A stretch of 64,000 nucleotides of DNA, from the NCBI GenBank assembly GCA_002788675.1, contig PFRS01000007.1:270-64269 (forward strand), in the 5' to 3' direction. Origin of the DNA: Candidatus Pacebacteria bacterium CG_4_9_14_0_2_um_filter_40_15. GTDB lineage: Bacteria; Patescibacteriota; Microgenomatia; UBA1400; PJMF01. Both the position numbers and the translations under genes were made by a program. Numbering within the stretch: position 1 is the stretch's first letter; each line of letters begins with the position of its first letter. Shown piece after piece: positions 1 through 64,000 of this stretch. The notes under the pieces were generated by a model. That model worked only from the letters and a program-made list of their open reading frames with translations. It searched no databases and was not told the origin of the DNA.

Positions 1-35
1 GGTATTAATTATGTAAACATCAAATCGAAAAAAAT

Positions 36-938
36 ATGACAAGTTTGGATCAGACAGATGGTAGAGCCATAGGTGAAACAGGTGCCCTATTGGAAAAAAA
101 AACTGCCACAAATAAAATTTCTCAAGTTGAGTTTGATGCCCCAAAATATCAACCAAAAATTTTGAAGCTTTCTGAAATGGCATTGTCAATTTCAGATTCA
201 GACGGTGAGCATTATGTTAGTGAGGCGGGAAATAGTCATTATGGATTGCAAGAGATATTTGTTGTTGAGCAAACAACAGAAGGTGAAAAGATTGTATTAA
301 TCGAAGGTAAACGGGTTCAAAAAACTTTCCCTACTTGGGAGCTAACAGATACAGACCTTGTTAAATTGGGAAATTTTTTGGGATACATTCCAGTAACCAG
401 TTTTTTTGCCAAATGGGAACCAGGTTTATATAGTGATCGAGATTTTGTTTCGGAGTTAAGTCAACATGAAGCAGATGTAAAAAGAAGGCTTTTCTATGTT
501 GAAGTCTTAGTCAGAGCTGCTGGGACAAGTATTTTGCCTCTAGATTTTGATCAAGCAGTATGGGCACTAACTGCTCAACCAGAGAAAAAAAAGTACTCTC
601 CAGAGGATTTATTTGAATCATACACTGAAGTTTTATTGAGAAAAATTGAATTTTCCGATGAAGATAATCATGAAGCAGTGAAGATAATAAAAGAAAGTGT
701 GAAACGTTTAGAACTCTCAATTAAAAATGAAGAAGAGTTTATTGTTCAGTATTATTATGTATATGCAGCTTTGAAAATGATTGATTTCCAAGATATTGAA
801 CAAATAGTTGATTCATTAAGATATTTCCCATTTGTTGAAACTCTTATGAAGAAATTTGAAGATCAACCTGATGCTAGTTTTAGTGATAATTTGTTAGGGG
901 CTTTAAGTAGGTTCTCAATAGAATTCCGCAAAGATTAG
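36..938 (+). CDS. hypothetical protein (300 aa), no recognisable motif
   Basis: Long uninterrupted ORF with in-frame stops just upstream of the ATG; acidic, coiled-coil-like composition; no family recognised. Confidence 0.5.
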   Translation: MTSLDQTDGRAIGETGALLEKKTATNKISQVEFDAPKYQPKILKLSEMALSISDSDGEHYVSEAGNSHYGLQEIFVVEQTTEGEKIVLIEGKRVQKTFPTWELTDTDLVKLGNFLGYIPVTSFFAKWEPGLYSDRDFVSELSQHEADVKRRLFYVEVLVRAAGTSILPLDFDQAVWALTAQPEKKKYSPEDLFESYTEVLLRKIEFSDEDNHEAVKIIKESVKRLELSIKNEEEFIVQYYYVYAALKMIDFQDIEQIVDSLRYFPFVETLMKKFEDQPDASFSDNLLGALSRFSIEFRKD

Positions 939-1140
939 TTCTTTATTGGAAAGATTTTATGCATATACTTGATGAGCATAGTAGAGTGAAGCCAGGGGTG
1001 TTTATTTTGAAATAATTATTGGTATATGTCGGCCGTGTGGGAAGATGTTGGAACTTTTTTAAAGATTAATTCTAAAAAATCCGCAACAAATTTGAACAAT
1101 GTTTAGATATATAGTGTTTTATACATTTCATATATAATCT

Positions 1141-1815
1141 TTGAATATGCAAGAAAATCATCCTCAAACCCAAGATAATAATGAAATCAAGACTGTTCAA
1201 TCAGCTATGAATCTAACGTCAACAAATCCAATTCTATATATTCTTACAGGTTTTGGGGTTGCAGTAGTTGCATTTGGATTAGGATACATGGTCAGAGGAT
1301 ATTCAGTAGATGAATATATGGTTGCACAAGAAATCATAGCTCCAGAACCTATGACTCAAGAAGAAACTGTCAGTCCACTTGTAATGATGGAAGAACCAGC
1401 TGAAGCTAATTTACCATCAACAATTCTTGAAAGTGAAGATTTTGTGTATACAGATGAACAACTTGGTTTTTCACTAACATTGCCACCGAAATATTCAGTT
1501 ATTGGAGCAGATATTATGGGTAATGATGATGACAAAAGTGTTTCAATTATGTTTTATTTACCAGTAAATAATCTAGCTGGTGAATCATCAAGAGAAGACC
1601 TTTTTATAATAACTAGATTTGCACCTGGGACTGATATTTCTCAGCATGGCCCTGGAGGACAAAAAATAACTACTACTAAAGATGGAAATGACTATTATTT
1701 CTATGCAAATCGTGCTATTGGACTGCATCCAGAGCAACCAGAATACGAAGTCTACTTTTCTTTGGGGGGAGATCAAGCCTTTGATCTAGTTAAGGATGGA
1801 TTTAAATTACTTTAA
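1141..1815 (+). CDS. hypothetical membrane-anchored protein (single N-terminal TM helix)
   Basis: ORF with a hydrophobic stretch ILYILTGFGVAVVAFGLGYMV near the N-terminus; no family recognised. Confidence 0.5.
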   Translation: MNMQENHPQTQDNNEIKTVQSAMNLTSTNPILYILTGFGVAVVAFGLGYMVRGYSVDEYMVAQEIIAPEPMTQEETVSPLVMMEEPAEANLPSTILESEDFVYTDEQLGFSLTLPPKYSVIGADIMGNDDDKSVSIMFYLPVNNLAGESSREDLFIITRFAPGTDISQHGPGGQKITTTKDGNDYYFYANRAIGLHPEQPEYEVYFSLGGDQAFDLVKDGFKLL

Positions 1816-1824
1816 GAATTTTAT

Positions 1825-2073
1825 ATGAATAACCAGATTATTTCATATTGTTTTGTTTGTAAAAATCTAGTAGAAATTGACGCAAATAATTTATCATTTT
1901 CTCAAGATATTGAAAGTAAAACTTTAAATGCAGGAGCTTTTCCAGCTAAATTTGATGTTGATAAAGGCATTTATTGTATAGATATTGAAGAAGTAGAAAA
2001 TAAAAATGAGATACTAGAGGCAGTTAAATCTCTATTGCTGGGTTATGGTGTTGTTATTTTAGAAATTAACTAA
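1825..2073 (+). CDS. small hypothetical protein (82 aa)
   Basis: ORF starts 10 bp after the preceding gene, same strand; no motif. Confidence 0.35.
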   Translation: MNNQIISYCFVCKNLVEIDANNLSFSQDIESKTLNAGAFPAKFDVDKGIYCIDIEEVENKNEILEAVKSLLLGYGVVILEIN

Positions 2074-2123
2074 ATAAATATTTTATTTTGCAGGTTTGTA
2101 TAAAAATGAATTTATATAGTACA

Positions 2124-2283
2124 TGTCGGGGAAACAGGACTCCTCGCTCGCTTCGCTCACTGCGGGATGCTCGTACTGTAGGAGGCTTACGCAATTTATA
2201 ACTCGCATAGCGACCCATAGGTTCAATCCTTTGCTTGCTCCAATACACAAAAAAACCCACCAAAAGGTGGATTTTTTCGTGTG
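2124..2283 (-). repeat. mini-element downstream of tRNA-Pro. Displaced copy of the tRNA-Pro 3' end (2124-2142, 19/19 identical to 2282-2300) is fused to the conserved motif CTCGCTTCGCTCAC (2147-2160, reverse complement of GTGAGCGAAGCGAG)
   Basis: Direct sequence comparison. The duplicated block starts at G57 of the T-loop and runs through the discriminator. The same 14-mer and the same architecture recur after tRNA-Gly. Confidence 0.7.
2250..2278. terminator. bidirectional hairpin plus T/A tracts (cccacc-aaaa-ggtgg-tttttt), terminates tRNA-Pro
   Basis: GC stem CCACC/GGTGG flanked by an A-run and a T-run, immediately 3' of tRNA-Pro on the minus strand. Confidence 0.6.
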
Positions 2284-2357
2284 TCGGGGAAACAGGACTC
2301 GAACCTGCGACCTCACGGTCCCAAACCGCGCACTCTAGCCATCTGAGCTATTCCCCG
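2284..2357 (-). tRNA. tRNA-Pro (anticodon TGG)
   Basis: Reverse complement folds as a cloverleaf. Acceptor stem CGGGGAA/TTCCCCG. D arm GCTC-AGATGGCTA-GAGT. Anticodon stem CGCGG/CCGTG with loop TTTGGGA. T arm GCAGG-TTCGAGT-CCTGT. Discriminator A. No encoded CCA. Confidence 0.85.
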
Positions 2358-2598
2358 AATTGTTATGTAAAGAACAAGATCAAATTATACCGCACTAATG
2401 AGTATTATTCGAGATGGTCTTTTGTACTATGACTCATGGTTGGTATCTTTTCGTAAGATATCTATCAGAGGTCGAGCAGGAATCAAGGCAAGTTTTTGCC
2501 AAAAGGCTTCTTGTTTTTTTTCTTTGTCTCTTCTCTCTTTCCAATCATCAAGATCTTTTTGGGAGATCTCTTGATGAGTTTCTTTTTGAGTCATTGTG

Positions 2599-2682
2599 TG
2601 CCGCGGGTGGGAATCGAACCCACACGATATTGCTATCACGAGATTTTAAGTCTCGCGCGTCTACCAATTCCGCCACCACGGC
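2599..2682 (-). tRNA. tRNA-Leu (anticodon TAA), long variable arm
   Basis: Reverse complement: acceptor GCCGTGG/CCGCGGC, anticodon stem CGAGA/TCTCG with loop CTTAAAA, long variable arm, T arm GTGGG-TTCGATT-CCCAC, discriminator A. No encoded CCA. Confidence 0.85.
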
Positions 2683-2764
2683 TTGTTCACTTTAGAACAC
2701 TCACGATTATATCACCACAATTATCTTACTTGAAGTACAAGGAGAAGTTCTTTAGAATGAAACT

Positions 2765-5700
2765 ATGACTATGGATTCACGGCCTACGGCCGTACATACG
2801 ATCGAAAATACTCCGCCTCCTCCTCAAGAGCAGGAACATCCATTTATGGTTGGTGAACAACTTGGTGTTCTAAAGATTAATAATCCAGGTAGTGTTTTTG
2901 ATGGAATGGAGATTCCAATTCCAAGACAAAGACGAGAATTAAGTCGCAATGTGTCTGAAGCTTTGCTTTCTGAAATGCAGAATCCCGTACAACAACTCTT
3001 GCAGTTAGTGGAGAATGTAACCAATCAATCATTTGCACAAGGAGCTAAAACATATCAAGGTGAAAACAGAAAAATTCTCATACATAAGATACTTGAAAAC
3101 TTGTCTGATTCTCCTAAGTATAGAAAGCTACTCGAAAAATTTGCTAGTGGGAGCAGTGAATTTTCAAAAATAGTTATAAATGCGACTGTGTATATGTTAA
3201 GTAATACCAATTACTTGAAGGCAATTATTGGATTTGTTGTTGATGGTTGGGATAGTTCAAGAGCACCTCGAAGAATTCAAGACTTTGAGGATGCTATGCG
3301 CGAGGCAAGTTGGCAGGTGCAACAAGAACGCGATCCTGGTTTTTACCAGCAAACGCAAGCAGGACACTTTTCAGTTCAAACAGTACTTAATCCAGCAGTG
3401 GCATATGATCTTTTTTCATTTTATCAACTCACACAGCAGACAGAAACAGTGGGCTTAGTGCCCACTGAATCATTTGAATCTGATCATCCAAAGCAAATCC
3501 GACCAGGACAAGATGAAGAAGAGTATAAAAAAGAACAACTCGCACATTTAGAAAGATTGGAGGCTGAAAAGGCTGCTCGAGATGCTGCTGCTGCGCGTCC
3601 ACTTGCTCGTATAAAAAAGAAGCTGCAAGAGGCTGCTAATACATTTTCAGACCAGCAAAAGGAATTTCCTGAAGAGCCAGTGAGACAGGTTACATCTGAA
3701 GAATTTGAAGCAAAAGCTGCTGAGCGTCAACTTTTTGCAAATACCGAAAAACTTAATCGACTGGAAAAGGATTTTAGATCTGCAGTAGTGGGAGTAACCA
3801 TTGCAAATAAGATTGAGCTAATGCGAGAAGCAGCAGAGTTTCTCGAAACAGATTACGGTGAAGAAAAAGCAACACTCACAAGATATGAGCGACTTACAAA
3901 AAAATTAAAAGCAAAGTTATCTGGTAGACATTTTAGTCCTGAGTCAGCCGAAGCATTTTTACGATTACAAGAAGTGTATAAGTTTGATCCAAATAGTGAG
4001 GCTGTTAACCGATTACTTGATCAAGAATTTGGTTTAGATCAGGCTGAGATTACTGCATTAAATAGCACCAGAAATGGACGTAAAGATCTTGAAAAATTAA
4101 TCAGACGTGCTCGTGCAATAGTTACGCATGGTTTTACTAGAGATACCCAACATGGGATTGCTGAAGTTACTTTTGGTAAGGAACCAAGGCATTTTGTTAT
4201 ACTTGTTCATGGAGCACCTTACAAAATTGAATATTACAATAAGGATGGCTTTATAACTCAAGAATTGTTGATCAGAGCAGTACAAAATCTCGAATATACA
4301 CATGCTGATCAAAGTAAAGATCCAGAAGTACTCAAACAGAGACAAGTCATAGCTTCAATCTGGACTGAGTTAAGTTACAATCCTAAAAAAAATGAAATAG
4401 TAACTGATCCTCTTTTGTTAGACCAATTTATCAAAAAGTTTTTGAGGTCTGATTTAAAAAATACATCACAAGTTACACTGCAAATTGCTGATTCAATCAG
4501 GGCATTAATAAGTGCAGACTTTTCTGTCTCTGTGGGGGCAGATGAAGTTCCAGCTTTTGGAGCTGACGATCAAGCTGGGGAAATGCTCTCGTTGGTATTT
4601 GGAGGACAGCACATTGATATTTCAGATAATATTGGGGCGTTTTGTCAGCAATTTCTTGACTCTGATGAGATGAATAATAAACGAACACTATCAAACATTG
4701 CAAATTTTTTTGAAAAAGATAGTTGGGCGACACAATTACTTATAAAGATTAATTCACAATTTGATCATGGTTTGACTGATGGACGGGAAGCTCAAGAGAC
4801 TAATGCGGAATTATTACTGAGGTTATCTCAATATTTGGTAAGTGTGGGCAATGTTGCAGCAAGTAGAAAGATACTTCCAGAAGCACTACTCGCACAAAGT
4901 CTGAGTCTTGGTGTAATTGATGGTGAAATGGTGTTTGATGATGAAAAGGTTATTGCCGAGAATGTACACGAGTACAGTTATTCACTTCCGGACTTGCCCG
5001 AAGCCCTCGTTAACTCACCCAAAGCGTTAACTAAGGAGCTTGATAGAAGTGTCACTATTACTATGGAGAATGAGCTTAGAGATCGACTTGAAGCTATTGA
5101 TAGCATGAGTCTTAGGGAACTTTTTGACGGGGCAGGTACAATGGTTGATCGATTTGTAAATGTAACTGTTGATGTTCAGATGAATGCTATTAGAGAACCT
5201 GCATGGCAAGAACACTTGCGCTTGAATCCAGATATTCCATCCAAGAGTCCCAGGAAAATACAAGTTATCAAAGATACATTTTATATAGATTTGGAGACTG
5301 GTCTTCGAGACACAGTTAAAATTTTTCTAAATGGGGATCATGAGCTCATGAAGGAAGTACAAGAAAAATTACAGCTCAAAAAATATGATTTCTCAGCTGC
5401 GGCTCGGCTGTACGGGGTTGCTGATGTTTCAAAAATTTCTGCTGTTGAATATAGTCGATTTATGGCAGATCGTACTACATTGGCAGGAGAAAGCGATACA
5501 TTTAACATCCTTGCTCAATATGAACAAATTAATACTGTTGCACGAAAAGTAAAACGTAGGCTAACTGCAATTCAAAAACAAAAAAAAGAGGCTGAACATA
5601 CAAGAGATACTATTAGTGATGTTCTTGATATCAAGACTGTTTATGATGAGACTTACGCACGACTTAATTCAACTGAAGAGCAAGATTTATTACAGTTGTT

Positions 5701-6898
5701 AGATGAAATGAATGCGGCCCTTAAGCAAATTAATTTGGTGCTGACTCGATGTCTTTATGATAAAGAATTGTTTGCTACCGATGCCTCTGGGTCAGTGAGA
5801 GAAAGTGATCCGATTATAGCTCAAGTCCACAACCTACAATTAAACAGAATTAGTTCGGTCACCGCAATTCATTATGCTCAACTTATGGCGGACATGATGA
5901 ACATGATGAGTGATGATATGAGGCCTGCATTGCGTAGATTACCCACATCACGTAACATTGCTGAAATTCCTACGAGTAGGCTCGATTTTCACACTATGAC
6001 TGGGTATGCAGAAACAATGTTAAGTATGCAAAGCTTTGCAGAGATTTGGGCTGACACAAATAAAGATAGAACGGATGGGAAAGCACAAGTGCTTGAAGCA
6101 TTTAAGGATATAATTCAAGATTTTGTTGTAAATTATAGTATGCAGTTTCAAATAGGTGTTGATCAGGCACGAAAGCAAGTCAGTGATACGTCAGTATTAT
6201 CTGCTGGTACTAACAGATTTACTCAGTGGTTACTGGAAGTTTCTTTGCAATACACGGGTCTCACCGGGGTACTGGCTCAACAGCGCACGGGCAATATGAT
6301 TTCAGTGGTAGATTCAAATCCCGGTGTTGCTGGAGGGTATAGTTTACTGAGTCTGAGTGAAGGAGAGATGAGTGAAGCCGAGCATCTTACTGCGGTTTTA
6401 AATAGCAGCCATGGTCAAGATTCATTTCATACAGCTGGATCAAAAAATGTTGGTACTGCTATGGGAGTTACTCGAGTACACGATGGGGAAAATTCTCATT
6501 ATGCCTTTAAAGGTCGTAAGGCTGTCACTGATCAGCATCTAGATCAAATTGCCATGGCCATGCTGGGAGTAGAACGAAATGTAGCACGAGAATTAGTTGA
6601 AGGTATAAAACCTGGGTATTACTTTAATCAGCTGACTGTGCCGCAGCGCCGAGAGGCTCTCCATACAGCTAAGAGTGAGCTGGTTGAACAAACTAAATCT
6701 ATGTATTACTGGTACTTCTTTATTAACGTTATTACTAAAATGGATATGAATCAGGTGGGAACAAGGTATGATGAATGGGTGGTATCGGAAAGTTCACTCT
6801 CATTTATTAAATATGTTATGGAACAGGAACTGCCAAAGTATAACTTGAGTGAAGAGGCTATGGATTTCTATCAAAATGGTCCTAGATTGAACGCCTAG
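2765..6898 (+). CDS. giant orphan protein (1377 aa). No signal peptide, no P-loop, coiled-coil rich, no recognisable domain
   Basis: Single 4.1-kb ORF with no sizeable competing ORFs. Flanked by tRNA-Leu upstream and tRNA-Gly 30 bp downstream. Confidence 0.7.
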   Translation: MTMDSRPTAVHTIENTPPPPQEQEHPFMVGEQLGVLKINNPGSVFDGMEIPIPRQRRELSRNVSEALLSEMQNPVQQLLQLVENVTNQSFAQGAKTYQGENRKILIHKILENLSDSPKYRKLLEKFASGSSEFSKIVINATVYMLSNTNYLKAIIGFVVDGWDSSRAPRRIQDFEDAMREASWQVQQERDPGFYQQTQAGHFSVQTVLNPAVAYDLFSFYQLTQQTETVGLVPTESFESDHPKQIRPGQDEEEYKKEQLAHLERLEAEKAARDAAAARPLARIKKKLQEAANTFSDQQKEFPEEPVRQVTSEEFEAKAAERQLFANTEKLNRLEKDFRSAVVGVTIANKIELMREAAEFLETDYGEEKATLTRYERLTKKLKAKLSGRHFSPESAEAFLRLQEVYKFDPNSEAVNRLLDQEFGLDQAEITALNSTRNGRKDLEKLIRRARAIVTHGFTRDTQHGIAEVTFGKEPRHFVILVHGAPYKIEYYNKDGFITQELLIRAVQNLEYTHADQSKDPEVLKQRQVIASIWTELSYNPKKNEIVTDPLLLDQFIKKFLRSDLKNTSQVTLQIADSIRALISADFSVSVGADEVPAFGADDQAGEMLSLVFGGQHIDISDNIGAFCQQFLDSDEMNNKRTLSNIANFFEKDSWATQLLIKINSQFDHGLTDGREAQETNAELLLRLSQYLVSVGNVAASRKILPEALLAQSLSLGVIDGEMVFDDEKVIAENVHEYSYSLPDLPEALVNSPKALTKELDRSVTITMENELRDRLEAIDSMSLRELFDGAGTMVDRFVNVTVDVQMNAIREPAWQEHLRLNPDIPSKSPRKIQVIKDTFYIDLETGLRDTVKIFLNGDHELMKEVQEKLQLKKYDFSAAARLYGVADVSKISAVEYSRFMADRTTLAGESDTFNILAQYEQINTVARKVKRRLTAIQKQKKEAEHTRDTISDVLDIKTVYDETYARLNSTEEQDLLQLLDEMNAALKQINLVLTRCLYDKELFATDASGSVRESDPIIAQVHNLQLNRISSVTAIHYAQLMADMMNMMSDDMRPALRRLPTSRNIAEIPTSRLDFHTMTGYAETMLSMQSFAEIWADTNKDRTDGKAQVLEAFKDIIQDFVVNYSMQFQIGVDQARKQVSDTSVLSAGTNRFTQWLLEVSLQYTGLTGVLAQQRTGNMISVVDSNPGVAGGYSLLSLSEGEMSEAEHLTAVLNSSHGQDSFHTAGSKNVGTAMGVTRVHDGENSHYAFKGRKAVTDQHLDQIAMAMLGVERNVARELVEGIKPGYYFNQLTVPQRREALHTAKSELVEQTKSMYYWYFFINVITKMDMNQVGTRYDEWVVSESSLSFIKYVMEQELPKYNLSEEAMDFYQNGPRLNA

Positions 6899-6927
6899 TT
6901 GCAGGTATAATTCGGGGTGTTAAGAGC

Positions 6928-6999
6928 GCGGGTATAGTACAACGGCTAGTATGACTGCCTTCCAAGCAGTAGATGGCGGTTCGATTCCGCTTACCCGCT
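6928..6999 (+). tRNA. tRNA-Gly (anticodon TCC)
   Basis: Acceptor GCGGGTA/TACCCGC. D stem GTAC/GTAT. Anticodon stem ACTGC/GCAGT with loop CTTCCAA. T arm GGCGG-TTCGATT-CCGC. Discriminator T. Confidence 0.85.
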
Positions 7000-7201
7000 C
7001 AGAAATGAAAATAGGCCGTCAGGCCTCTTTTTATTTCTGAATGGTGTAGATACGGAACTAATCTAGCGAGATGAATATCGAGCTAAGTTCTGACGGAGAG
7101 TGCGATAGCACCCGCCTAATGCATGTGAGCGAAGCGAGTCGTAGATTCCGCTTACCCGCTCAGAAAATAAAAAAGGCCGTGAGGCCTGTTTTTATTTTAG
7201 A
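7000..7201 (+). repeat. mini-element downstream of tRNA-Gly. About 103 bp of unique sequence (7041-7143) ends in GTGAGCGAAGCGAG (7125-7138). It is followed by a ~58-bp imperfect direct repeat (7144-7201) of the tRNA-Gly 3' end plus its terminator (6983-7040)
   Basis: 23/23 identity between 6983-7005 and 7144-7166. The second hairpin ggccgtgaggcc + tttttatttt is a near copy of the first with compensatory changes. Confidence 0.75.
7011..7040 (+). terminator. rho-independent terminator after tRNA-Gly (aggccgtcaggcct + ctttttatttc)
   Basis: Perfect GC hairpin followed by a T-run. Confidence 0.65.
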
Positions 7202-7914
7202 AGTTCTAACACTTTTTCTTCTGGCAGCTCAATGTATTTTTCACCATCTAAGTCACCAATATCAAATGGTCCCATTTTTGTGCGAACAAGTTCAATAGTG
7301 TCGTATCCTACTCTCTCAGTCATACGGCGAATTTGTCTGTTTCTGCCTTCTGTAATGGTTATTTCAATCCAGGTTTGGTTTTCTTCATGTGACAAAACAG
7401 TAACCTCTGCTGGTTTTGTGTAGCCATCTTTGAGTTTGACGCCTCTTCTGAGGTGATCAAGCGCTAAATTGGTGGGTTTACTACTGAGAAGAACTTCATA
7501 GGTTTTTGCTATTTCGTATCTTGGGTGAGTAAGTGTGTGAGCTAGCTCTCCATTATTGGTAACTAGCATAAGGCCTTCACTCTCTTGGTCAAGTCGTCCA
7601 ACTGGATAAACGCGTTCAGTTATTTTTGGTATGAGTTCAAGAACAGTTTTTCTGCCAACTTCATCTGAAGTAGTTGAAATATATCCCACTGGTTTATTTA
7701 TCAGAAAATAACGATGTTTTTGAGGTGCTGAGATAGGTTTTCCGTCGATTGAAACTTTGTCTTTGTGAGGGTTTACGCGTTGACCAATTTTTGCAACAGA
7801 ACCATTTACTGTTACGACTCCAGTTTCAATAAGAGCCTCGGATTTTCTTCGTGAAGCAATGCCAGCTCTAGCAAGGAAGAGTTGCAGCTTGATTGTTGAT
7901 GTATTGCTCGTCAT
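7192..7914 (-). CDS. 16S/23S rRNA pseudouridine synthase, RsuA/RluB family (S4 domain + PseudoU_synth_2)
   Basis: N-terminal S4-like RNA-binding region plus the catalytic motif region YPVGRLDQESEGLMLVTNNGELAH, typical of the RluB/RsuA family. Confidence 0.85.
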   Translation of the reverse strand: MTSNTSTIKLQLFLARAGIASRRKSEALIETGVVTVNGSVAKIGQRVNPHKDKVSIDGKPISAPQKHRYFLINKPVGYISTTSDEVGRKTVLELIPKITERVYPVGRLDQESEGLMLVTNNGELAHTLTHPRYEIAKTYEVLLSSKPTNLALDHLRRGVKLKDGYTKPAEVTVLSHEENQTWIEITITEGRNRQIRRMTERVGYDTIELVRTKMGPFDIGDLDGEKYIELPEEKVLELLK

Positions 7915-7930
7915 AATATGTTCCTGTTGT

Positions 7931-8608
7931 ATGAAAAAAACACTTATTATCTCTGATCTTCACTTAAATAATAGCTTCGATAGAGAATTATCGCATTATA
8001 TCGCGAATTTAGTCAGATCTGTTGACCAAGTTATAATCAATGGGGACTTTTGGGATCACTATATTTGTAGTTTTGATGAGTTTGTTGCATCTGAATGGAA
8101 TCAGCTCTTTCCTATTCTTAGAGAAAAAAATGCCATATTTATATATGGTAATCATGATAAGGCTGCCTTTTCAGATGAACGTGTAACCTTCTTTAGTGCA
8201 AAGCAAGTTGTTGAATACACACTTCACTCGGGTGATAAACGTTTCATTATTGAGCATGGAAATCGAATCGCACCTGAAATGGATGATAAACATCCAACAC
8301 TTGCAAATCTATTTGATAGATTTTATCCTCGATTTTATTTTTACATGATGAAGGATCTGTGGGCAACACGATTTATTCATAGAAAATTTATGTATCCAAA
8401 GCAAGAAAAACTTGATGTCATCTTACAGAGATATTTCTCTCGACTAGATGATGCCTCTGTAGATGGCTACATTTGTGGTCACTCACATATATTTGCTGCA
8501 TCACCGACTTTTAAATATTATAATTCTGGTTACTTTTTTGCAGGTGAAGCGCACTATCTTATTATTGAAGATGGTACTATCTCAAGACATTCTGAGTTTT
8601 ATTGGTAG
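7931..8608 (+). CDS. calcineurin-like metallophosphoesterase (YfcE/LpxH-like)
   Basis: Motifs ISDLHL, INGDFWD and YGNHD. The ORF track starts at 7859 and overlaps the upstream gene. The start is more likely the ATG at 7931 (MKKTLIISDLHL). Confidence 0.7.
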   Translation: MKKTLIISDLHLNNSFDRELSHYIANLVRSVDQVIINGDFWDHYICSFDEFVASEWNQLFPILREKNAIFIYGNHDKAAFSDERVTFFSAKQVVEYTLHSGDKRFIIEHGNRIAPEMDDKHPTLANLFDRFYPRFYFYMMKDLWATRFIHRKFMYPKQEKLDVILQRYFSRLDDASVDGYICGHSHIFAASPTFKYYNSGYFFAGEAHYLIIEDGTISRHSEFYW

Positions 8609-8617
8609 AATACTTTC

Positions 8618-9688
8618 ATGAAAACATGGCAAAAGCTAGCTGTCTCAAATGCAGCAATCAGACCTTTCAAGATACGAGAAACGGTACTGGATACTATTAG
8701 ATCCTTTTTTAAAAAAGAGGGTTTTTTAGAAGTTGAAACTCCCCTTCTCTGTGAAAACCCAGGGACTGAGCCATATCTTGAGGTTTTTAAAACGACACTC
8801 AAAGCACAAAACTTTTCAGATAGACCTGGTTTTTTAGTTACGAGTCCTGAACTTTTTATGAAAAAATTGTTGGCTGCTGGAGTTGGTAGCTGTTTTCAAA
8901 TTTGTAAAAGTTTTAGAAACGAAGAAGGTGTGAGTGCCTTTCATAATCATGAATTCACTATTTTAGAGTGGTACCATGTTGATGCAGATTATACTGACGT
9001 GATGACTGATTGTGAGAATTTGTTGCTACGAATTCTTAGAACAGTTTCAGGGGATGAGACTGCCATTATTTTAACATATCAAGGCAAGGAATATGATCTT
9101 TCCCCAGGATGGGAGAGAATTTCTGTTGCTGAAGCATTCAAAAAATATGCAAACGTGGACATTGATGAACTTCTCACTGAAGAGTCATTACTCAAAATTG
9201 GACAGGAAAAAGGATATTCAGTTACAGAAACAACTGACTGGGAGGAAATCTATAACCAAATTTTTCTTAATGAAATTGAACCAAATTTAGGTAAAGCAAA
9301 GCCAACTATTATTTATGAGTATCCTGCTTCTCAAGCAGCACTTTCAAAACGCAAAGAATCTGATCCACGATTTGCTGAGCGCTTTGAGTTCTATATAGGA
9401 GGATTAGAGTTGGGAAATGCATTTTCAGAATTAACCGACTCTGATGAACAACGAGCTAGAATGCAGGAAGACCTTGAGATGCGAAAAAAAATGGATAAGT
9501 ATTCATACACCTTGGATGAAGACTTTTTTACAGCACTCAAAATGGGACTACCACGTACCGGTGGTATTGCTGTTGGTGTTGATAGATTAGTGATGCTTTT
9601 TGCAGATGTTGCATCTGTGCGTGAAACGCTTTTCTTTCCTATTAATGAAGTCTTTGATTTTTCTGTGACTGAATCTGATAAAAAATAA
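8618..9688 (+). CDS. epmA: EF-P lysyl-lysine ligase EpmA (PoxA), a truncated class II LysRS paralog
   Basis: Class II aaRS motifs (FRNEE, GLELGNAFSEL, GGIAVGVDRLVMLF) without an anticodon-binding domain; lies directly upstream of efp. Confidence 0.8.
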   Translation: MKTWQKLAVSNAAIRPFKIRETVLDTIRSFFKKEGFLEVETPLLCENPGTEPYLEVFKTTLKAQNFSDRPGFLVTSPELFMKKLLAAGVGSCFQICKSFRNEEGVSAFHNHEFTILEWYHVDADYTDVMTDCENLLLRILRTVSGDETAIILTYQGKEYDLSPGWERISVAEAFKKYANVDIDELLTEESLLKIGQEKGYSVTETTDWEEIYNQIFLNEIEPNLGKAKPTIIYEYPASQAALSKRKESDPRFAERFEFYIGGLELGNAFSELTDSDEQRARMQEDLEMRKKMDKYSYTLDEDFFTALKMGLPRTGGIAVGVDRLVMLFADVASVRETLFFPINEVFDFSVTESDKK

Positions 9689-9711
9689 AACCAATGATAT
9701 AATACTACTCT

Positions 9712-10278
9712 ATGTCTATCGTCAAAGCCGGAAACATTCGAAAAGGGATGTACCTACTCCATAAAGATCAACCTTACTATGTCACTCATACTGATTTTAT
9801 GAGTCCAGGAAAAGGCTCAGCATTCATGCGAGTAAAGTATCGTAATGTGATTACTGGTAATACTGAAGAATTTACCTATAAGTCAAGTGAATCTGTTGAA
9901 GAAGCTGAAATTCAAAGTACTCAAATGCAGTTCTTGTATGTTGATGGCAGTGACTCAGTTTTTATGGATAACAATACGTATGAGCAAGTTGAAATTCCAA
10001 CTGTTATGCTTGAAGATAAGCAGGGACTTTTAACACCTGATATTCAAGTATATGTTATGTTTTACAATGGAAAAGCACTCGGTGTTTCACTCCCTCCAAA
10101 AGTTCGCCTTAAAGTTACCTATGCTGAAGAAGCTACAGCTGGAAATACACAAGGTCAAGCTCGAAAAATGGTTACACTTGAAACTGGACTAGAAATTTCA
10201 GCTCCAATCTTTGTAAAAGAAGGTGACACACTTGTTATCGACACCGATACAGTAAGTTACGTTTCTCGAGCTAACTAA
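9712..10278 (+). CDS. efp: elongation factor P
   Basis: Typical EF-P N-terminus MSIVKAGNIRKGM. The conserved loop SPGKGSAFMRVK carries the modifiable Lys. Three OB-domain length. Confidence 0.9.
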   Translation: MSIVKAGNIRKGMYLLHKDQPYYVTHTDFMSPGKGSAFMRVKYRNVITGNTEEFTYKSSESVEEAEIQSTQMQFLYVDGSDSVFMDNNTYEQVEIPTVMLEDKQGLLTPDIQVYVMFYNGKALGVSLPPKVRLKVTYAEEATAGNTQGQARKMVTLETGLEISAPIFVKEGDTLVIDTDTVSYVSRAN

Positions 10279-10284
10279 TTTTTC

Positions 10285-11250
10285 TTAGAAAAGTCCCAGA
10301 GTTTTTACAACAAAGACAATAAAGAAGGCTATGAGTGCAACGCCAATTTTCTTTGGTACCTGCTTGCCTTTATACATGAATAGCATCAGGCAAAAGAAAA
10401 TAGTTATTATCAATAATGAATAGAGCTCCCAGGCTGAAATCGGTCCTTGATCGCCAAAGAGCAAAATAATTCCAGGAAATAGTGCTAGGTTAAACACGTT
10501 GCTTCCAACCAATGTTCCAATTACAACTTTATTTTCATGTTTGTGTGAAGCAATAACAGAGAGAATAAGTTCAGGTAATGAAGTCGAAATGGCTGTGAGA
10601 GTTAATCCAAGCACAGATGTTGCGTATCCTAAGATATGAGCAAGTCCATTTACAGCATTCACTGTAACCATACCGCCAACGGTTAAGCCTGCGGTAGTGG
10701 TAAGTAGGGTAATGATATAAAAGAGACGTGGGTGTTTTCTATTTTTTTTGTATAGATTCTGAAGTGCATCTAATAAGCGCTTATCTTCATGAAGTCTCCC
10801 CTGTTTTGCGGAAAAATATTGATACAAAAGTGAAATGCTTATTGTGAAGAAGAAGATTATCACTTTATTTTGGAGTGATATAGATGAAAGAAGTAAAATC
10901 ACAAACAAAACAGTGATTGCCAAGAGCAAAACAGCATTCTTCTGTGATTTATTATTGCCAAGCTTAACGCCTCCAAAAAGTGTCGCTACTCCAAAGATAA
11001 GAGTAATATTTGCAATACTGCTACCAATCAAGTTAGCCATAGCTAAGTCTGCATCATGTTGATAGAGAGATACACCAGTAACGGTGAGCTCTGGCAAGTT
11101 TGTGCCGAGCGCAACAATTACAAGGGAAATAAACAATGGTGAAAATCGCCATTTTGCTGCTAGTTCTTGAATTACCTTAAGAAATGCTTGTGAAGATACA
11201 AGCATAATACTTAAACCAATGGCAAATGAGAACAATGTGGGCAGTAACAC
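10285..11250 (-). CDS. Ca2+:cation antiporter (CaCA/YrbG family)
   Basis: Two alpha-repeat motifs (GTNLPELTVTGVS and GTSLPELILSVIA, GSNVFNL); about 10 TM segments. Confidence 0.75.
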   Translation of the reverse strand: MLLPTLFSFAIGLSIMLVSSQAFLKVIQELAAKWRFSPLFISLVIVALGTNLPELTVTGVSLYQHDADLAMANLIGSSIANITLIFGVATLFGGVKLGNNKSQKNAVLLLAITVLFVILLLSSISLQNKVIIFFFTISISLLYQYFSAKQGRLHEDKRLLDALQNLYKKNRKHPRLFYIITLLTTTAGLTVGGMVTVNAVNGLAHILGYATSVLGLTLTAISTSLPELILSVIASHKHENKVVIGTLVGSNVFNLALFPGIILLFGDQGPISAWELYSLLIITIFFCLMLFMYKGKQVPKKIGVALIAFFIVFVVKTLGLF

Positions 11251-11381
11251 ATGTTCAGTATAGCAACCTGAAGAGGTATTTGTCTACCGAGTGGAATAGA
11301 GTTGACATTTTATAAAAAATATCCTATAATTATTAATTAGCTTTTTAAAATGTTACTTTATTTTAGCATCAGCCTTTTTGG

Positions 11382-11732
11382 TTGATGAATCATGGAGAGA
11401 CGATAATGGTCATCTTGGAATATGTATTTTATTTTGTTGTACTAGGTTGGAAGTCGATTACAGAGACGGCTGATTATTTAATTCAAGGTTGCATTGGTAT
11501 TGTGGTTGGTATATGTGTACTAGCATCGCCAGCAGCAACACCATTTGTTGTAGTAACGGGGGTATTTGCGTATGGTGTTGGCATGCTTGCTTTCAGCTAT
11601 ACGAAGAAACTCGCCTTAAATTCTGATCCGGATCCCATAATGTATTATATAATTTGTGGATTTGCTACAGGTTACCTTTGGGGATACATTTTCTACTGGG
11701 TTGCATCATTGGCAACCACAGTTCCTAGCTAA
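11382..11732 (+). CDS. small hypothetical integral membrane protein (3-4 TM)
   Basis: Hydrophobic ORF, no motif. Confidence 0.4.
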   Translation: MMNHGETIMVILEYVFYFVVLGWKSITETADYLIQGCIGIVVGICVLASPAATPFVVVTGVFAYGVGMLAFSYTKKLALNSDPDPIMYYIICGFATGYLWGYIFYWVASLATTVPS

Positions 11733-11784
11733 TTTATTTAACATTTTTTTGCTAACTGCTCGGTCATGTACCGGGCAGTTTTTT

Positions 11785-13059
11785 TTATAAAATTTCATTT
11801 AGCTCACGCTGAGGCATGCGAATTTTTTTAGGTGTCACAAAGAGTAATCCAAGAGAAATTATTGCTAAGCTAATTCCCAAGAGTGAAAAAGCACCTTTAA
11901 TGCCAATAATTGATGCTAAGAATGTAGCAACAATGGGCCCAATCACATAGGCAAAACTGCTAGATGAACCTTGTAGACCAATCAATTCATTACCATCATC
12001 TTTCAGTCGACTTATGTAATCTTCAAAGGTGGCTTTCATTTCTGGTACAGCAATTCCCATAAAGAATGAAACCAGTAGTGTGACAACTAATATTACAACT
12101 ACCGAATGAAGGAGCACATAAGTACCTAAAGCAACACCGGCCAAAGCGCTACAAATGAGTGCTGTTTTCTTTTTACCAATGGGAAGGGTTAATTTTGTTA
12201 GGAATAGGCCTACAAAGGTAGCTGGTAGAATGTAGGCTGTAAGCAAAAAGCTACCCAAACTGCTTTCCTGCGATAATGACTGCATTAGAAGGGCCCCAAT
12301 TGTCCAAAAGCTGGCGTCAACACTAGAAACAATAAGCTGTAGTGCTAGTAGTGGCCAAACGCTTTTAAAGAGAATTTTCCATACTTTGAACTCCGAAATC
12401 CAAGACTTGTGAAGTTCTTTTTTTTGATTTCTATGTGAGTGTGGATTAATAAATACAATTCTAAAAAATAGAGTAAGAAAAAGTGCGATTCCCAAAAAAA
12501 ATAACACGGCAGTGAACCCAAGCTCAAAACTACTTGAAAGTAGATGTACCGCAAGTAACGGCCCAAGTGCATATGCTCCAGAATGAAATGCCTGGAGTAT
12601 TCCCCATGCTTTGGTATGTTCTGACAAATGGATGTAACTGTTCACAAACTGAAATGATGAAAACATGTTGAGTTCAAAATACACCCCCCATATTGCCATA
12701 GCCAGAAAGAGTGTCATTATATGCTGTGGAAAAAATAGAAATGTGGTTGGAAACAGTATGGCCGAAAGTAACGTAACTTTTAAGAAAAAAAAGTGAGATT
12801 TATTGGTAAATATTTTTGGAAATACTATGTCACAAATAATGCCGACAACAGATGAAAATGCAAAAATAAGCCCCATTATAAACGTGCTACTTACCTGTGC
12901 CTCAATGAAGATCGGACTGATGTAAGACATGATTGCATCGGCAAAAGAAATCAAGAAAGATATCACTGCAAAGGATAGCAATACAAGCCACTGTGGTTTT
13001 TTACCTCGAATGAAAAACATGTATACAGTATGCATCTTTTTTATCGAAAAGGGAAGCAA
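11785..13059 (-). CDS. MFS-type transporter (12 TM)
   Basis: 424 aa, about 12 hydrophobic segments with a central loop; typical MFS architecture. Confidence 0.65.
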   Translation of the reverse strand: MLPFSIKKMHTVYMFFIRGKKPQWLVLLSFAVISFLISFADAIMSYISPIFIEAQVSSTFIMGLIFAFSSVVGIICDIVFPKIFTNKSHFFFLKVTLLSAILFPTTFLFFPQHIMTLFLAMAIWGVYFELNMFSSFQFVNSYIHLSEHTKAWGILQAFHSGAYALGPLLAVHLLSSSFELGFTAVLFFLGIALFLTLFFRIVFINPHSHRNQKKELHKSWISEFKVWKILFKSVWPLLALQLIVSSVDASFWTIGALLMQSLSQESSLGSFLLTAYILPATFVGLFLTKLTLPIGKKKTALICSALAGVALGTYVLLHSVVVILVVTLLVSFFMGIAVPEMKATFEDYISRLKDDGNELIGLQGSSSSFAYVIGPIVATFLASIIGIKGAFSLLGISLAIISLGLLFVTPKKIRMPQRELNEIL

Positions 13060-13150
13060 ATATGAGCTTAATGAGTATGTTGAACACTGTAATTTCTATT
13101 TGATGCAATGTGAAAGAAATAACTCTCCGGCTTTTGGCCGGAGAGCGTGT

Positions 13151-13477
13151 TTATTTTGAAACAACAAAAGTGCCATCACTGGCTTGCCAGTGATGAGAGT
13201 AGATATCTGTGCACAACTCATTATTAAAGCGTGCATCAGATACAAAGTCTTGCATCATCCACCAATAATCGGTGGTGCATGGAAACTTCATTTTTTTATG
13301 ATTCCCTGGTTGTTGGCCAAGTTCATCAAAAGTGCAATGACGGATATACCGCCGCATGCTTTTTTTGAACTGCCGAACAAGATTACCTTTGCCTGCATAG
13401 CCACGGTACACAGCTTTTTTGTAACTGTTACCGCTCCGACGCCCGGTTTTTTTTGCTACTTTCCCATCTTTTGCCAT
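13151..13477 (-). CDS. hypothetical basic protein (108 aa)
   Basis: GGAGA Shine-Dalgarno 10 nt upstream of the ATG. A terminator hairpin (ctctccggc...gccggagag) lies downstream at about 13120-13145. Preferred over the overlapping plus-strand ORF 13184..13534. Confidence 0.45.
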   Translation of the reverse strand: MAKDGKVAKKTGRRSGNSYKKAVYRGYAGKGNLVRQFKKSMRRYIRHCTFDELGQQPGNHKKMKFPCTTDYWWMMQDFVSDARFNNELCTDIYSHHWQASDGTFVVSK

Positions 13478-13641
13478 TTATTAATGTTCTCCAAATTACG
13501 GTTAGCAGTTATTTTTGAAAAAAACTGCCAATGATAATGGTAGATGAGTGTATTATATCGTGAAAAATCAAAAAGTAAAATACTATGAGATGTATATAGT
13601 TGAGTAAATAAGATTGAGCTTGTTGTGCTCTACTTAACTAT

Positions 13642-13938
13642 TTATTCAGTAAATGCTGTAATCCAAGCAGTAATTTCACGATTGAATGCTCTTGGCATGG
13701 TATAAGCTGAAAGCATAAGGTATTGATCTGTACCTTTGTGATGAATGTAGAGATTATTACGATCCATTCGCAGATCAAGTTGATCGGCTAATTCTGGTTC
13801 CATTTCATAATCATCTTTAGCACCGTTATAGTCGAATGCTGCATCAAAGAGTGCTTTGAGTTCATTTTGACGAATGCCAGCTTGAATTTCAGCAGGGCTA
13901 GGAATATCATCTGGTGTTGGTTTTTTTCGTTCAGACAT
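13642..13938 (-). CDS. hypothetical protein (98 aa)
   Basis: ORF only. Confidence 0.35.
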   Translation of the reverse strand: MSERKKPTPDDIPSPAEIQAGIRQNELKALFDAAFDYNGAKDDYEMEPELADQLDLRMDRNNLYIHHKGTDQYLMLSAYTMPRAFNREITAWITAFTE

Positions 13939-13996
13939 GTGCCTATTATACCACTCTGAAGCGTTTCAAGAGTTTTTCTTAAAGAAAGCAATAATT

Positions 13997-14515
13997 TTAG
14001 TTTTTTACTACACCCCACTGAGCATCTGAGTATTTAGGATTATTTTGTATGTTTTTTTCAATTAGGTTACCGATTACTTTCATATCGTCATCAGTCAGTG
14101 GCTTGAAACCATCGTAAAAACCTGTAGATCTGTCAGGTAACGAGACTGCTTCAGGAAGTGTTTGTGGGCCATTTGAAAAGACTCGACCGAAGATATGGAT
14201 ATGGAGTGTTGGTCGCTCATTTCGCTTAAACGCCCAATTTCCTAGGTCTTCCAGGTTTACCCATGCTACTTTTATCCCCTGCACGTTTAATCCTGCCATC
14301 ATAGATTCCCTTACCACCATTTCTAGCCTGGCAAGTTCAATCATCTCGAGAGGTGTGAGGTCATTTATACAGCTAATTGTGTGGTCTTTTGGGAAAATAC
14401 GTATGTGGCCACCTTCTTCTCGCGATACGAAAGGATGAGGTGATCTTTCTACGGTAAAAGATTTTGATGCAAAGATTAGGTTTGTTTGTTCAATTGTCAT
14501 AGAGTTCTCTTCCAT
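13997..14515 (-). CDS. HIT-like superfamily protein (variant motif LHIHIFGR)
   Basis: Histidine-triad-like H-phi-H-phi motif near the C-terminal third, with the third His replaced by Phe. Otherwise unassigned. Confidence 0.4.
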   Translation of the reverse strand: MEENSMTIEQTNLIFASKSFTVERSPHPFVSREEGGHIRIFPKDHTISCINDLTPLEMIELARLEMVVRESMMAGLNVQGIKVAWVNLEDLGNWAFKRNERPTLHIHIFGRVFSNGPQTLPEAVSLPDRSTGFYDGFKPLTDDDMKVIGNLIEKNIQNNPKYSDAQWGVVKN

Positions 14516-14561
14516 TTTTTTGTTTACTTTAACTCTCTCTCCCTACAGCCATATGTTCAGG

Positions 14562-15440
14562 TTAGAGGAATAAAAGTATTAATCCAGCTGTTACTCCTAC
14601 TATTCCAATCATCTTTTTAGTCGTTAATTCGTCTTTAAAAAAGAAGGAAGACATGATTGTTAATAGTGAAATTGATGCGGCATTTGTGGCATTAACATAG
14701 CCAACATTTGGAGCCAAATTAAATCCAACTTGCATAAAGTAAGCATAGCTCGAGCCAAATAAGCCAATAAAAATGAGTGTTACGAGTTGTGTTTTATTAA
14801 TGTGAAAAACTGGAATTTTCTTAACGAGTATTTCTCCGAGTATTAAGACAGTTACAACCAGCATTGATAAAATAAGCCGAGTAAGAATAGGCACACCCAT
14901 ATTGAGTAGATATTTTGAGCTTAGTGCCAGAAATCCCCAGCAAAAAAATGCACCCATCGTGTAAGGGAACCATACTGAATTTGAAGTAGCTTTATTTTTT
15001 TCTTTATCGATCGTAATGAAAGCTGAAAATAATACGATAGCTAGAATGGCAATTGCGGACTTAAATGTTAGTGGAGCAAAAAAAATGAATATCGAAGCTA
15101 TTGCGGTAAAAACCACATAACTTTTTGAGATAATTAAACTATATCCCGGGTTTGGAGAATTCTCCATTCCTTTTAAGGAAAAAACATTTCCAAAATAACT
15201 AAAGAAAATACCTGAAACTAAAATGAGTATTAACTCGACTGGTGTAAGCGCATAACTAGTTGGGGTTTTAATCGTTACAGCTATGTACACAAGTACTGGT
15301 ATTAGAAACATAGCCAAGTTATTTAGTTGTTGAGGAGTTTTGAGTGCATTGCTTTTTCGCACGCAAAGATACAGTGCAACCGAGCTGAAAAACATTAGTA
15401 GGCTGGCAATAATCCAATTCATATATATAGTATAGTTCAA
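14562..15440 (-). CDS. DMT/EamA-like permease (10 TM)
   Basis: 292 aa, two 5-TM halves; typical drug/metabolite transporter topology. Confidence 0.5.
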   Translation of the reverse strand: MNYTIYMNWIIASLLMFFSSVALYLCVRKSNALKTPQQLNNLAMFLIPVLVYIAVTIKTPTSYALTPVELILILVSGIFFSYFGNVFSLKGMENSPNPGYSLIISKSYVVFTAIASIFIFFAPLTFKSAIAILAIVLFSAFITIDKEKNKATSNSVWFPYTMGAFFCWGFLALSSKYLLNMGVPILTRLILSMLVVTVLILGEILVKKIPVFHINKTQLVTLIFIGLFGSSYAYFMQVGFNLAPNVGYVNATNAASISLLTIMSSFFFKDELTTKKMIGIVGVTAGLILLFL

Positions 15441-15498
15441 GTGAAGAAATAATTTGGATTTAAACTTGAGTTGGTGATGTTCAGAGTAAAAAGATATG

Positions 15499-15573
15499 GG
15501 TGGCTAACCGGGTTCGAACCGGCGACCTTCGGTACCACAAACCGACGCTCTAACCAACTGAGCTATAGCCACC
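15499..15573 (-). tRNA. tRNA-His (anticodon GTG) with encoded G-1
   Basis: Reverse complement: extra 5' G pairs with discriminator C. Acceptor GTGGCTA/TAGCCAC. Anticodon stem TCGGT/ACCGA with loop TTGTGGT. T arm GCCGG-TTCGAAC-CCGGT. Confidence 0.8.
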
Positions 15574-15704
15574 ATGCATAGGTACAAAAAGTGCACCAAT
15601 GTAAAATAAAGAACGAAGCATATTATAGCTTGAATTCAGAGTTTAGCCAAGTCACTAACAGGACCCTGGGCAATTATTTTTGATCTGATACAATCAGTTA
15701 CCAA

Positions 15705-17081
15705 ATGGGACTTTTTTTATTTTTAGTTTCACTCTTTTCAGCTGTTGGGTTTATGCTTACGTTGTTAGGATTTTGGGGCTGGTTGCCCAGCTTTTTTTTG
15801 TACCTACTCTTTAGTGTCTTTCTTGTTGTCCCAGTTAGTATTCTCTATCGTCTCTTTCTTTTTATTCCTCAATTATCAAAAAATGAGAGAGTATTTCTAT
15901 TTGTTATACTTACTATTTGGTTTGGACATTTTATACAAGTCCTTGTGCCTGAAACAGGGTTTGATGCGCTCTGGTATCACTTGCCAGTAGTTGAACATAT
16001 TTTATCTATTGGTAAAATTACGTATCTCCCTGAGTTATATCAAACCATGAATCCCCTCTTTGCGGATATGTATTTTTTAGTGGGCTACTTTGTTGCTGGA
16101 TCAGTAGGCGCAAAGCTAGTTGCATATCTCTTTGGAATGATGTTGGCTGCAACTACCTATTTTGTAGCGCGTTTCTTTTTACGTAGAGATTTGTCATTAC
16201 TTGTTGTAGCAACTGTATCACTCTTTCAGGTGGTGGCTTGGCAATCTAGTAGTTTTTATGTTGACGTGGCTAAAGCATTTTTTGAGCTAGCTGGTCTTCT
16301 AGCTATATTGAATGTTTCAAAGAAATCAACACGGTTTTTATTATTAGCAGCCCTGCTCTTTTCAGCAAGTTTAGCAACAAAAATGTTTTCACTGTTTTTA
16401 GTGCCACTTTTCTTGGGAATTCTTTGGAGCAGTTGGAAAGAAAGAAAGTTGAAAGTGAGTTTCTTTGTTGTTTTAGTTGTTGTTCTTTTTGTATGTGCGC
16501 TACCCTATTATCTAGGAGCATGGAGGTATACGGGTAATCCTGTATTTTCTTTAGTGGTTCCACTGGCTATCTTGGGTGAAATTGGTGGGTCTGGTTCAGT
16601 TGTGGGGTATGTGCTAAGAAGAATAAAGTTAAGCCCGTTACTATTTGTTACATTACTCTTTGCTAGAGATTATGTTCCGCCACTTACTCTTTTGGCAGTT
16701 ATCCCAATAGCTAAACGGTTCAAAGATATTTCTCGTGATTATACATTAAAGTTACTTGGAGTATTTTCGTTTTATCAGCTTGGAATTTGGTGGTTTGTGC
16801 CACCATTTTCAACTAGGTATGCGTTGTCTGGGTTTATTACACTCTTTTTGCTTGGAGTAATCGTTGTTGATCGGTACTTTGTACATACAAAAAGGCAACG
16901 ATTTGTGTTTATGGTTATGCTTTGCCTACAGATAGCAGTCTTGTCGATTCCCAGAGTTATTGTGGCCGGAAGGAGTCTAACCTATTTACTTACAGCACAA
17001 ACTCAACGTGAGTATCTACAGCAGTTCTATGATGGAACGATTGACGATAAAATTAATGATTGGTACTATCCAAAAAAATAA
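15705..17081 (+). CDS. polytopic membrane protein, GT-C-like (ArnT/PMT-type glycosyltransferase fold suspected)
   Basis: 458 aa with more than 10 TM segments. Its arrangement resembles undecaprenyl/dolichyl-phosphate-dependent glycosyltransferases, but there is no decisive motif. Confidence 0.45.
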   Translation: MGLFLFLVSLFSAVGFMLTLLGFWGWLPSFFLYLLFSVFLVVPVSILYRLFLFIPQLSKNERVFLFVILTIWFGHFIQVLVPETGFDALWYHLPVVEHILSIGKITYLPELYQTMNPLFADMYFLVGYFVAGSVGAKLVAYLFGMMLAATTYFVARFFLRRDLSLLVVATVSLFQVVAWQSSSFYVDVAKAFFELAGLLAILNVSKKSTRFLLLAALLFSASLATKMFSLFLVPLFLGILWSSWKERKLKVSFFVVLVVVLFVCALPYYLGAWRYTGNPVFSLVVPLAILGEIGGSGSVVGYVLRRIKLSPLLFVTLLFARDYVPPLTLLAVIPIAKRFKDISRDYTLKLLGVFSFYQLGIWWFVPPFSTRYALSGFITLFLLGVIVVDRYFVHTKRQRFVFMVMLCLQIAVLSIPRVIVAGRSLTYLLTAQTQREYLQQFYDGTIDDKINDWYYPKK

Positions 17082-17085
17082 CGCA

Positions 17086-17105
17086 CATGATGGTGCGTTT
17101 TTTTG
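17086..17105. terminator. hairpin gcacatgatggtgcg + T-run between the GT-C ORF and tRNA-Arg
   Basis: Stem-loop followed by ttttttt. Confidence 0.5.
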
Positions 17106-17179
<74 letters not shown>

Positions 17180-17288
17180 ACGTATTGGTTGTAGGGGTTT
17201 ATTATACCACCGACTTTTGTGATTTAAACGTTTAAGCCGCAGGCAAAAGCCTGCGGCTTATTTCTCAGAGCAAAACTCTGGAGACAGG

Positions 17289-17552
17289 CTATTCTTTTTG
17301 TGCTGTTTTTTTAGCAGCAACCGTAGCTTTTTTGACAGCAGTTTTTGTTTTCTTCACTGTTTTTTTAGCTGTTTTTACTTGTTTTTTAACTTCCTTCTCT
17401 GCTTTTTTTGCAGAGCTTTTAATATCTTGGGTTGCTTTGGTAACGGCTTCCTTTGCCTTTTCTCTGTTTTCATCTTTTGAGAAGAAAACAGCTGCGGCTC
17501 CAGCAACTGCGCCAAGTGCGAGTGTAAAGAGACTGTTTGATTTTTTCCCCAT
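17289..17552 (-). CDS. small Lys/Ala-rich protein with an N-terminal hydrophobic anchor (YtxH-like or histone-H1-like tail)
   Basis: 87 aa. TM-like N-terminus followed by a KKxxK-repeat basic tail. Terminator hairpin aagccgcaggc-aaaa-gcctgcggctt downstream at 17234-17259. Confidence 0.5.
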   Translation of the reverse strand: MGKKSNSLFTLALGAVAGAAAVFFSKDENREKAKEAVTKATQDIKSSAKKAEKEVKKQVKTAKKTVKKTKTAVKKATVAAKKTAQKE

Positions 17553-17573
17553 AGTACCCCTTTCGGATATTTA

Positions 17574-19001
17574 TTAGTTAATTTGTAAAATAGATAACGT
17601 ATTGGTTAGTCCTGGTTTCTTCCAGAAAGTACCGTGTACAAGTAATACTGTTTCACCAACTTTAGCTATATTCAATTCTTTTATTCTATCCAAAAGTGCT
17701 TCAGAACTTTCTAATTTATCTTTACTTGAAAGCTCTACCATGTGAGCTTCAACGCCGTAAAGGAGAGAAAGCTTGCTGTAGGTTGAGACGCTACTGGTAA
17801 GGACGTGCACAGGCACATGAGGTCTAAATCTTGAAAGATTTCGAGCAGTCTGACCTGTTTCTGACAAACAGACAATCTTATCGATTTGGATATTATTACT
17901 TTGGAGCAAAGAAACTTCAAGTAGAGAGACAGCTGAGTGTGTGATGTATGCAGATGCATCAGAGTCTTCGGTAGCAATTGGCTGTGGATAGGCATGATCT
18001 TCATTGAAGGCTGCAATGCGTGCCTGAGTAGCAACTGCTTTTACAGGGTAATCGCCAATTGTAGTTTCTTCAGAAAGCATCACGGCATCGGTTCCGTCGT
18101 AAATAGCATTGGCAACGTCTGAAACTTCTGCTCTTGTTGGCCGTGGATTATTGACCATTGATTTGAGCATTTGTGTAGCTGTGATAACTGGTTTGCCAAG
18201 TTCACGACACTTCAAAATTATTGTCTTTTGCCAGAAAGCTAACTCTTCAAATGGAACTTCAACTGCTAAGTCACCTCGAGCCACCATGATTGCATCAGAT
18301 GCAACGATAATTTCGTCGATGTTATCGATTGCTGATTGGTTCTCAATTTTTCCAACAATTCTACAATCTTCAAGTCCACGAGCATCGAGCTCATTTCGTA
18401 GGATTTTAATGTCTTGTTCGTTACGAACAAATGAAAGTGCAACAAAATCTACGTTCCCTTTTTTAATACCATCTAGCTGGACAAAGTCTGTAGGAATAAG
18501 TGAAGGTAGCTCAATTGTTACACCTGGAGTATTGAGCGTTTTTCTGTTTGAAACAGTAAAGCTGCCGAGTGCTGTGGCGTGTAAATCAATTCCTGAAATT
18601 TGAGAGACCACAAATTCACCAAGACCATCATCAATGAGAATGCGGTCGCCGGTTGAAAGCGTTTCAATTACTATTTGAGGAATAAAAGCTGATCGCTTGC
18701 CATTACCTTTTTCATTAGAAGTGAAGATCATATCTTCACCTTCTTTAATTTCAAAAGCTTCTCCATTTGGAATGGTGATGCGGATTTCTGGACCCTGAAG
18801 ATCAAGAAGTACTCCAACTGGTGTATTAAGTTCTTTTGCAACTTTTTTTACACGTTCAATACGCTCCTGATGCCACTCTGGGGTGCCATGTTTAGTGTTA
18901 AAACGGGCAACGTTCATTCCTGCTCGGATGAGTTGTTCGATAACTTCTTCTGTTTCGGTTGCTGGGCCAATTGTGGCCACGATTTTGGTAGATTTTTGCA
19001 T
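17574..19001 (-). CDS. pyk: pyruvate kinase
   Basis: N-terminal TKIVATIGPA...NVARFNTKHG and the rest of the barrel and C-terminal domain are conserved. Confidence 0.9.
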   Translation of the reverse strand: MQKSTKIVATIGPATETEEVIEQLIRAGMNVARFNTKHGTPEWHQERIERVKKVAKELNTPVGVLLDLQGPEIRITIPNGEAFEIKEGEDMIFTSNEKGNGKRSAFIPQIVIETLSTGDRILIDDGLGEFVVSQISGIDLHATALGSFTVSNRKTLNTPGVTIELPSLIPTDFVQLDGIKKGNVDFVALSFVRNEQDIKILRNELDARGLEDCRIVGKIENQSAIDNIDEIIVASDAIMVARGDLAVEVPFEELAFWQKTIILKCRELGKPVITATQMLKSMVNNPRPTRAEVSDVANAIYDGTDAVMLSEETTIGDYPVKAVATQARIAAFNEDHAYPQPIATEDSDASAYITHSAVSLLEVSLLQSNNIQIDKIVCLSETGQTARNLSRFRPHVPVHVLTSSVSTYSKLSLLYGVEAHMVELSSKDKLESSEALLDRIKELNIAKVGETVLLVHGTFWKKPGLTNTLSILQIN

Positions 19002-19164
19002 ACGTCTTTCTATTATCTGCTTTTCTTACTATTACTTCAAGTATGTAATCTGGTTGCCTCTTGTCAGTCCTAAGTGTCTACGATACAGTGGTATTCTGAA
19101 AACAAAGAATCATGTTTACTTAAGTCAAGGAGACAAGGTGAAATTGTAACATATTTTAGGATAA

Positions 19165-19731
19165 ATGAAAGGAACTATGACTGACGACACTCAGAAATTA
19201 GATGCACCAGAAGATACTACGGCACTTCCGGCAGCAGAAGAAGAAATGATGTTAGAAAGTGGTGATGACTTAGCAGCTGCTGCTCTTGCAAGCAGTGTTA
19301 GTGATGATTCAGACGATGAGACCATTGCATCCGATCAACTCGCTACCACACTTTCTTCTTTGCAAAATGTGATTGAGCGAAACGCGGATTTACTCACACA
19401 GCTTGGTTCAGATTTAAAGCTTAAACGAGAGAGTTTGAAGAATGTTTTTGATAACGATACCCAGCTTTCTGAAGCAACTCAACAACAACAAGAGGTTTCA
19501 CAGCAAGTTAAGGAACGTAAGTCAAAACTTCTAACCAGTCCAGAAGTGACTCAACTTAAGACTCAAATTGGAGAATTAAATGAGCAAAAGAAAGAAATTG
19601 AAGAAGCACTCAGTAATCACTTACTTAATTACTACCAGCTTACGAACTCAATGAGTTTTGATACCAGTGATGGTGATCAATGGGAATTTGGGATTCGTGC
19701 AAAAGTTAAAGGTAGAAAGAAACAAGAGTAA
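19165..19731 (+). CDS. acidic coiled-coil hypothetical protein
   Basis: ORF with D/E-rich N-terminus and heptad-like C-terminus. Confidence 0.45.
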   Translation: MKGTMTDDTQKLDAPEDTTALPAAEEEMMLESGDDLAAAALASSVSDDSDDETIASDQLATTLSSLQNVIERNADLLTQLGSDLKLKRESLKNVFDNDTQLSEATQQQQEVSQQVKERKSKLLTSPEVTQLKTQIGELNEQKKEIEEALSNHLLNYYQLTNSMSFDTSDGDQWEFGIRAKVKGRKKQE

Positions 19732-19832
19732 CTTAACTTTGTTTGAATGTAACTGAAAAGCGCCAGGCAATTTGCCTGGCGCTTTCCGTTTTACTTTAAA
19801 AAACATTTCAATAAGATTGAAACATGTATGTA

Positions 19833-20087
19833 TTAACTCTTTCCTAATCTTTCACCGATTCTTTGAAGAACTAGAGGAGCAATATTTTTCATGCGTTTAA
19901 GAGCTCGAGAACGCTTGCGCAGTCTACGAACTTCAGTTTTCTTAATGGTACGTTTTAGTGATGGCTTCTGAAAATAGCGACGATCACGTGCTTTGGTTAC
20001 GATGTCAGCTGCTGCTGTAGCCTTTTTAAACTTCTTAATGACGTCAAAAGTGCTATCGTTACCTTGTGCTTTTACGATAATTGGCAT
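19833..20087 (-). CDS. rpsU: 30S ribosomal protein S21
   Basis: MPIIVKAQGNDSTFDVIKKFKK...RRYFQKPS...RKRSR matches the S21 consensus in length and motifs. Confidence 0.85.
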   Translation of the reverse strand: MPIIVKAQGNDSTFDVIKKFKKATAAADIVTKARDRRYFQKPSLKRTIKKTEVRRLRKRSRALKRMKNIAPLVLQRIGERLGKS

Positions 20088-20205
20088 GTACTCTCACCTC
20101 CTCTCCAAAAAAATTACAAATAAGTACATAAGGCTAAGCCTTAGTGCTTCTCGGGTGAAAAGCAGACTGCTATTATAACCTATAGAATTGGAAATGTCAG
20201 TAGCG

Positions 20206-20586
20206 TTACTCGTTGATGAGTGTGGCGGCTTCTTCTTCGATTTTTTCGATGCTGGCTGCCTGGTCCCAGCCACCGGTAAGGTGTACGTGTATGTGATGTA
20301 CTTGTTGTACTTTTTTACCTACGTTGAGAAACACTTTATAGTTTTCAGAAATGTTTAATTTTTTTGCAACTTTTCGAACGGTGGTAAGCAGCTGAGCATG
20401 AAATGCCTCGTCTTCCAAATCGACTTGTTCGAGTGTTTCATACTGCTTTTTAGGAATAATCAGTACATGAACAGGAGCCTTAGGGCTAATATCATTAATG
20501 GCAATGAAGTCTTCATCTTCATACTGAATTGTGGCAGGAATTTCACGATTAATTATTTTGGTAAAAATGGAAATGGAATCTGACAT
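20206..20586 (-). CDS. HIT family protein (HinT-like nucleotide phosphoramidase)
   Basis: Canonical histidine triad HHIHVHL at the C-terminus; 126 aa. Confidence 0.85.
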   Translation of the reverse strand: MSDSISIFTKIINREIPATIQYEDEDFIAINDISPKAPVHVLIIPKKQYETLEQVDLEDEAFHAQLLTTVRKVAKKLNISENYKVFLNVGKKVQQVHHIHVHLTGGWDQAASIEKIEEEAATLINE

Positions 20587-20598
20587 GTGCTCCTTCAG

Positions 20599-21537
20599 TT
20601 ATTTTTTGCCGTAGGTGTCTATGATAAGTGCGGTGATTTCATCGAGGGTAAGTGGAGAGGCTTTTTGATCTTTATTTTTGATAGAACCGTTAAGTAACAT
20701 CTTGCCACTTGAGTGTAAAAACCAATCACCGACTGTGTCACGAGCAGAAATTTTTTCAGATAGTGCAGATAAATCAATGTTAACGTCTGGCCGAGCTTTG
20801 ATACGAATATTTCCTAATTTGGGATTTTTCTTTACTACCAGTACAAACCCTTGTTTTTGTGCAGACTTTATAGTGTCATCATTCCGGGTTTCGAGTGCTA
20901 GGCACTTGCCTTGTGGAAGATCAAATGGTTTTCCTTTTTCATTAATTATTTCATTTGCTTTCACTTGCTGAGTAATAGTTGCATATACGTAATCAAGACA
21001 CTTCATTCCAAAGTGAAGTTGCGATTCATCGTCATGTGGATCGGAAAATTCGTTGCCTCTAATGAGTTCATGGATCATAAAACTATAGCGATAGGATTCT
21101 GCTTCTGGCCAGTATATTTCTCCAAAGTGATCGATTTCAGTTATGAATTTTACGATTATGTCGAGTGCTTGATCTTCTTCAAGTTCAGGATGGATTTGAA
21201 TGAGGTGATCATGCACCAGAGAGGATGCACAAATGTCTGTGCTAGCACGTTCTTTTTGATGATGATCGAACTCGCCAAGACCAGTATCTACATGTCGTAC
21301 ATCTCGTTCATCAATTCCAAGCTGCTCTATCTCATATTCTTCGATTAGACTGCCTGGATTCACAAATGCAACTTTTGCATCTCCGAAATCTTGCGTATCA
21401 AATTTTTTTAGTAACCAAACTGAGCCGATTGCATCAAGGTCTGGAGCATGATGTGTGACAATTAATCTTCTTTTTTGCATTACCTGTAGTTTACCAGACA
21501 TTTTACTATTGGTCAGACTAAGATAAAAGTTTGCCAA
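20599..21537 (-). CDS. DHH family phosphoesterase (NrnA-like nanoRNase/pAp phosphatase)
   Basis: Motifs THHAPDLDAIGS and DHHQ plus a DHHA1-like C-terminal region. Confidence 0.7.
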   Translation of the reverse strand: MANFYLSLTNSKMSGKLQVMQKRRLIVTHHAPDLDAIGSVWLLKKFDTQDFGDAKVAFVNPGSLIEEYEIEQLGIDERDVRHVDTGLGEFDHHQKERASTDICASSLVHDHLIQIHPELEEDQALDIIVKFITEIDHFGEIYWPEAESYRYSFMIHELIRGNEFSDPHDDESQLHFGMKCLDYVYATITQQVKANEIINEKGKPFDLPQGKCLALETRNDDTIKSAQKQGFVLVVKKNPKLGNIRIKARPDVNIDLSALSEKISARDTVGDWFLHSSGKMLLNGSIKNKDQKASPLTLDEITALIIDTYGKK

Positions 21538-21797
21538 AGATATGCATTTGCTGGTAAATCAAAACCCACCACATTTGCCTTAGATAAATCTAGAAAAAAT
21601 GTAGTGGGCATCCTCACCGGGATTAATTAGTACTATACCTTTTGTTCTAGAAATATGTAGTGTTAAAAAGTCACTATCTATGGGTGTATAACATCAATAC
21701 CAGGCTAACTTAAAATTTCTATATGGGTTATATTAATACGCATTATATACATAATATTTACCGCAATTTTTTAAGTAATTGCCGAATGTGCACCCCA

Positions 21798-22145
21798 CTA
21801 TAGTTTTGAAATTCGTTTAATTATAAAGAGTGCAATTTTCCACAAAAGTTTAAATGGTAACGTAATGAGTGTCCATGCAAGCGGCACGCGATCATCTTCT
21901 CCTCTTATCCATGTAGAAACCACCAGATATTTTTTTTCAGCTGGTAAATATGAAGCTACTACAAAATGGCGTCTTCCATTAATTGTTTTAATATATCGTT
22001 TCGATTGTTTTTGCTCAGATTTTACTGATTCAGGGTATGTAATAGTTTCCCATACTGAGTGATCAGCTATGCTGCGGAGCGCCATGCGCTCCGCAGCATG
22101 CTTTGTAAAGACAATATTTTTATATGTTCGTTGATGTGATGCCAT
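21798..22145 (-). CDS. DUF4258-like small protein
   Basis: N-terminal motif FTKHAAERMALRSI is characteristic of DUF4258. Hydrophobic C-terminus. Contains a 14-bp perfect palindrome. Confidence 0.4.
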   Translation of the reverse strand: MASHQRTYKNIVFTKHAAERMALRSIADHSVWETITYPESVKSEQKQSKRYIKTINGRRHFVVASYLPAEKKYLVVSTWIRGEDDRVPLAWTLITLPFKLLWKIALFIIKRISKL

Positions 22146-22154
22146 AACAGAGTA

Positions 22155-23600
22155 TTAATATGCCTGAGCAAACAACCAAGTGTGCGTTGCTGGTTTACCA
22201 CAGTGTACACATGTTCCGTGTGCTTCTTCAACATCACCTTCGTGGTTCGTGAACGGTAAACATCGAGTAGTTGCTTTTGTTTCTTCTTTAATTGCTGTTT
22301 CACAGGCTGTATCTTCGCACCAAAATGCTTTAATGAAGCCGCGATTCTCTGTCATTATTTTCTTGAAATCATCAAAGGTTGAGGCTTCAAACGTAAGTGC
22401 CTCTTGCCGCTGCTTTGCAGCATCAAATAATGCTAACTGAATATCTTCAAGCAATTTTGGAATTGTTTGACCCAATGTGGCAATGTCCATTGATATTTTT
22501 TCATGATTATAGCGAACTGAAACAGAAACTTTTCCTGAAGCAAGTTCTCTGGCTCCTACCACTATCACGAGTGGAATACCTTCAAGCTCTGCATCATTTA
22601 TTTTCCAGCCCATGGAGGTTGCAATTTCTGTGTTTGCTTCTGCACGGACTTCTTCCTGAATGAGAACATCGGTTATTGTTGCTACTGTATCGAGTGTTTC
22701 TTGATCTTTGGTTGCATTAACTACAAGTACCTGAGTAGGTGCAATTCTTGGTGGTAATACCAACCCTTCATCATCTCCATGTGTCATAATTAGCGCGCCA
22801 ATAATTCGAGTTGAGAGTCCCCAGCTATTCTGCCAAACATACTGGAGAGTATCAGAAGAGTCTTGGAACGAAATATTAAAAGCTTTAGCTTTTGAAAAGT
22901 TTTGACCCAGATGATGACTTGTTCCAGATTGAAGGGCTTTTCCATCTGGCATGAGTGCTTCAATCGTTGTAGTTACAACTGCGCCAGCGAATTTTTCAGA
23001 TTCACTTTTTCGTCCTTTTACAACAGGGATAGCTAGAAAATCTTCTGAAATTTTTCGATAACTTTCCAGTGCATCGTACATTGTTGTCAGTGCTTCAGCT
23101 TGGGTTGCATGGGCGCTGTGAGCTTCTTGCCATAAAAATTCTGTTGTTCTGAGGAAGAAGTTAGTTCGTTTTTCCCATCGCACAACATTATTCCACTGAT
23201 TAATCTTAAGTGGTAAGTCACGATGTGATTGAATCCATTTACTGTACATGTGGTACATGATTGTTTCTGAAGTTGGTCGAACTACAAGTTTCTCAGTGAG
23301 TTCTTCACCTCCTGCGTGGGTAACTACAGCCAGTTCAGGGGCAAAGCCCTCGACATGGTCAGCTTCTTTTTCTAGAAATGACATTGGAATGAAAAGTGGA
23401 AAATAGGCATTTTTAACACGCATTGCAGATAACATTGGTTGATAACTCTGCTGGATATGTTCCCACAAACCATAGCCGTTGGGACGAATAACCATACATC
23501 CTTTAACTGGCGAGTAATCGGCAAGCTTTGCTTGCTGAATGACTTGTGTATACCATTTGCTCATGCTCTCCGATTTAGGAGTTAGATCTCGTTTAGCCAT
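22155..23600 (-). CDS. proS: prolyl-tRNA synthetase, archaeal/eukaryotic-type (C-terminal zinc-binding domain)
   Basis: Class II motifs plus C-terminal CxxC...CxxC. The ORF track starts at 23639 inside the leader terminator. The start is more likely MAKRDL at 23600, preceded by AGGA. Confidence 0.9.
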   Translation of the reverse strand: MAKRDLTPKSESMSKWYTQVIQQAKLADYSPVKGCMVIRPNGYGLWEHIQQSYQPMLSAMRVKNAYFPLFIPMSFLEKEADHVEGFAPELAVVTHAGGEELTEKLVVRPTSETIMYHMYSKWIQSHRDLPLKINQWNNVVRWEKRTNFFLRTTEFLWQEAHSAHATQAEALTTMYDALESYRKISEDFLAIPVVKGRKSESEKFAGAVVTTTIEALMPDGKALQSGTSHHLGQNFSKAKAFNISFQDSSDTLQYVWQNSWGLSTRIIGALIMTHGDDEGLVLPPRIAPTQVLVVNATKDQETLDTVATITDVLIQEEVRAEANTEIATSMGWKINDAELEGIPLVIVVGARELASGKVSVSVRYNHEKISMDIATLGQTIPKLLEDIQLALFDAAKQRQEALTFEASTFDDFKKIMTENRGFIKAFWCEDTACETAIKEETKATTRCLPFTNHEGDVEEAHGTCVHCGKPATHTWLFAQAY

Positions 23601-23614
23601 GATTCCTTTCAGTT

Positions 23615-23905
23615 TATTTTGGGTAAAAAAAAGACCCATGTAAACAACTACTTTGTGTTTACAAGGGCTCTCTTATGAGGGCGGTACCACCTTGTTTTTG
23701 ATTATTTCTAATCAAATCTTGATGATTGCACTGGTATGCAATCGAGCACATGATTTCGGGTGCTTGCCGGATAAGTTAGCAGTTCTATCTAAATAGACAA
23801 AGGATCCTTATCGATTCTCGCTTGTTTGCGACCTCAAGTTAGGAGCTTAAGGTATACACAACCTGTGTATGAAATCTAGTAGATAGTATACTAAAAATTG
23901 ACCTG
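23615..23905 (-). promoter_or_regulatory. T-box riboswitch leader of proS
   Basis: Minus-strand sense reads AAGGTGGTACCGCCC (T-box consensus AGGGTGGNACCGCG). It is followed by a terminator hairpin cccttgtaaaca...tgtttacatggg + UUUUUUUU whose 5' arm is complementary to the T-box (antiterminator/terminator switch). Confidence 0.65.
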
Positions 23906-23922
23906 ATATACCAGTACTAACT

Positions 23923-24822
23923 TTATATCCAGGCTTTGAGTGCATTTGCAAAGAGTTCAGATGCATCAAGTATAGTGACTTTAGGAGGGAGATCTTTTTG
24001 GACAATAGTATTTGCTACAACGACACTATCTATGCTTTCGTGAGATAATTTTTCTCTAGCTCCCTGAGTTAAAACTGGATGTGTTGCTAGAAAGTGTACT
24101 TCTTTAGCACCCTTTTCTTTAAGAAGCTTGCTCGCTTCAAGAACAGTGCCACCAGAAAGTATTGAATCATCAAAGACTACAACAATCTTACCTTCAACAG
24201 ATCCCCCTTGGAGAGATTGGGCGGTAACTTCACCCGTGCTTAGGTCTCGGTGTTTATCCACATTTACCAAATTAGTATGTAATTCGTTTGCAAACATATG
24301 TGCGCGTTTTAGGCCGCCAAAGTCTGGGCTAGCTACCACAATCTCATTTAGATCAAATGATTGACGGACGTACTCAGTGAAGAGTGAAATTGCAGAAAGA
24401 TTTTGGGTTGGAATGGTGAAAAATCCTGGAACGCTACTATTATGTATATCAAGTAATGTTGCTCGTTTTACATAACTGTTTGAAACTAAGTTCGCGACTA
24501 CTTTTGCTGCAATTGGTTCACCTAAGCGGAATGATTTATCCTGAAGTGAGTATCCCATCCAGGGAATGATCGCATGGATATGACGGGCACCCAATCGCTC
24601 TAAGGCGTCGGTGATAAGTAAGAACTCCATGATGTTTTCATCGGTTGGATCGGAAAATGACTGAACAAAGGCGATATTCTCCCCTTCGATCTTGTCTTTA
24701 ATCCAGATGCGTTTTTCACCATTGGCAAATTTTGAAATCTCAATTGAGATTGTTTCAAGTCCAAGTCTGGTACTAAGATTTTTTGCAAAATCTGGGTTAG
24801 ATGATCCTGAGATTAGTTTCAT
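23923..24822 (-). CDS. prs: ribose-phosphate pyrophosphokinase
   Basis: PRPP synthetase N- and C-terminal domains with the PRPP-binding loop VVFDDSILSGGT. Confidence 0.9.
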   Translation of the reverse strand: MKLISGSSNPDFAKNLSTRLGLETISIEISKFANGEKRIWIKDKIEGENIAFVQSFSDPTDENIMEFLLITDALERLGARHIHAIIPWMGYSLQDKSFRLGEPIAAKVVANLVSNSYVKRATLLDIHNSSVPGFFTIPTQNLSAISLFTEYVRQSFDLNEIVVASPDFGGLKRAHMFANELHTNLVNVDKHRDLSTGEVTAQSLQGGSVEGKIVVVFDDSILSGGTVLEASKLLKEKGAKEVHFLATHPVLTQGAREKLSHESIDSVVVANTIVQKDLPPKVTILDASELFANALKAWI

Positions 24823-24842
24823 ACTCCCTATTGTATCGTATT

Positions 24843-27779
24843 TTAGCCCTTATGTTCAGGCGCATCGATAAGTCCGCACTTTTTATACTTGAGTCCACTG
24901 CCACAAGGACAAGGATCATTGCGTTTTATTTTTACCTTTGAGACTCCAGGTTTAGGTCTACTCGTAGCTTTTGCAGAACCCAGAGCTGAGGCTAAGTCAC
25001 CTAAAGATCCTTGTTTTGACTGAGGAGCTGTGCTTTTTTGTGATTGGTCTACATTTGAAACAGCCTGAGCAAGATTCGATGTAATGGCTTGCTTTTGAGC
25101 AACAGCTTGTTTCTGTGGAGATGACTCAACTTTTTGTTGCACTCCTCGCAATTGTACTCTAAAGAGTCTGTTTGCAATTGTGCTTTCGATTGACTGTACT
25201 AAGTCCGCAAACATTACAAAGCCTTCTTTTTTATACTCAGAAAGTACCGTCTTTTTATCACCGCGCAGCCAAATTCCTTCGCGAAGCGCATCCATGGCAT
25301 CAAGATGATCCATCCACTTTTCATCAATTGTTGAAAGTGTTACCAGTCTTTCCAGAATAGAAAGCTGTTCAGCTCCGAGAGCTTTTTCCCTGGAATCGTA
25401 TGCATCTGTTGAGATCTTTAGAAGCGTATCTTCAATATTGTTAGACGTAGTTAAAGATTTTGCTAGTTGTTGTTGTGAAGCATGGTCAAAAGGAATGAGT
25501 TTAGAAAACTCGTTTACTAACTCGTGATATTCTTCATCAACTCCTTCTGCTGGAGCATGCATTGCAGCAATACTTTTGACTTCATCCTCAATATATCCAA
25601 CTATTTGGTCATGGAGGGATTCCTCAGTCTCAGATTCAGTAGAGGCTTGTTTAAGTAGACGACGACGTCGTTCGTAAATGATTTCGCGCTGTTTGTTCAT
25701 GACGTCATCAAACTCAACTAATCGCTTACGTTGGTCAAAGAAGAATCCTTCAACTTTTACTTGAGCAGATTCGATTGATTTACTGACCATGCCATGTTCA
25801 ATGGGTTGGTTTTCTTCGATTTTGAGCATGTCCATGACTTTAGCAATTTGTTCACCTCCAAAAATGCGCATAATGTCATCTTCTAGAGCAACATAAAATT
25901 GTGAGGCACCTGGATCACCCTGACGACCTGAACGACCTCTCAGCTGATTATCAATACGACGGGATTCATGTCGTTCGGTACCAAGAACGTACAAACCACC
26001 GAGATCTTTTACTTCTTGATGCTCTTTTTTCCATGTATCGAGATCTTTGACGTATTCAGAAAGTTTGTAGTTATTTGGGTTAACTGATGGAGGCACTTGC
26101 ACTCCATATTTGTCTTGAATTTCTTTTCGTTCTTTTTGAGTTGGAATGTCTTTAGAGCGAGTTTTTTTTCGATACTCTTTTAATTCTGGAGCCGTGCCAC
26201 CTAGTACAATGTCAACACCACGACCAGCAATGTTTGTAGCAACGGTTATAGCACCTTTTTTACCTGCGTCAGAAATAATGAATGCTTCTTTTTCGTGATT
26301 TTTAGCATTAAGAACCTGATGTGGAACATTTTTTCGCTTTAGGAAGTTTGAAATTATTTGGTTGTGTTCAATGGATTTGGTACCAATCAAAATTGGTTGG
26401 CCAGTTGCATGAATTCGGGCAACCTCATTACTAATTGCTGAATACTTAGCAGCAGTGGTTTTATAAATGATGTCACTTTTATCGTTGCGAACAACAGGTT
26501 TATTTGTTGGGACCACCAGGACTTCAGCAGCATAAATCTTCATGAATTCTTCAGACTCAGTTTGTGCAGTACCAGTCATACCACTCAGTTTTTCGTAGAG
26601 ACGAAAATAATTTTGAATTGAAATAGTTGCTAAGGTACGTGATTCACTCTGAATATTGACACCTTCTTTAGCTTCAATTGCTTGATGGAGACCATCTGAG
26701 TAACGGCGACCATACATTAAACGACCTGTATGTTCATCAACAATAACAACTTCTCCTTCACGGACAATGTAGTCTTTGTCCCGCTGAAAAATAGTTTTTG
26801 CCTTAAGAGCGGACTCCAGCTGATGAATGGTATCAAAACTTTCTTCATACAGATTTGAAACACCAAGTTTAGCTTCAATTCGTTTAACACCCAAATCTGT
26901 TAAGGTTACAGAACGGGCTTTTTCATCAATATTGTAGTCAACATCTCTGCTCAAAATGGTAACCATTTTTGCATATTCAAAATATTGTTTAGTAGGAGTT
27001 GAGTCTGGTGCTGAGATAATCAGAGGAGTTCTGGCTTCATCAATCAAAATAGAGTCAGCTTCGTCCACAATGGTGTAGTGGTGCGCGTTGTCGAAACGTT
27101 GGACCATTTGGGCTTCTTGTTGCACCATGTTGTCTCGAAGATAGTCGAAACCAAACTCATTATTTGTACCATACGTAATGTCTGCGGCATATGCTTCACG
27201 GCGACTAATATCTTGGAAGTGCTCTAGACGTTCATCACCACGTTCTTCACTATCGATTTCAGGATTATAGAGCCGAGAGTGATCATGCACGATAACAGCT
27301 GATGAGAGGCCTAAGAAGGTATAAACTGGTCCCATCCAACCAATTCCAAGTTCAGCCAAGTAGTCATTTACTGTAATGAGGTGGGCGCCTTTGCCTAGAA
27401 GCGCATTAAGATACAAAGGAGCGGTAACGGTTAACGTTTTACCTTCACCTGTACGCTGTTCAGTGATCATGCCTTTGTGCAGAGCAATACCAGCAATGAG
27501 CTGAACGTCGTAGTGGCGCATTCCAAGTACACGTCGTGAAGTCTCACGTACCGTTGCAAACGCTTCTGGAAGGAGTGCATCAAGAATATCAGCATCGGAT
27601 GTCCCCCTTGAGGTTTCTTCAGCGATTCTCTTTTTGAATTCTTGTGTTTTTTTTGCAAGTTGAGCATCAGTTAATTTAAGAAACTCTGGCTCGAGTGCAT
27701 TAATTGCATCGACAATGCCTTGAAAAGAATTAAGATTCTTTTTGTTATCGTCGAACATGTTGGAAAGGAATTTAAGCAT
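24843..27779 (-). CDS. secA: preprotein translocase ATPase SecA (with C-terminal zinc finger CPCGSG...KKCG)
   Basis: DEAD motor motifs, preprotein cross-linking domain and C-terminal Zn finger all recognisable. Confidence 0.95.
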   Translation of the reverse strand: MLKFLSNMFDDNKKNLNSFQGIVDAINALEPEFLKLTDAQLAKKTQEFKKRIAEETSRGTSDADILDALLPEAFATVRETSRRVLGMRHYDVQLIAGIALHKGMITEQRTGEGKTLTVTAPLYLNALLGKGAHLITVNDYLAELGIGWMGPVYTFLGLSSAVIVHDHSRLYNPEIDSEERGDERLEHFQDISRREAYAADITYGTNNEFGFDYLRDNMVQQEAQMVQRFDNAHHYTIVDEADSILIDEARTPLIISAPDSTPTKQYFEYAKMVTILSRDVDYNIDEKARSVTLTDLGVKRIEAKLGVSNLYEESFDTIHQLESALKAKTIFQRDKDYIVREGEVVIVDEHTGRLMYGRRYSDGLHQAIEAKEGVNIQSESRTLATISIQNYFRLYEKLSGMTGTAQTESEEFMKIYAAEVLVVPTNKPVVRNDKSDIIYKTTAAKYSAISNEVARIHATGQPILIGTKSIEHNQIISNFLKRKNVPHQVLNAKNHEKEAFIISDAGKKGAITVATNIAGRGVDIVLGGTAPELKEYRKKTRSKDIPTQKERKEIQDKYGVQVPPSVNPNNYKLSEYVKDLDTWKKEHQEVKDLGGLYVLGTERHESRRIDNQLRGRSGRQGDPGASQFYVALEDDIMRIFGGEQIAKVMDMLKIEENQPIEHGMVSKSIESAQVKVEGFFFDQRKRLVEFDDVMNKQREIIYERRRRLLKQASTESETEESLHDQIVGYIEDEVKSIAAMHAPAEGVDEEYHELVNEFSKLIPFDHASQQQLAKSLTTSNNIEDTLLKISTDAYDSREKALGAEQLSILERLVTLSTIDEKWMDHLDAMDALREGIWLRGDKKTVLSEYKKEGFVMFADLVQSIESTIANRLFRVQLRGVQQKVESSPQKQAVAQKQAITSNLAQAVSNVDQSQKSTAPQSKQGSLGDLASALGSAKATSRPKPGVSKVKIKRNDPCPCGSGLKYKKCGLIDAPEHKG

Positions 27780-27844
27780 ACGACTCTTTTCTGTGTTTTT
27801 TTGAGCTTACTTGAAGGGTCATTATACCCCACTCTGCCGTGATG

Positions 27845-27858
27845 TTATAGCAGAAAGT
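27845..27858 (-). promoter_or_regulatory. extended -10 promoter (TGcTATAAC) upstream of secA; shares the 13-mer CTTTCTGCTATA with the serS leader promoter
   Basis: TGn + TATAAC about 65 nt upstream of the secA ATG on the minus strand; the same motif sits at the 5' end of the serS T-box leader. Confidence 0.4.
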
Positions 27859-27947
27859 CGAGTTAAAATGAAGGCTGAATTGTGATTTTCTGTCTTTTTA
27901 GAGCGACTGAGTTATAGCTCAGCCGCTCTATTTTTGGACGCTTTTCT

Positions 27948-29228
27948 TTATTTTTTGAGCGTAATTATTTCAGTACCAACAAAATCTTGTAATACTTCAG
28001 GCACAATAATACTTCCATCTGCCTGCTGATAGTTTTCGATAACAGCAGCGAGTAAGCGAGGTGTTGCTGCCATTGTATTATTAAGTGTGAAGACATGTTT
28101 TGTAGTACCGTCTTTAGCCTGATACTTTATGCCCAGTCTTCTAGACTGAAAGTCATTAAAGTAACTGGCTGAATGTGTTTCTCGATATTTATTTTGGCCT
28201 GGGAACCAAGTTTCAATGTCATACTTTTTGCGCTGTCCTGCACCCATATCGCCTGTGCACATTAAGAGTACTTGGTAAGGTAAACCGAGGTCGTGCAAGA
28301 GTTGTTCTGCATAACCAGTCATTTTTTCGTGCCACTTCTGTGTTTCATCTTCATCAGCAATAGTGTAGACGACTTGTTCCACTTTATTAAATTGATGGAC
28401 CCGGATTATCCCTTGGGTGTCTTTCCCATGGGTGCCCACTTCTCTTCTAAAGCATGGTGAAATGCCGACCATTTTGACAGGTAAATCTGCTTCACTCAGT
28501 GTTTCACCCATGTGATATGCAGTGAGTGCGACCTCTGCAGTTCCTGCTAAAATTTGACCATCTTGGGTTTTGTAGTGATCTTCTTTTCCCCAGGGAAAAT
28601 ATCCAGTTCCTTCCATGGCTTCTTTGTTTACCAAAATTGGTGCAGACATGGCTGTGAAGCCTTCATTGCGTAAGAGTTTTAGAGAATAGTTGAGAATGGC
28701 TTGTTCAAGCAAGAGCCCTTCATTTTTTAAGAAATAAGATCTAAATCCACCAATGCGGACAGCTCTGACTGTGTCGACTAAGTCAAGTGCTTCCATGAGT
28801 TCATGGTGTTGTTTTGGCTCAAAATCAAGTTTTGGAAGTTCTCCAACAGTTCTAACAACTACATTACCTTCTTCATCTTTTCCAATGGGAACTTCATCAG
28901 CAGGCACATTTGGCACACTGTACATAAGTGTGGTAAATGCTTCTTCTGCAAGTTTAAGTTCTGGTTCGATGCCTTGGAGTTCTGTTTTGATTTCTTTGCC
29001 GTTGGCGATAAGTTCTGCAGAAGGTTTGCCGTTTGCTTGAACTTCTTTCTTTACGGCGTCAGCATTCTGATTGGCTGTTTGACGAAGGTTATCGACTTCG
29101 TATTGTAGTTTACGGCGTTTTTCGTCGACAGCTAGAAGTTCGTCAATGATAGAACTTTCAAGTTGCTTATTTTTACAGGCATTTTTTACTACTTCTGGGT
29201 TATCGCGAATGAACTGAATGTCCAACAT
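27948..29228 (-). CDS. serS: seryl-tRNA synthetase
   Basis: N-terminal coiled-coil tRNA-binding arm plus class II catalytic core. Confidence 0.9.
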   Translation of the reverse strand: MLDIQFIRDNPEVVKNACKNKQLESSIIDELLAVDEKRRKLQYEVDNLRQTANQNADAVKKEVQANGKPSAELIANGKEIKTELQGIEPELKLAEEAFTTLMYSVPNVPADEVPIGKDEEGNVVVRTVGELPKLDFEPKQHHELMEALDLVDTVRAVRIGGFRSYFLKNEGLLLEQAILNYSLKLLRNEGFTAMSAPILVNKEAMEGTGYFPWGKEDHYKTQDGQILAGTAEVALTAYHMGETLSEADLPVKMVGISPCFRREVGTHGKDTQGIIRVHQFNKVEQVVYTIADEDETQKWHEKMTGYAEQLLHDLGLPYQVLLMCTGDMGAGQRKKYDIETWFPGQNKYRETHSASYFNDFQSRRLGIKYQAKDGTTKHVFTLNNTMAATPRLLAAVIENYQQADGSIIVPEVLQDFVGTEIITLKK

Positions 29229-29482
29229 AGCACCCTTTCTGCACGTTTGTGCAAAATAATTTATAGTGTGCTTGGCTTTTGGGAAAAAGGTACAAAAAAA
29301 CTCTTACCCATCGACACAAGCGATGTAAGTAAGAGGGTTCTAAGATGACTAGAACGGTGCCACCTCTCCGTACTCATTCCTGCTGTAACGGGCTTACCCG
29401 GCTTGGTTGTTACCCCAAGCAGCATCGATAGCTGCTAACTATCTCAAGTGCTGTTGTTGTTTTAACTGATGGTAGTATAGCA
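29229..29482 (-). promoter_or_regulatory. T-box riboswitch leader of serS, with extended -10 promoter (TGcTATACT, 29474-29482) and an intrinsic terminator (29293-29335)
   Basis: Minus-strand sense has GAGAGGTGGCACCG (T-box-like). Downstream is the hairpin ctcttac...cgatg(ggtaagag) + UUUUUUU, whose 5' arm (ccctctt) can alternatively pair with the T-box. Confidence 0.6.
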
Positions 29483-29527
29483 GAAAGCTTTTTTTTTTGA
29501 AGTGACGTGTGTGTTTAGCATGTATTA

Positions 29528-30079
29528 CTAAACTATGTGTACACTTCTTTTGCCGTTAGGATTTCTGTGTCGGGGATCATCAAATAGTAATTTTCGGGCA
29601 GCGTCTAATGCAACTTCTTGTTCGATTGTTCGATTTAATCCTGTAGATTGGTTTTCTTGTGCACTAACTTCAAAACTATTTGTAGCCACTTCTTCGCCTG
29701 CGGCTTGATTATCTTTTCGTTGTTTTTCAGCCGCTTCTTTTTTTTCTTGTTCTATCCGGTCTTCTTCATCTTGGATAGCTCGCCATTCAGCAAGAGCGGT
29801 ATTGGCATCTGGGTCAAGTACTTCACCTAAGTCGTTTTCAATTCGTGCTTCTTCATTGAGGTCTCTTGCGTACTCTGCTTCACCGGTAAAAGCATCTCGC
29901 ATTGCTTCTTGAAGAATAAATGCTTGAGTTCTGCTTCTATTCTCAGCAGTTCTTTGTGTTGCTTTTCTTTTTTCCCGATGAACTCGTTCACTTTCACGTT
30001 GAGGTGCTGATTTCTCGCGTGGTTTTGCTTTTTGAAGTAAATCAGGTCGCTTAAAAAAATGTCTCTCTTCTAATGGCAT
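29528..30079 (-). CDS. hypothetical highly charged protein (183 aa)
   Basis: ORF; K/R/E-rich, low complexity. Confidence 0.4.
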   Translation of the reverse strand: MPLEERHFFKRPDLLQKAKPREKSAPQRESERVHREKRKATQRTAENRSRTQAFILQEAMRDAFTGEAEYARDLNEEARIENDLGEVLDPDANTALAEWRAIQDEEDRIEQEKKEAAEKQRKDNQAAGEEVATNSFEVSAQENQSTGLNRTIEQEVALDAARKLLFDDPRHRNPNGKRSVHIV

Positions 30080-30141
30080 AGTATAAGAATAGCACCCATC
30101 TGGGGTGCTATTCTAGAGTTACTTTTATATTTTAAAAACAA

Positions 30142-32244
30142 TTAGTCGTTTTTTGAAAAGACAGAAATCAAAAACTCAAAGTGCTCATCAGCAGTTTTAC
30201 CAATAAGTTGCAAACCCTCTTCAATATCTTCTCTACTTACATTGGCAGCAAACGCTTTAGTTTTAAGTTTTTTCTTGATTGATTTTGATTTCATACCCTC
30301 AAGACCAGTTGGGCGAAGTAGTGAAACGGCATTAATGAAACCAGAAATTTCGTCACAGGCAAAGAGGTAGCGGTCCAATGTTGTGATTGGATCACGTCCA
30401 GTTCTAGATGGAGCATGTGCCGCAATAGCATCAAGCATGGCTTGTGGGTACGCTGTTAAGATTTCATTGATGGCTTTATTTGGATGTTCGTCGGGGTACA
30501 TTTCCCAGTCTAGATCGTGGAGCAAACCAGTTTGGTACCAGAGTTCTTCATCCTCACCAAGTTCTTTTGCGTAAGCAGTCATAGCTTGAGCGACCATGCG
30601 TGAGTGGTTGCGTAGTGCTTCATCTGAAATATACTTTTCCAAAAGTGCTGTTGCAGCTTCTCTAGAGGGCATTTCTACAGAATCTGCTTTTTTCTCTGTT
30701 GAAGCATTTTTACCTGTGATATGCAGTGGAACAAGTGGGCGTAGCGTTGGAAAGGCAATCACCTCTTTAATACTCCAAGTGTTAGTAAGGAACATGACTA
30801 AACGGTCAATTCCCATTCCAATTCCACCAAGTGGTGGCATACCATGTTCCATAGCTTCAAGGAAGTCTTCATCAAGTGGATGAGCCTCGGTGTCACCATG
30901 AAGCATATTTGCTTGTTCATTTTCCCAGATGTTTCGTTGATCGACTGCGTCGACAATCTCACTCCAACCATCGGCAAGCTCTTTCCCTCCTATATAGGCT
31001 TCAAAGCGTTCTGCAAATTCTGGTTGGGTGCGATGTTGTTTTGCTAATGGAGAAATGTCACGTGGGTAGTCGACAATCCAAATTGGTGCGATTAAATGAG
31101 GAGTGACTAGTTCATCAAAGAGCTCAAATAATGCTTTACCTCTGGTGAACTCGCTTTTTAGTTCAATTCTGTGGGTTTTCATGAGTGCTTTCACTTCTTC
31201 GTCTGAAAGAGAGTCAAAGTCGATATTTGCGTGTTGTTTAAGTGCTTCATCCATTCGTACTCGAGGCCAGTCACCAGCAATATCAATGATTTTTTCACCA
31301 ACGGTAATCTCATGGTTACCGTAGAGTTTAAAGGTGAGGTGTTTAACCAGAGCTTCTGCTACATTCATCATGCGAGTGTAGTCTGCATAGGTCTCGTACC
31401 ATTCGATCATAGTGAACTCAGGTTGATGGGTTTGATCAATACCCTCATTGCGGAAGTTGCGGGCAATCTCAAAGACTCTATCGTAACCACCTACAATTAG
31501 CCGTTTTAAGTAGAGTTCTGGAGCGATGCGTAGGTAGAAATCACTATCAAGTGCATCCATGTGAGTGGTAAATGGAGTTGCATTTGTGCCGCCATATAAA
31601 GGTTGTAAGATTGGCGTTTCAACTTCAATAAAATCATGTTGATCTTGAAGAAACCGACGGATCTCTTTTTCAATTAACCAGCGAGCATCAAGAATTCTTT
31701 TTGTGTCTGGATTAATGAGCATGTCGACGTATCGTTTTCTAAAACGAACTTCTTTATTATCTGCTGCATTAAAGGCTGTTGGAATTGGTCGAAGTGCTTT
31801 AGAAAGCATCTGAAACTCAGTTGCTAAGATGGTTAGTTCTCCAGTTTTTGTGGTCATTACGGTACCAGACACTCCTAGATAATCACCTCGGTCGACTAAT
31901 GTTTTTAGCCACTCGAATGCTTTGGAATCAACTTCAGCTTCTCGTACCATTACTTGGATATTGGTTGTAGAGTCTTGTAGATCAAGAAACACAACTTTTC
32001 CATGTGCTCTGATGGACATGATGCGACCAGCAGTTTGAACTGATTGATCCATCATTTCTCGAACTTGAGCAATAGTAAACTTCTTATCAAAGAAATGAGG
32101 ATGCACAGTAATACCTTGTGCTTCTAATTGAGCTCTTTTATCTTTTTTTGCTTGAATTGTTTCGTCCATTCGCGACATGCCGGCGGTCCTTTTTGTGCTT
32201 TGTACTGCTTTATTTTGATTAATTTGTGCGTCTTGATTATACAT
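30142..32244 (-). CDS. lysS: lysyl-tRNA synthetase (class II) fused to a ~190-aa C-terminal HD-domain-like extension
   Basis: LysRS OB-fold plus the catalytic motifs FRNEGIDQTHQPEFTMIEWY and GGIGMGIDRLVMFL. The C-terminal tail contains H...LLHDLDW...H, typical of HD phosphohydrolases. Confidence 0.85.
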   Translation of the reverse strand: MYNQDAQINQNKAVQSTKRTAGMSRMDETIQAKKDKRAQLEAQGITVHPHFFDKKFTIAQVREMMDQSVQTAGRIMSIRAHGKVVFLDLQDSTTNIQVMVREAEVDSKAFEWLKTLVDRGDYLGVSGTVMTTKTGELTILATEFQMLSKALRPIPTAFNAADNKEVRFRKRYVDMLINPDTKRILDARWLIEKEIRRFLQDQHDFIEVETPILQPLYGGTNATPFTTHMDALDSDFYLRIAPELYLKRLIVGGYDRVFEIARNFRNEGIDQTHQPEFTMIEWYETYADYTRMMNVAEALVKHLTFKLYGNHEITVGEKIIDIAGDWPRVRMDEALKQHANIDFDSLSDEEVKALMKTHRIELKSEFTRGKALFELFDELVTPHLIAPIWIVDYPRDISPLAKQHRTQPEFAERFEAYIGGKELADGWSEIVDAVDQRNIWENEQANMLHGDTEAHPLDEDFLEAMEHGMPPLGGIGMGIDRLVMFLTNTWSIKEVIAFPTLRPLVPLHITGKNASTEKKADSVEMPSREAATALLEKYISDEALRNHSRMVAQAMTAYAKELGEDEELWYQTGLLHDLDWEMYPDEHPNKAINEILTAYPQAMLDAIAAHAPSRTGRDPITTLDRYLFACDEISGFINAVSLLRPTGLEGMKSKSIKKKLKTKAFAANVSREDIEEGLQLIGKTADEHFEFLISVFSKND

Positions 32245-32250
32245 TATTTG

Positions 32251-33336
32251 CTATCTTTCCTCTTGGCTAATTTTTGTTGAGCTATCGGCGAGTTTGAGAA
32301 TAAGCTCTTGCATACGTTCGAGTGCATATACACTAGTTTCTTCTCTGGTTGTATGTGCATGTTTGCTTCCATCCCCAAGGTTATATACATTCAGATTTGG
32401 CGACTGGTTAAAAATGTTTGCGTCTGAAACACCAAACGATTTTTTGTGAGTGGTGGTTGTATTCAGTGCTGAATCAATAATTTTTGTCATGGAATCTATT
32501 TCATCTTCTGTATGACTGTACCCAGGATTCTCAATCACGATTTCTGATATGATCTCACATGCATAAGGAGTATCTAGTAATGCTTGCAATGTACTCAGTC
32601 CGTTCTGAAAGGTGGCTAGATCAAAACTTCTTACTTCACCATGCATTATTATTTTTCCCATCACTGTATTTCGAGCATTTCCCCCAGATATCTTACCAAT
32701 ATTTATGAGCAAATCGTTTGATCGCAATTTTTTTATTTCAGTAGCTAAAGAAAGAAATGTAGGAAGTGCTGCGGTAGCTTTTTCTGGATAGCCAGCATGA
32801 GCTGATTTTCCTTGTATTTCAATGTCAAATCGTGCGTAGTAGGGAGATGCCGACATGATTGTTTCGATTGGTCCTGTGCCATCAAAAATGATTCCTGTTT
32901 TTGCTCTAAGAGCTGATGTATCATATCCCTTTGCGCCCTTGCACTCTTCTTCCTCAGAAACAGTAAAGACAATATCAAGAGGCCGCCATTTAATCTTTGA
33001 GTTTGTTGTTATGTGTTGAAGCGCTACAAGTATGGCAGCAACGGCACCTTTATCGTCGGCACCAAGAATAGTGTTGCCAGTACTGCGAATAATGCCATCT
33101 TTGAGTTCTGGAATAATTCCTCTACCTGGTTCTACAGTATCTAAATGGGCGCATAAGAAAAGTGCCTCACCTGTTCCATCTGTTTGGATTGTTACATTGC
33201 CATGTGAGTCAACATTTGCTTCGAGATCACAGTTCTGTTTTGAAAAACGGACTATTTCTTGAATCATCTCTTCCTCTTCGCCGGAGACACTATCAATTTG
33301 GACAAGATCCATAAAAAGTTCAGTTACTGATTGCAT
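32251..33336 (-). CDS. M20-family metallopeptidase (peptidase T/tripeptidase-like)
   Basis: Metal-binding motifs (CAHLDTV, GADDKG, SEEEE) in M20 order; start is 6 bp downstream of lysS (operon). Confidence 0.7.
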   Translation of the reverse strand: MQSVTELFMDLVQIDSVSGEEEEMIQEIVRFSKQNCDLEANVDSHGNVTIQTDGTGEALFLCAHLDTVEPGRGIIPELKDGIIRSTGNTILGADDKGAVAAILVALQHITTNSKIKWRPLDIVFTVSEEEECKGAKGYDTSALRAKTGIIFDGTGPIETIMSASPYYARFDIEIQGKSAHAGYPEKATAALPTFLSLATEIKKLRSNDLLINIGKISGGNARNTVMGKIIMHGEVRSFDLATFQNGLSTLQALLDTPYACEIISEIVIENPGYSHTEDEIDSMTKIIDSALNTTTTHKKSFGVSDANIFNQSPNLNVYNLGDGSKHAHTTREETSVYALERMQELILKLADSSTKISQEER

Positions 33337-33403
33337 TAGTTCCTTTAAAACTAAAAACCCCGCTTGTATGCGGGTTTTTTACATTTTTTGTTAGTATTAG
33401 TAC

Positions 33404-33883
33404 TTATTTGATTTCTACTATTGTGTATTCAATTTCCCCCGCTGGAGCTTGAAAGACTGCTTTATCGCCCTTCTTCTTACCAACTAGAGCTTCCCCTAAT
33501 GGAGAGCCAACTGAAATTTTTCCTAAAACTGGATCCGCCTCAAACTCACCAACAACCTTAAGTTCTTTTTTCTCTTTTGAACCTTTTTTTGAAACTATTA
33601 CAGTTGTGCCAATACCGATATTGCTTTTACTGCGTGTATTTTGAACAACTACAGAACGAGAAATGATAAGTTCAATTTCTTCGATACGAGTTTCAATAAA
33701 TTCTTGCTCCTCTTTTGCGCTATGGTATTCGGCGTTCTCAGAAAGATCTCCATATTCGCGAGCTTTTGCAACGCGTTTGATAACGGCAACAAGTTTTTGC
33801 TCTTTTAGTTGGGTAAGTTCAGTCTGGAGTTCTTCTAGACCTTCTTTTGTAAGTTCGATTTTGTTTGTGTCGTTGTTTGACAT
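33404..33883 (-). CDS. greA: transcription elongation factor GreA
   Basis: N-terminal coiled-coil with acidic tip YGDLSENAEY plus C-terminal FKBP-like domain. The ORF track extends to 33997, but the start is more likely MSNNDTNK at 33883. Confidence 0.8.
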   Translation of the reverse strand: MSNNDTNKIELTKEGLEELQTELTQLKEQKLVAVIKRVAKAREYGDLSENAEYHSAKEEQEFIETRIEEIELIISRSVVVQNTRSKSNIGIGTTVIVSKKGSKEKKELKVVGEFEADPVLGKISVGSPLGEALVGKKKGDKAVFQAPAGEIEYTIVEIK

Positions 33884-33962
33884 AATGTTCCTAGTATACC
33901 GTGTCTTTTGTATGTGACAAGCAGATAATGTAATTTTTGTGTGAAAATAAGTGAAAATGGAC

Positions 33963-34373
33963 TTATAGACCGCGCTTTTGAGCAACTTTGATTTCAAGCA
34001 TTGCTCTCTTCAAAGACGCTTCAGCCATGATAAGTTCTCGACGATTTTCAGAAATTTTCATGGTCTCTTTAGCGGCAGAAATCGCTTCTTCAGCCTGAGC
34101 GACACTTATGTCACGTGCAAGAGTTGCACTGTCCACCATTACTATTACTTCATTGTTAGGATTAACCGTTAAGAACCCGTCAGATACCACAATTGAGTGT
34201 TCTCTCTCTCCCTCAAAGTATCTTAGCTCACCAGTCTTCAACTGAGTAAACAATGGGATATGACGAGCTAAGATAGTAATTTCGCCTTGAGTTGTGATCG
34301 CAGAAACTGACTCGACTTCAGTTTCGAGTAACTTTCTTTCTTGTGATACGACGGTTAACGTTAATTTTTGCAT
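33963..34373 (-). CDS. atpC: ATP synthase F1 epsilon subunit
   Basis: Beta-sandwich N-terminus typical of epsilon; last gene of the atp operon. Confidence 0.85.
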   Translation of the reverse strand: MQKLTLTVVSQERKLLETEVESVSAITTQGEITILARHIPLFTQLKTGELRYFEGEREHSIVVSDGFLTVNPNNEVIVMVDSATLARDISVAQAEEAISAAKETMKISENRRELIMAEASLKRAMLEIKVAQKRGL

Positions 34374-34377
34374 TTGG

Positions 34378-35808
<1,431 letters not shown>

Positions 35809-36678
35809 TTATGAGTCTTGGGCTAATAATGCGGTTACCACATCAAGTAGTTCTGAGGTGATACTTGCTTGACGTGATTTATTGTATACGAGTCGAAGAT
35901 CAGACATCAACTCTCCAGCGTTCTCACTTGCATTCTTCATACTCACCATGCGAGCACTGTGTTCACTGGCACGTGCTTCAAGAAATGCCTGATACACACT
36001 GTTTTCCAGATAATAAGGCAGCAAGTTATTTAAAATAGCATGTGCACTAGGCTCAAAGATGTATTCAGCTTCATTTAGTTTATCAACAAGAGCTTCATTT
36101 TCGGCCTGAATTTTTGGTAGAGGTAATACCTGTTGTACACATACTTTTTGGACCAAGGTACTTACAAAGTCCATGTAGATGAGCGAAACTGATCTAAATT
36201 CTTGATCAAGGAATCCTTCACGAATGAGTGTACTAATGGCAATGGTGTCAGAAGAAGATACTTGGTCTGGTAGCTCAATAAACTGAGCGTAGAGCTCAAT
36301 GCCAGATATTCGAGCAAAACCAACTGATTTTTTACCAACAGCCACAACTTTCCCGTTGGGATGAGATTTAAGCCAACTTATTGTTTCTTTAAATAATGTT
36401 TGGTTTAAGCTTCCACAGAGACCTTTGTCAGTCGAGATGATCACGGCAATATCAACACCAGTATCGTGCTCGGTGAGCAGCGGGTGAACAGTTGTGCTTG
36501 AGGCCGCAGCGAGTGATTGAAGTGATGCGTTAAGGGCGTTGGTGTAAGGTCTAGTAGCTAAAGCGGCTGCTTGAGCACGACGCATTTTACTTGCAGAAAC
36601 CATCTCCATTGCTTTTGTAATCTTAGAGATATTACCGGCAGTCTTAATTCGCTGAACGATTTGTCGTGTATTCGGCAT
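35809..36678 (-). CDS. atpG: ATP synthase F1 gamma subunit
   Basis: Conserved N-terminal (IKTAGNISKITKAMEMVSASKMRRAQ) and C-terminal helices. Confidence 0.9.
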   Translation of the reverse strand: MPNTRQIVQRIKTAGNISKITKAMEMVSASKMRRAQAAALATRPYTNALNASLQSLAAASSTTVHPLLTEHDTGVDIAVIISTDKGLCGSLNQTLFKETISWLKSHPNGKVVAVGKKSVGFARISGIELYAQFIELPDQVSSSDTIAISTLIREGFLDQEFRSVSLIYMDFVSTLVQKVCVQQVLPLPKIQAENEALVDKLNEAEYIFEPSAHAILNNLLPYYLENSVYQAFLEARASEHSARMVSMKNASENAGELMSDLRLVYNKSRQASITSELLDVVTALLAQDS

Positions 36679-36690
36679 ACAAGTCCGTTA

Positions 36691-38226
36691 CTACTCCTCT
36701 TCTGCTACTGGAACTAATTCGGTGTGAGTATCATTAAACACCTGAATGGCTGTCTTTAACTCTGCCTCGATTGCATCATTTAATTTTAATTCCTTAACAA
36801 GGTTTTCAAAAATTTGAGGATAAGAACTATGCATGTACTCTAAAAACTCTTTTTCCCACTTCTGCATGTCATCAATGGCTACTTTATCAAGATATCCTTT
36901 TACTGCTGAGTAGATTACAACGACTTGTTCTTCCATTTTTAAAGGAACATCCCAACCTTGTTTAAGGATCGCATTAACGTGTTCTCCTCTATCAAGAATA
37001 GATTTGGTTTTTTCATCCAAGTCAGAGCTAAATTGCGCAAATGCCTGAAGTTCTCTGAATTGAGCTAGATCAAGTTTCATAGTTCCAGCAACTTGCTTCA
37101 TTGCTTTTCTTTGTGCAGATGAACCAACACGAGATACTGACAGACCCACATTAATAGCTGGCTTCATACCTGCGTTAAAAAGGTCAGACTCTAGATAGAT
37201 TTGGCCATCAGTAATACTAATAACATTAGTAGGGATGTAGGCAGATACGTCGTTTGCTTGGGTTTCGATGATTGGAAGCGCTGTGACTGAGCCACCACCG
37301 TTCTTTTCATTCAAGCGACAAGCTCTTTCAAGCAGACGTGAGTGAAGATAAAAAACGTCACCAGGATATGCTTCGCGACCAGAAGGACGGCGGAGCAAGA
37401 GTGAAATTTCACGGTATGCTTGAGCGTGTTTGGTAAGATCGTCAAAAATAATAAGTACGTCTTCACCCTGTGCTAAAAAGAATTCTGCAATTGCTTGACC
37501 AGAATATGGTGCTAAAAATTGCTCAGCAGCTGTTGAAGAAGCTGTGGCTGAAACAATAGTTGTATATTCCATTGCCCCACGGTCTTCAAGCATTTTAATT
37601 GTTTGTGCAAGTGATGATCGTTTTTGGCCAATACAGACATAGACACACTTCACGTTTTGATCAGCTTGATTTAAGATAGTGCCAAGTGCTACAGCAGTTT
37701 TACCTGTTGAACGGTCTCCGATAATAAGTTCACGCTGTCCTCTACCAACTGGAATCATGGCATCAATCGCTTTTATACCAGTCTGAAGTGGTATAGATAC
37801 TGATTGTCGTGGCATAATACCTGGCGCTTTTTGTTCGAGAAGCATATATTTTTGAACGGGAAAATCGCCTTTACCATCAACCGGTTGACCAAGAGCATCA
37901 ACAACTCTACCTAAGATAGCGTCAGATGCACCAATGGAGAGAATACGGCCAGTTCTTTTTACTGTTTGGCCTGCAGATAGATGTGAAGCGTCTCCGAGTA
38001 CAACAATACCTGTTTTTTCTTTTTCAAGGTTGAGTGTGAGTCCAAACTCGCCTGAACCTAAGTCAATAAGTTCTCCTGATTGAACATCATCGAGTCCAGT
38101 GACAGTAACAACTCCATCTCCAAAGGAGAGAACGGTTCCTACAGCCTCAGCTTCTGTGACTACATCTAGATTAGAAATAATCTTCGAAATTGATGTGCTA
38201 AATTCCTTTTGTGTATTCTTTTTCAT
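36691..38226 (-). CDS. atpA: ATP synthase F1 alpha subunit
   Basis: P-loop GDRSTGKTA, full-length alpha. Confidence 0.95.
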   Translation of the reverse strand: MKKNTQKEFSTSISKIISNLDVVTEAEAVGTVLSFGDGVVTVTGLDDVQSGELIDLGSGEFGLTLNLEKEKTGIVVLGDASHLSAGQTVKRTGRILSIGASDAILGRVVDALGQPVDGKGDFPVQKYMLLEQKAPGIMPRQSVSIPLQTGIKAIDAMIPVGRGQRELIIGDRSTGKTAVALGTILNQADQNVKCVYVCIGQKRSSLAQTIKMLEDRGAMEYTTIVSATASSTAAEQFLAPYSGQAIAEFFLAQGEDVLIIFDDLTKHAQAYREISLLLRRPSGREAYPGDVFYLHSRLLERACRLNEKNGGGSVTALPIIETQANDVSAYIPTNVISITDGQIYLESDLFNAGMKPAINVGLSVSRVGSSAQRKAMKQVAGTMKLDLAQFRELQAFAQFSSDLDEKTKSILDRGEHVNAILKQGWDVPLKMEEQVVVIYSAVKGYLDKVAIDDMQKWEKEFLEYMHSSYPQIFENLVKELKLNDAIEAELKTAIQVFNDTHTELVPVAEEE

Positions 38227-38245
38227 GGATCTCTGCTTTCAATTC

Positions 38246-38485
38246 TTACAACTGACTCATAAGTTGAGACTTGAGCTTGGTTAGCTTTCCTGTGATGGTG
38301 CCATCATACTCGACTGAATTAATAGTGAGTTTAATACCACCAATAAGGGCTGGGTCAACAACTTTTTCGATAGTTACAGACGAAACTGCATGTTTCTGTT
38401 TTATAGCTGCGATAATGTCTTTTTCTTGAGCTGGGCTCAACTGGACAGCCGTGGAAACTGTAACGGTAAGTTCTGTACTTTTCAT
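38246..38485 (-). CDS. atpH: ATP synthase delta (OSCP) subunit, C-terminal domain only (79 aa)
   Basis: Aligns to the C-terminal ~75 residues of bacterial delta (SAVQLS...VDPALIGGIKLTI...DGTITGKL). There is no N-terminal helical-bundle domain, and only 5 nt separate it from the atpF stop. Confidence 0.65.
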   Translation of the reverse strand: MKSTELTVTVSTAVQLSPAQEKDIIAAIKQKHAVSSVTIEKVVDPALIGGIKLTINSVEYDGTITGKLTKLKSQLMSQL

Positions 38486-38490
38486 AGTAT

Positions 38491-38976
38491 TTATAATGCC
38501 TTAATGATTTTCTTAAGTTCGCTGTCAATGAGTTGAGATGCTGCTTTTTTATCAAGAGCATCACCAATTACTTTTTCAGAAATCGAAAGAATTGATTCAG
38601 CCATATCTTTTTCAGCTTTCTTAAAAAGCATTGCTTTTTCGTTTTCCCATTGAGTTTTAAGTTCAGCAATTTCAACTTTTGCTTGAGCTTTTGCATCTGA
38701 GATTATTGTATCTCTGCGTTCTCCTGCTTCTGTTTGTGCATCCTTAATAACTTTGTTTCGCTCTTTTTTGAGCTCTGATTCTACTATTTTTTGTCGTTTC
38801 TCAATTTCACTGTAAGCTTTTTGTGCTTTGACGGCAGCTCTTTCTCCTTCGGCTATACGTTTCGATCTTTCATCAAAGATTTTAAGTACTGGCTTGTAGA
38901 GTAAGAAACTAACAGCACCAACAACTACAGAAAAGTTGATTATCTGAAAGAGAATCTGTGTAAGTTGTATATCCAT
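38491..38976 (-). CDS. atpF: ATP synthase Fo b subunit
   Basis: N-terminal TM plus long charged helix; 161 aa. Confidence 0.8.
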   Translation of the reverse strand: MDIQLTQILFQIINFSVVVGAVSFLLYKPVLKIFDERSKRIAEGERAAVKAQKAYSEIEKRQKIVESELKKERNKVIKDAQTEAGERRDTIISDAKAQAKVEIAELKTQWENEKAMLFKKAEKDMAESILSISEKVIGDALDKKAASQLIDSELKKIIKAL

Positions 38977-39012
38977 ACTATTTCCTTTTCGTGTTTCTGT
39001 TTCTAAAGTGTA

Positions 39013-39243
<231 letters not shown>

Positions 39244-40230
39244 TTAATGTTGTTCATGGCTTTGGGTAGCCATATTAAAAAATACTAATGATAACATTGC
39301 GAATACGAGAGCTTGGATGAATCCAACAAAGATCTCGAGACCATAAAATGGCATTGGTGCGATAATTGGTAACAGTGCTGAAATAACTACCAAGAGAACT
39401 TCACCTGCAAAGATGTTTCCAAAGAGACGGAAGGCAAATGAAATGATTTTGGCAAATTCTGAAATAATTTCCAAGAATCCAACAAATGTCATAATTGGAT
39501 TTGAGAAATTAATATATTTTTTAAAGTAACTCAAACCCAATGCCTGAACACCAAATACTTGAGTCATAAAGACTGAGACAATAGCGAGTGCAAGTGTTGT
39601 GTTGAGGTCGGCTGTTCCAGGACGAAGGAATGGTACAAATTTTGTTTTTGCTTCTCCGTGAGCTGATTCTTCCTTATATTCAGATTCAGCAGCAGGTTCT
39701 TGGTGTGCTTCTTCTATAGTTACTTCTTCGTTTGTGTCAACTAATTCTACCTCAGTGTGGGTAGTAGCATCTATCTCTACTGGTTCAGTAACCGCATATG
39801 TTTGTGTAACTAAACTACTAGCATGTTCTTCAATTTCAGTGGATTCAACTTCCTCTTGCAAGCCAATAGTTCCAACTCCAGGCAATAAACCAAGCCAGTT
39901 ATTAAGCAAAATCCAAATGAGGAATGTACCGACAAATGGTAAAAAAAGACGGGTCTTTTTTAAGTCACCCGTTACGCCGTGTACTAAGTTGTGGAGAGAT
40001 TCGATAATCCATTCAGCAAAATTCTGAAGGCCTCTCGGGTTTGATGTGTCCTTAAGTTTAAGGTTAACCATCAAAGCGAAAGCGATGATAAGTCCACTGA
40101 CAATTAGACTTGTGAGCATTGAATTGGTGATAGAAATACCACCGATTGTGAGAAGTGTCTCAGCAGAAATTGAGATGTGTAGTCCTGCAGCCATGGTTTG
40201 ATCTTTTCTATGTTTACTACTTAATTTCAC
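39244..40230 (-). CDS. atpB: ATP synthase Fo a subunit with a ~85-aa acidic insertion
   Basis: Conserved a-subunit C-terminal helices with the essential Arg (FRLFGNIFAGE). The insert EEVESTEIEE...EAKTKF lies between TM segments. Confidence 0.85.
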   Translation of the reverse strand: MKLSSKHRKDQTMAAGLHISISAETLLTIGGISITNSMLTSLIVSGLIIAFALMVNLKLKDTSNPRGLQNFAEWIIESLHNLVHGVTGDLKKTRLFLPFVGTFLIWILLNNWLGLLPGVGTIGLQEEVESTEIEEHASSLVTQTYAVTEPVEIDATTHTEVELVDTNEEVTIEEAHQEPAAESEYKEESAHGEAKTKFVPFLRPGTADLNTTLALAIVSVFMTQVFGVQALGLSYFKKYINFSNPIMTFVGFLEIISEFAKIISFAFRLFGNIFAGEVLLVVISALLPIIAPMPFYGLEIFVGFIQALVFAMLSLVFFNMATQSHEQH

Positions 40231-40336
40231 AAAAAAAGAACAACAGACACATTATGTGTTTATTTGTATGTAATGTGTATGTCGGTCAGACAATTTGAAT
40301 TATATCGTTCTTTTCGGGTAGAACAAGGGACAAAAT

Positions 40337-42253
40337 CTACTCTGATAGCACTATTACAAAGTCATAGGCGCTTGCTGTGTCTTCTTGTTCTTTATTTTCT
40401 AAATCTAATTCAAATGTTAAATTTGTTGCTTTTTCGATGTATTCTTTCAGTCCAGGCATTTCTTCATCAACTAAAATAAAGTTGCCTTCTTCATACTCAC
40501 CTTTAGCATTTGCCGCATCGACATCATCAAAGTCGGCGTCGGTTAAGTCTGTTTTGATAGTGCCTGCATACCCGGCTTTTGTTGTAGCATTTACGATGAG
40601 TACAGAGTATCCCGTTGTTGGGTCAAACTTAACAATTTCTTGTATTTCTGCTGATTCTGTAGCCTCTGGTTCCGGTGACTGAGTTTCAACAACAACTGGA
40701 GTAGCCTCATTTTGAGTATCCTGTTGGGTTACTTTTAGAAGTCCTAATCCAACTCCAACACCTACAGCAACAGTTGCGAAAAATACGGCGAGAGTTATGA
40801 AAACCATTTTCATCATAGTACCAACTCCAGAACTATTTTTTATAACATTTGATGTTTTTTTTGAATTTTTTGCTGTTTCCGATTTTGTAGTGTCGCCACC
40901 GTCTATTGAAAACTTGCGTAAATCAATTGAATCTGCATCGTAAAGTGAACTATCTGTTGAGAGTTCTTTTTCTTCAGCTGTTGTTTCTATTTCATCAGAC
41001 ATTTCTGTGTCCTCCTCTGGTTCAGTCACTTTAGAAGTACTTTTAGATTCTTCAACGTGGTTGGTATCAGGTTCTTTGGTTTCAAGCGTATCACTGTTAC
41101 TATCTATTTTACTATTCTCATCTGATGTTTCCGGTTCCTCAGGTTTGACTTCTACTGAAGCTAGTTCATCTTTTGTATCTGTCTGGTTCTGTTCTTCAAT
41201 GGATATATTAGATGTATCTACTGAGAGGTCTAAGTGTTTAATCTGACTCAGAGCTGCGGTTGTTGTGGCTGAGGCATCAGGAAGAGTTGGAGTAGGAAGA
41301 GTATCAGTTGTATTCGTATCTTTTGTTTCTACTTCTTCAGAATCCTCTTCTGTGTCTCTTTCCTGGGCTCCTTGTGTTAATGCTTCGATTGTTTTTTCGT
41401 CCTCAGCGGTTGCTTTTTCAATTTCAAATGAAGGTGCCAGATAATCTGGAATTGAGAGAGTCTTCATGCCAGACTCAATAATATATTTAATGTAAGATGG
41501 CATCTTTGCATCTTCTTCTTTAAATGATGCCAGCTGTTGTATAGGAAGTATCGATTTGAGTTTATCTGTTAATTCTTCTTCTACAATTGCGTTTGAAAGC
41601 AAGTAGATGGTTTGAATGCTTGGTTCTCCACCTTTGAGTGTTTTAATTGTCTCAATTATATTTGAAATTTCATCAAGCTCCGCAACAGTCGTTTGGTCAA
41701 TACCAATGTAGTGAAGTGATGAATATAATTTACTACCGACTTGAAGAATACTAATACTTGGTTCAAGAGAGATGATAGATTTAGCACTCCAACTTAACGC
41801 AGTGACACCTTCAAAACTGACGTCATGATTTTTAGCGCTGACTCTAATTGGAGCTAAGAGACTTTTTTCAATCGCACTAATCTGCACTTTTGATTCGCCT
41901 TTGAACTGGTTGAGTACGAAAGTATTTACATAGTGAGAGTCTGTTGTTAATCCAAGTGATGGAAGCAATTTTTCTTTGAGATGTACTATTACAGCTTTTT
42001 CATCAGTTTCTTTTACAGAGACGATTGTGTCAGTAAAAAGAAAATCTGGAAGAATGAGTGATGTGAAGTTTTCTCCCTTAAATTTACTAAAGAGTTTATC
42101 TACATTTTCAGGCAAAAATTCTGTATCATCTAGAAATTCTCCATTTACTTGACGGAATGACTGCACGGCAAAGGTGAATTCTTTTTTTGTCGGAAGTAAT
42201 TCTGCAAAGTAAGTGACGTCTGGAAGTATATAAAGTAGTTTATTGCTTGGCAT
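40337..42253 (-). CDS. hypothetical bitopic membrane protein (638 aa): N-terminal cytoplasmic domain, long acidic/Thr-rich linker, one TM, C-terminal LytR_C-like extracellular domain
   Basis: TM at MMKMVFITLAVFFATVAVGVGVGLGLL. The C-terminal ~110 aa resemble the LytR/CpsA/Psr C-terminal domain (VLIVNATTKAGYAGT...). First gene upstream of the atp operon. Confidence 0.45.
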   Translation of the reverse strand: MPSNKLLYILPDVTYFAELLPTKKEFTFAVQSFRQVNGEFLDDTEFLPENVDKLFSKFKGENFTSLILPDFLFTDTIVSVKETDEKAVIVHLKEKLLPSLGLTTDSHYVNTFVLNQFKGESKVQISAIEKSLLAPIRVSAKNHDVSFEGVTALSWSAKSIISLEPSISILQVGSKLYSSLHYIGIDQTTVAELDEISNIIETIKTLKGGEPSIQTIYLLSNAIVEEELTDKLKSILPIQQLASFKEEDAKMPSYIKYIIESGMKTLSIPDYLAPSFEIEKATAEDEKTIEALTQGAQERDTEEDSEEVETKDTNTTDTLPTPTLPDASATTTAALSQIKHLDLSVDTSNISIEEQNQTDTKDELASVEVKPEEPETSDENSKIDSNSDTLETKEPDTNHVEESKSTSKVTEPEEDTEMSDEIETTAEEKELSTDSSLYDADSIDLRKFSIDGGDTTKSETAKNSKKTSNVIKNSSGVGTMMKMVFITLAVFFATVAVGVGVGLGLLKVTQQDTQNEATPVVVETQSPEPEATESAEIQEIVKFDPTTGYSVLIVNATTKAGYAGTIKTDLTDADFDDVDAANAKGEYEEGNFILVDEEMPGLKEYIEKATNLTFELDLENKEQEDTASAYDFVIVLSE

Positions 42254-42458
42254 GCTGTTGAAAATCCTTACACATAGTATCTATAATTTTCGTGTTAATT
42301 TCAAGTGTATTTATAGTATTCATTAAGATACATAGTTTATAGTGTTATATATGTGCTTTAAAATTCGCCTCTGTGCTCAAGAGACGCTGCTGTCTTGGTA
42401 CTTTTCTATTCTTTGATTTTGAGATAAAATACTCCAGTTCTTATTAATGAAGAAAAGT

Positions 42459-42532
42459 GGGTCCGTAGCTCAGTCGGTTAGAGCGACAGCCTTTTAAGCT
42501 GTGCGTCCCGGGTTCGAGTCCCGGCGGACCCA
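42459..42532 (+). tRNA. tRNA-Lys (anticodon TTT)
   Basis: Acceptor GGGTCCG/CGGACCC. Anticodon stem ACAGC/GCTGT with loop CTTTTAA. T arm CCCGG-GTTCGAGT-CCCGG. Discriminator A. Terminator hairpin ccacctcaggtgg + ttttttt at 42541-42567. Confidence 0.85.
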
Positions 42533-42546
42533 CCCAGCATTCCACC

Positions 42547-43158
42547 TCAGGTGGATTTTTTTGTAGCAATCAGGCTTAGTATACTTATTGCTTGTGAAGT
42601 GAGCATTTTTTCAAGTACATCTAGCGTTGCTCTGCTTTGTTCAACAACTGAGTCTTCAAGATTTATATACACATCGTGGTTTGCAATTCGTTGAATTGTA
42701 GTATAAAAATGTGTTGATTCCCCTATATATGTCGCAACTCTATCAAGAATACGAGCGAGAGTTTCTGCTTGAAGCAGGTATTTTGCAGCTTCCTGGGGCT
42801 TGTTTAGGGCATCATACATTGTTAGGTCTAAATGTACCTGTCGGGTGAAGCTTTCTAGTCTCTGTTCCAAATACACGGTTTCTGCTGAAAGAGTAATTAT
42901 TTCTAGTGAGCTCTCAACAGTAAAGTCATGTTCAGATATTGATTCAGCTGATAGTAGCAAAAACAATAGATGTAAGTTTTTGAAGACTGTATTTCTAACG
43001 GTAACAACGTCTAAAGAATCTATCTTATTTTTTAAACCTTGTATATTAAGTGATCGTTCTTGTTCTTTTTGCATCGTGCGACATTGTAATACTCGACTAC
43101 AGAGAAAGCAATGTCGCTTTGTAACAATTGCAGTGACGTGTACAATAGGGCACATCAT
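42547..43158 (-). CDS. hypothetical protein (start uncertain; may begin at the internal Met)
   Basis: ORF divergent from mutM, no motif; the start codon overlaps the mutM ATG by 2 nt in opposite orientation. Confidence 0.3.
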   Translation of the reverse strand: MMCPIVHVTAIVTKRHCFLCSRVLQCRTMQKEQERSLNIQGLKNKIDSLDVVTVRNTVFKNLHLLFLLLSAESISEHDFTVESSLEIITLSAETVYLEQRLESFTRQVHLDLTMYDALNKPQEAAKYLLQAETLARILDRVATYIGESTHFYTTIQRIANHDVYINLEDSVVEQSRATLDVLEKMLTSQAISILSLIATKKST

Positions 43159-44002
43159 GCCAGAATTACCAGAAGTTGAAACGGTAGTGCGTAGACTACA
43201 AGAAGTTTTGCCAGGAAAGCAATTGGCAAATCTAATTGTTCACAAGGAAAAATCCTTTGAAGGTACCGTTAAAGATTGTCTTGGTGGCACTATCACTGAT
43301 ATCTCAAGAAAAGCGAAGCTTATTAGAATTCATTTAAACAATGAAATGAGTTTTTTGGTTCATCTTAAGATGACAGGTCAATTGATTTATGTTGACGGAG
43401 AAACTCGGTTTGGTGGCGGGCACCCGACTGCAGATTGGGTTGAGTCACTTCCCAGTGGACACACGCGGATTACTTTTGATTTTGGTGATGGCTCATTTCT
43501 CTTCTTTAATGATCAACGTATTTTTGGCTGGGTTCGATTGCTAACTGCAACAGAAGTGCAACATGAGTTTTCTAAATATGCTCCTGATGTGATTGATGAA
43601 GTAATTTCAACACACTATCTTTGGCAGCACGTTCTGAAGACAAATAGAGTCATTAAATCTGTGTTATTAGATTCCAAAATTATGAGTGGATTAGGAAATA
43701 TTTATGTATGTGATGCACTTAACTTGGCTCAAATAAGCCCGTATCGAAGAGCTACAACACTTTCATATTCAGAAACTGAACGATTACTTGATGCTTCAAA
43801 AGCTGTTTTGGAAAAAGGTATTACATTGGGTGGTGCTACTATTGAACATTTTCGACATGTGGATGGATTTTCTGGAGATTACCAAAAAGAGGTTCTTGTG
43901 TATGGTCGTGAAGGTGAAGCTTGTTTTAATTGTGGAGCAAAAATAATTAAAGAAAAAATTGCCGGCCGAGGAACCTATTTCTGTCCGGCTTGTCAAATAT
44001 AA
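43157..44002 (+). CDS. mutM: formamidopyrimidine-DNA glycosylase (Fpg/MutM)
   Basis: Catalytic N-terminus MPELPEVE, H2TH region, C-terminal zinc finger C..C..FCPACQ. The ORF-track N-terminal extension (from 42800) is unlikely. Confidence 0.85.
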   Translation: MPELPEVETVVRRLQEVLPGKQLANLIVHKEKSFEGTVKDCLGGTITDISRKAKLIRIHLNNEMSFLVHLKMTGQLIYVDGETRFGGGHPTADWVESLPSGHTRITFDFGDGSFLFFNDQRIFGWVRLLTATEVQHEFSKYAPDVIDEVISTHYLWQHVLKTNRVIKSVLLDSKIMSGLGNIYVCDALNLAQISPYRRATTLSYSETERLLDASKAVLEKGITLGGATIEHFRHVDGFSGDYQKEVLVYGREGEACFNCGAKIIKEKIAGRGTYFCPACQI

Positions 44003-44022
44003 CTGTTTTGTTAGAGCAGCGT

Positions 44023-44961
44023 TCAAAGTTCATCGAGTACTAATGCAACTGCGGCTTCAGCTGTAAGCTCATATTTCTTAAGCAGTTCTCTATCTGGTCC
44101 TGATTCTCCAAAGGTATCGAGCATTCCCATTCGATGCAGCGGTGGATGATGAGACAGTTCAGAAAGCACCTCAGCAATTGCAGATCCTAGTCCTCCAGTG
44201 ATTTGGTGTTCTTCCATCGAGATAAGTAGTTTTTTTTGTTGTACTAACTCTAGAATCGAGAATCGATCGAACGGTTTAATCGTGTGCATATTCAGTACTT
44301 CGACACTAATAGAATACTTCTCAAGCAATTCAGCGGCTCTGAGTGCTTCAGAAACCATTGTTCCACAGGCAATTATAGCTACAGTGTTGCCTTGACGTAG
44401 TGTGGTTGCTCTACCAAGTTCAAAAGTCGCTGACTCAGTTGTGACAGCGTTAGTTGGAAATTTTCCAATACGAAGGTATGCTGGCCCGTGATGTTCAATG
44501 ATTGCATGAGTTGCTTTTTTTGCTTCTTGGTAATCTGCCGGTACAACCACAATCATGTTTGGCAGCGTTCTCATAAGGGCAATGTCTTCTAGGGCTTGAT
44601 GCGTTGCCCCGTCTGGTCCAGTAGATATCCCAGCATGCCCGCCGATAATTTTGACATTTGTTTTTGAATAACAGACTGAAGTCCTAATCGGACCCATCGC
44701 GTTTTGAGGGTTGAAGACTGCATAGCTACAGGCAACAGGAATTTTTCCAGCTAGCGCAAGACCCGCAGCAGCTCCAACCATATTTTCTTCGGCAACACCC
44801 ATCTCGAAAAAACGATCTGGAAAAGTTTGGGCAAAAGCATCAAGCCGCATTGATTCTCTTAAGTCTGCAGTCAGAGCTACAACGGCTGAGTTTTTTGTTG
44901 CTGCTTCGACTAATGCTTCGCCGAAACCATCTCTAGTGGTTTTATTGTTTTCTTTTGCCAT
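44023..44961 (-). CDS. transketolase, C-terminal subunit (pyrimidine-binding + C-terminal domain)
   Basis: Split-type transketolase second half; adjoins the N-terminal subunit gene with a 2-nt gap. Confidence 0.9.
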   Translation of the reverse strand: MAKENNKTTRDGFGEALVEAATKNSAVVALTADLRESMRLDAFAQTFPDRFFEMGVAEENMVGAAAGLALAGKIPVACSYAVFNPQNAMGPIRTSVCYSKTNVKIIGGHAGISTGPDGATHQALEDIALMRTLPNMIVVVPADYQEAKKATHAIIEHHGPAYLRIGKFPTNAVTTESATFELGRATTLRQGNTVAIIACGTMVSEALRAAELLEKYSISVEVLNMHTIKPFDRFSILELVQQKKLLISMEEHQITGGLGSAIAEVLSELSHHPPLHRMGMLDTFGESGPDRELLKKYELTAEAAVALVLDEL

Positions 44962-44963
44962 AG

Positions 44964-45791
44964 TTATGTGAGCTCTTCTAGAGCACGTTGTAATTCTGAT
45001 TCTGTAGGTGGTTTACCATGCCAGGTAAAATCATTCTCAATAAAACTGACCCCTTTACCGGGTGTTGTATTGCATATAATTGCCGTAGGCTGATCAGATT
45101 CTTGGGCATCTGACACGGCATTCTCAATTGCTGAATATGAGTGCCCGTCAATAGTTATCGTATTCCAACCAAAGGCTCGAATTTTTTCATCGAGTGGGTT
45201 AATGGGAAGAACTTGGTCTGTGGTGCCCCCAATTTGAATGTTATTTCTGTCAATAAAAACAGTAATGTTTGATAATGAGTGACTACCTGCGTACATATAT
45301 GCCTCCCATGTTTGGCCTTCTTGTTGCTCACCGTCGCTGAGTATGCAAAAGACATGATTCGTTTTTTTGTCTAATTGAAATGCCATTGCCAAACCAATTG
45401 CTTGGGATAGACCTTGTCCCAGTGGTCCAGAAGAAATTTCGATTCCAGGTAGTGAATGCAAATGTGGATGCCCTTGTAATCGTGAGTTTATATCACGGAG
45501 TGTTGCTAGTTCTGACAGAGGAAAGTATCCCCTTTCAGCCAACGTTGCATACAGCACAGGACAGATGTGACCTGCAGAAAGGAGCACATAGTCTCTTTCT
45601 GGCCAGCTGGGGTTATCAGCTTTTTGCTCTGCGAGTTTAAAATATAAACTTACAAACACCTCAACCATGCCAAGAGCTCCAGCGGTATGTCCACTGCCAG
45701 CTTCAGTCAACATAGTAAGAATTGACCGTCGAATTGATCGTGCATGGAGTGATAAATCTTCGTTTGATGGTGATGTTGTGATGCTGTTCAT
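44964..45791 (-). CDS. transketolase, N-terminal (TPP-binding) subunit
   Basis: TPP-binding motif GDGEQQEG...N region; 275 aa. Confidence 0.9.
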   Translation of the reverse strand: MNSITTSPSNEDLSLHARSIRRSILTMLTEAGSGHTAGALGMVEVFVSLYFKLAEQKADNPSWPERDYVLLSAGHICPVLYATLAERGYFPLSELATLRDINSRLQGHPHLHSLPGIEISSGPLGQGLSQAIGLAMAFQLDKKTNHVFCILSDGEQQEGQTWEAYMYAGSHSLSNITVFIDRNNIQIGGTTDQVLPINPLDEKIRAFGWNTITIDGHSYSAIENAVSDAQESDQPTAIICNTTPGKGVSFIENDFTWHGKPPTESELQRALEELT

Positions 45792-45857
45792 GGGCGGTAT
45801 CTATATAGTGTACTGGCTTAATGAGGGGGCTGTAAAGATCAATGATACAATGCCAAC

Positions 45858-46592
45858 ATGCATGATCTGGATACGGTTCAATCTATTTTGGAAAACAAGG
45901 GCGGTTTGTTAGCTGTAGATAAGCCTAGTGGTGTTTCAAGTCATACATTAGTGAATTGGGCTAGAAAAGTGTTTGGAATACGAAAAGTAGGACATACTGG
46001 TACTCTGGATCCGTTAGCCTCGGGATTGCTGTTACTGCTAGTAGGTAGAAAATACACCAAACAACAGCCCAAATATTTAAAGCAAGATAAAAAATATTTA
46101 GTTACTGCTCAGCTTGGTATAACTACCGACACCTATGATGCGATGGGGAGACGTGTATCTGAAAAATTTTGGACAGAGATTGAAGATATTACTGAAAAAG
46201 CTATTAGTACTGCGCTTAATTCATTTCAAGGTGAATCTGAGCAAACAGTTCCAGCCTTCTCTGCAGTTAAAAGAAAAGGTAAAAAAATGTATGATCTTGC
46301 TCTATCGGGCGAACTTTCTACTGCAGATTTACCTAAAAGAACAATTACGATACTAGATATTACTCTCATTTCTGTATCTAAAGATAGTTCTGCCCAAGAA
46401 TTTTTTGTGACTTTTTCTGTATCTTGCGGATCTGGTACGTATGTCAGATCATTGGTTCACGATGTAGGTCAACTCCTTGGTTGTGGAGCTATTGTGAAAG
46501 AATTGCGGAGGACTAGAATTGGTAGCACGCAGATTACTGATGCTACTGTTTGTCCTGTACTTCCAAAACAATATATTATTCACAAAAAATAA
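45858..46592 (+). CDS. truB: tRNA pseudouridine(55) synthase TruB
   Basis: Catalytic motif GHTGTLDPLASGLL (catalytic Asp) and overall TruB length. Confidence 0.85.
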   Translation: MHDLDTVQSILENKGGLLAVDKPSGVSSHTLVNWARKVFGIRKVGHTGTLDPLASGLLLLLVGRKYTKQQPKYLKQDKKYLVTAQLGITTDTYDAMGRRVSEKFWTEIEDITEKAISTALNSFQGESEQTVPAFSAVKRKGKKMYDLALSGELSTADLPKRTITILDITLISVSKDSSAQEFFVTFSVSCGSGTYVRSLVHDVGQLLGCGAIVKELRRTRIGSTQITDATVCPVLPKQYIIHKK

Positions 46593-46697
46593 ACCGTATA
46601 TTCAGTATTTTTTCGAGATTTACGCTTGCACAGCACATCCTAAAAGTATTACACTGAAAACATGACTGAAAAACGGTCTACTTTGTGATGCGTTACT

Positions 46698-47945
46698 ATG
46701 AATAATCAAAATGTATTTATGATTGGCTGGGAATATCCTCCCCACAACAGTGGTGGTTTGGGGGTTGCCTGCAAAGGCCTGACAGAAGCTCTTTCTCAAG
46801 ATCAGACTACTATTCAGTTTGCTCTGCCCTATCACTTTTCGCAGGGTGTTGATCATATGAAAATTATTTCTTGTGTCGATCCAACCTGGGAAGAACGGCT
46901 GGGACAAAAAGTGTTGTATCCTCCCTTTGCGAGTTATAGTTCAGATGGTGTGATTAGAAGTTTCGTGACTGCTAAGGATAGTTTATCTCCAGAAAAGTTG
47001 AGATTGTTACCTCACTCTGAGCTTGAACAACGGGTGCAAGAGTATGCCCGTGTTATTGGTTCTCGCTCTGGATCAATTGAGAAGCATACTGATGTTATTC
47101 ATGCGCACGATTGGATGTCTTTTCCAGCAGCACAGACACTCAAAAAGAAGACAGGAAAGCCTTTTATTGCTCATGTGCACAGCACTGAGTATGATCGCGC
47201 TGGATTAAATCAAGGTAATCACTTTATTTCACATATTGAACACGAAGGTATGACTCAAGCAGATAGAGTTATTGCGGTAAGTTATTACACCAAGAGTTTA
47301 TTAGTCAATAAGTATGGTATAGATGCTCAAAAAATTGACGTAGCGCACAACGGAGCCTCTTCACCTGAGTCCCAACCTAATCCGGGGAATCATCACTTTG
47401 CACAGAAACGACCGGTCGTTGTGTTTATGGGTAGGCTTACTCTCCATAAAGGAGTGCAGTACTTTATACAACTTGCCCAGTCGGTGCTTGCTTCAATTCC
47501 TAATGCGTTGTTTATTGTTGCCGGTTCGGGTGATATGTATCATGAACTCTTATTAACCTCTGCAACGAGGCATCTATCTGCATCAGTTCTTTTTAGTGGT
47601 TTTGTTCGTAGCGAGCAACGCGATACACTTCTTGATCGAGCTGACGTGTTTGTGATGCCATCAATCTCTGAACCATTTGGTTTAGTTGCCGTTGAAGCAG
47701 CACAACGTCACACACCAGTTATAATTTCAAAAAATGCCGGGGTAAGTGAAGTGTTACATGGAGCAGTTGCACTAGATTTTTGGGATTTAGATAAGATGAC
47801 AACCGCAATTAAAGAACTTATTTTGGATCCAAACCACTCGAGAAAAGTTGTGAGTAATCAACTCAACGACTTAGAGCACATTACTTGGGGTAATGCAGCT
47901 ACAAAAGTAAAGCAGTCGTACTTACGAGCTATTCTTGGAAAGTAG
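46698..47945 (+). CDS. GT4-family glycosyltransferase (glycogen/alpha-glucan synthase-like)
   Basis: N-terminal GWEYPPHNSGGLGVA and C-terminal GT-B nucleotide-sugar-binding motif (EPFGLVAVEA). Confidence 0.7.
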   Translation: MNNQNVFMIGWEYPPHNSGGLGVACKGLTEALSQDQTTIQFALPYHFSQGVDHMKIISCVDPTWEERLGQKVLYPPFASYSSDGVIRSFVTAKDSLSPEKLRLLPHSELEQRVQEYARVIGSRSGSIEKHTDVIHAHDWMSFPAAQTLKKKTGKPFIAHVHSTEYDRAGLNQGNHFISHIEHEGMTQADRVIAVSYYTKSLLVNKYGIDAQKIDVAHNGASSPESQPNPGNHHFAQKRPVVVFMGRLTLHKGVQYFIQLAQSVLASIPNALFIVAGSGDMYHELLLTSATRHLSASVLFSGFVRSEQRDTLLDRADVFVMPSISEPFGLVAVEAAQRHTPVIISKNAGVSEVLHGAVALDFWDLDKMTTAIKELILDPNHSRKVVSNQLNDLEHITWGNAATKVKQSYLRAILGK

Positions 47946-47950
47946 TCCTC

Positions 47951-49180
47951 ATGCCCAAAGTATGTTTTTATTTTCAGTTGCATCAACCGTACCGCTTAGC
48001 AGATATTAGTGTTTTTGATGTAGGTACTGGGACAGATTATTTTTCAGGTGTAGGGAAAAAGAACCAAGCGGACGATAATAAAGAAATCTTTTTAAAAGTG
48101 GCTGAAAAGTCATATCGGCCGATGCTTACTCTGTTACTTAAGCTGGTTAAAAAGCATTCTGACTTTTATTTTTCTATGTCCCTGTCAGGGGTTTTTCTCG
48201 AACAGGTTGAAGCGTATGCTCCAGATCTCATTCCGATTTTAAAGAAACTTGCCAAATCTCGCCAAGTCGAGTTCTTAGCTGAAACGTATTATCATTCTTT
48301 GGCTGCCCTCTACTCTCCAACTGAGTTTAAAAAGCAGGTGCAGCAGCATTCCGACATTTTATTCAATTTGTTGGGTGCACGGCCAAGTGCTTTTAGAAAT
48401 ACTGAGCTTATTTTTAATAATGATATAGCTCAATTAGTTGAAGAACTTGGGTATGCAGGCATGCTTACTGAAGGAGTTGATAGATACCTTTGGGGTAGAA
48501 AACGCACGGTTCCTTATATAGCTAAAACAAAATATCAATTGCCCGTTTTGTTAAAGCATGCTCAGTTATCGGATGATGTGGCTTTTCGATTTTCAGAAAA
48601 ATCCTGGCCTGCATGGCCATTAACGGTTAAGCAGTACTTAGAGTGGATTGAGGTGTATCCTGAGGAAGAAATAGTTAACCTATTTATGGATTTTGAAACC
48701 TTTGGTGAACACCAGTGGGCAGATACAGGTATTTTTACTTTTTTTGAAGCATTCGTAGCTGCATTTTTACAAAAAAAATGGAATAGGTTTGTTACGCCCA
48801 CACAGATATTTACTCCTGTATGTGATCGGAAAATTAAGAAAAACTGTTTAGATAAATCAAAATTAGATACTTACGATGTTGTTGAACCAATTTCATGGGC
48901 CGACGTAGACAGAGACATAACGGCTTGGCGAGATAATCCCTATCAGATAGATACTCTAGAAATTATGTATGACATGGAGTCTCGAGTCCTTTTAAGTAAT
49001 GATGCAGAGCTTGTAAATGATTGGCGTCGTCTACAGACCAGTGACCATTTTTACTACATGTGTACAAAATGGGCTGCTGATGGAGATGTTCATGCGTATT
49101 TTAGTCCATATTCTGATCCACATGAAGCGTATAGAAGATTCACTATCGCATTAGCTGATTTGCAAGAACGATTACTCTAA
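47951..49180 (+). CDS. GH57-family glycoside hydrolase (alpha-amylase/branching-enzyme type)
   Basis: GH57 N-terminal hallmark FYFQLHQPYRL. Confidence 0.7.
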   Translation: MPKVCFYFQLHQPYRLADISVFDVGTGTDYFSGVGKKNQADDNKEIFLKVAEKSYRPMLTLLLKLVKKHSDFYFSMSLSGVFLEQVEAYAPDLIPILKKLAKSRQVEFLAETYYHSLAALYSPTEFKKQVQQHSDILFNLLGARPSAFRNTELIFNNDIAQLVEELGYAGMLTEGVDRYLWGRKRTVPYIAKTKYQLPVLLKHAQLSDDVAFRFSEKSWPAWPLTVKQYLEWIEVYPEEEIVNLFMDFETFGEHQWADTGIFTFFEAFVAAFLQKKWNRFVTPTQIFTPVCDRKIKKNCLDKSKLDTYDVVEPISWADVDRDITAWRDNPYQIDTLEIMYDMESRVLLSNDAELVNDWRRLQTSDHFYYMCTKWAADGDVHAYFSPYSDPHEAYRRFTIALADLQERLL

Positions 49181-49256
49181 CGATTTTTGCTTTTGTGGTA
49201 GCTTGAGTGCCTTTGATATCTTGTAGAAGGTTTCCTTACACTGGTATAGTTATAGT

Positions 49257-51266
49257 ATGCCCAGAGCTCTTACACTTGGAAATGGAAAAATGTTGGTTTG
49301 TCTCGATGAATTCGGTTTTGTCAGAGACTTTTATTACCCATACGTTGGTTTAGAAAATCATGTTGCTGGTCATAAGCACAGAATTGGTGTTTCTGTGAAC
49401 AATGCTTTTTCTTGGTTGAATGATGGTAGCTGGGAGATATCTATTGGCTATAAGCCAGAATCAATGGTTGGATACTTAGTGTGCAAAAGTTCTAAACTTA
49501 ACATTACTCTCGTTATGGAAGACTCAGTGTATAATGAGAAAGATGTCTTTCTGCGACAAGTCGATGTGTATAATCACTCTGACGAATATGTTGATGTAAA
49601 GATCTTTTTTCATCAAATATTTCATATTTCAGAATCTAAAAAGCGTAATACAGCATTTTATGACCCCACACATAATTCAGTAGTTCACTATAAAGGTAGA
49701 CGTGTGTTTATTGTGAATGGTCAGACTGAGAATGGTTCAGGGATAGATGATTATACTGTTGGGGCGTTCGAATATGAAGGAAAGGAAGGCTCATTTAGAG
49801 ATGCTGAGGACTCAGTTCTCACACAGAATGCTGTTGAGCATGGTTCCGTTGACTCTGTTGTTCGTTTTAGTACCTCTTGTGCTAATAAATCAAAATCTCG
49901 TGTGTATTATTGGATAGCAGTAGGTAAATCTCTGGAGGATGCCTATGAACTTAATAATTTAGTAGTTAGTAAGACTCCAAAGGCAATGTTGCATTCAACC
50001 GAAAGTTATTGGAATGCTTGGTTAAACACGCGCGAGTTTGATACAGATAGCCTGCCTCCTGAACAGAAAAAATTATTTGATACGTCTCTCTTTGTACTGA
50101 GAAGTCACACAGATAATAGAGGCAGTATTATTGCCAGTGGTGACAGTGAAATGATTGAGTATGGCAAAGATGACTATAGTTATATGTGGCCAAGGGACGC
50201 TGCGTTTATTGCTACTACTTTAGATAAAGCTGGATATCATGAAGCTACCAAAGAATTTTTCCTTTTCTGTAAAGATGTTATGCATCCTGATGGCTATTTG
50301 CATCATCGCTACCGAAGTGATGAAAGTTTAGGTTCAACTTGGCACTCAACGACTTCACAAGGTGAATGGCTGAAGGACAAGATTCTTCAGTTACCTATTC
50401 AGGAAGATGAAACTGCGGGCGTGCTCTTTGCACTTTGGAATCACTACGAAAAATCAAAAGACTTAGAATTTATTGAATTTTTGTATAAGCCGCTTATTGA
50501 AAAGATGGGTCGTTTCTTAATTAGTTTCAGAGATAAAGATACTGGATTGCCTCTGGCATCATACGATCTCTGGGAAGAAAAGATCGGTGTATCAACATAT
50601 ACTTGTGCTAGTACGTATGGTGGATTAATGGCCGCAGCGAAGTTTTCTGAACTTTTGGACAAAAGAAATCATATGCGTGATTATAAAAAGGCAGCCAATG
50701 AAATCAAGAAAGCCATGACAGATAATCTCTTTTCACCAAGTTTAGATGCCTTTGTTAGAATTGGGTATTATAAGCAAGAAGGTTTTGTAAGAGATGAAAT
50801 TGTAGACTCAAGCTCTCTCTTTGGTCTATGGTACTTTGGCATGTTTGATCAAGATGATCCTCTTTTTCAGAAGACCTATCAAGCTACCCGAGAACGATTG
50901 TGGAATCCGACAGAAATAGGTGGTTTTATACGGTACGAACATGATAATTATTTTAGGTCTACCAACAAATCAAACCCCTGGTTTATCACAACATTATGGG
51001 AAGCACAGATGAAGTTATCAAAAACTACTGTAACGGCAGAAGATTTGCAGTTTGCAAGCGATACATTCGCTTGGGTTACAAAACATGTCTTTAGTTCTGG
51101 TGTCTTAGCTGAGCAGCTTAATCCCTACACAGGTGAGTCACTTTCTTCAACCCCACTCGTTTGGAGTCATGCGGTGTATGTTGAAACGATGCTTCTCTAT
51201 TTAGAAAAGAAACAACAGTATGATCTTCAGAGTCAAGACGTCTCGGAAGCTACGCATACGTTATAA
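49257..51266 (+). CDS. GH15-family glucoamylase/glucodextranase-like hydrolase
   Basis: N-terminal beta-sandwich plus (alpha/alpha)6 region with YMWPRDAAF, typical of GH15. Confidence 0.7.
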   Translation: MPRALTLGNGKMLVCLDEFGFVRDFYYPYVGLENHVAGHKHRIGVSVNNAFSWLNDGSWEISIGYKPESMVGYLVCKSSKLNITLVMEDSVYNEKDVFLRQVDVYNHSDEYVDVKIFFHQIFHISESKKRNTAFYDPTHNSVVHYKGRRVFIVNGQTENGSGIDDYTVGAFEYEGKEGSFRDAEDSVLTQNAVEHGSVDSVVRFSTSCANKSKSRVYYWIAVGKSLEDAYELNNLVVSKTPKAMLHSTESYWNAWLNTREFDTDSLPPEQKKLFDTSLFVLRSHTDNRGSIIASGDSEMIEYGKDDYSYMWPRDAAFIATTLDKAGYHEATKEFFLFCKDVMHPDGYLHHRYRSDESLGSTWHSTTSQGEWLKDKILQLPIQEDETAGVLFALWNHYEKSKDLEFIEFLYKPLIEKMGRFLISFRDKDTGLPLASYDLWEEKIGVSTYTCASTYGGLMAAAKFSELLDKRNHMRDYKKAANEIKKAMTDNLFSPSLDAFVRIGYYKQEGFVRDEIVDSSSLFGLWYFGMFDQDDPLFQKTYQATRERLWNPTEIGGFIRYEHDNYFRSTNKSNPWFITTLWEAQMKLSKTTVTAEDLQFASDTFAWVTKHVFSSGVLAEQLNPYTGESLSSTPLVWSHAVYVETMLLYLEKKQQYDLQSQDVSEATHTL

Positions 51267-51273
51267 AGGTAGT

Positions 51274-52209
51274 ATGGCAGAGTATTATTTAGCAGTTGAT
51301 GGCGGTGGAACCAAGACAGATGTGGTTTGTGTAGATGAAACTGGGGCCATTATTGGTAAAGGTTCATCTGGACCCATGAGCTTAACAGTTACCACCATTG
51401 GGGCTGCGAGCTTTAATTTAATTGAAGCAATTCGTATTGCTATTGAGTCACATCCAGAAATTAAACAATTTAAACGTGTTGTACTTGGTTTGGCTGGAGT
51501 AGATACAACTGAGGAAAAGACCCGAGCAGAAGAAGTGTTTAAGCGAGCGCTTTCCCACTATCAGTTTGATGATTTTGTATTGCTTAACGACAGTGAAATA
51601 GCGCTAGTTAATGGGTCTGATAGTCCTAATGCCCTCATTTTAGTGAGCGGAACGGGTAGTATTTGCTATGGTAGAAATAGTAAAGGTGAGACGGCTCGCG
51701 TTTCTGGTATGGATTATTTGTTGGCTGATCAAGGTTCAGGATATAGCATTGGCCGTAAGGTGTTACAAGCAGCTGTGAAGAGTTTTGATGGTCGTGGCAA
51801 GTCAACATATCTTGAAGGTTTGGTTTGTGAACAGTATATGGTCCCTAAAATTTCCTTCTTAAAAGAAGAAGTCTATAATCCAGATTTAACTAAAAGTGAA
51901 ATTGCACGTCTGTCGCCGCTTTGCACAAAAGCAGTTGAGGCAGGAGATGAAGTTGCTATCTCAATTTTACATGAAGAAATCGATGAAATGATTCTCTCTG
52001 CATCTACTGTATTAAAAAAATTACACTCGGGTGATGAATTATTTGAAATAGTTTTTGCTGGGGCAATTTTAGAGTTAGAGTATGTTTCTAGTAAAGTAAA
52101 AGAACAACTTTCAACACAATTTAGTAATCTTCATTTTGTTCGCCAGGATAGTGATCCAGTCTATGGTGCAATAAAACTAGCGCTGCGCAAACAAGATAAA
52201 CAGGTATAA
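51274..52209 (+). CDS. BadF/BadG/BcrA/BcrD-type ATPase (N-acetylglucosamine/glucose kinase-like)
   Basis: ASKHA phosphate-1 motif LAVDGGGTKT. Start taken at MAEYYLAVDGGG (51274) rather than the ORF-track 51220. Confidence 0.6.
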   Translation: MAEYYLAVDGGGTKTDVVCVDETGAIIGKGSSGPMSLTVTTIGAASFNLIEAIRIAIESHPEIKQFKRVVLGLAGVDTTEEKTRAEEVFKRALSHYQFDDFVLLNDSEIALVNGSDSPNALILVSGTGSICYGRNSKGETARVSGMDYLLADQGSGYSIGRKVLQAAVKSFDGRGKSTYLEGLVCEQYMVPKISFLKEEVYNPDLTKSEIARLSPLCTKAVEAGDEVAISILHEEIDEMILSASTVLKKLHSGDELFEIVFAGAILELEYVSSKVKEQLSTQFSNLHFVRQDSDPVYGAIKLALRKQDKQV

Positions 52210-52217
52210 TACCGCCA

Positions 52218-52715
52218 ATGCAACCTCATACAGGCGCAATTATCACACTTTTGGCACAACTCCGTTATGATATTGGCGATAGTTACTACAAAGTTGATTG
52301 TGCCATGAATAACCGGCAATATCAGATAACCTTGCATGACGTCTATCGTCATCAGCTTATTTTGCGTGTTGGAAACATCTATCCGTGTTATACAAAGGTG
52401 CATCTTGAAGTTGGTGGGGATTTTTCAATTGAGAGCACTATGCAAGGAAATACGGAAGTAAATTTTTTGTACATGCGGAAAGAATGTCATCTGCGCATTG
52501 AACATTCTCACTCAAATATAGTTTCTGAAAAATATAAATTTGAATTTGATCGAGACACAGTTTGGATACGCAAAGGTGAGTACGATAAAGAAAATGGGGC
52601 TCGTGCTACTTTTGAAGGTCGGTATGAGGCAGCGTATCGTCGTTCTGAGTTGAAGGATACGATTTACTTGGATGGACACCGCACAGATGAGGTTTTTCAG
52701 TATACCTTGCCTTAG
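52218..52715 (+). CDS. hypothetical protein (165 aa)
   Basis: ORF only. Confidence 0.4.
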   Translation: MQPHTGAIITLLAQLRYDIGDSYYKVDCAMNNRQYQITLHDVYRHQLILRVGNIYPCYTKVHLEVGGDFSIESTMQGNTEVNFLYMRKECHLRIEHSHSNIVSEKYKFEFDRDTVWIRKGEYDKENGARATFEGRYEAAYRRSELKDTIYLDGHRTDEVFQYTLP

Positions 52716-52749
52716 TTTTCTTATTTTGAACGTTTTTTTTGAAAAATAA

Positions 52750-53052
52750 TTATTTTTCTTTTGTAACCTCTAATTTTTCGAACCAACCGCGTCGATATAA
52801 AATTCCAATTATTGCGTAGACGCCAATATCTGTCCAGGTATCGTCAATGGATTCATTTTCAGGTTCACCACTTTTCATGAGTAGATTTTTGAGTCTCTCA
52901 CCTTTTTCACTAATGCGGAAGGCTATGCCAAGTTCCTTAATGGAGAGGACATTGCCCTTACCATAGTCTTTATGTTTCTTTAAAAATGTTTGAAGAAATT
53001 CTTCAGCGACGATTTCAATAGCTTCATTTAGTGATTGAGGATCTTTACTCAT
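52750..53052 (-). CDS. small hypothetical protein, possibly MazG-like NTP pyrophosphohydrolase fold
   Basis: 100 aa with weak all-alpha resemblance; low confidence. Confidence 0.3.
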   Translation of the reverse strand: MSKDPQSLNEAIEIVAEEFLQTFLKKHKDYGKGNVLSIKELGIAFRISEKGERLKNLLMKSGEPENESIDDTWTDIGVYAIIGILYRRGWFEKLEVTKEK

Positions 53053-53221
53053 GGATTCTTTCTGAAAGTGTCAAATTATCAATAGTTTTTTATAAACTAT
53101 CTACCTGATGTTCCGCAAGGGTGAATCTAGTGCAAGCAGGCGGAACCCGCAGTGTGTATTTCAAAAAATTGGGAAAGTGATACACTATGATTTGGTTACA
53201 TGTCTTAATTAGAAAGGCACC

Positions 53222-53950
53222 ATGCGACTCAAAGAAGCAGAGTTTCTTAGAGAAGAAAACGTTGAAAAACAAGAAAAGTTTGGACATAAAATTATCAGTG
53301 TACCACCACTTTTAGAGTATGTAGAAAATGCAATTTGGAAGGCTGAAGATGAAGCTGAAGTAAAAAGACTTCTTGATGCTTCACGAGAACATGAAAGACG
53401 ATACTTTGGTTGGGAAATGAACAGAAAAGGCATCACTCCTGTTGGTTTTCTGTATACAGGATTAGAAGGATTTTTAGTTGGTCTAGGACTCTCAGCTGAT
53501 GAGGCACATGCTCGGATTATGCAGTATGGTTTAGATATTGTTGATGGTATATACAGAGCTCATTCCACTTCGTATGACAGTCGGAAACAACTAGAACGAG
53601 TTATGCGTGGTGAGTCTAGCAGAGCTGCAGCAGTTGAAGAGTGGAGTGCCATATTGGGAGCAACTTTAGCAAGACGGAGAGCTGAGATCACTACAAATCA
53701 CTCTGCTCAGGAATATCGCAGAATGGTTTCTGAGAGAGCTCAAACATTGCCTAAAATAAAGTATACGGTCGATTCAAATGGGCAAATTAAGCAAGAGTAT
53801 TTTATTGCGACGGAGCCAGTTTCAGCGACAAATGCTCCAGCATATAGTCCAAAAAATGATAGAGAAGCGTATGCGCAGCTTGTTACTCGTCGAATTGGTA
53901 TTGTTGGTCACCCTCTACTACGAGCTGCCATGCGACATGCTCACCGTTAG
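53222..53950 (+). CDS. hypothetical protein (242 aa)
   Basis: ORF only. Confidence 0.4.
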   Translation: MRLKEAEFLREENVEKQEKFGHKIISVPPLLEYVENAIWKAEDEAEVKRLLDASREHERRYFGWEMNRKGITPVGFLYTGLEGFLVGLGLSADEAHARIMQYGLDIVDGIYRAHSTSYDSRKQLERVMRGESSRAAAVEEWSAILGATLARRRAEITTNHSAQEYRRMVSERAQTLPKIKYTVDSNGQIKQEYFIATEPVSATNAPAYSPKNDREAYAQLVTRRIGIVGHPLLRAAMRHAHR

Positions 53951-54020
53951 TACTTTATTGTAGATTTGAAGTGAGTGGTGGTACTATGTGTACACAGTAG
54001 TTACGAAAAGGTTTGTATTT

Positions 54021-55211
54021 ATGCAGAATACTTCAGATCGCGCCATCAAAATTCACACACAATTTCAAGGAAAACTGGAAGTACAATCTCTTGTTCCCAT
54101 TGAAAATGCTGATGATCTTTCTCTTGCATATACACCTGGAGTTGGAGCTGTATCAAGAGTGATTGCCGAAGATAAAACCCAAGTTAAAAATTTGACACTT
54201 GCAGGTAGAACAGTAGCAATTATTTCAGATGGAAGCGCTGTACTAGGTCTTGGAAATATTGGACCAGAAGCAGCGCTGCCAGTTATGGAGGGAAAAGCCT
54301 TGCTTCTTAAGCAGTTTGCTGGATTAGATGCGTTTCCTTTAGTTATTACAGCAACTGAAGCTTCAGATATTGTTCGTTTTGTTAAACAGGTATCCCCCAC
54401 CTTTTTTGCTATAAATCTTGAAGATATTACCGCTCCAAAATGTTTTGAAGTTGAAGAGGCTCTACAAGATATTGGTATTCCTGTGTTTCACGATGATCAA
54501 CATGGTACAGCCATTGTAGTTGCAGCTGCATTACTCAACGCTGCCAAAGCTGTAGGCAAGAACTACGCTGACCTTAAGGTGGGTATTGTTGGAGCAGGTG
54601 CTGCAGGACTTGCCATTGCTAAGATGTTGTTAGGTGCAAATTGTCGAGCCTCAAGTTGTTCAATTGTTGAATCGCTCCCTAGAGTTTCAGACGTTGTGGT
54701 ATTTGATAGACAGGGGGCTTTGTATCGTGGCAGAAAAGGTATGAATGTCTACAAGCAAGCAGTTGCTGGTATTAGCAACAGGGAGCACAGTATTGGCCAG
54801 CCAGAAGAAGTATTAAGTGGGTTTGACGTAGTTATTGGAGTTTCTGGTCCTGGTAGCATTACTAAAAAAATAGTCAGTGGTCTTGCTGAAGATTCAATTG
54901 TATTTGCTATGGCAAATCCAGATCCTGAAATCATGCCAGAGGATGCTCTTGCTGCAGGTGCAACAGTTGTTGCCACAGGTCGCAGTGATTTTGGAAACCA
55001 AATAAATAATGTACTTGCATTCCCAGCAATTTTTAAAATTGCTCACGAGTTACAGTTACCTCGAATAACAATGGAAGTTAAAGTAGCTTTGATGAAATCA
55101 CTTGCGGAATTAGTTGAGTCTCCTACTCCAGAAGAGGTGATCGTGTCGCCATTTTATCCAAATTTAGTTGAAATTTTAGTTGAAAAAACAAAGCAGAAAA
55201 TTGCGCACTAA
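54021..55211 (+). CDS. NAD(P)-dependent malic enzyme (short prokaryotic type)
   Basis: Motifs YTPGVG, dinucleotide fold GAGAAG, FANPDPE. Start taken at MQNTSD (54021). Confidence 0.85.
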   Translation: MQNTSDRAIKIHTQFQGKLEVQSLVPIENADDLSLAYTPGVGAVSRVIAEDKTQVKNLTLAGRTVAIISDGSAVLGLGNIGPEAALPVMEGKALLLKQFAGLDAFPLVITATEASDIVRFVKQVSPTFFAINLEDITAPKCFEVEEALQDIGIPVFHDDQHGTAIVVAAALLNAAKAVGKNYADLKVGIVGAGAAGLAIAKMLLGANCRASSCSIVESLPRVSDVVVFDRQGALYRGRKGMNVYKQAVAGISNREHSIGQPEEVLSGFDVVIGVSGPGSITKKIVSGLAEDSIVFAMANPDPEIMPEDALAAGATVVATGRSDFGNQINNVLAFPAIFKIAHELQLPRITMEVKVALMKSLAELVESPTPEEVIVSPFYPNLVEILVEKTKQKIAH

Positions 55212-55245
55212 TGAATAGCATTGGGTGTGAAATTGATAAAAAAAA

Positions 55246-55266
55246 GCGGAGCGCATTGCGCTCCGC
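55246..55266 (-). terminator. GC-rich palindrome gcggagcgc-att-gcgctccgc, preceded on the plus strand by an A-run (terminator for the minus-strand small ORF; also caps malic enzyme)
   Basis: 9-bp perfect stem; a U-run follows in minus-strand sense. Confidence 0.55.
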
Positions 55267-55305
55267 TTGAGCATATGCTCATTGGGGGGACACCCTTGTT
55301 ACTGT

Positions 55306-55515
55306 TTACAGATAAAACAGTAACCAGATTATGCCCCAAAAAAATCCTATGATAGCTAGACATATACCAACCCAGATTCCAACCACAGAAAGATTAGTGC
55401 CTGAGTTTGTAATGTGCTGTTCTTCATCTTTGCCTGTGATAATATCCGAGGCGCTTGAAAAAACAATTGCAATTCCGGCCAGTAAAAAGAGCAATGGATA
55501 AAGAAATGTTTCCAT
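55306..55515 (-). CDS. small 2-TM membrane protein (69 aa)
   Basis: Hydrophobic ORF with its own terminator. Confidence 0.35.
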   Translation of the reverse strand: METFLYPLLFLLAGIAIVFSSASDIITGKDEEQHITNSGTNLSVVGIWVGICLAIIGFFWGIIWLLFYL

Positions 55516-55683
55516 TTTTATCCTCCTTTTTTATAGAATATATCCCATAGTATATAACAATTTTGATACAATGCAATATGGAGGTCTGTAATTAAAAAAA
55601 ATATTTTTTTGTACATATCCATCAAGGTATTTAAATAGGTGAATGATTCTTCATTTTTAATGCATACTACTGCATAATAGGGT

Positions 55684-57453
55684 ATGAAACGTTTATTCTC
55701 TTTTATTGCTGTGTTCGTTGCAGCAAGTAGTTTTTTTATTTCATCAGTACACGCTCAATCTGTATTGCCAGAAGAAATAGCATCTTTTCACTCCGATATA
55801 ACGATAAACAAAAATACATCTGTCTCTATTACTGAAACCATCGACTATACAACTACGTTGCAAAAACATGGTATTTACCGCTACATTCCAGTTACGTATG
55901 GGGCCGGTGGGAGAGAAAAAGAAACGCATCGAATTTCACACATTTCAGTCAAAGACGAAAGGGGTAGGACAATTCCTTTCACTCGATCTCAAGATGGTCT
56001 CAATCTTAATCTAAAGATTGGTGATGCTGATGTAACTTTTACAGGTGATAAAACGTATATTATTTCGTATGAGGTGGAGCAAGCGCTTGATCACTATGAT
56101 GATCATGTAGAGTTCTATTGGGATATAACTGGTGAAGGATGGAAAGTCCCGATTGCTTCATCAAGTGCGACGGTCACTTCTCCTTTCTCACCTATAGAAC
56201 GTGTTACCTGCTACTCAGGGTTGGTAGGGCGTGACGATGGTGGCTGTACCTCTAGTTTCATTGAAAGATCTGCTTCATTTGTATATCCACAGGAAGTTGC
56301 CTATGGTGAAAATTTCACAATAGTTGTTGGTTTACCTAAAGAGTCTCAACTGGTGTTTCCAACCCAACAAGAATTACTGCGATCATGGATTGAGGATAAC
56401 TGGGTGCTTTTTCTACTCCCCTTACCTACTTTGTTAGTTATTCTAGTATGGATAAAAAAAGGCAGAGATATTCAATTTGTCTCGCCTGATGTGTTTAATC
56501 TTGATCCTAATCGACCCGTGCAGCGACGACCACTGAGTTTTAAGGCACGCGAACCATTTGTGTATGAGCCTCTTAAAATGCTCACACCTGGTGAAGCAGG
56601 ATCACTGATTGATGGGCAAGCCAGCCCCCGAGATGTAGTTGCTGAAATCCTCGAGCTAGCTCGTAAAAAATATCTTAAAATTGATCGTGTCGAGAGCAAG
56701 GTGCTCTTTTTCAGTGTAAAGGACTACACGTTTACAAAATTGAAGCCAATGACCAGTCCTGAACCTGCAGCTCAGACCTATTTGTTTGGGCAACTCTTTA
56801 AGATCCAGGATGTAGTTTCACTTTCTTCCCTCAAGGGTACTTTTTATCAAGAAATGGCTGCAGTTCGGGCGATGCTGAAATCTAGTTTAGAGCAGAAAGG
56901 CATTTACGAAACAAAACCATCAGTTACAAAGGCTTGGGCTCTAGGAGTGAATTTTGCCTCCTCTGCTGCTGTGTTTGGATTAGTTTCTGTGTATCTGTTA
57001 CCACTTGATATAGTTTGGCCAGTAATTGTACTTTTTGTGCAGTTTGGTTTGTTAAGTCTCTGGGGAGGTCTGCTTGCACAGAAGTCAGCCGTCGGCACCA
57101 ATCTTTGGTTGCAAACACGTGGTCTTCGCAAAACTATTACGTATGGTAAATGGCGTGAAGAGATCAAAGAGAAAAATTTGTTTATTGAAGAAGTACTCCC
57201 CTTTGCAGTGGCTTTTGGTGTGGTGGACAAGTTAGCCTCAGATATGGACAAGTTGGGTGTGAATCCTCCCGATTATTTGGGTAGTGCAAATCTTGGTGGC
57301 TTAACAGCTGCACAGTTTGTAAATGACTTTAGTACCACTGTTGGACAGAATTTATCGTACAATCCGTCATCTTCCTCTAGGAGTGGTGGATCCGGTTTTA
57401 GTGGTGGTTCTTCTGGTGGCGGAGGTGGCGGCGGAGGTGGTGGTAGCTGGTAA
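55684..57453 (+). CDS. DUF2207-like secreted/membrane protein with a C-terminal poly-Gly tail
   Basis: Signal peptide MKRLFSFIAVFVAASSFFISSVHA, an extracellular domain, three C-terminal TM segments, and the tail SGGSGFSGGSSGGGGGGGGGGSW. Confidence 0.55.
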   Translation: MKRLFSFIAVFVAASSFFISSVHAQSVLPEEIASFHSDITINKNTSVSITETIDYTTTLQKHGIYRYIPVTYGAGGREKETHRISHISVKDERGRTIPFTRSQDGLNLNLKIGDADVTFTGDKTYIISYEVEQALDHYDDHVEFYWDITGEGWKVPIASSSATVTSPFSPIERVTCYSGLVGRDDGGCTSSFIERSASFVYPQEVAYGENFTIVVGLPKESQLVFPTQQELLRSWIEDNWVLFLLPLPTLLVILVWIKKGRDIQFVSPDVFNLDPNRPVQRRPLSFKAREPFVYEPLKMLTPGEAGSLIDGQASPRDVVAEILELARKKYLKIDRVESKVLFFSVKDYTFTKLKPMTSPEPAAQTYLFGQLFKIQDVVSLSSLKGTFYQEMAAVRAMLKSSLEQKGIYETKPSVTKAWALGVNFASSAAVFGLVSVYLLPLDIVWPVIVLFVQFGLLSLWGGLLAQKSAVGTNLWLQTRGLRKTITYGKWREEIKEKNLFIEEVLPFAVAFGVVDKLASDMDKLGVNPPDYLGSANLGGLTAAQFVNDFSTTVGQNLSYNPSSSSRSGGSGFSGGSSGGGGGGGGGGSW

Positions 57454-57542
57454 AACAGCATCCCCATGAAGCATCTGCTGATTTCTGGCAAAAAATTAGA
57501 ACACTTTTCCATTTTTCTTTGAAAAAATAAGGTATGAGTGCA

Positions 57543-57644
57543 GTCTTACAGAGTTTCATGAGGTCGTCAGCAAATACTGTTTGCAACTTGCAGGTTATGT
57601 GAGGTCCGAATGAAAGCGACCTGTTGGGAGCGGCTCTGTAAGAC
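57543..57644 (+). ncRNA. structured RNA element in the 5' leader of the RRM-protein gene (11-bp terminal helix gtcttacagag/ctctgtaagac enclosing further hairpins)
   Basis: Long-range perfect complementarity plus internal helices AGGTCG/CGACCT and GCAAA/TTTGC; identity unknown. Confidence 0.35.
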
Positions 57645-57834
57645 TACACGTATACCATCTCCTGCTATACTTCCCCCAATAACCTGTTACAATTACACCA
57701 TAGTTTTGAGCAGTTCGAATGACGGACAACATGAATTTCATTTTCCTTCGGTCTAACATGTTCTTAACTGAGTAAAAAAAGCTCAGTATATTTACTGAGC
57801 GTTGAGAGTTCTCTAAGAACTCGGTAGGAGTAGG

Positions 57835-58182
57835 ATGCAAGACGCACCACAAGAAAATCCCAAGAAGCTATTCGTGGGTAATCTTCCTTTCAGTACAACT
57901 GAAGAAGATGTAGTAAGTATGTTTTCAGATTTCGGAACAATTGCTGACGCAGCTTTGATTATGGACCGCATGAGTGGTCGATCAAAAGGTATCGCTTTTG
58001 TTACTTTCGAAACTGAAGATGAAGCTAAAGCAGCAATCGATGGTTTGAACGGTCATGAAATTGACGGTCGTGCAATCGTTGTTAACGTTGCTCGCCCAAG
58101 AGTTCCTCGAACTGACTTCGGTGGAGGACGTGGAGGTGATCGCCGTGGAGGTGATAACCGTGGTGGCCAACGCCGCTACTAA
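57835..58182 (+). CDS. RRM-type RNA-binding protein with Gly/Arg-rich tail
   Basis: RNP2 (LFVGNL) and RNP1 (KGIAFVTF) motifs; C-terminal RGG repeats. Confidence 0.85.
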   Translation: MQDAPQENPKKLFVGNLPFSTTEEDVVSMFSDFGTIADAALIMDRMSGRSKGIAFVTFETEDEAKAAIDGLNGHEIDGRAIVVNVARPRVPRTDFGGGRGGDRRGGDNRGGQRRY

Positions 58183-58314
58183 TCTTTACAAAAAGAAACT
58201 AGAAAAAGGCAGGGTAACCTGCCTTTTTTGGTGGTTCAACGTTTTCGGTCTTGAGCTCAACAGTCCCTAGGAGTATAAACGAGCCATAAAGTGCATTAGT
58301 TTGGTAGTAGTGAG

Positions 58315-58824
58315 GTGTTAAAAATGTCTGAAAAAATTGAGAGATCAGTTGCACGAGTCGTATTGCGAGTGCCTGTAGTACATCCAAAAAATAATCAAAA
58401 AGTTGGAAATGAAGTTGCGCTAACTATGCGACCAGGCTGGTCTAACTTGGGTAGATATGCTTATACACTTCCTGGTGGAAAAATTGAAACTGCTGATTTT
58501 GCAGCTGGAATTGCTGAAAATATAACTCCTGATCAGATGCAGAGTGCTGGAATTCGGGCAGCTGTTCGAGAATTGTCAGAGGAATTGGGTATAACTCTTT
58601 CACACCAATTACTACAATTTGTGCTCTGTGCAACCAATGAATCTAATTGGACAACCTATGTATATGCGGCTGATTTAGAGAGCAAGCCTCAGCTGCTTGT
58701 ATTGCCAGAGAGCGCTGGAACACTCTGGTTGCCTGAATCAGAGTTGCTGAGTGGAACAATCCCATTGTTTGCTGATCATGGTGCATTTGTTGTGGCTGCA
58801 TTGCAGTTACTTTCAAATACCTAA
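58315..58824 (+). CDS. Nudix hydrolase
   Basis: Nudix box GGKIETADF...AAVRELSEELGI; the start may be the internal ATG at 58324 (MSEKIER). Confidence 0.7.
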   Translation: MLKMSEKIERSVARVVLRVPVVHPKNNQKVGNEVALTMRPGWSNLGRYAYTLPGGKIETADFAAGIAENITPDQMQSAGIRAAVRELSEELGITLSHQLLQFVLCATNESNWTTYVYAADLESKPQLLVLPESAGTLWLPESELLSGTIPLFADHGAFVVAALQLLSNT

Positions 58825-58886
58825 TTTTGTTTTTTCTCAGTGACCCAGTATAATGCTCTACTAGATACGTCTACCAAAAGGAATGC

Positions 58887-59390
58887 ATGCCTGTTCTCAC
58901 CCACGATGAGATTAAAAAGGAAATTGAAAAAGGAACTCTAACGTTCTCTCCTCCAATTTCAGATGATCAAATAAGTGTGGCCTCTGTAGATTTACATTTG
59001 GCTCCAGAATTCAGAGTGTTTGAAAAGGGTACTCGTCAGTTAGATCTTGTTGAAGAAACAAACTACATGGATTGTACGCGTGAAGTTCTAAGTGACAGTT
59101 TATTTGTTAAGCCAGGTGAAACGGTGCTTGGAGTGACGACAGAAATAATAGGTATTCCAAGTACTATGTGTGGTTGGCTTGAAGGCCGTAGTCGCTTTGC
59201 GCGTCTTGGATTGCTGATACACATTTCAGCTGGATTCATTCAACCTGGTGTGGCAAATAGACAAGTTCTTGAAATTACCAATTTAAGCCCAAATACTCTT
59301 GTATTACATGCAGGTGAGCGTTTGTGTCAGATAATATTCCAACGATGTGAGGGTGAAGCAACCTATTCAGGAAGATTCGTGTCACAGTAA
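58887..59390 (+). CDS. dcd: dCTP deaminase/dUTPase-superfamily protein
   Basis: N-terminus MPVLTHDEIKKEI and jelly-roll core motifs typical of the Dcd/Dut family; 167 aa. Confidence 0.75.
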   Translation: MPVLTHDEIKKEIEKGTLTFSPPISDDQISVASVDLHLAPEFRVFEKGTRQLDLVEETNYMDCTREVLSDSLFVKPGETVLGVTTEIIGIPSTMCGWLEGRSRFARLGLLIHISAGFIQPGVANRQVLEITNLSPNTLVLHAGERLCQIIFQRCEGEATYSGRFVSQ

Positions 59391-59617
59391 TTACTGATTT
59401 GGACACATTCTTTCACAATCGAACTGTGGTTTTATAAAATAAAACTCAGTACTACAACTGCACGAACTAAAATAGTTTCCAGGCTGAAAAATCTCAATAT
59501 ATGCAGCTAAGAGTCCAATAACGATCACAATCAGAGCCAGAGTGGTGTTGGGAATGGTCTTCATACTGATAGTGTATCAACCAAACAGATTTCACACAAT
59601 TCTGATACAATACCTCA

Positions 59618-60097
59618 GTGCAAATACCTAAAAAAACCATTCCTTTTACTAAAGAAAAATATGAACAGATGCAACAAAAAGTTGCAGATCTTTTGGCTCT
59701 TCGAGTTGAAGTCATGGAAAGATTGGTCACTGCCCGAGAGATGGGGGACCTTTCAGAAAATGGTGCATATAAATATGCTAAGTTTGAGTTAGGAAATATT
59801 GGTAGAGAACTTAAAAAATATCAAGGTTTGCTTGATAGAGGGTATACTCAAGAGCGGTCCGCTGCTTCACGTCAGGTGATTGATTTTGGAAGTGTGGTTA
59901 CCGTACAGCACTCTGATAACCCAGAGAAAAATAAAACATTCACTATTGTAAGCAAACATGAATCAAACCCTGTTGCCGGGTTATTGGCCTTTTCTAGTCC
60001 TATTGGTAGAGCTGTGATGAAGAAAAAAATTGGTGATAGTGTTGATGTTTTAACTCCTCGTGGTACAGTCTCATACCTTATAACTGAGATTAATTGA
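59618..60097 (+). CDS. GreA/GreB-family transcript cleavage factor (second paralog)
   Basis: Coiled-coil with acidic tip GDLSENGAY plus C-terminal FKBP-like domain. Confidence 0.75.
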   Translation: MQIPKKTIPFTKEKYEQMQQKVADLLALRVEVMERLVTAREMGDLSENGAYKYAKFELGNIGRELKKYQGLLDRGYTQERSAASRQVIDFGSVVTVQHSDNPEKNKTFTIVSKHESNPVAGLLAFSSPIGRAVMKKKIGDSVDVLTPRGTVSYLITEIN

Positions 60098-60112
60098 CAT
60101 ACTCAATGTTAA

Positions 60113-61645
60113 TTGCATCTTGTGTGCTTTTATTGTTACTATAGGTACATGGATATAACAAAACTCCCCTTTTCTTCCTTTCGCGAAAATACTGTGTGGG
60201 AAACATTTATTACAGAGAAATTGCGTCCACTTGAAAATGACCTGACTAACTATTTAAGATATTGGTACATAGAAAGTCAGGAAAATAATCGTGCTTACCC
60301 AAGTCAGGGTCTGTTAAAAACACCCTTTGATGAATTTGAGTATAAGCAAAGAGGTATGATTCCTGTCAAAGAGATTCTTCATATTTTACGTGTGAGGCAG
60401 TATTTTTTGGAAATTTTTAATCATCCTGAACGTATTGCTGCACTTAAAAAAATGCAACGCAAGCCATTTATTGCCCCTTCTGCTATTGCTTCAACGGTTA
60501 TGGAACAAACAATTGCAGACGGATTGGCACTTTCAATTTCTGATTTAGGCATACGGGTAGTTGGATCTCAGCGGGAACGAGTGTCTCGCAAGCAGCGACT
60601 TACGCATGGTCCATTTGTTAAGTTGGGAAAATATGCTCGATCGATGCTGGTTGGTTCAGCAATGCCTGACGTTTGGGGTAGTGTCTATGCAATTTCAACT
60701 ATGGCTCAGTGTTTGTCTTTAGTTGGTGTTCCACGGAATGGTCCATTTAATAAAATTAGTCGTCAAGCTGCACTGGCTCAGGAGGTTTTTAAGGCACTTG
60801 AAGAAAGCGAAGTGCTTATTGGAAGGAGTCACTATCAGAAACAATTTCTACTTGAACAGTGGAAACATAACGTTATGGGAGTCATAGATGCTGATCCCAA
60901 GAAGGCACTAGAACGTGCAAAGGCTTTATATGCAGTTGGAGTAAGAACCTTTAGAGTGTATTCACCTGAACCAGGTAAGGGTCCAGTGCGTACAGTCAAG
61001 ATGTTGCGAAAGCACTTTGGAGACGAAATTGAAGTGTTTGCTGGCCAAGTAGTTGATGTTTTACAAGCACAGCAACTCGAGGCAGCAGGAACAGATGGTC
61101 TCTATATTGGAATTGGTGGAGGTGGTCGGTGTATTACTGGCGTTCGGAGTGGTTCGGTGATAGATTGGCCAGTTCTTTTATGGGAATTGCGTGGTACGAT
61201 AACGATTCCTGTTATTGTTGAAGGTGGAGCAAGTGATCATATTGCGACCACTTTGGCTCTTGGGGCTTCAGGCATTGGTGTATCTCGAGTTGTAGCTGGG
61301 GGTACAATTGAGTCCCCTGGCGGTATGCTCTACTATATAGATAAGAATGGCAGCTACTTTAAGCCTTATGGTGGCGAAGCTTCAGCAAGGACAAAATACC
61401 TTGATAATAAAATGCTCCCTTTTGATTTACCATCTTTTGTTGAAGGTGAAACACGACGAGCATATATGAATCATGTACCGTATGGCGTACCTACAATTCC
61501 ATTCCATGTGCACAGCTTAACCGAAGATATAATTTTGTCGTTAGTGTTTAGAAGTGCCGAAGATATTACTCAGTTTCAGGCATTCGATCCGTCACCTATT
61601 CGCAGAAATACCTCTCAGGGATCTTGGCAGCAGAATACTCATTAA
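60113..61645 (+). CDS. IMPDH/GMP-reductase-family TIM-barrel protein with an atypical ~250-aa N-terminal region (no CBS pair)
   Basis: C-terminal half has the catalytic-loop-like GIGGGGRCITG and the flap/phosphate-binding region VEGGASDH...GASGIGVSRVVAGG..ESPG; the N-terminal half is unassigned. Confidence 0.55.
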   Translation: MHLVCFYCYYRYMDITKLPFSSFRENTVWETFITEKLRPLENDLTNYLRYWYIESQENNRAYPSQGLLKTPFDEFEYKQRGMIPVKEILHILRVRQYFLEIFNHPERIAALKKMQRKPFIAPSAIASTVMEQTIADGLALSISDLGIRVVGSQRERVSRKQRLTHGPFVKLGKYARSMLVGSAMPDVWGSVYAISTMAQCLSLVGVPRNGPFNKISRQAALAQEVFKALEESEVLIGRSHYQKQFLLEQWKHNVMGVIDADPKKALERAKALYAVGVRTFRVYSPEPGKGPVRTVKMLRKHFGDEIEVFAGQVVDVLQAQQLEAAGTDGLYIGIGGGGRCITGVRSGSVIDWPVLLWELRGTITIPVIVEGGASDHIATTLALGASGIGVSRVVAGGTIESPGGMLYYIDKNGSYFKPYGGEASARTKYLDNKMLPFDLPSFVEGETRRAYMNHVPYGVPTIPFHVHSLTEDIILSLVFRSAEDITQFQAFDPSPIRRNTSQGSWQQNTH

Positions 61646-61677
61646 TCTGTGTCTTAATGGGACTGAGTCTCAAGGAA

Positions 61678-62613
61678 TTACTGCAAGCCTTCAAATACTA
61701 TTTTTGAAAGTTCTTGAATAGTTTTTTGTTGCTCGCTAATATTGGTACCTTTAGTCATAATGCACAACACATACGGTCTATTGGGGTTATAGATAATGCC
61801 GCAGTCGTGCAGTTGTTTAAGTTCTTGGCTATGAGAAATGCCATATTTATGAGCAACTATAATGTCGCTGGGTACGCCTGCCTTAAGTCCGTCATCAAAA
61901 TCTGAGGTAGTTAATAATTGCAAGATTTTTTCTGAGTTTCCCCAAGAAAGATATGAGGCATTAAAGAGCACTCGGAATAATGATGCGTATGACCTAACAG
62001 AAACAAAATTTTGAGGGGTGGTTGCTGATGGAAACGGAATTCCCAAATCATCATGTGTTTTTTTTATTTCTGAGTCTGAAAGTGAGTTTGTGAGCATGTT
62101 GAAAGCTTGATTATCCGAAAGTACTAGTGCTCTCTCAATAAGGGACTGCACGGAATAGCTTTTGCCTAGTTCTAATGAGGGTTGATCAGCTCTATTTGAG
62201 GGAATTTCTTCTGAGTATGTGAGCTCGCTGGATAATAAGTTCGGATCAAGATCTGCTTTTTTATAGTAGCTCATTGCAATGGGAAGTTTTAATAAACTTT
62301 GAGGTGAAAAAGTTGTTTCTTCGTTGATACCAAACCATGGCCCATTATTCAAATCACGATAGTACACACTTACTTCTTCAGTATGACGACTCTTAATGGT
62401 ATCCTCAAGTTTATTTTTAACTGATTGCAAATGTATGTCAATTTTTAATTCAGATTCTGCACATTCTAAGAGTGGATTGATGAGTTTGTAGCCAGTTTCT
62501 CTTTTTTCAGTGATGGTAGTGCTAGAAGTACCCTTTTTAAGATACGGTGAAATGGCAATTCCTACAATAAAAAATAGTACAGAAGATAGAATGAGTAGGG
62601 ATATATATTTCAT
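61678..62613 (-). CDS. membrane-anchored serine hydrolase, class A beta-lactamase/PBP-like
   Basis: S-x-x-K (SLLK), SDN and a K(T/Y)G-like motif in canonical order. Start taken at MKYISLL (62613), not the ORF-track 62745. Confidence 0.5.
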   Translation of the reverse strand: MKYISLLILSSVLFFIVGIAISPYLKKGTSSTTITEKRETGYKLINPLLECAESELKIDIHLQSVKNKLEDTIKSRHTEEVSVYYRDLNNGPWFGINEETTFSPQSLLKLPIAMSYYKKADLDPNLLSSELTYSEEIPSNRADQPSLELGKSYSVQSLIERALVLSDNQAFNMLTNSLSDSEIKKTHDDLGIPFPSATTPQNFVSVRSYASLFRVLFNASYLSWGNSEKILQLLTTSDFDDGLKAGVPSDIIVAHKYGISHSQELKQLHDCGIIYNPNRPYVLCIMTKGTNISEQQKTIQELSKIVFEGLQ

Positions 62614-62801
62614 ATAGGAAGTAAGTATTTTAAATTGTATGGATAGTACTCGATATAGTATGAGGCTAGTTTGTACGTATGCAAGATTGAAATCAATGCA
62701 TTTTGTATTATTCTCGAGCTGATTTGGGAGCGTAATTAGTTCCAAAAAATCAGGGAAGCATTTTGCTTCCCTGATTGATTTGAGTATTTGCTTTCTTAGA
62801 T

Positions 62802-63584
62802 CTATTTATCAAGATGTTTTGTGTACTTTACACACTGTCCCTGATTTTTGAACTGCATAGAACCATAATTTTCCCATGCATAGTTTTTGCACTGGTCAGT
62901 TTCAATTGGGGATACGTTTTCGACAAGTATATCGATACTACTTGTTGCTGTATTTCCTGCACTATCAACAACATGTGTAGTAACAGTATATGTTCCTTCT
63001 GCAAGTTGACGAGTGTCTAATGTATATAGAATTTCATCTGAAATTGGGATATCACTATACACTTGTGCAGTTGTATCAATAACGACATTTGCTTGATTTG
63101 TGACATCAACCCAGTATTTTTGAAGATTTGCATCGTTCAGTGTGACTTTAAAGTCAATGAGACCTTCCGTTGAGCCAACTAAATTAGTCATTTGAACTGA
63201 AGGAGTTGTGTTGTCTGTGGTAAAGCTATTGAGAGTGCTCCAGATGTAGTCTTCGTTTACTGTATCTATTGCTTCTACTCGCCACCAGAAAGTACCTTCT
63301 TGGCCAAAACCATTTAATGCAACTTCAGAGTTTGGCGTGAAATATGAATATACAGGTTGTGAGGAGAGATCTGCAGAACTATACACTTCGACAATATAGA
63401 ATTCGCTTCCTGAGACATCATCCCAATCTAGAATCGTTGAACCTGAATTTATAATTGAGCCATTTTCTGGTGAAGTAAGTATTGGCTCTGATAAAGCAGC
63501 AAATGCAGGTGATACGCTTGTTGTTAGCAATATTCCCAGTGCAAGTGCTAAGGCCATTTGTATTTTTTTTAACTGTTTTTTCAT
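62802..63584 (-). CDS. secreted protein with Ig/FN3-like beta-rich repeats
   Basis: Signal peptide MKKQLKKIQMALALALGILLTTSVSPAFA; Thr/Val-rich beta strands. Confidence 0.5.
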   Translation of the reverse strand: MKKQLKKIQMALALALGILLTTSVSPAFAALSEPILTSPENGSIINSGSTILDWDDVSGSEFYIVEVYSSADLSSQPVYSYFTPNSEVALNGFGQEGTFWWRVEAIDTVNEDYIWSTLNSFTTDNTTPSVQMTNLVGSTEGLIDFKVTLNDANLQKYWVDVTNQANVVIDTTAQVYSDIPISDEILYTLDTRQLAEGTYTVTTHVVDSAGNTATSSIDILVENVSPIETDQCKNYAWENYGSMQFKNQGQCVKYTKHLDK

Positions 63585-63589
63585 ACTTT

Positions 63590-63934
63590 TTACTTTCGCT
63601 TTCTTTTCTTCTTCACTGGTTTAGGAGTATGCAGTTTGATAAGACCCAAACTTGCAAATAGTGCATAGAATTTACAGCCAAGACAATAATTTAGGAATGA
63701 TGCTGAAAAGGTAGCACCTACCAAAAATCCGACTGTGAGGATGAGTGGGATTTGAAATCCTAGATAGTAAAAAGCATACACGAGAATGGTCATAAAGAGG
63801 CCAATTTTGGCTGCAAAAAGTTTTGGCGCTCTGTCAATCATGTATGGTTTTATACCAGCTACTCTTATTATTATTTGATTCAATCTATACACAGGGCTGA
63901 GTTCAATGGCGTAAGCTCTAAGAAAAAAAGACAC
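63590..63934 (-). CDS. small membrane protein with a polybasic C-terminus (KKKRKRK)
   Basis: Hydrophobic ORF immediately upstream of the secreted protein, same strand. Confidence 0.4.
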   Translation of the reverse strand: MSFFLRAYAIELSPVYRLNQIIIRVAGIKPYMIDRAPKLFAAKIGLFMTILVYAFYYLGFQIPLILTVGFLVGATFSASFLNYCLGCKFYALFASLGLIKLHTPKPVKKKRKRK

Positions 63935-64000
63935 AATTAAGAAAAGCCATATGGCTGGATATAACCAACCAGCGATAACTAAGAATAAAGAAGCAAGACA

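What the first reader, a model, noticed from the sequence alone, without database searches (positions are those of the whole stretch)
6977..7201. tRNA-Gly is followed by a ~140-bp mini-element bounded by a 58-bp direct repeat of the tRNA 3' end plus terminator
Positions 6983-7040 (T-loop G57 through acceptor, discriminator, trailer and terminator hairpin) recur at 7144-7201 with about 6 substitutions. Those in the hairpin are compensatory, and the first 23 nt are identical. The ~103 bp in between are unique and end with GTGAGCGAAGCGAG directly abutting the displaced copy. A displaced tRNA 3' segment starting inside the T-loop is the classical attR scar of tyrosine-integrase elements that integrate at the T-loop crossover class. 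Here the whole element is far too small to encode an integrase. It is therefore either a miniature, trans-mobilised integrative element or the remnant of a deleted island.
Basis: seen in the sequence. Interest (0 to 1): 0.75.

Follow-up and report, generated by a model that had tools for sequence, protein, structure and literature searches.

The report
Mini integrative elements behind tRNA genes
The duplicated tRNA-Gly tail is real and belongs to a family of about 160-bp gene-less DNA units that sit behind tRNA genes in a group of ultra-small (Patescibacteria) bacteria, and whose occupied and empty sites, tandem copies and mismatch with the host tree suggest tiny mobile elements moved by an enzyme encoded elsewhere.

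Summary
tRNA-Gly(TCC) lies at 6928-7000, and 6983-7041 recurs at 7144-7202 (59 nt, 88%, first 23 nt identical).

It is not a one-off. tRNA-Pro (2283-2357, minus strand) carries the same architecture: terminator, about 100-nt core, the identical 14-mer GTGAGCGAAGCGAG, 4-5 nt, then the tRNA's own 3' part starting at T-loop G57.

I found 11 such units in six related Pacebacteria-like assemblies plus one more distant Patescibacteria MAG, behind tRNA-Gly, tRNA-Pro and tRNA-Leu. Seven of the eight tRNA-linked units measure 155-161 bp.

- The Gly site is empty in every relative examined.
- The Pro site holds different variants, once two in tandem, and unit similarity contradicts the host tree.
- Two copies lie at non-tRNA sites; the clearer one shares only CCGACA with its target.
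- No unit encodes a protein, and no recombinase was found among the 25 window ORFs scanned.
- Large serine recombinase genes abut tRNA-Pro or tRNA-His in three other Patescibacteria contigs.

Best reading: miniature, trans-mobilised, att-site-only integrative elements that regenerate the tRNA end and supply its terminator. The T-loop crossover and the tyrosine integrase are not shown. A functional RNA or DNA module remains a live rival.

The parts
6928..7000 (+). tRNA-Gly(TCC), intact; no encoded CCA (..GCT-CAG)
   Evidence: ARAGORN; Rfam 67 bits; identical tRNA in relatives
6983..7041 (+). Direct repeat copy 1: tRNA 3' part from T-loop G57, trailer and terminator 1 (hairpin 7013-7026)
7042..7116 (+). 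Gly-unit core; sequence unrelated to the Pro-type and Leu-type cores
   Evidence: no Rfam match
7117..7143 (+). Conserved right end TAATGCAT-GTGAGCGAAGCGAG-TCGTA (14-mer 7125-7138, contains the GCGAAGC mini-hairpin). 24 of 25 nt are identical to the right end of the tRNA-Leu unit in L044
7144..7202 (+). Direct repeat copy 2: displaced tRNA-Gly 3' piece (7144-7162) plus terminator 2 (hairpin 7174-7187). Its A/T-rich flanks loosely resemble the single terminator of L145, so it is probably the native one. It is shared with the convergent rsuA-like gene
7192..7914 (-). Pseudouridine synthase (S4 + PseudoU_synth_2) gene converging on the locus; used as the synteny anchor
2283..2357 (-). tRNA-Pro(TGG), intact; second tRNA in the window that carries a unit
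2143..2282 (-). Pro unit: bidirectional terminator (hairpin 2257-2270), about 100-nt core, the same 14-mer (2147-2160), spacer CGAG (2143-2146)
2124..2142 (-). Second copy of the tRNA-Pro 3' part (GAGTCCTGTTTCCCCGACA, 19/19 identical, spacing 158)
1033..2123 (-). Extra 1.1-kb segment (two ORFs with no family match on the opposite strand), absent from the trailer of L170 and L171. It is bounded by CCGACATGTAC and CCGACATATAC
1027..1032 (-). Third CCGACA junction, followed by the orthologue of the tRNA-Pro trailer seen in L170 and L171

Best explanation
The 161-bp insert behind tRNA-Gly is one member of a family of miniature, non-coding, non-autonomous integrative elements. In effect each is an attachment site with nothing else.

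Each unit consists of a copy of the 3' part of its target tRNA (from T-loop G57 to the discriminator plus CA), an intrinsic terminator, about 100 nt of type-specific core, and a conserved short hairpin (often TGAGCGAAGCGAG) placed 4-5 nt before the tRNA-like piece.

Inferred mechanism: a site-specific recombinase encoded elsewhere in the genome, or on a larger element, recombines the unit's tRNA-like segment with the 3' end of the tRNA gene. The tRNA stays intact and receives a terminator from the unit. A second copy of the tRNA 3' end is left at the far side. Repeated events give tandem units and push older segments outward.

Shown: the architecture, the copy family, empty and filled sites, the tandem array, copies at non-tRNA sites, disagreement with the host tree, and the absence of coding capacity.

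Inferred: the recombination itself, the identity of the recombinase, and the exact crossover point. The crossover is probably at the extreme 3' end (CCGACA for tRNA-Pro).
For: Same architecture and identical 14-mer at two tRNAs in the window.

Eleven units in seven assemblies behind Gly, Pro and Leu. The eight tRNA-linked units measure 158, 159, 159, 156, 120, 160, 161 and 155 bp.

The Gly site is empty in L138, L145, L170, L171/L135, L132, L133 and L142. L138 and L145 keep the same tRNA-Gly/rsuA context. The Gly unit's right end matches the Leu unit of a different MAG at 24 of 25 nt, while the rest of the two cores is unrelated.

There are two tandem units with three copies of the tRNA-Pro end in L171.

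The host tree from two proteins is ((W,L170),L171),(L138,L145). Yet the window's Pro unit is 87% identical to that of L138 and only 77% to that of its sister L170, which carries another core type.

A unit in L171 is inserted after the CCGACA of an unrelated repeat and itself ends in ..CCCCGACA, so only 6 bp are shared with the target. The trailer after the last tRNA-like piece is orthologous in the window, L170 and L171.

Large serine recombinase genes lie next to tRNA-Pro (L044, where a degenerate displaced tRNA piece lies 6.4 kb away, and L142) and next to tRNA-His (L172). tRNA genes are therefore used as integration sites in this phylum.
Against: - No recombinase was found in the units, in their cargo neighbours, or among the 25 window ORFs scanned. 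Fewer than half of the window's ORFs of 110 aa or more were scanned, and the rest of the genome could not be searched.
- No circular form or recombination junction has been observed.
- A 160-bp double-stranded circle is an awkward substrate for known integrases.
- At tRNA-Gly the repeat extends 35 nt beyond the tRNA into a terminator that resembles the native one (88%). A foreign attP would not be expected to carry that; it needs an extra step such as gene conversion or local capture.
- The Pro units are well conserved between hosts whose other intergenic DNA is unalignable. Purifying selection on a function would also explain this.
- The exact 14-mer also turns up in unrelated repeats of other phyla, so it is not diagnostic on its own.
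Confidence: 0.5

Rival explanations
1. The units are functional, host-beneficial modules: a tRNA-linked non-coding RNA or a DNA site such as a terminator/insulator with a tRNA-like 3' handle. They would be inherited mostly vertically and copied occasionally to other tRNAs by ordinary recombination through the conserved T-loop and 3'-end sequences.
For: The Pro unit is 69-87% identical across hosts whose large neighbouring protein is only 38-59% identical and whose other spacers do not align. The window's tRNA-like piece is 19/19 identical to tRNA-Pro. The small hairpin keeps its shape with different sequences (UGAGC/GCGAG, CUUGC/GCAAG, GGGC/GCCC, UGAGU/ACGAA). Several invariant G-U pairs favour the tRNA-sense strand. 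Length is strongly constrained.
Against: No Rfam family matches even at permissive thresholds. Covariation is not significant (3 pairs with changes on both sides, reached by 70 of 500 shuffles). A closing helix between the core's 5' end and the tRNA piece does not beat shuffles. Cores of the Gly, Leu and Pro types are unrelated in sequence. No convincing promoter was found. The distribution disagrees with the host tree, and the Gly unit is lineage-specific.
Confidence: 0.2
2. The units are decay remnants. Larger integrated islands or prophages at tRNA-Gly and tRNA-Pro lost their interior, leaving only their two ends between the direct repeats.
For: Accretion and decay at tRNA sites is well known (tycheposons, 10.1101/2020.12.28.424599; Islander, PMC4383910). 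The tRNA-Pro downstream region is a mosaic that differs between relatives. Full-length recombinase-bearing elements occupy tRNA-Pro in L044 and L142.
Against: Random deletions would not give 155-161 bp in seven of eight tRNA-linked units at three different tRNAs. There is no trace of recombinase coding sequence in the cores (tblastn). The L044 recombinase element has neither the terminator nor the 14-mer at its ends.
Confidence: 0.13
3. The units are derivatives of a single-strand (HUH-type, IS200/IS605-like or rolling-circle) transposon. It would insert 3' of a short target such as CCGACA, guided by hairpins near each end (the terminator hairpin on the left, the GCGAAGC hairpin on the right).
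For: There is a hairpin about 10 nt inside the left junction and a very stable GCGAAGC-type mini-hairpin near the right end. Insertion occurs directly after CCGACA at tRNA and non-tRNA sites, with the unit itself ending in CCGACA. There are no terminal inverted repeats.
Against: No TnpA- or TnpB-like gene was seen. The 19-59-nt repeats that match each specific tRNA are not a feature of that family. The Gly and Leu units would need different targets.
Confidence: 0.07
4. A simple local tandem duplication of the tRNA-Gly 3' end, with unrelated filler between the copies.
For: The Gly repeat includes the local terminator. All five population contigs are identical.
Against: The same 14-mer, spacing and G57 start occur at tRNA-Pro in the same window and at tRNA-Leu in another genome. 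Empty sites exist in relatives.
Confidence: 0.03

Closest known systems
tRNA-integrating genomic islands and prophages (as catalogued by Islander; tycheposons of Prochlorococcus)
   Same: An intact tRNA is regenerated, a displaced copy of the tRNA 3' end marks the far boundary, several segments sit in tandem at one tRNA, and content differs between relatives.
   Different: These units are 120-161 bp with no gene at all, let alone an integrase. They have a constant length and a shared terminal hairpin across different target tRNAs.
CIMEs (cis-mobilisable elements flanked by att sites but lacking recombination genes, described in Streptococcus thermophilus; from my own knowledge)
   Same: Integrase-less DNA bounded by attL and attR, thought to be moved by a related element's integrase and to take part in tandem accretion.
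   Different: CIMEs are kilobases long and are recognisable deletion derivatives of ICEs. Here there is no homology to any autonomous element, the size is about 160 bp, and the targets are multiple tRNAs.
ORF-less integron cassettes with attC sites
   Same: Small non-coding units and gene-bearing segments are lined up at one site. Each ends in a structured recombination module, and the recombinase is not inside the unit.
   Different: There are no RYYYAAC/GTTRRRY core sites, no intI next to the array, and the array is anchored on a tRNA 3' end.
MITEs and PATEs (miniature derivatives of insertion sequences)
   Same: Miniature, non-coding, multi-copy and dependent on an enzyme supplied in trans.
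   Different: There are no terminal inverted repeats. The flanking repeats are 6-59 nt of target-specific tRNA sequence rather than a fixed short target duplication.
SCC and pseudo-SCC elements at rlmH (large serine recombinases CcrAB; from my own knowledge)
   Same: Integration at the 3' end of a conserved gene that stays intact, direct repeats, tandem composites, and recombinase-less pseudo-elements. Large serine recombinases lie at tRNA genes in other Patescibacteria contigs.
   Different: Different target and size. No link between the serine recombinases seen here and the mini-units has been shown.

Membership tests
Integrase-mediated tRNA-integrating island | Direct repeats formed by the tRNA 3' part, with an intact tRNA at one end | tested here: met
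   repeats of 19-59 nt; all tRNAs score as intact.
Integrase-mediated tRNA-integrating island | Integrase gene inside the element | tested here: not met
   The units are 120-161 bp and non-coding. Pfam found no recombinase in 25 window ORFs or in the neighbouring cargo, and NCBIfam found none in the five ORFs around the tRNA-Pro locus.
Integrase-mediated tRNA-integrating island | Empty site in related genomes | tested here: met
   tRNA-Gly is followed by a single terminator in L138 and L145, and there is no unit in L170, L171, L132, L133, L135 or L142.
   Identity starts at G57/A58 in all tRNA-linked copies. But the non-tRNA insertion in L171 shares only CCGACA with its target.
Integrase-mediated tRNA-integrating island | Excision and integration demonstrated (circle or attB junctions) | not testable with these tools
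   No read-level data were available.
MITE | Terminal inverted repeats and a short fixed target-site duplication | tested here: not met
   No inverted repeats at the unit ends. Flanking repeats are 6-59 nt.
Integron cassette / attC | R''/R' core sites (RYYYAAC ... GTTRRRY) and an adjacent intI | tested here: not met
   The junctions read ..CGAG-N-(G)ANTCC and ..CCGACA. No integrase was found next to the array.
Known structured RNA family (Rfam 15) | Covariance-model match | tested here: not met
   Only tRNAs reach gathering score. Permissive scans of both units give only terminator-driven noise.
IS200/IS605-type miniature derivative (PATE) | Subterminal hairpins, insertion 3' of a short target, and a TnpA in the genome | tested here: inconclusive
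   Hairpins and insertion after CCGACA are compatible. No transposase was seen, but the full genome is not available.
Pseudo-tRNA / degraded second tRNA gene | The core is homologous to the 5' two-thirds of the tRNA | tested here: not met
   Local alignment of each core with the 5' 56 nt of its tRNA is no better than shuffles (p = 0.70-0.98).

The most novel reading that the evidence does not exclude
The tRNA-Pro locus of these Patescibacteria is a tRNA-anchored cassette array, an integron-like system. Gene-bearing and gene-less segments each end in a mimic of the tRNA 3' end (..CCGACA) preceded by a structured module, and are shuffled by an unidentified chromosomal recombinase. The 160-bp units would be its empty cassettes, able to colonise other tRNAs such as Gly and Leu.
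Probability: 0.15. Interest if true: 0.85.

Novelty: new variant of a known kind. Interest (0 to 1): 0.6.

Why it matters
If the units are mobile, they are to integrative islands what MITEs are to insertion sequences: about 160 bp of attachment site that still rebuilds the target tRNA and brings its terminator. That would set a lower size limit for site-specific integrative elements. It would also give a compact natural substrate for finding the recombinase and its rules of target recognition.

It would further show that the reduced genomes of Patescibacteria, thought to be poor in mobile DNA, keep active integration hot spots at tRNA genes.

Practically, such units create partial tRNA copies and duplicated terminators. 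These can mislead island-finding and tRNA-annotation software.

Tried and rejected
1. Phage origin of the window: megablast of the locus against the phage collection found nothing. The genes are housekeeping genes of a Pacebacteria-like MAG from Crystal Geyser.

2. Exact-motif scans of public collections.
- The genome scan was mostly chance or high-GC hits plus one true copy, L044.
- The viral scan gave nothing relevant.
- The first metagenome scan (TAATGCA + 14-mer) found nothing, not even the source organism.
- The second gave 23 loci, none next to a tRNA. It showed that the 14-mer also sits inside unrelated hairpin repeats.

3. Core as a degraded tRNA: rejected.

4. Closing helix between the core's 5' end and the tRNA piece (a minihelix idea): not better than shuffles.

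5. Hairpin covariation: suggestive by eye but not significant.

6. Antisense small RNA with a promoter beyond the tRNA piece: possible -10-like hexamers at the Pro loci, but no room for a promoter at the Gly locus and no scan support.

7. Small protein on the opposite strand of the Pro unit (MSGKQD...): the frame is open in the window, L138 and L171 but broken in L145, and no ORF of 40 aa or more is present in the Gly unit. Rejected.

8. Core derived from the 3' end of a serine recombinase gene: tblastn matches only the tRNA antisense.

9. The 1377-aa neighbour as a hidden recombinase: no Pfam, NCBIfam or PDB similarity. This is not evidence either way.

10. Group I introns of Patescibacteria tRNAs (PMC13011429): these sit in the anticodon loop and are unrelated.

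Full report
**1. The observation**

ARAGORN and Rfam place an intact tRNA-Gly(TCC) at 6928-7000. The repeat finder reports a single direct-repeat family in the region: 6983-7041 and 7144-7202, 59 nt, 88% identical, 161 bp apart.
- The first 23 nt are identical. The 19-nt tRNA part occurs exactly twice in the window, against none expected.
- The repeat begins at T-loop G57.
- Each copy contains a terminator hairpin that scores on both strands.
- The 'compensatory' changes lie in the A/T-rich extension of the stem and only partly preserve it (-24.3 versus -15.6 kcal/mol).
- The second terminator overlaps the stop codon of a convergent pseudouridine synthase gene.

**2. It is not unique**

The exact 14-mer occurs once more in the window, at 2147-2160 on the minus strand. 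There it sits 4 nt upstream of a perfect 19-nt second copy of the 3' part of tRNA-Pro(TGG), which is at 2283-2357 on the minus strand. The spacing is 158 bp, and the copy again starts at G57.

The two loci share this plan: tRNA, bidirectional terminator, about 100 nt, 14-mer, 4-5 nt, then the 3' part of that same tRNA. The other four tRNAs of the window have no such unit.

**3. Source and relatives**

The window belongs to a Pacebacteria-like (Patescibacteria) population from Crystal Geyser (GCA_002790935.1 and JGI metagenomes). Five population contigs are identical at the Gly locus.

I fetched related contigs through homologues of the pseudouridine synthase and of the 1377-aa neighbouring protein: L132-L146, L170, L171 and L172-L176. 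Pairwise identities of both proteins give the host tree ((W,L170),L171),(L138,L145), with L142 outside.

**4. Empty and filled sites**
- tRNA-Gly: it is followed by one terminator and then rsuA in L138 and in L145/L146, the same context as the window without the 161 bp. No unit is present in L170, L171/L135, L132, L133 or L142. The Gly unit is therefore confined to the window's lineage, and a gain is the most parsimonious reading.
- tRNA-Pro: it carries a unit in the window, L138, L145 and L170, and two units in tandem in L171, giving three copies of the tRNA-Pro end.
- tRNA-Leu: it carries a unit in a separate Patescibacteria MAG (L044) but not in the window or its close relatives.
- The eight tRNA-linked units measure 158, 159, 159, 156, 120, 160, 161 and 155 bp.

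**5. What is conserved**
- Pro-type cores are homologous to one another and come in variants. These combine two terminator types with two core types.
- The Gly and Leu units share only their right end (TAATGCA(T)GTGAGCGAAGCGAGTCG, 24 of 25 nt). The remainder of their cores is unrelated (p = 0.8).
- Across all types, only the position of the terminator and the position of the 14-mer are shared.
- The 14-mer region forms a small hairpin whose arms change between copies: UGAGC/GCGAG with tandem G·A, CUUGC/GCAAG, GGGC/GCCC and UGAGU/ACGAA. A formal count is not significant, since 3 pairs with changes on both sides were reached by 70 of 500 shuffles.
- No Rfam family matches.
- The cores are not degraded tRNA.
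- A closing helix is not supported.

**6. Signs of mobility**
- The window's Pro unit is 87% identical to that of L138, a host in the other clade. It is only 77% identical to that of its sister L170, which carries the other core type.
- A profile of Pro cores found three further copies a few kb downstream of tRNA-Pro, none next to an intact tRNA: L145 15930-16080, L171 about 1455-1620, and a partial one in L138.
- The L171 copy lies immediately after the CCGACA that ends an unrelated 120-nt repeat ('M2'), and it ends with ..CCCCGACA itself. Unit and target therefore share only 6 bp.
- In the window, a third CCGACA junction (1027-1032, minus strand) is followed by the orthologue of the trailer that follows the unit directly in L170 and L171. 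So 1033-2123 is an extra 1.1-kb segment bounded by CCGACAT(G/A)TAC.
- The region downstream of tRNA-Pro is thus a mosaic of segments joined at tRNA-3'-end-like sequences. Tandem integrations separated by partial tRNA copies are described for tRNA-linked islands.

**7. Recombinases**

None of the 25 window ORFs scanned, nor the cargo ORFs in the relatives, has a recombinase domain. Fewer than half of the window's ORFs of 110 aa or more were scanned.

In L044 a 536-aa large serine recombinase gene converges on and overlaps the 3' part of tRNA-Pro. A degenerate displaced tRNA-Pro piece lies 6.4 kb away. L142 has a homologous gene end beside its tRNA-Pro. L172 has one overlapping tRNA-His.

These elements show that tRNA genes are integration targets in this phylum. 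They carry neither the terminator nor the 14-mer, and the window has no such gene. The enzyme that would move the mini-units is unknown.

**8. Interpretation**

The best-supported reading (about 0.5) is a family of miniature, trans-mobilised, att-site-only integrative elements. They recombine with the 3' end of a tRNA gene, keep the tRNA intact, and supply its terminator. The one informative non-tRNA insertion suggests that exchange occurs at the extreme 3' end rather than in the T-loop. This remains inferred.

The main difficulty is the Gly unit. Its repeat runs into a terminator resembling the native one, which requires local capture or gene conversion.

Rivals:
- A functional RNA or DNA module (0.2). 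This is favoured by conservation and constant length, but weakened by unrelated cores, lack of covariation and lack of a promoter.
- Deletion remnants (0.13). This is contradicted by the uniform length.
- A single-strand transposon derivative (0.07).
- A plain tandem duplication (0.03). This is contradicted by the second and third loci.

**9. Novelty**

Integrase-less att-flanked elements and accretion at tRNA genes are known. To my knowledge, a conserved 160-bp gene-less form, present at several tRNAs and in several genomes of Patescibacteria, is not. Two full-text searches found nothing similar. I rate it a new variant of a known kind, with moderate to high interest.

Noticed in passing
window 2765-6898 (+): A 1377-aa protein with no Pfam, NCBIfam or PDB similarity. 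It evolves fast (38-59% identity where RsuA is 69-85%). In five lineages it is flanked by tRNA-Leu/tRNA-Pro (divergent) on one side and tRNA-Gly (30 nt downstream) on the other, which are the two tRNAs that carry units in the window.
   Followed up: partly
window 2427-2594 (-): A 55-aa ORF (MTQKETHQEISQKDLDDW...) starts 4 nt after tRNA-Leu and fills the spacer to tRNA-Pro. Lysine/glutamate-rich counterparts occur in L138, L171 and L142. L145 and L170 have a terminator hairpin there instead.
   Followed up: no
L044 5635-7245 (+); L142 17250-17387; L172 1257-2828 (+): Large serine recombinase genes whose 3' ends overlap the 3' part of a tRNA gene on the opposite strand (tRNA-Pro twice, tRNA-His once). 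The last 17 residues are encoded by the tRNA antisense.
   Followed up: partly
L171 1613-1737 (-), L145 13393-13509 (+), L170 4740-4863 (-), L171 1015-1059 (-): A second intergenic repeat of about 120 nt ('M2') ending ..AAACCGTTCCACAACTCCGACA, usually followed by the same type-B terminator as the units. Its opposite strand has a 39-41-codon frame (MSELWNGLIT..). Whether it is coding is unclear.
   Followed up: partly
L026, L037, L085, L086, L116 (genome scan); L154, L157, L160, L162, L165 (metagenome scan): The exact 14-mer also sits in unrelated repeats. One is the palindromic GTCATTCTGA-GTGAGCGAAGCGAG-CGAAGAATC type in Chloroflexi, Magasanikiibacteria and Marinicella. The other is an attC-like repeat (..TAACGTTTGGTTAAGGGGCGGGC..CAGTGAGCGAAGCGAGCGGTTTGAATC..GTTAG) in unidentified metagenome contigs.
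   Followed up: no
window 6998-7003 versus L132, L133, L135, L138, L170, L171: tRNA-Gly has the encoded 3' CCA in six relatives (..GCTCCA), but reads ..GCTCAG in both copies in the window. tRNA-Pro likewise reads ..GACA where units are present and ..GACCA in L044 and L142.
   Followed up: partly
window 7120-7165 (+): In the Gly unit only, the 14-mer is an inverted repeat of the adjacent tRNA piece (UGAGCG/CGCUCA and AAGCG/CGCUU). This gives a hairpin of -16.1 kcal/mol (z = -3.2). The equivalent Pro region does not fold (z = -0.2). The 14-mer also matches the reverse complement of the tRNA-Arg 3' end at 11 of 14 positions.
   Followed up: partly
L138 13605-14602 (+): An aminoglycoside-phosphotransferase-family gene lies between the complete Pro unit and a partial second core that starts at its stop codon, like a cassette framed by unit sequences.
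   Followed up: no

What the first reader, a model, noticed from the sequence alone, without database searches (positions are those of the whole stretch)
30142..30714. Lysyl-tRNA synthetase carries a C-terminal HD-domain-like phosphohydrolase fusion
LysRS is normally about 500 aa. This ORF is 700 aa, and the extra ~190 C-terminal residues contain H...LLHDLDW...H, typical of HD-superfamily hydrolases such as YqeK-type Ap4A hydrolases and the HD domain of CCA enzymes. LysRS is the main source of Ap4A and releases lysyl-AMP. A fused HD hydrolase could degrade these by-products in cis. A stand-alone HinT (20206-20586), which hydrolyses lysyl-adenylate in other systems, a Nudix protein and a HIT-like variant are also encoded in this window.
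Basis: partly seen in the sequence, partly recalled or inferred. Interest (0 to 1): 0.6.

Follow-up and report, generated by a model that had tools for sequence, protein, structure and literature searches.

The report
Lysyl-tRNA synthetase fused to HD hydrolase
This gene from a candidate-phyla-radiation (Patescibacteria) bacterium really does join a complete lysyl-tRNA synthetase to an uncharacterised metal-dependent HD phosphohydrolase, and because relatives keep the same hydrolase fused to or next to the lysine enzyme whichever of its two unrelated types they carry, the pair probably work together, most likely to destroy nucleotide by-products such as Ap4A.

Summary
ORF 30142-32244 (-) encodes 700 aa: a complete class II LysRS (aa 28-503), a roughly 21-aa disordered linker, and a 176-aa HD domain (Pfam HD above its threshold; AlphaFold pLDDT 94).

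It is not a frameshift or assembly artefact. More than 120 protein clusters from Patescibacteria metagenomes carry the same fusion, with linkers of variable length.

The tail belongs to an uncharacterised, strongly conserved HD family with a binuclear-type ligand set (H547, H576-D577, H587, H610, D631). It has no close solved structure. The nearest folds are YqeK Ap4A hydrolases and the GlyRS-beta HD domain, at TM below 0.5.

The new point is that the family is tied to LysRS:
- It is fused C-terminally to class II LysRS, sometimes with a B3_4, DUF2000 or NUDIX domain in between.
- It is fused N-terminally in one lineage.
- It is a separate gene 2-11 nt downstream of class I LysRS, in the same atp-greA-lysS-HD-serS-secA locus.
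- The LysRS class has been swapped in situ next to near-identical HD genes.

The most likely function is hydrolysis of LysRS-derived adenylylated by-products (Ap4A, related Np4N, possibly lysyl-AMP), by analogy with NadD-YqeK. This is plausible but unproven. I found no literature on it.

The parts
30142..32244 (-). Whole ORF: 700-aa class II LysRS::HD fusion protein (includes the stop codon)
30736..32163 (-). Complete class II lysyl-tRNA synthetase module, aa 28-503 (OB anticodon-binding domain aa 69-147 = nt 31804-32040; catalytic core aa 163-501 = nt 30742-31758)
   Evidence: NCBIfam PRK00484 596 bits and TIGR00499 526 bits, both above their cut-offs. Pfam PF01336 and PF00152. Coordinates.
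30673..30735 (-). Linker, aa 504-524 (VPLHITGKNASTEKKADSVEM). In homologous fusions the linker is low-complexity and adds roughly 20-70 residues.
   Evidence: Alignment of 61 fusions. Full-length AlphaFold model has pLDDT below 50 for aa 497-521 and pTM 0.44.
30145..30672 (-). HD-family phosphohydrolase domain, aa 525-700 (Pfam HD core aa 546-634 = nt 30343-30609). Equivalent to the stand-alone ~176-aa proteins of relatives.
   Evidence: AlphaFold model pLDDT 94.2, pTM 0.89, all-helical. Foldseek matches to HD proteins.
30352..30606 (-). Span holding the predicted binuclear metal ligands: H547 (30604-30606), H576-D577 (30514-30519), H587 (30484-30486), H610 (30415-30417), D631 (30352-30354)
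   Evidence: Invariant in 47 close homologues. Invariant or at least 90% conserved in 150 representatives at 50% identity or less. Conserved across all architectures. Same H/HD/H/H/D ligand pattern as S. pyogenes YqeK H29/H58-D59/H91/H117/D135 (PMC11857287). Ligand assignment is inferred.
32251..33336 (-). M20 (PepT-like) peptidase gene ending 6 nt before the lysS start, probably co-transcribed. Lineage-specific insertion between greA and lysS.
   Evidence: Terminator-like hairpin at 33359-33374 between greA and this gene.
33404..33997 (-). greA, the conserved upstream neighbour of the LysRS/HD locus
   Evidence: Same synteny in L001-L004 and L085.
29528..30079 (-). 183-aa charged ORF with no family match, occupying the variable slot between the HD domain and serS
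   Evidence: Other unrelated genes occupy this slot in relatives.
27948..29228 (-). serS, the conserved downstream neighbour (followed by secA at 24843-27779)
   Evidence: SerS follows the HD in most Patescibacteria loci

Best explanation
The gene encodes one polypeptide with two enzymes. The first is a complete, presumably housekeeping, class II lysyl-tRNA synthetase. The second is a catalytically competent HD-superfamily metallo-phosphohydrolase, joined by a short flexible tether. The HD domain belongs to an uncharacterised, very strongly conserved family that in Patescibacteria is genetically tied to LysRS. Shown: both modules are intact, the fusion is real and widespread, and the HD family is associated with LysRS of both classes. 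Inferred: the domain binds two metal ions through H547, H576/D577, H587, H610 and D631 and cleaves a phosphoanhydride. Inferred, and the most likely mechanism: tethering keeps the hydrolase next to the synthetase active site. There it destroys adenylate-derived side products that LysRS makes when lysyl-AMP reacts with ATP or other nucleotides. These are Ap4A, Ap3A and Np4N, and possibly released lysyl-AMP. It would be a local 'damage-control' or alarmone-limiting activity, analogous to the YqeK HD domain fused to the adenylyltransferase NadD.
For: Integrity and reality of the fusion:
- Both modules are intact and score above curated thresholds.
- The fusion recurs in more than 120 clusters with variable linkers and no conserved internal start.

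HD fold and active site:
- The HD model is confident (pLDDT 94).
- Its best solved matches are nucleotide-directed HD enzymes: YqeK-type Ap4A hydrolases 8jkp/8jja/3ccg/2ogi/2o08, PgpH and YpgQ.
- The six putative ligands are invariant or nearly so across 150 family representatives.
- The closest curated sequence matches are HD domains appended to nucleotidyl-transferases (DVU_1551 NTP transferase and NadD-YqeK).

Specific link to LysRS:
- 18 of 150 family representatives are fused to a class II LysRS core. Every other partner is a singleton.
- The fused LysRS cores are as little as 32-44% identical to this one.
- One lineage has the opposite order, HD-LysRS, seen on at least 9 contigs.
- About 23 of 80 species-representative loci have the HD gene 2-11 nt after a class I LysRS at the same locus.
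- HD genes 88-93% identical sit next to different LysRS classes. DNA homology breaks exactly at the LysRS core.

Nucleotide theme:
- A LysRS-NUDIX-HD variant has an intact Nudix box, and a MazG-HD variant exists.
- YqeK fused to NadD hydrolyses that enzyme's erroneous dinucleotide products and Ap4A (PMC9426524).
- aaRSs, with LysRS/LysU listed among the producers, make Ap4A, and HD (YqeK), Nudix and ApaH enzymes degrade it (PMC10148737).
Against: - No substrate was tested, and the fold similarity to YqeK is weak (Foldseek E about 0.02, TM 0.42-0.49).
- The YqeK lysine needed for Ap4A cleavage (K62 in HDxxK; PMC11857287) is an invariant Trp here.
- The same HD is linked to class I LysRS. From general knowledge (Ibba et al. 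1999, not checked here), class I LysRS needs tRNA to activate lysine and is not a documented Ap4A producer.
- The domains inserted between LysRS and HD are more often B3_4 (the PheRS editing-domain fold) than NUDIX. That points to tRNA-directed quality control.
- The family also occurs alone, far from lysS, in Balneolales and others.
- This window already encodes HIT and NUDIX proteins that could handle ApnA or lysyl-AMP.
- The full-length model gives no docked arrangement (pTM 0.44).
Confidence: 0.45

Rival explanations
1. The HD domain acts on tRNA(Lys) or Lys-tRNA rather than on free nucleotides. It could heal a 2',3'-cyclic-phosphate or 3'-phosphate end of damaged tRNA(Lys) so that it can be recharged. 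It could also work with the B3_4 or DUF2000 modules as part of a LysRS quality-control (editing) platform.
For: The link holds for both LysRS classes, whose only shared features are lysine, ATP and tRNA(Lys). The commonest inserted or neighbouring module is B3_4, the PheRS-beta editing-domain fold, found in K1-B3_4|HD and K2-B3_4-HD. About 45 of the 120 listed class I LysRS carry it. A DUF2000 domain occupies the same position in P0248. The E. coli GlyRS-beta HD domain, which approaches the tRNA acceptor arm, is among the top structural matches (PMC8464048). HD domains with 2',3'-phosphoesterase end-healing activity are known (CCA-adding enzymes, HD-Pnk; from my own knowledge, not checked here).
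Against: The other top fold matches are all small-nucleotide enzymes. The NUDIX and MazG partners point to nucleotides. Stand-alone members exist in Balneolales and Actinobacteria-like genomes with no tRNA-related neighbours. No RNA-binding domain is attached.
Confidence: 0.2
2. The HD enzyme is a general housekeeping nucleotide-pool hydrolase with no LysRS-specific role. Its fusion is a by-product of long-standing adjacency and co-expression in very compact genomes, and the stop codon between two neighbouring genes was simply lost.
For: The locus atp-greA-lysS-HD-serS-secA is conserved, and the genes are 2-11 nt apart when separate. The window's linker keeps a Met where stand-alone proteins start. 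The linker is disordered, and no interdomain packing is predicted. Half of the sampled family is unlinked to lysS. No class I fusion exists.
Against: The HD gene stays adjacent while the LysRS gene itself is replaced by the other class. An independent fusion in the reverse order exists. LysRS is the only recurrent fusion partner, 18 of 150 against singletons. Fusions span LysRS cores of only 32-44% identity.
Confidence: 0.2
3. The HD domain is a non-catalytic appended domain that helps bind tRNA or regulates LysRS allosterically, like the degenerate HD domain of bacterial GlyRS-beta.
For: GlyRS-beta is a precedent for an HD fold inside an aaRS, and it is a top Foldseek match.
Against: GlyRS-beta has lost the His-Asp dyad (Ser-Lys in E. 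coli; PMC8464048). Here H576-D577 and four further putative ligands are invariant across the family. The domain also exists as a free protein in many genomes.
Confidence: 0.05
4. The fusion is an artefact: a sequencing frameshift or a lost stop codon in this assembly joins two separate genes.
For: Most homologues of the tail are separate ~176-aa genes.
Against: There are 120 independent clusters from different studies with the same fused frame, 62-100% identical, with variable in-frame linkers. Among 80 species representatives, 12 carry the fusion. The separate genes follow class I LysRS, not class II.
Confidence: 0.01

Closest known systems
YqeK (COG1713) HD-domain Ap4A hydrolase, including the NadD-YqeK fusion of mycoplasmas
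   Same: Both are small (~180-190 aa) all-helical HD domains with an H / HD / H / H / D ligand pattern for two metals. YqeK structures are the best solved structural neighbours (8jkp, 8jja, 3ccg, 2ogi, 2o08). Both are fused or clustered with an adenylate-forming enzyme whose side products the hydrolase could remove (PMC9426524). The only curated sequence model with YqeK content that matches is NadD-YqeK PRK07152.
   Different: Not the same family: no YqeK model scored E<=1, TM is only 0.42-0.49, and a profile search of PDB sequences finds nothing. The HDxxK lysine is replaced by an invariant Trp (HDLDW). Ligand spacing differs. The partner is LysRS, not NadD. The taxonomic range is Patescibacteria/Balneolales rather than Firmicutes.
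HD domain of the bacterial GlyRS beta-subunit
   Same: It is an HD fold that forms part of an aminoacyl-tRNA synthetase, and it is a top-ranked Foldseek match (7eiv_C, 7yse_C).
   Different: The GlyRS-beta HD has lost the catalytic His-Asp dyad and acts in tRNA acceptor-arm binding and the transfer step (PMC8464048). The LysRS tail keeps every putative ligand and also exists as a free enzyme.
Rel/SpoT bifunctional (p)ppGpp synthetase-hydrolases
   Same: One polypeptide combines an enzyme that can make a nucleotide alarmone with an HD-domain hydrolase.
   Different: The resemblance is in concept only. There is only a weak fold match to the small alarmone hydrolase (6yvc, E 0.5). LysRS is not a dedicated alarmone synthetase. 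No reciprocal regulation has been shown.
Other LysRS fusions and paralogues (LysX = MprF-LysRS; EpmA/GenX)
   Same: They show that the class II LysRS core is reused in multidomain proteins. The window itself encodes EpmA next to efp.
   Different: Those proteins use lysyl-AMP or Lys-tRNA for a new transfer reaction. Here the appended module is a hydrolase, and the LysRS is the canonical complete enzyme.
Non-orthologous displacement of class I and class II LysRS
   Same: Closely related genomes carry either class, as is known across bacteria and archaea (from my own knowledge: Ibba et al. 1997/1999; Jester et al. 2003).
   Different: Here the swap is in situ and cassette-like, between conserved greA and HD flanks, within one group of Patescibacteria. 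An accessory hydrolase is retained throughout.

Membership tests
Class II lysyl-tRNA synthetase (lysS, TIGR00499 / PRK00484) | Full-length match above the curated equivalog/subfamily cut-off | tested here: met
   PRK00484 596.3 bits (cut-off 468) and TIGR00499 526.3 bits (cut-off 427.6), covering aa 28-503
Class II lysyl-tRNA synthetase (lysS, TIGR00499 / PRK00484) | N-terminal OB anticodon-binding domain plus class II D/K/N catalytic core | tested here: met
   PF01336 at aa 69-147 and PF00152 at aa 163-501, full profile length
Class II lysyl-tRNA synthetase (lysS, TIGR00499 / PRK00484) | Lysylation of tRNA(Lys) | not testable with these tools
   No other LysRS is present in the window (no class I hit). 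The second class II core at 8618-9688 is EpmA.
HD superfamily (PF01966) | Pfam HD match above the gathering score | tested here: met
   31.3 bits in the whole protein and 34.1 bits for the tail, against a gathering score of 22. 137 of 150 family representatives also match.
HD superfamily (PF01966) | Conserved H ... HD ... D metal-binding motif | tested here: met
   H547, H576-D577 and D631 are invariant or nearly invariant, with additional H587 and H610
HD superfamily (PF01966) | All-alpha HD fold | tested here: met
   The model has pLDDT 94 and ten helices. Foldseek probability is 0.94-1.00 for the 20 best matches, all HD proteins, although TM is only 0.41-0.49.
HDIG subfamily (TIGR00277) | Score above the NCBIfam domain cut-off | tested here: inconclusive
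   The tail alone scores 29.4 bits and the whole protein 26.6 bits, against a cut-off of 27.6. The motif reads HDLDW rather than HDIG(K).
YqeK / COG1713 Ap4A hydrolase | Sequence membership (match to a YqeK model or to solved YqeK sequences) | tested here: not met
   No YqeK equivalog model scored E<=1. There is only a 54-residue match to NadD-YqeK PRK07152 (E 1e-4; 21 bits against a cut-off of 315). phmmer and a profile hmmsearch against PDB sequences find no YqeK.
YqeK / COG1713 Ap4A hydrolase | Binuclear ligand set H, HD, H, H, D | tested here: met
   The pattern is present and invariant. Equivalence to YqeK H29/H58/D59/H91/H117/D135 is inferred from order and spacing, not from a superposition.
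YqeK / COG1713 Ap4A hydrolase | Catalytic lysine three residues after the HD dyad (K62 in S. pyogenes YqeK) | tested here: not met
   The position is an invariant Trp (W580, in HDLDW)
YqeK / COG1713 Ap4A hydrolase | Fusion to, or clustering with, nadD | tested here: not met
   The neighbours are greA, lysS, serS and secA. No nadD occurs in any locus examined.
YqeK / COG1713 Ap4A hydrolase | Symmetric hydrolysis of Ap4A to 2 ADP | not testable with these tools
   Requires an enzyme assay
GlyRS-beta-type (degenerate) HD domain | Loss of the His-Asp dyad, embedded between the B-lobe and the anticodon-binding domain of GlyRS-beta | tested here: not met
   The dyad is retained and invariant. The architecture is different. 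The GlyRS-beta features are taken from PMC8464048.

The most novel reading that the evidence does not exclude
LysRS::HD could be a self-contained synthase-hydrolase pair for dinucleoside polyphosphates, an Ap4A counterpart of Rel/SpoT. In that reading, translation status (lysine, tRNA(Lys) charging) sets the balance between making and destroying Ap4A/Np4N, or Np4A RNA caps. More broadly, LysRS in candidate-phyla-radiation bacteria would be a modular quality-control hub that recruits interchangeable clean-up domains (HD, NUDIX, B3_4, DUF2000). The hub would be kept even when the synthetase itself is swapped between class I and class II.
Probability: 0.15. Interest if true: 0.85.

Novelty: new variant of a known kind. 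Interest (0 to 1): 0.6.

Why it matters
Aminoacyl-tRNA synthetases are the main cellular source of Ap4A, and LysRS is one of the producers named in the review read here. Whether Ap4A is a signal or a damage product is a long-standing question. A hydrolase that evolution has repeatedly welded to LysRS, in either order and with an extra NUDIX in one case, is a natural experiment on that question. The same hydrolase is kept beside LysRS even when the synthetase class is replaced. The system is directly testable by comparing net Ap4A output, fidelity and charging for wild-type and HD-dead fusion enzymes.

It would also assign a function to a large, very strongly conserved and so far unannotated HD family. 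That family comprises about 3,900 clusters at 50% identity and has no solved structure.

The related loci show clean in-situ class I/class II LysRS replacement. They also show LysRS enzymes carrying PheRS-type B3_4 domains. Neither is described in the literature I could search.

Tried and rejected
- **PDB sequence searches.** Sequence and profile searches of PDB with the tail returned only spurious hits (an SDR and a Gag protein), so there is no solved close relative.
- **Full-length model.** The AlphaFold model built to look for docking of the HD on the LysRS core had pTM 0.44 and a disordered linker. Part of the catalytic core (aa 209-277) was also low-confidence in the monomer model. It gave no information about domain arrangement.
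- **Stand-alone gene neighbourhoods.** I looked at Gracilimonas tropica, Solirubrobacteraceae-like contigs and others. They show outer-membrane, his/aro and miscellaneous genes, and nothing informative except a nearby weak MazG hit.
- **Literature.** Searches for LysRS with HD domain, class I LysRS with Patescibacteria, aaRS with HD and CPR, COG2316 and DUF2000 found no description of this fusion.
- **DUF2000.** I recalled that DUF2000 has a PTH2-like fold. A PDB sequence search with the P0248 segment found nothing, so this remains an unverified recollection.
- **Class I LysRS-HD fusion.** A search with a concatenated K1+HD query found none among the best 120 hits.
- **'HIT-like variant'.** A regex plus Pfam search found only the HinT-like gene. 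The other HxHxH in a sizeable ORF is in a transketolase subunit.
- **Frameshift or assembly artefact.** Rejected because the fusion recurs across studies.
Full report
**1. What is in the window**

The ORF at 30142-32244 on the minus strand is uninterrupted and encodes 700 aa.

- Pfam places an OB anticodon-binding domain at aa 69-147, a class II D/K/N catalytic core at aa 163-501 and an HD domain at aa 546-634. The HD match scores 31.3 bits in the whole protein and 34.1 bits for the tail alone, against a gathering score of 22.
- NCBIfam calls aa 28-503 a lysine--tRNA ligase above both curated cut-offs (PRK00484 596 bits, cut-off 468; TIGR00499 526 bits, cut-off 427.6).
- The isolated tail just passes the HDIG domain model (29.4 bits, cut-off 27.6). 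It has weak partial matches to the HD portions of two nucleotidyl-transferase fusions, the DVU_1551 NTP transferase and NadD-YqeK PRK07152.

The flagged interval, 30142-30714, is the last 190 codons plus the stop. The conserved domain is aa 525-700 (nt 30145-30672), preceded by a 21-residue linker.

**2. It is not an artefact**

- A search with the full protein returned 120 clusters. All carry the tail at 57-100% identity, at 602-929 aa and 62-100% overall identity. They come from JGI, ENA, NCBI and Logan assemblies of Patescibacteria (Woesebacteria / Microgenomates / 'Pacebacteria').
- In an alignment of 61 fusions, the LysRS C-terminus (IAFPTLRPL) and the HD N-terminus (LPxRxxA) are joined by a low-complexity linker that adds roughly 20-70 residues. 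There is no conserved internal start codon.
- Twelve of 80 GTDB species-representative loci carry the fusion in one open frame.
- A frameshift or lost stop in this one assembly is therefore excluded.

**3. What the tail is**

Homologues of the tail number 1141 in the word-indexed search. The best are stand-alone ~176-aa proteins, 63-81% identical and annotated only as 'HD/HDIG domain-containing protein'.

An exhaustive profile search finds 3865 clusters (at 50% identity) with E<=1e-3 and 177 with E<=1e-30.

Conservation is extreme:
- 43 columns are invariant among 47 close sequences.
- Across 150 representatives at 50% identity or less, H576, D577, H587 and D631 are invariant. H547, D579, H610, E632, K658, K661 and R671 are at least 90% conserved.

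This gives the H / HD / H / H / D pattern of binuclear HD hydrolases. In S. pyogenes YqeK the equivalent ligands are H29, H58-D59, H91, H117 and D135 (PMC11857287). The equivalence is inferred from order and spacing, not from a superposition. The YqeK lysine that follows the dyad (K62) is an invariant Trp here.

AlphaFold2 with the family alignment gives a confident all-helical model (pLDDT 94.2, pTM 0.89). Foldseek against PDB finds only HD proteins at the top:
- YqeK-type Ap4A hydrolases (SP1746 8jkp/8jja/8jk9, 3ccg, 2ogi, 2o08);
- the HD domain of E. coli GlyRS-beta (7eiv_C, 7yse_C);
- PgpH, YpgQ, 2pq7 and a dNTP triphosphohydrolase.

All are weak matches (E 0.02-0.4, TM 0.41-0.49, 10-20% identity). 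Sequence and profile searches of PDB find nothing. The tail is therefore a bona fide, probably two-metal, HD phosphohydrolase. It belongs to a family with no solved or characterised member. It is near the nucleotide-directed HDIG/YqeK branch but not inside it.

**4. The tie to LysRS**

Several independent lines show that the link to LysRS is specific.

*(a) Fusion partners.* In a Pfam census of the 150 representatives, 18 carry a class II LysRS core. Every other partner is a singleton: MazG, NUDIX, DUF2000, Barstar, DegV and an SDR.

*(b) Divergence of the fused cores.* Some are only 32-44% identical to this one (P0242, P0251, P0257, P0276, P0318, P0320, P0370; L005 at 37%, a certified lysS at 523 bits). 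The fusion is therefore either very old or recurrent.

*(c) A reverse-order fusion.* One cluster has the order HD-linker-OB-core (P0310, 715 aa; 8 members, one of them seen on 9 contigs of up to 85 kb). This is an independent event.

*(d) Inserted domains.* Between LysRS and HD, some proteins carry one of the following:
- a B3_4 domain (P0150, P0154, P0203; 917-929 aa);
- a DUF2000 domain (P0248);
- a NUDIX domain with an intact Nudix box (P0342, GGVDKGESLYDAFVREMREEAG).

*(e) Adjacency to class I LysRS.* The stand-alone genes of close relatives lie 2-11 nt downstream of a class I LysRS (PF01921; TIGR00467 310 bits, cut-off 147.55), which is often itself extended by B3_4. The locus is the same as in this window, atpAGDC-greA-[LysRS]-HD-(variable)-serS-secA. 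About 23 of the 80 representative loci are of this kind.

*(f) In-situ class swaps.* In a neighbour-joining tree, the HD domains next to class I and those fused to class II are interleaved. Specific pairs are very close:
- L020 (K1-B3_4|HD) against P0200/L085 (K2-HD): 92-93% identical in the HD, but only 73% in GreA.
- L019 against L042: 88%.

DNA alignments of L012 (K2-HD) against L011 and L004 (K1|HD) are collinear at about 73% on both flanks. They break exactly over the LysRS core and resume at the start of the HD. The LysRS gene has thus been replaced in situ by the other class while the HD stayed in place.

*(g) No class I fusion.* A concatenated K1+HD query found none among the best 120 hits. 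With class I, the link is by operon adjacency only.

*(h) Unlinked members.* About 45 of the 80 loci are not linked to lysS. They are mostly Balneolales, including the cultured Gracilimonas tropica, with a few Saccharibacteria and Dojkabacteria. They form the other main branch of the tree. Their neighbourhoods are uninformative.

**5. Mechanism**

*Shown.* The protein combines a complete LysRS and an intact HD active site on a flexible tether. The full-length model has pTM 0.44 and a linker with pLDDT below 50, so no fixed docking is predicted.

*Inferred.* The HD is a two-metal phosphohydrolase that works near LysRS.

*Best-supported substrate class.* These are the adenylate-derived by-products of LysRS: Ap4A, Ap3A, Np4N and perhaps released lysyl-AMP. 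The arguments are:
- the nearest solved folds are Ap4A/nucleotide hydrolases;
- the family is found fused to two other nucleotide pyrophosphohydrolase folds, NUDIX within a LysRS fusion and MazG;
- the nearest curated sequence models are HD domains appended to nucleotidyl-transferases;
- a YqeK HD domain fused to the adenylyltransferase NadD hydrolyses that enzyme's erroneous products and Ap4A (PMC9426524);
- aaRSs, with LysRS/LysU listed among the producers, make Ap4A, and HD, Nudix and ApaH enzymes degrade it (PMC10148737).

*Against this reading.*
- The catalytic lysine of YqeK is absent.
- The link extends to class I LysRS. From general knowledge, class I LysRS activates lysine only with tRNA bound and is not a known Ap4A source.
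- The commonest companion domain is B3_4, the fold of the PheRS editing domain, which points to the tRNA 3' end.
- This genome already has HIT and NUDIX proteins.

*Confidence.* I put the by-product-hydrolase reading at about 0.45. A tRNA(Lys)/aa-tRNA-directed role is about 0.2. Mere adjacency of a general housekeeping hydrolase is about 0.2. A non-catalytic GlyRS-beta-like role is about 0.05, and an artefact about 0.01. About 0.1 is left for roles I have not thought of.

**6. Comparison with what is known**

- The protein is a member of class II LysRS and of the HD superfamily. All features tested were met.
- It works most like YqeK but is not a member of that family. It fails on sequence membership, the catalytic lysine and nadD linkage.
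- It differs from the GlyRS-beta HD domain, which has lost the His-Asp dyad (PMC8464048).
- I found no paper describing a LysRS-HD fusion, the class-independent LysRS-HD linkage or B3_4-bearing LysRS. Source annotations for the fused and B3_4-bearing LysRS proteins read only 'lysine--tRNA ligase' (or 'hypothetical protein'); the stand-alone homologues are labelled 'HD domain-containing protein'.

**7. Verdict**

The fusion is already present in public data but is unannotated as such. It is a new variant of a known kind: an aaRS with an appended hydrolase, or an HD hydrolase paired with an adenylate-forming enzyme.

What raises its interest above an ordinary domain fusion is the evolutionary pattern. 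A very conserved hydrolase stays attached to 'the lysine-charging enzyme' through fusions in both orders, domain insertions and repeated class I/II replacement. Interest 0.6.

Noticed in passing
L011/L004 versus L012; L020 versus L085; L019 versus L042 (related loci): Class I and class II LysRS genes replace each other in situ, cassette-like, between conserved greA and HD/serS flanks in related Patescibacteria. DNA homology (~73-81%) stops and restarts exactly at the LysRS core, and the HD genes are up to 93% identical across the swap.
   Followed up: partly
L001 2602-4989; also L006, L009, L020, L023, L072; P0433, P0441 and about 45 of the 120 hits: Many Patescibacteria class I LysRS (~795 aa) carry a C-terminal B3_4 domain, the fold of the PheRS-beta editing domain. 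Class II versions K2-B3_4-HD also exist (P0150, P0154, P0203). To my knowledge LysRS has no post-transfer editing domain, so this may be an undescribed editing or tRNA-binding module.
   Followed up: partly
P0342 (935 aa), P0248 (519 aa, partial), P0310 (715 aa; L086 4001-6148), P0277 (310 aa): Rare architectures of the same HD family: LysRS-NUDIX-HD with an intact Nudix box, LysRS-DUF2000-HD, reverse-order HD-LysRS, and MazG-HD.
   Followed up: partly
window 8618-9688 (+) and 9712-10278 (+): EpmA/GenX (a LysRS paralogue without the OB domain; TIGR00462 352 bits, cut-off 286.9) lies immediately upstream of efp. This is the EF-P lysylation pair, so a second lysyl-adenylate-forming enzyme is encoded in this window.
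   Followed up: yes
window 32251-33336 (-): An M20 PepT-like peptidase gene is inserted between greA and lysS and ends 6 nt before the lysS start. It is absent from this position in the related loci examined. A terminator-like hairpin at 33359-33374 separates it from greA.
   Followed up: partly
window 29528-30079 (-): A 183-aa, highly charged ORF with no Pfam or NCBIfam match lies between the HD end and serS. Relatives have unrelated genes in this slot (a Bro-N protein; 358-aa and 134-aa unknowns).
   Followed up: partly
window 20206-20586 (-) and 58315-58824 (+): A HIT/HinT-like protein (PF01230, 78 bits) and a NUDIX protein (PF00293, 29 bits) are encoded elsewhere in the window. They are alternative candidates for lysyl-AMP or ApnA hydrolysis in this organism.
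   Followed up: yes
window 59618-60097 (+) versus 33404-33997 (-): There are two GreA/GreB-family genes in one 64-kb window of a small genome.
   Followed up: no
window 42458-42536 (+): A tRNA-Lys(UUU) gene lies about 10 kb from lysS. Five other tRNA genes are in the window (Pro, Leu, Gly, His, Arg).
   Followed up: no
L005-L084 record titles: Many of the Patescibacteria MAG contigs carrying this locus are labelled 'uncultured Pseudomonadales', 'Vitreimonas sp.' or 'Chitinophagales' in their records. Judging from gene content and synteny, these are probably taxonomic mislabels.
   Followed up: no
L020 versus L085: The HD protein is more conserved than the housekeeping factor GreA between the same two genomes (92% against 73% aa identity). 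This indicates unusually strong purifying selection on the hydrolase.
   Followed up: partly
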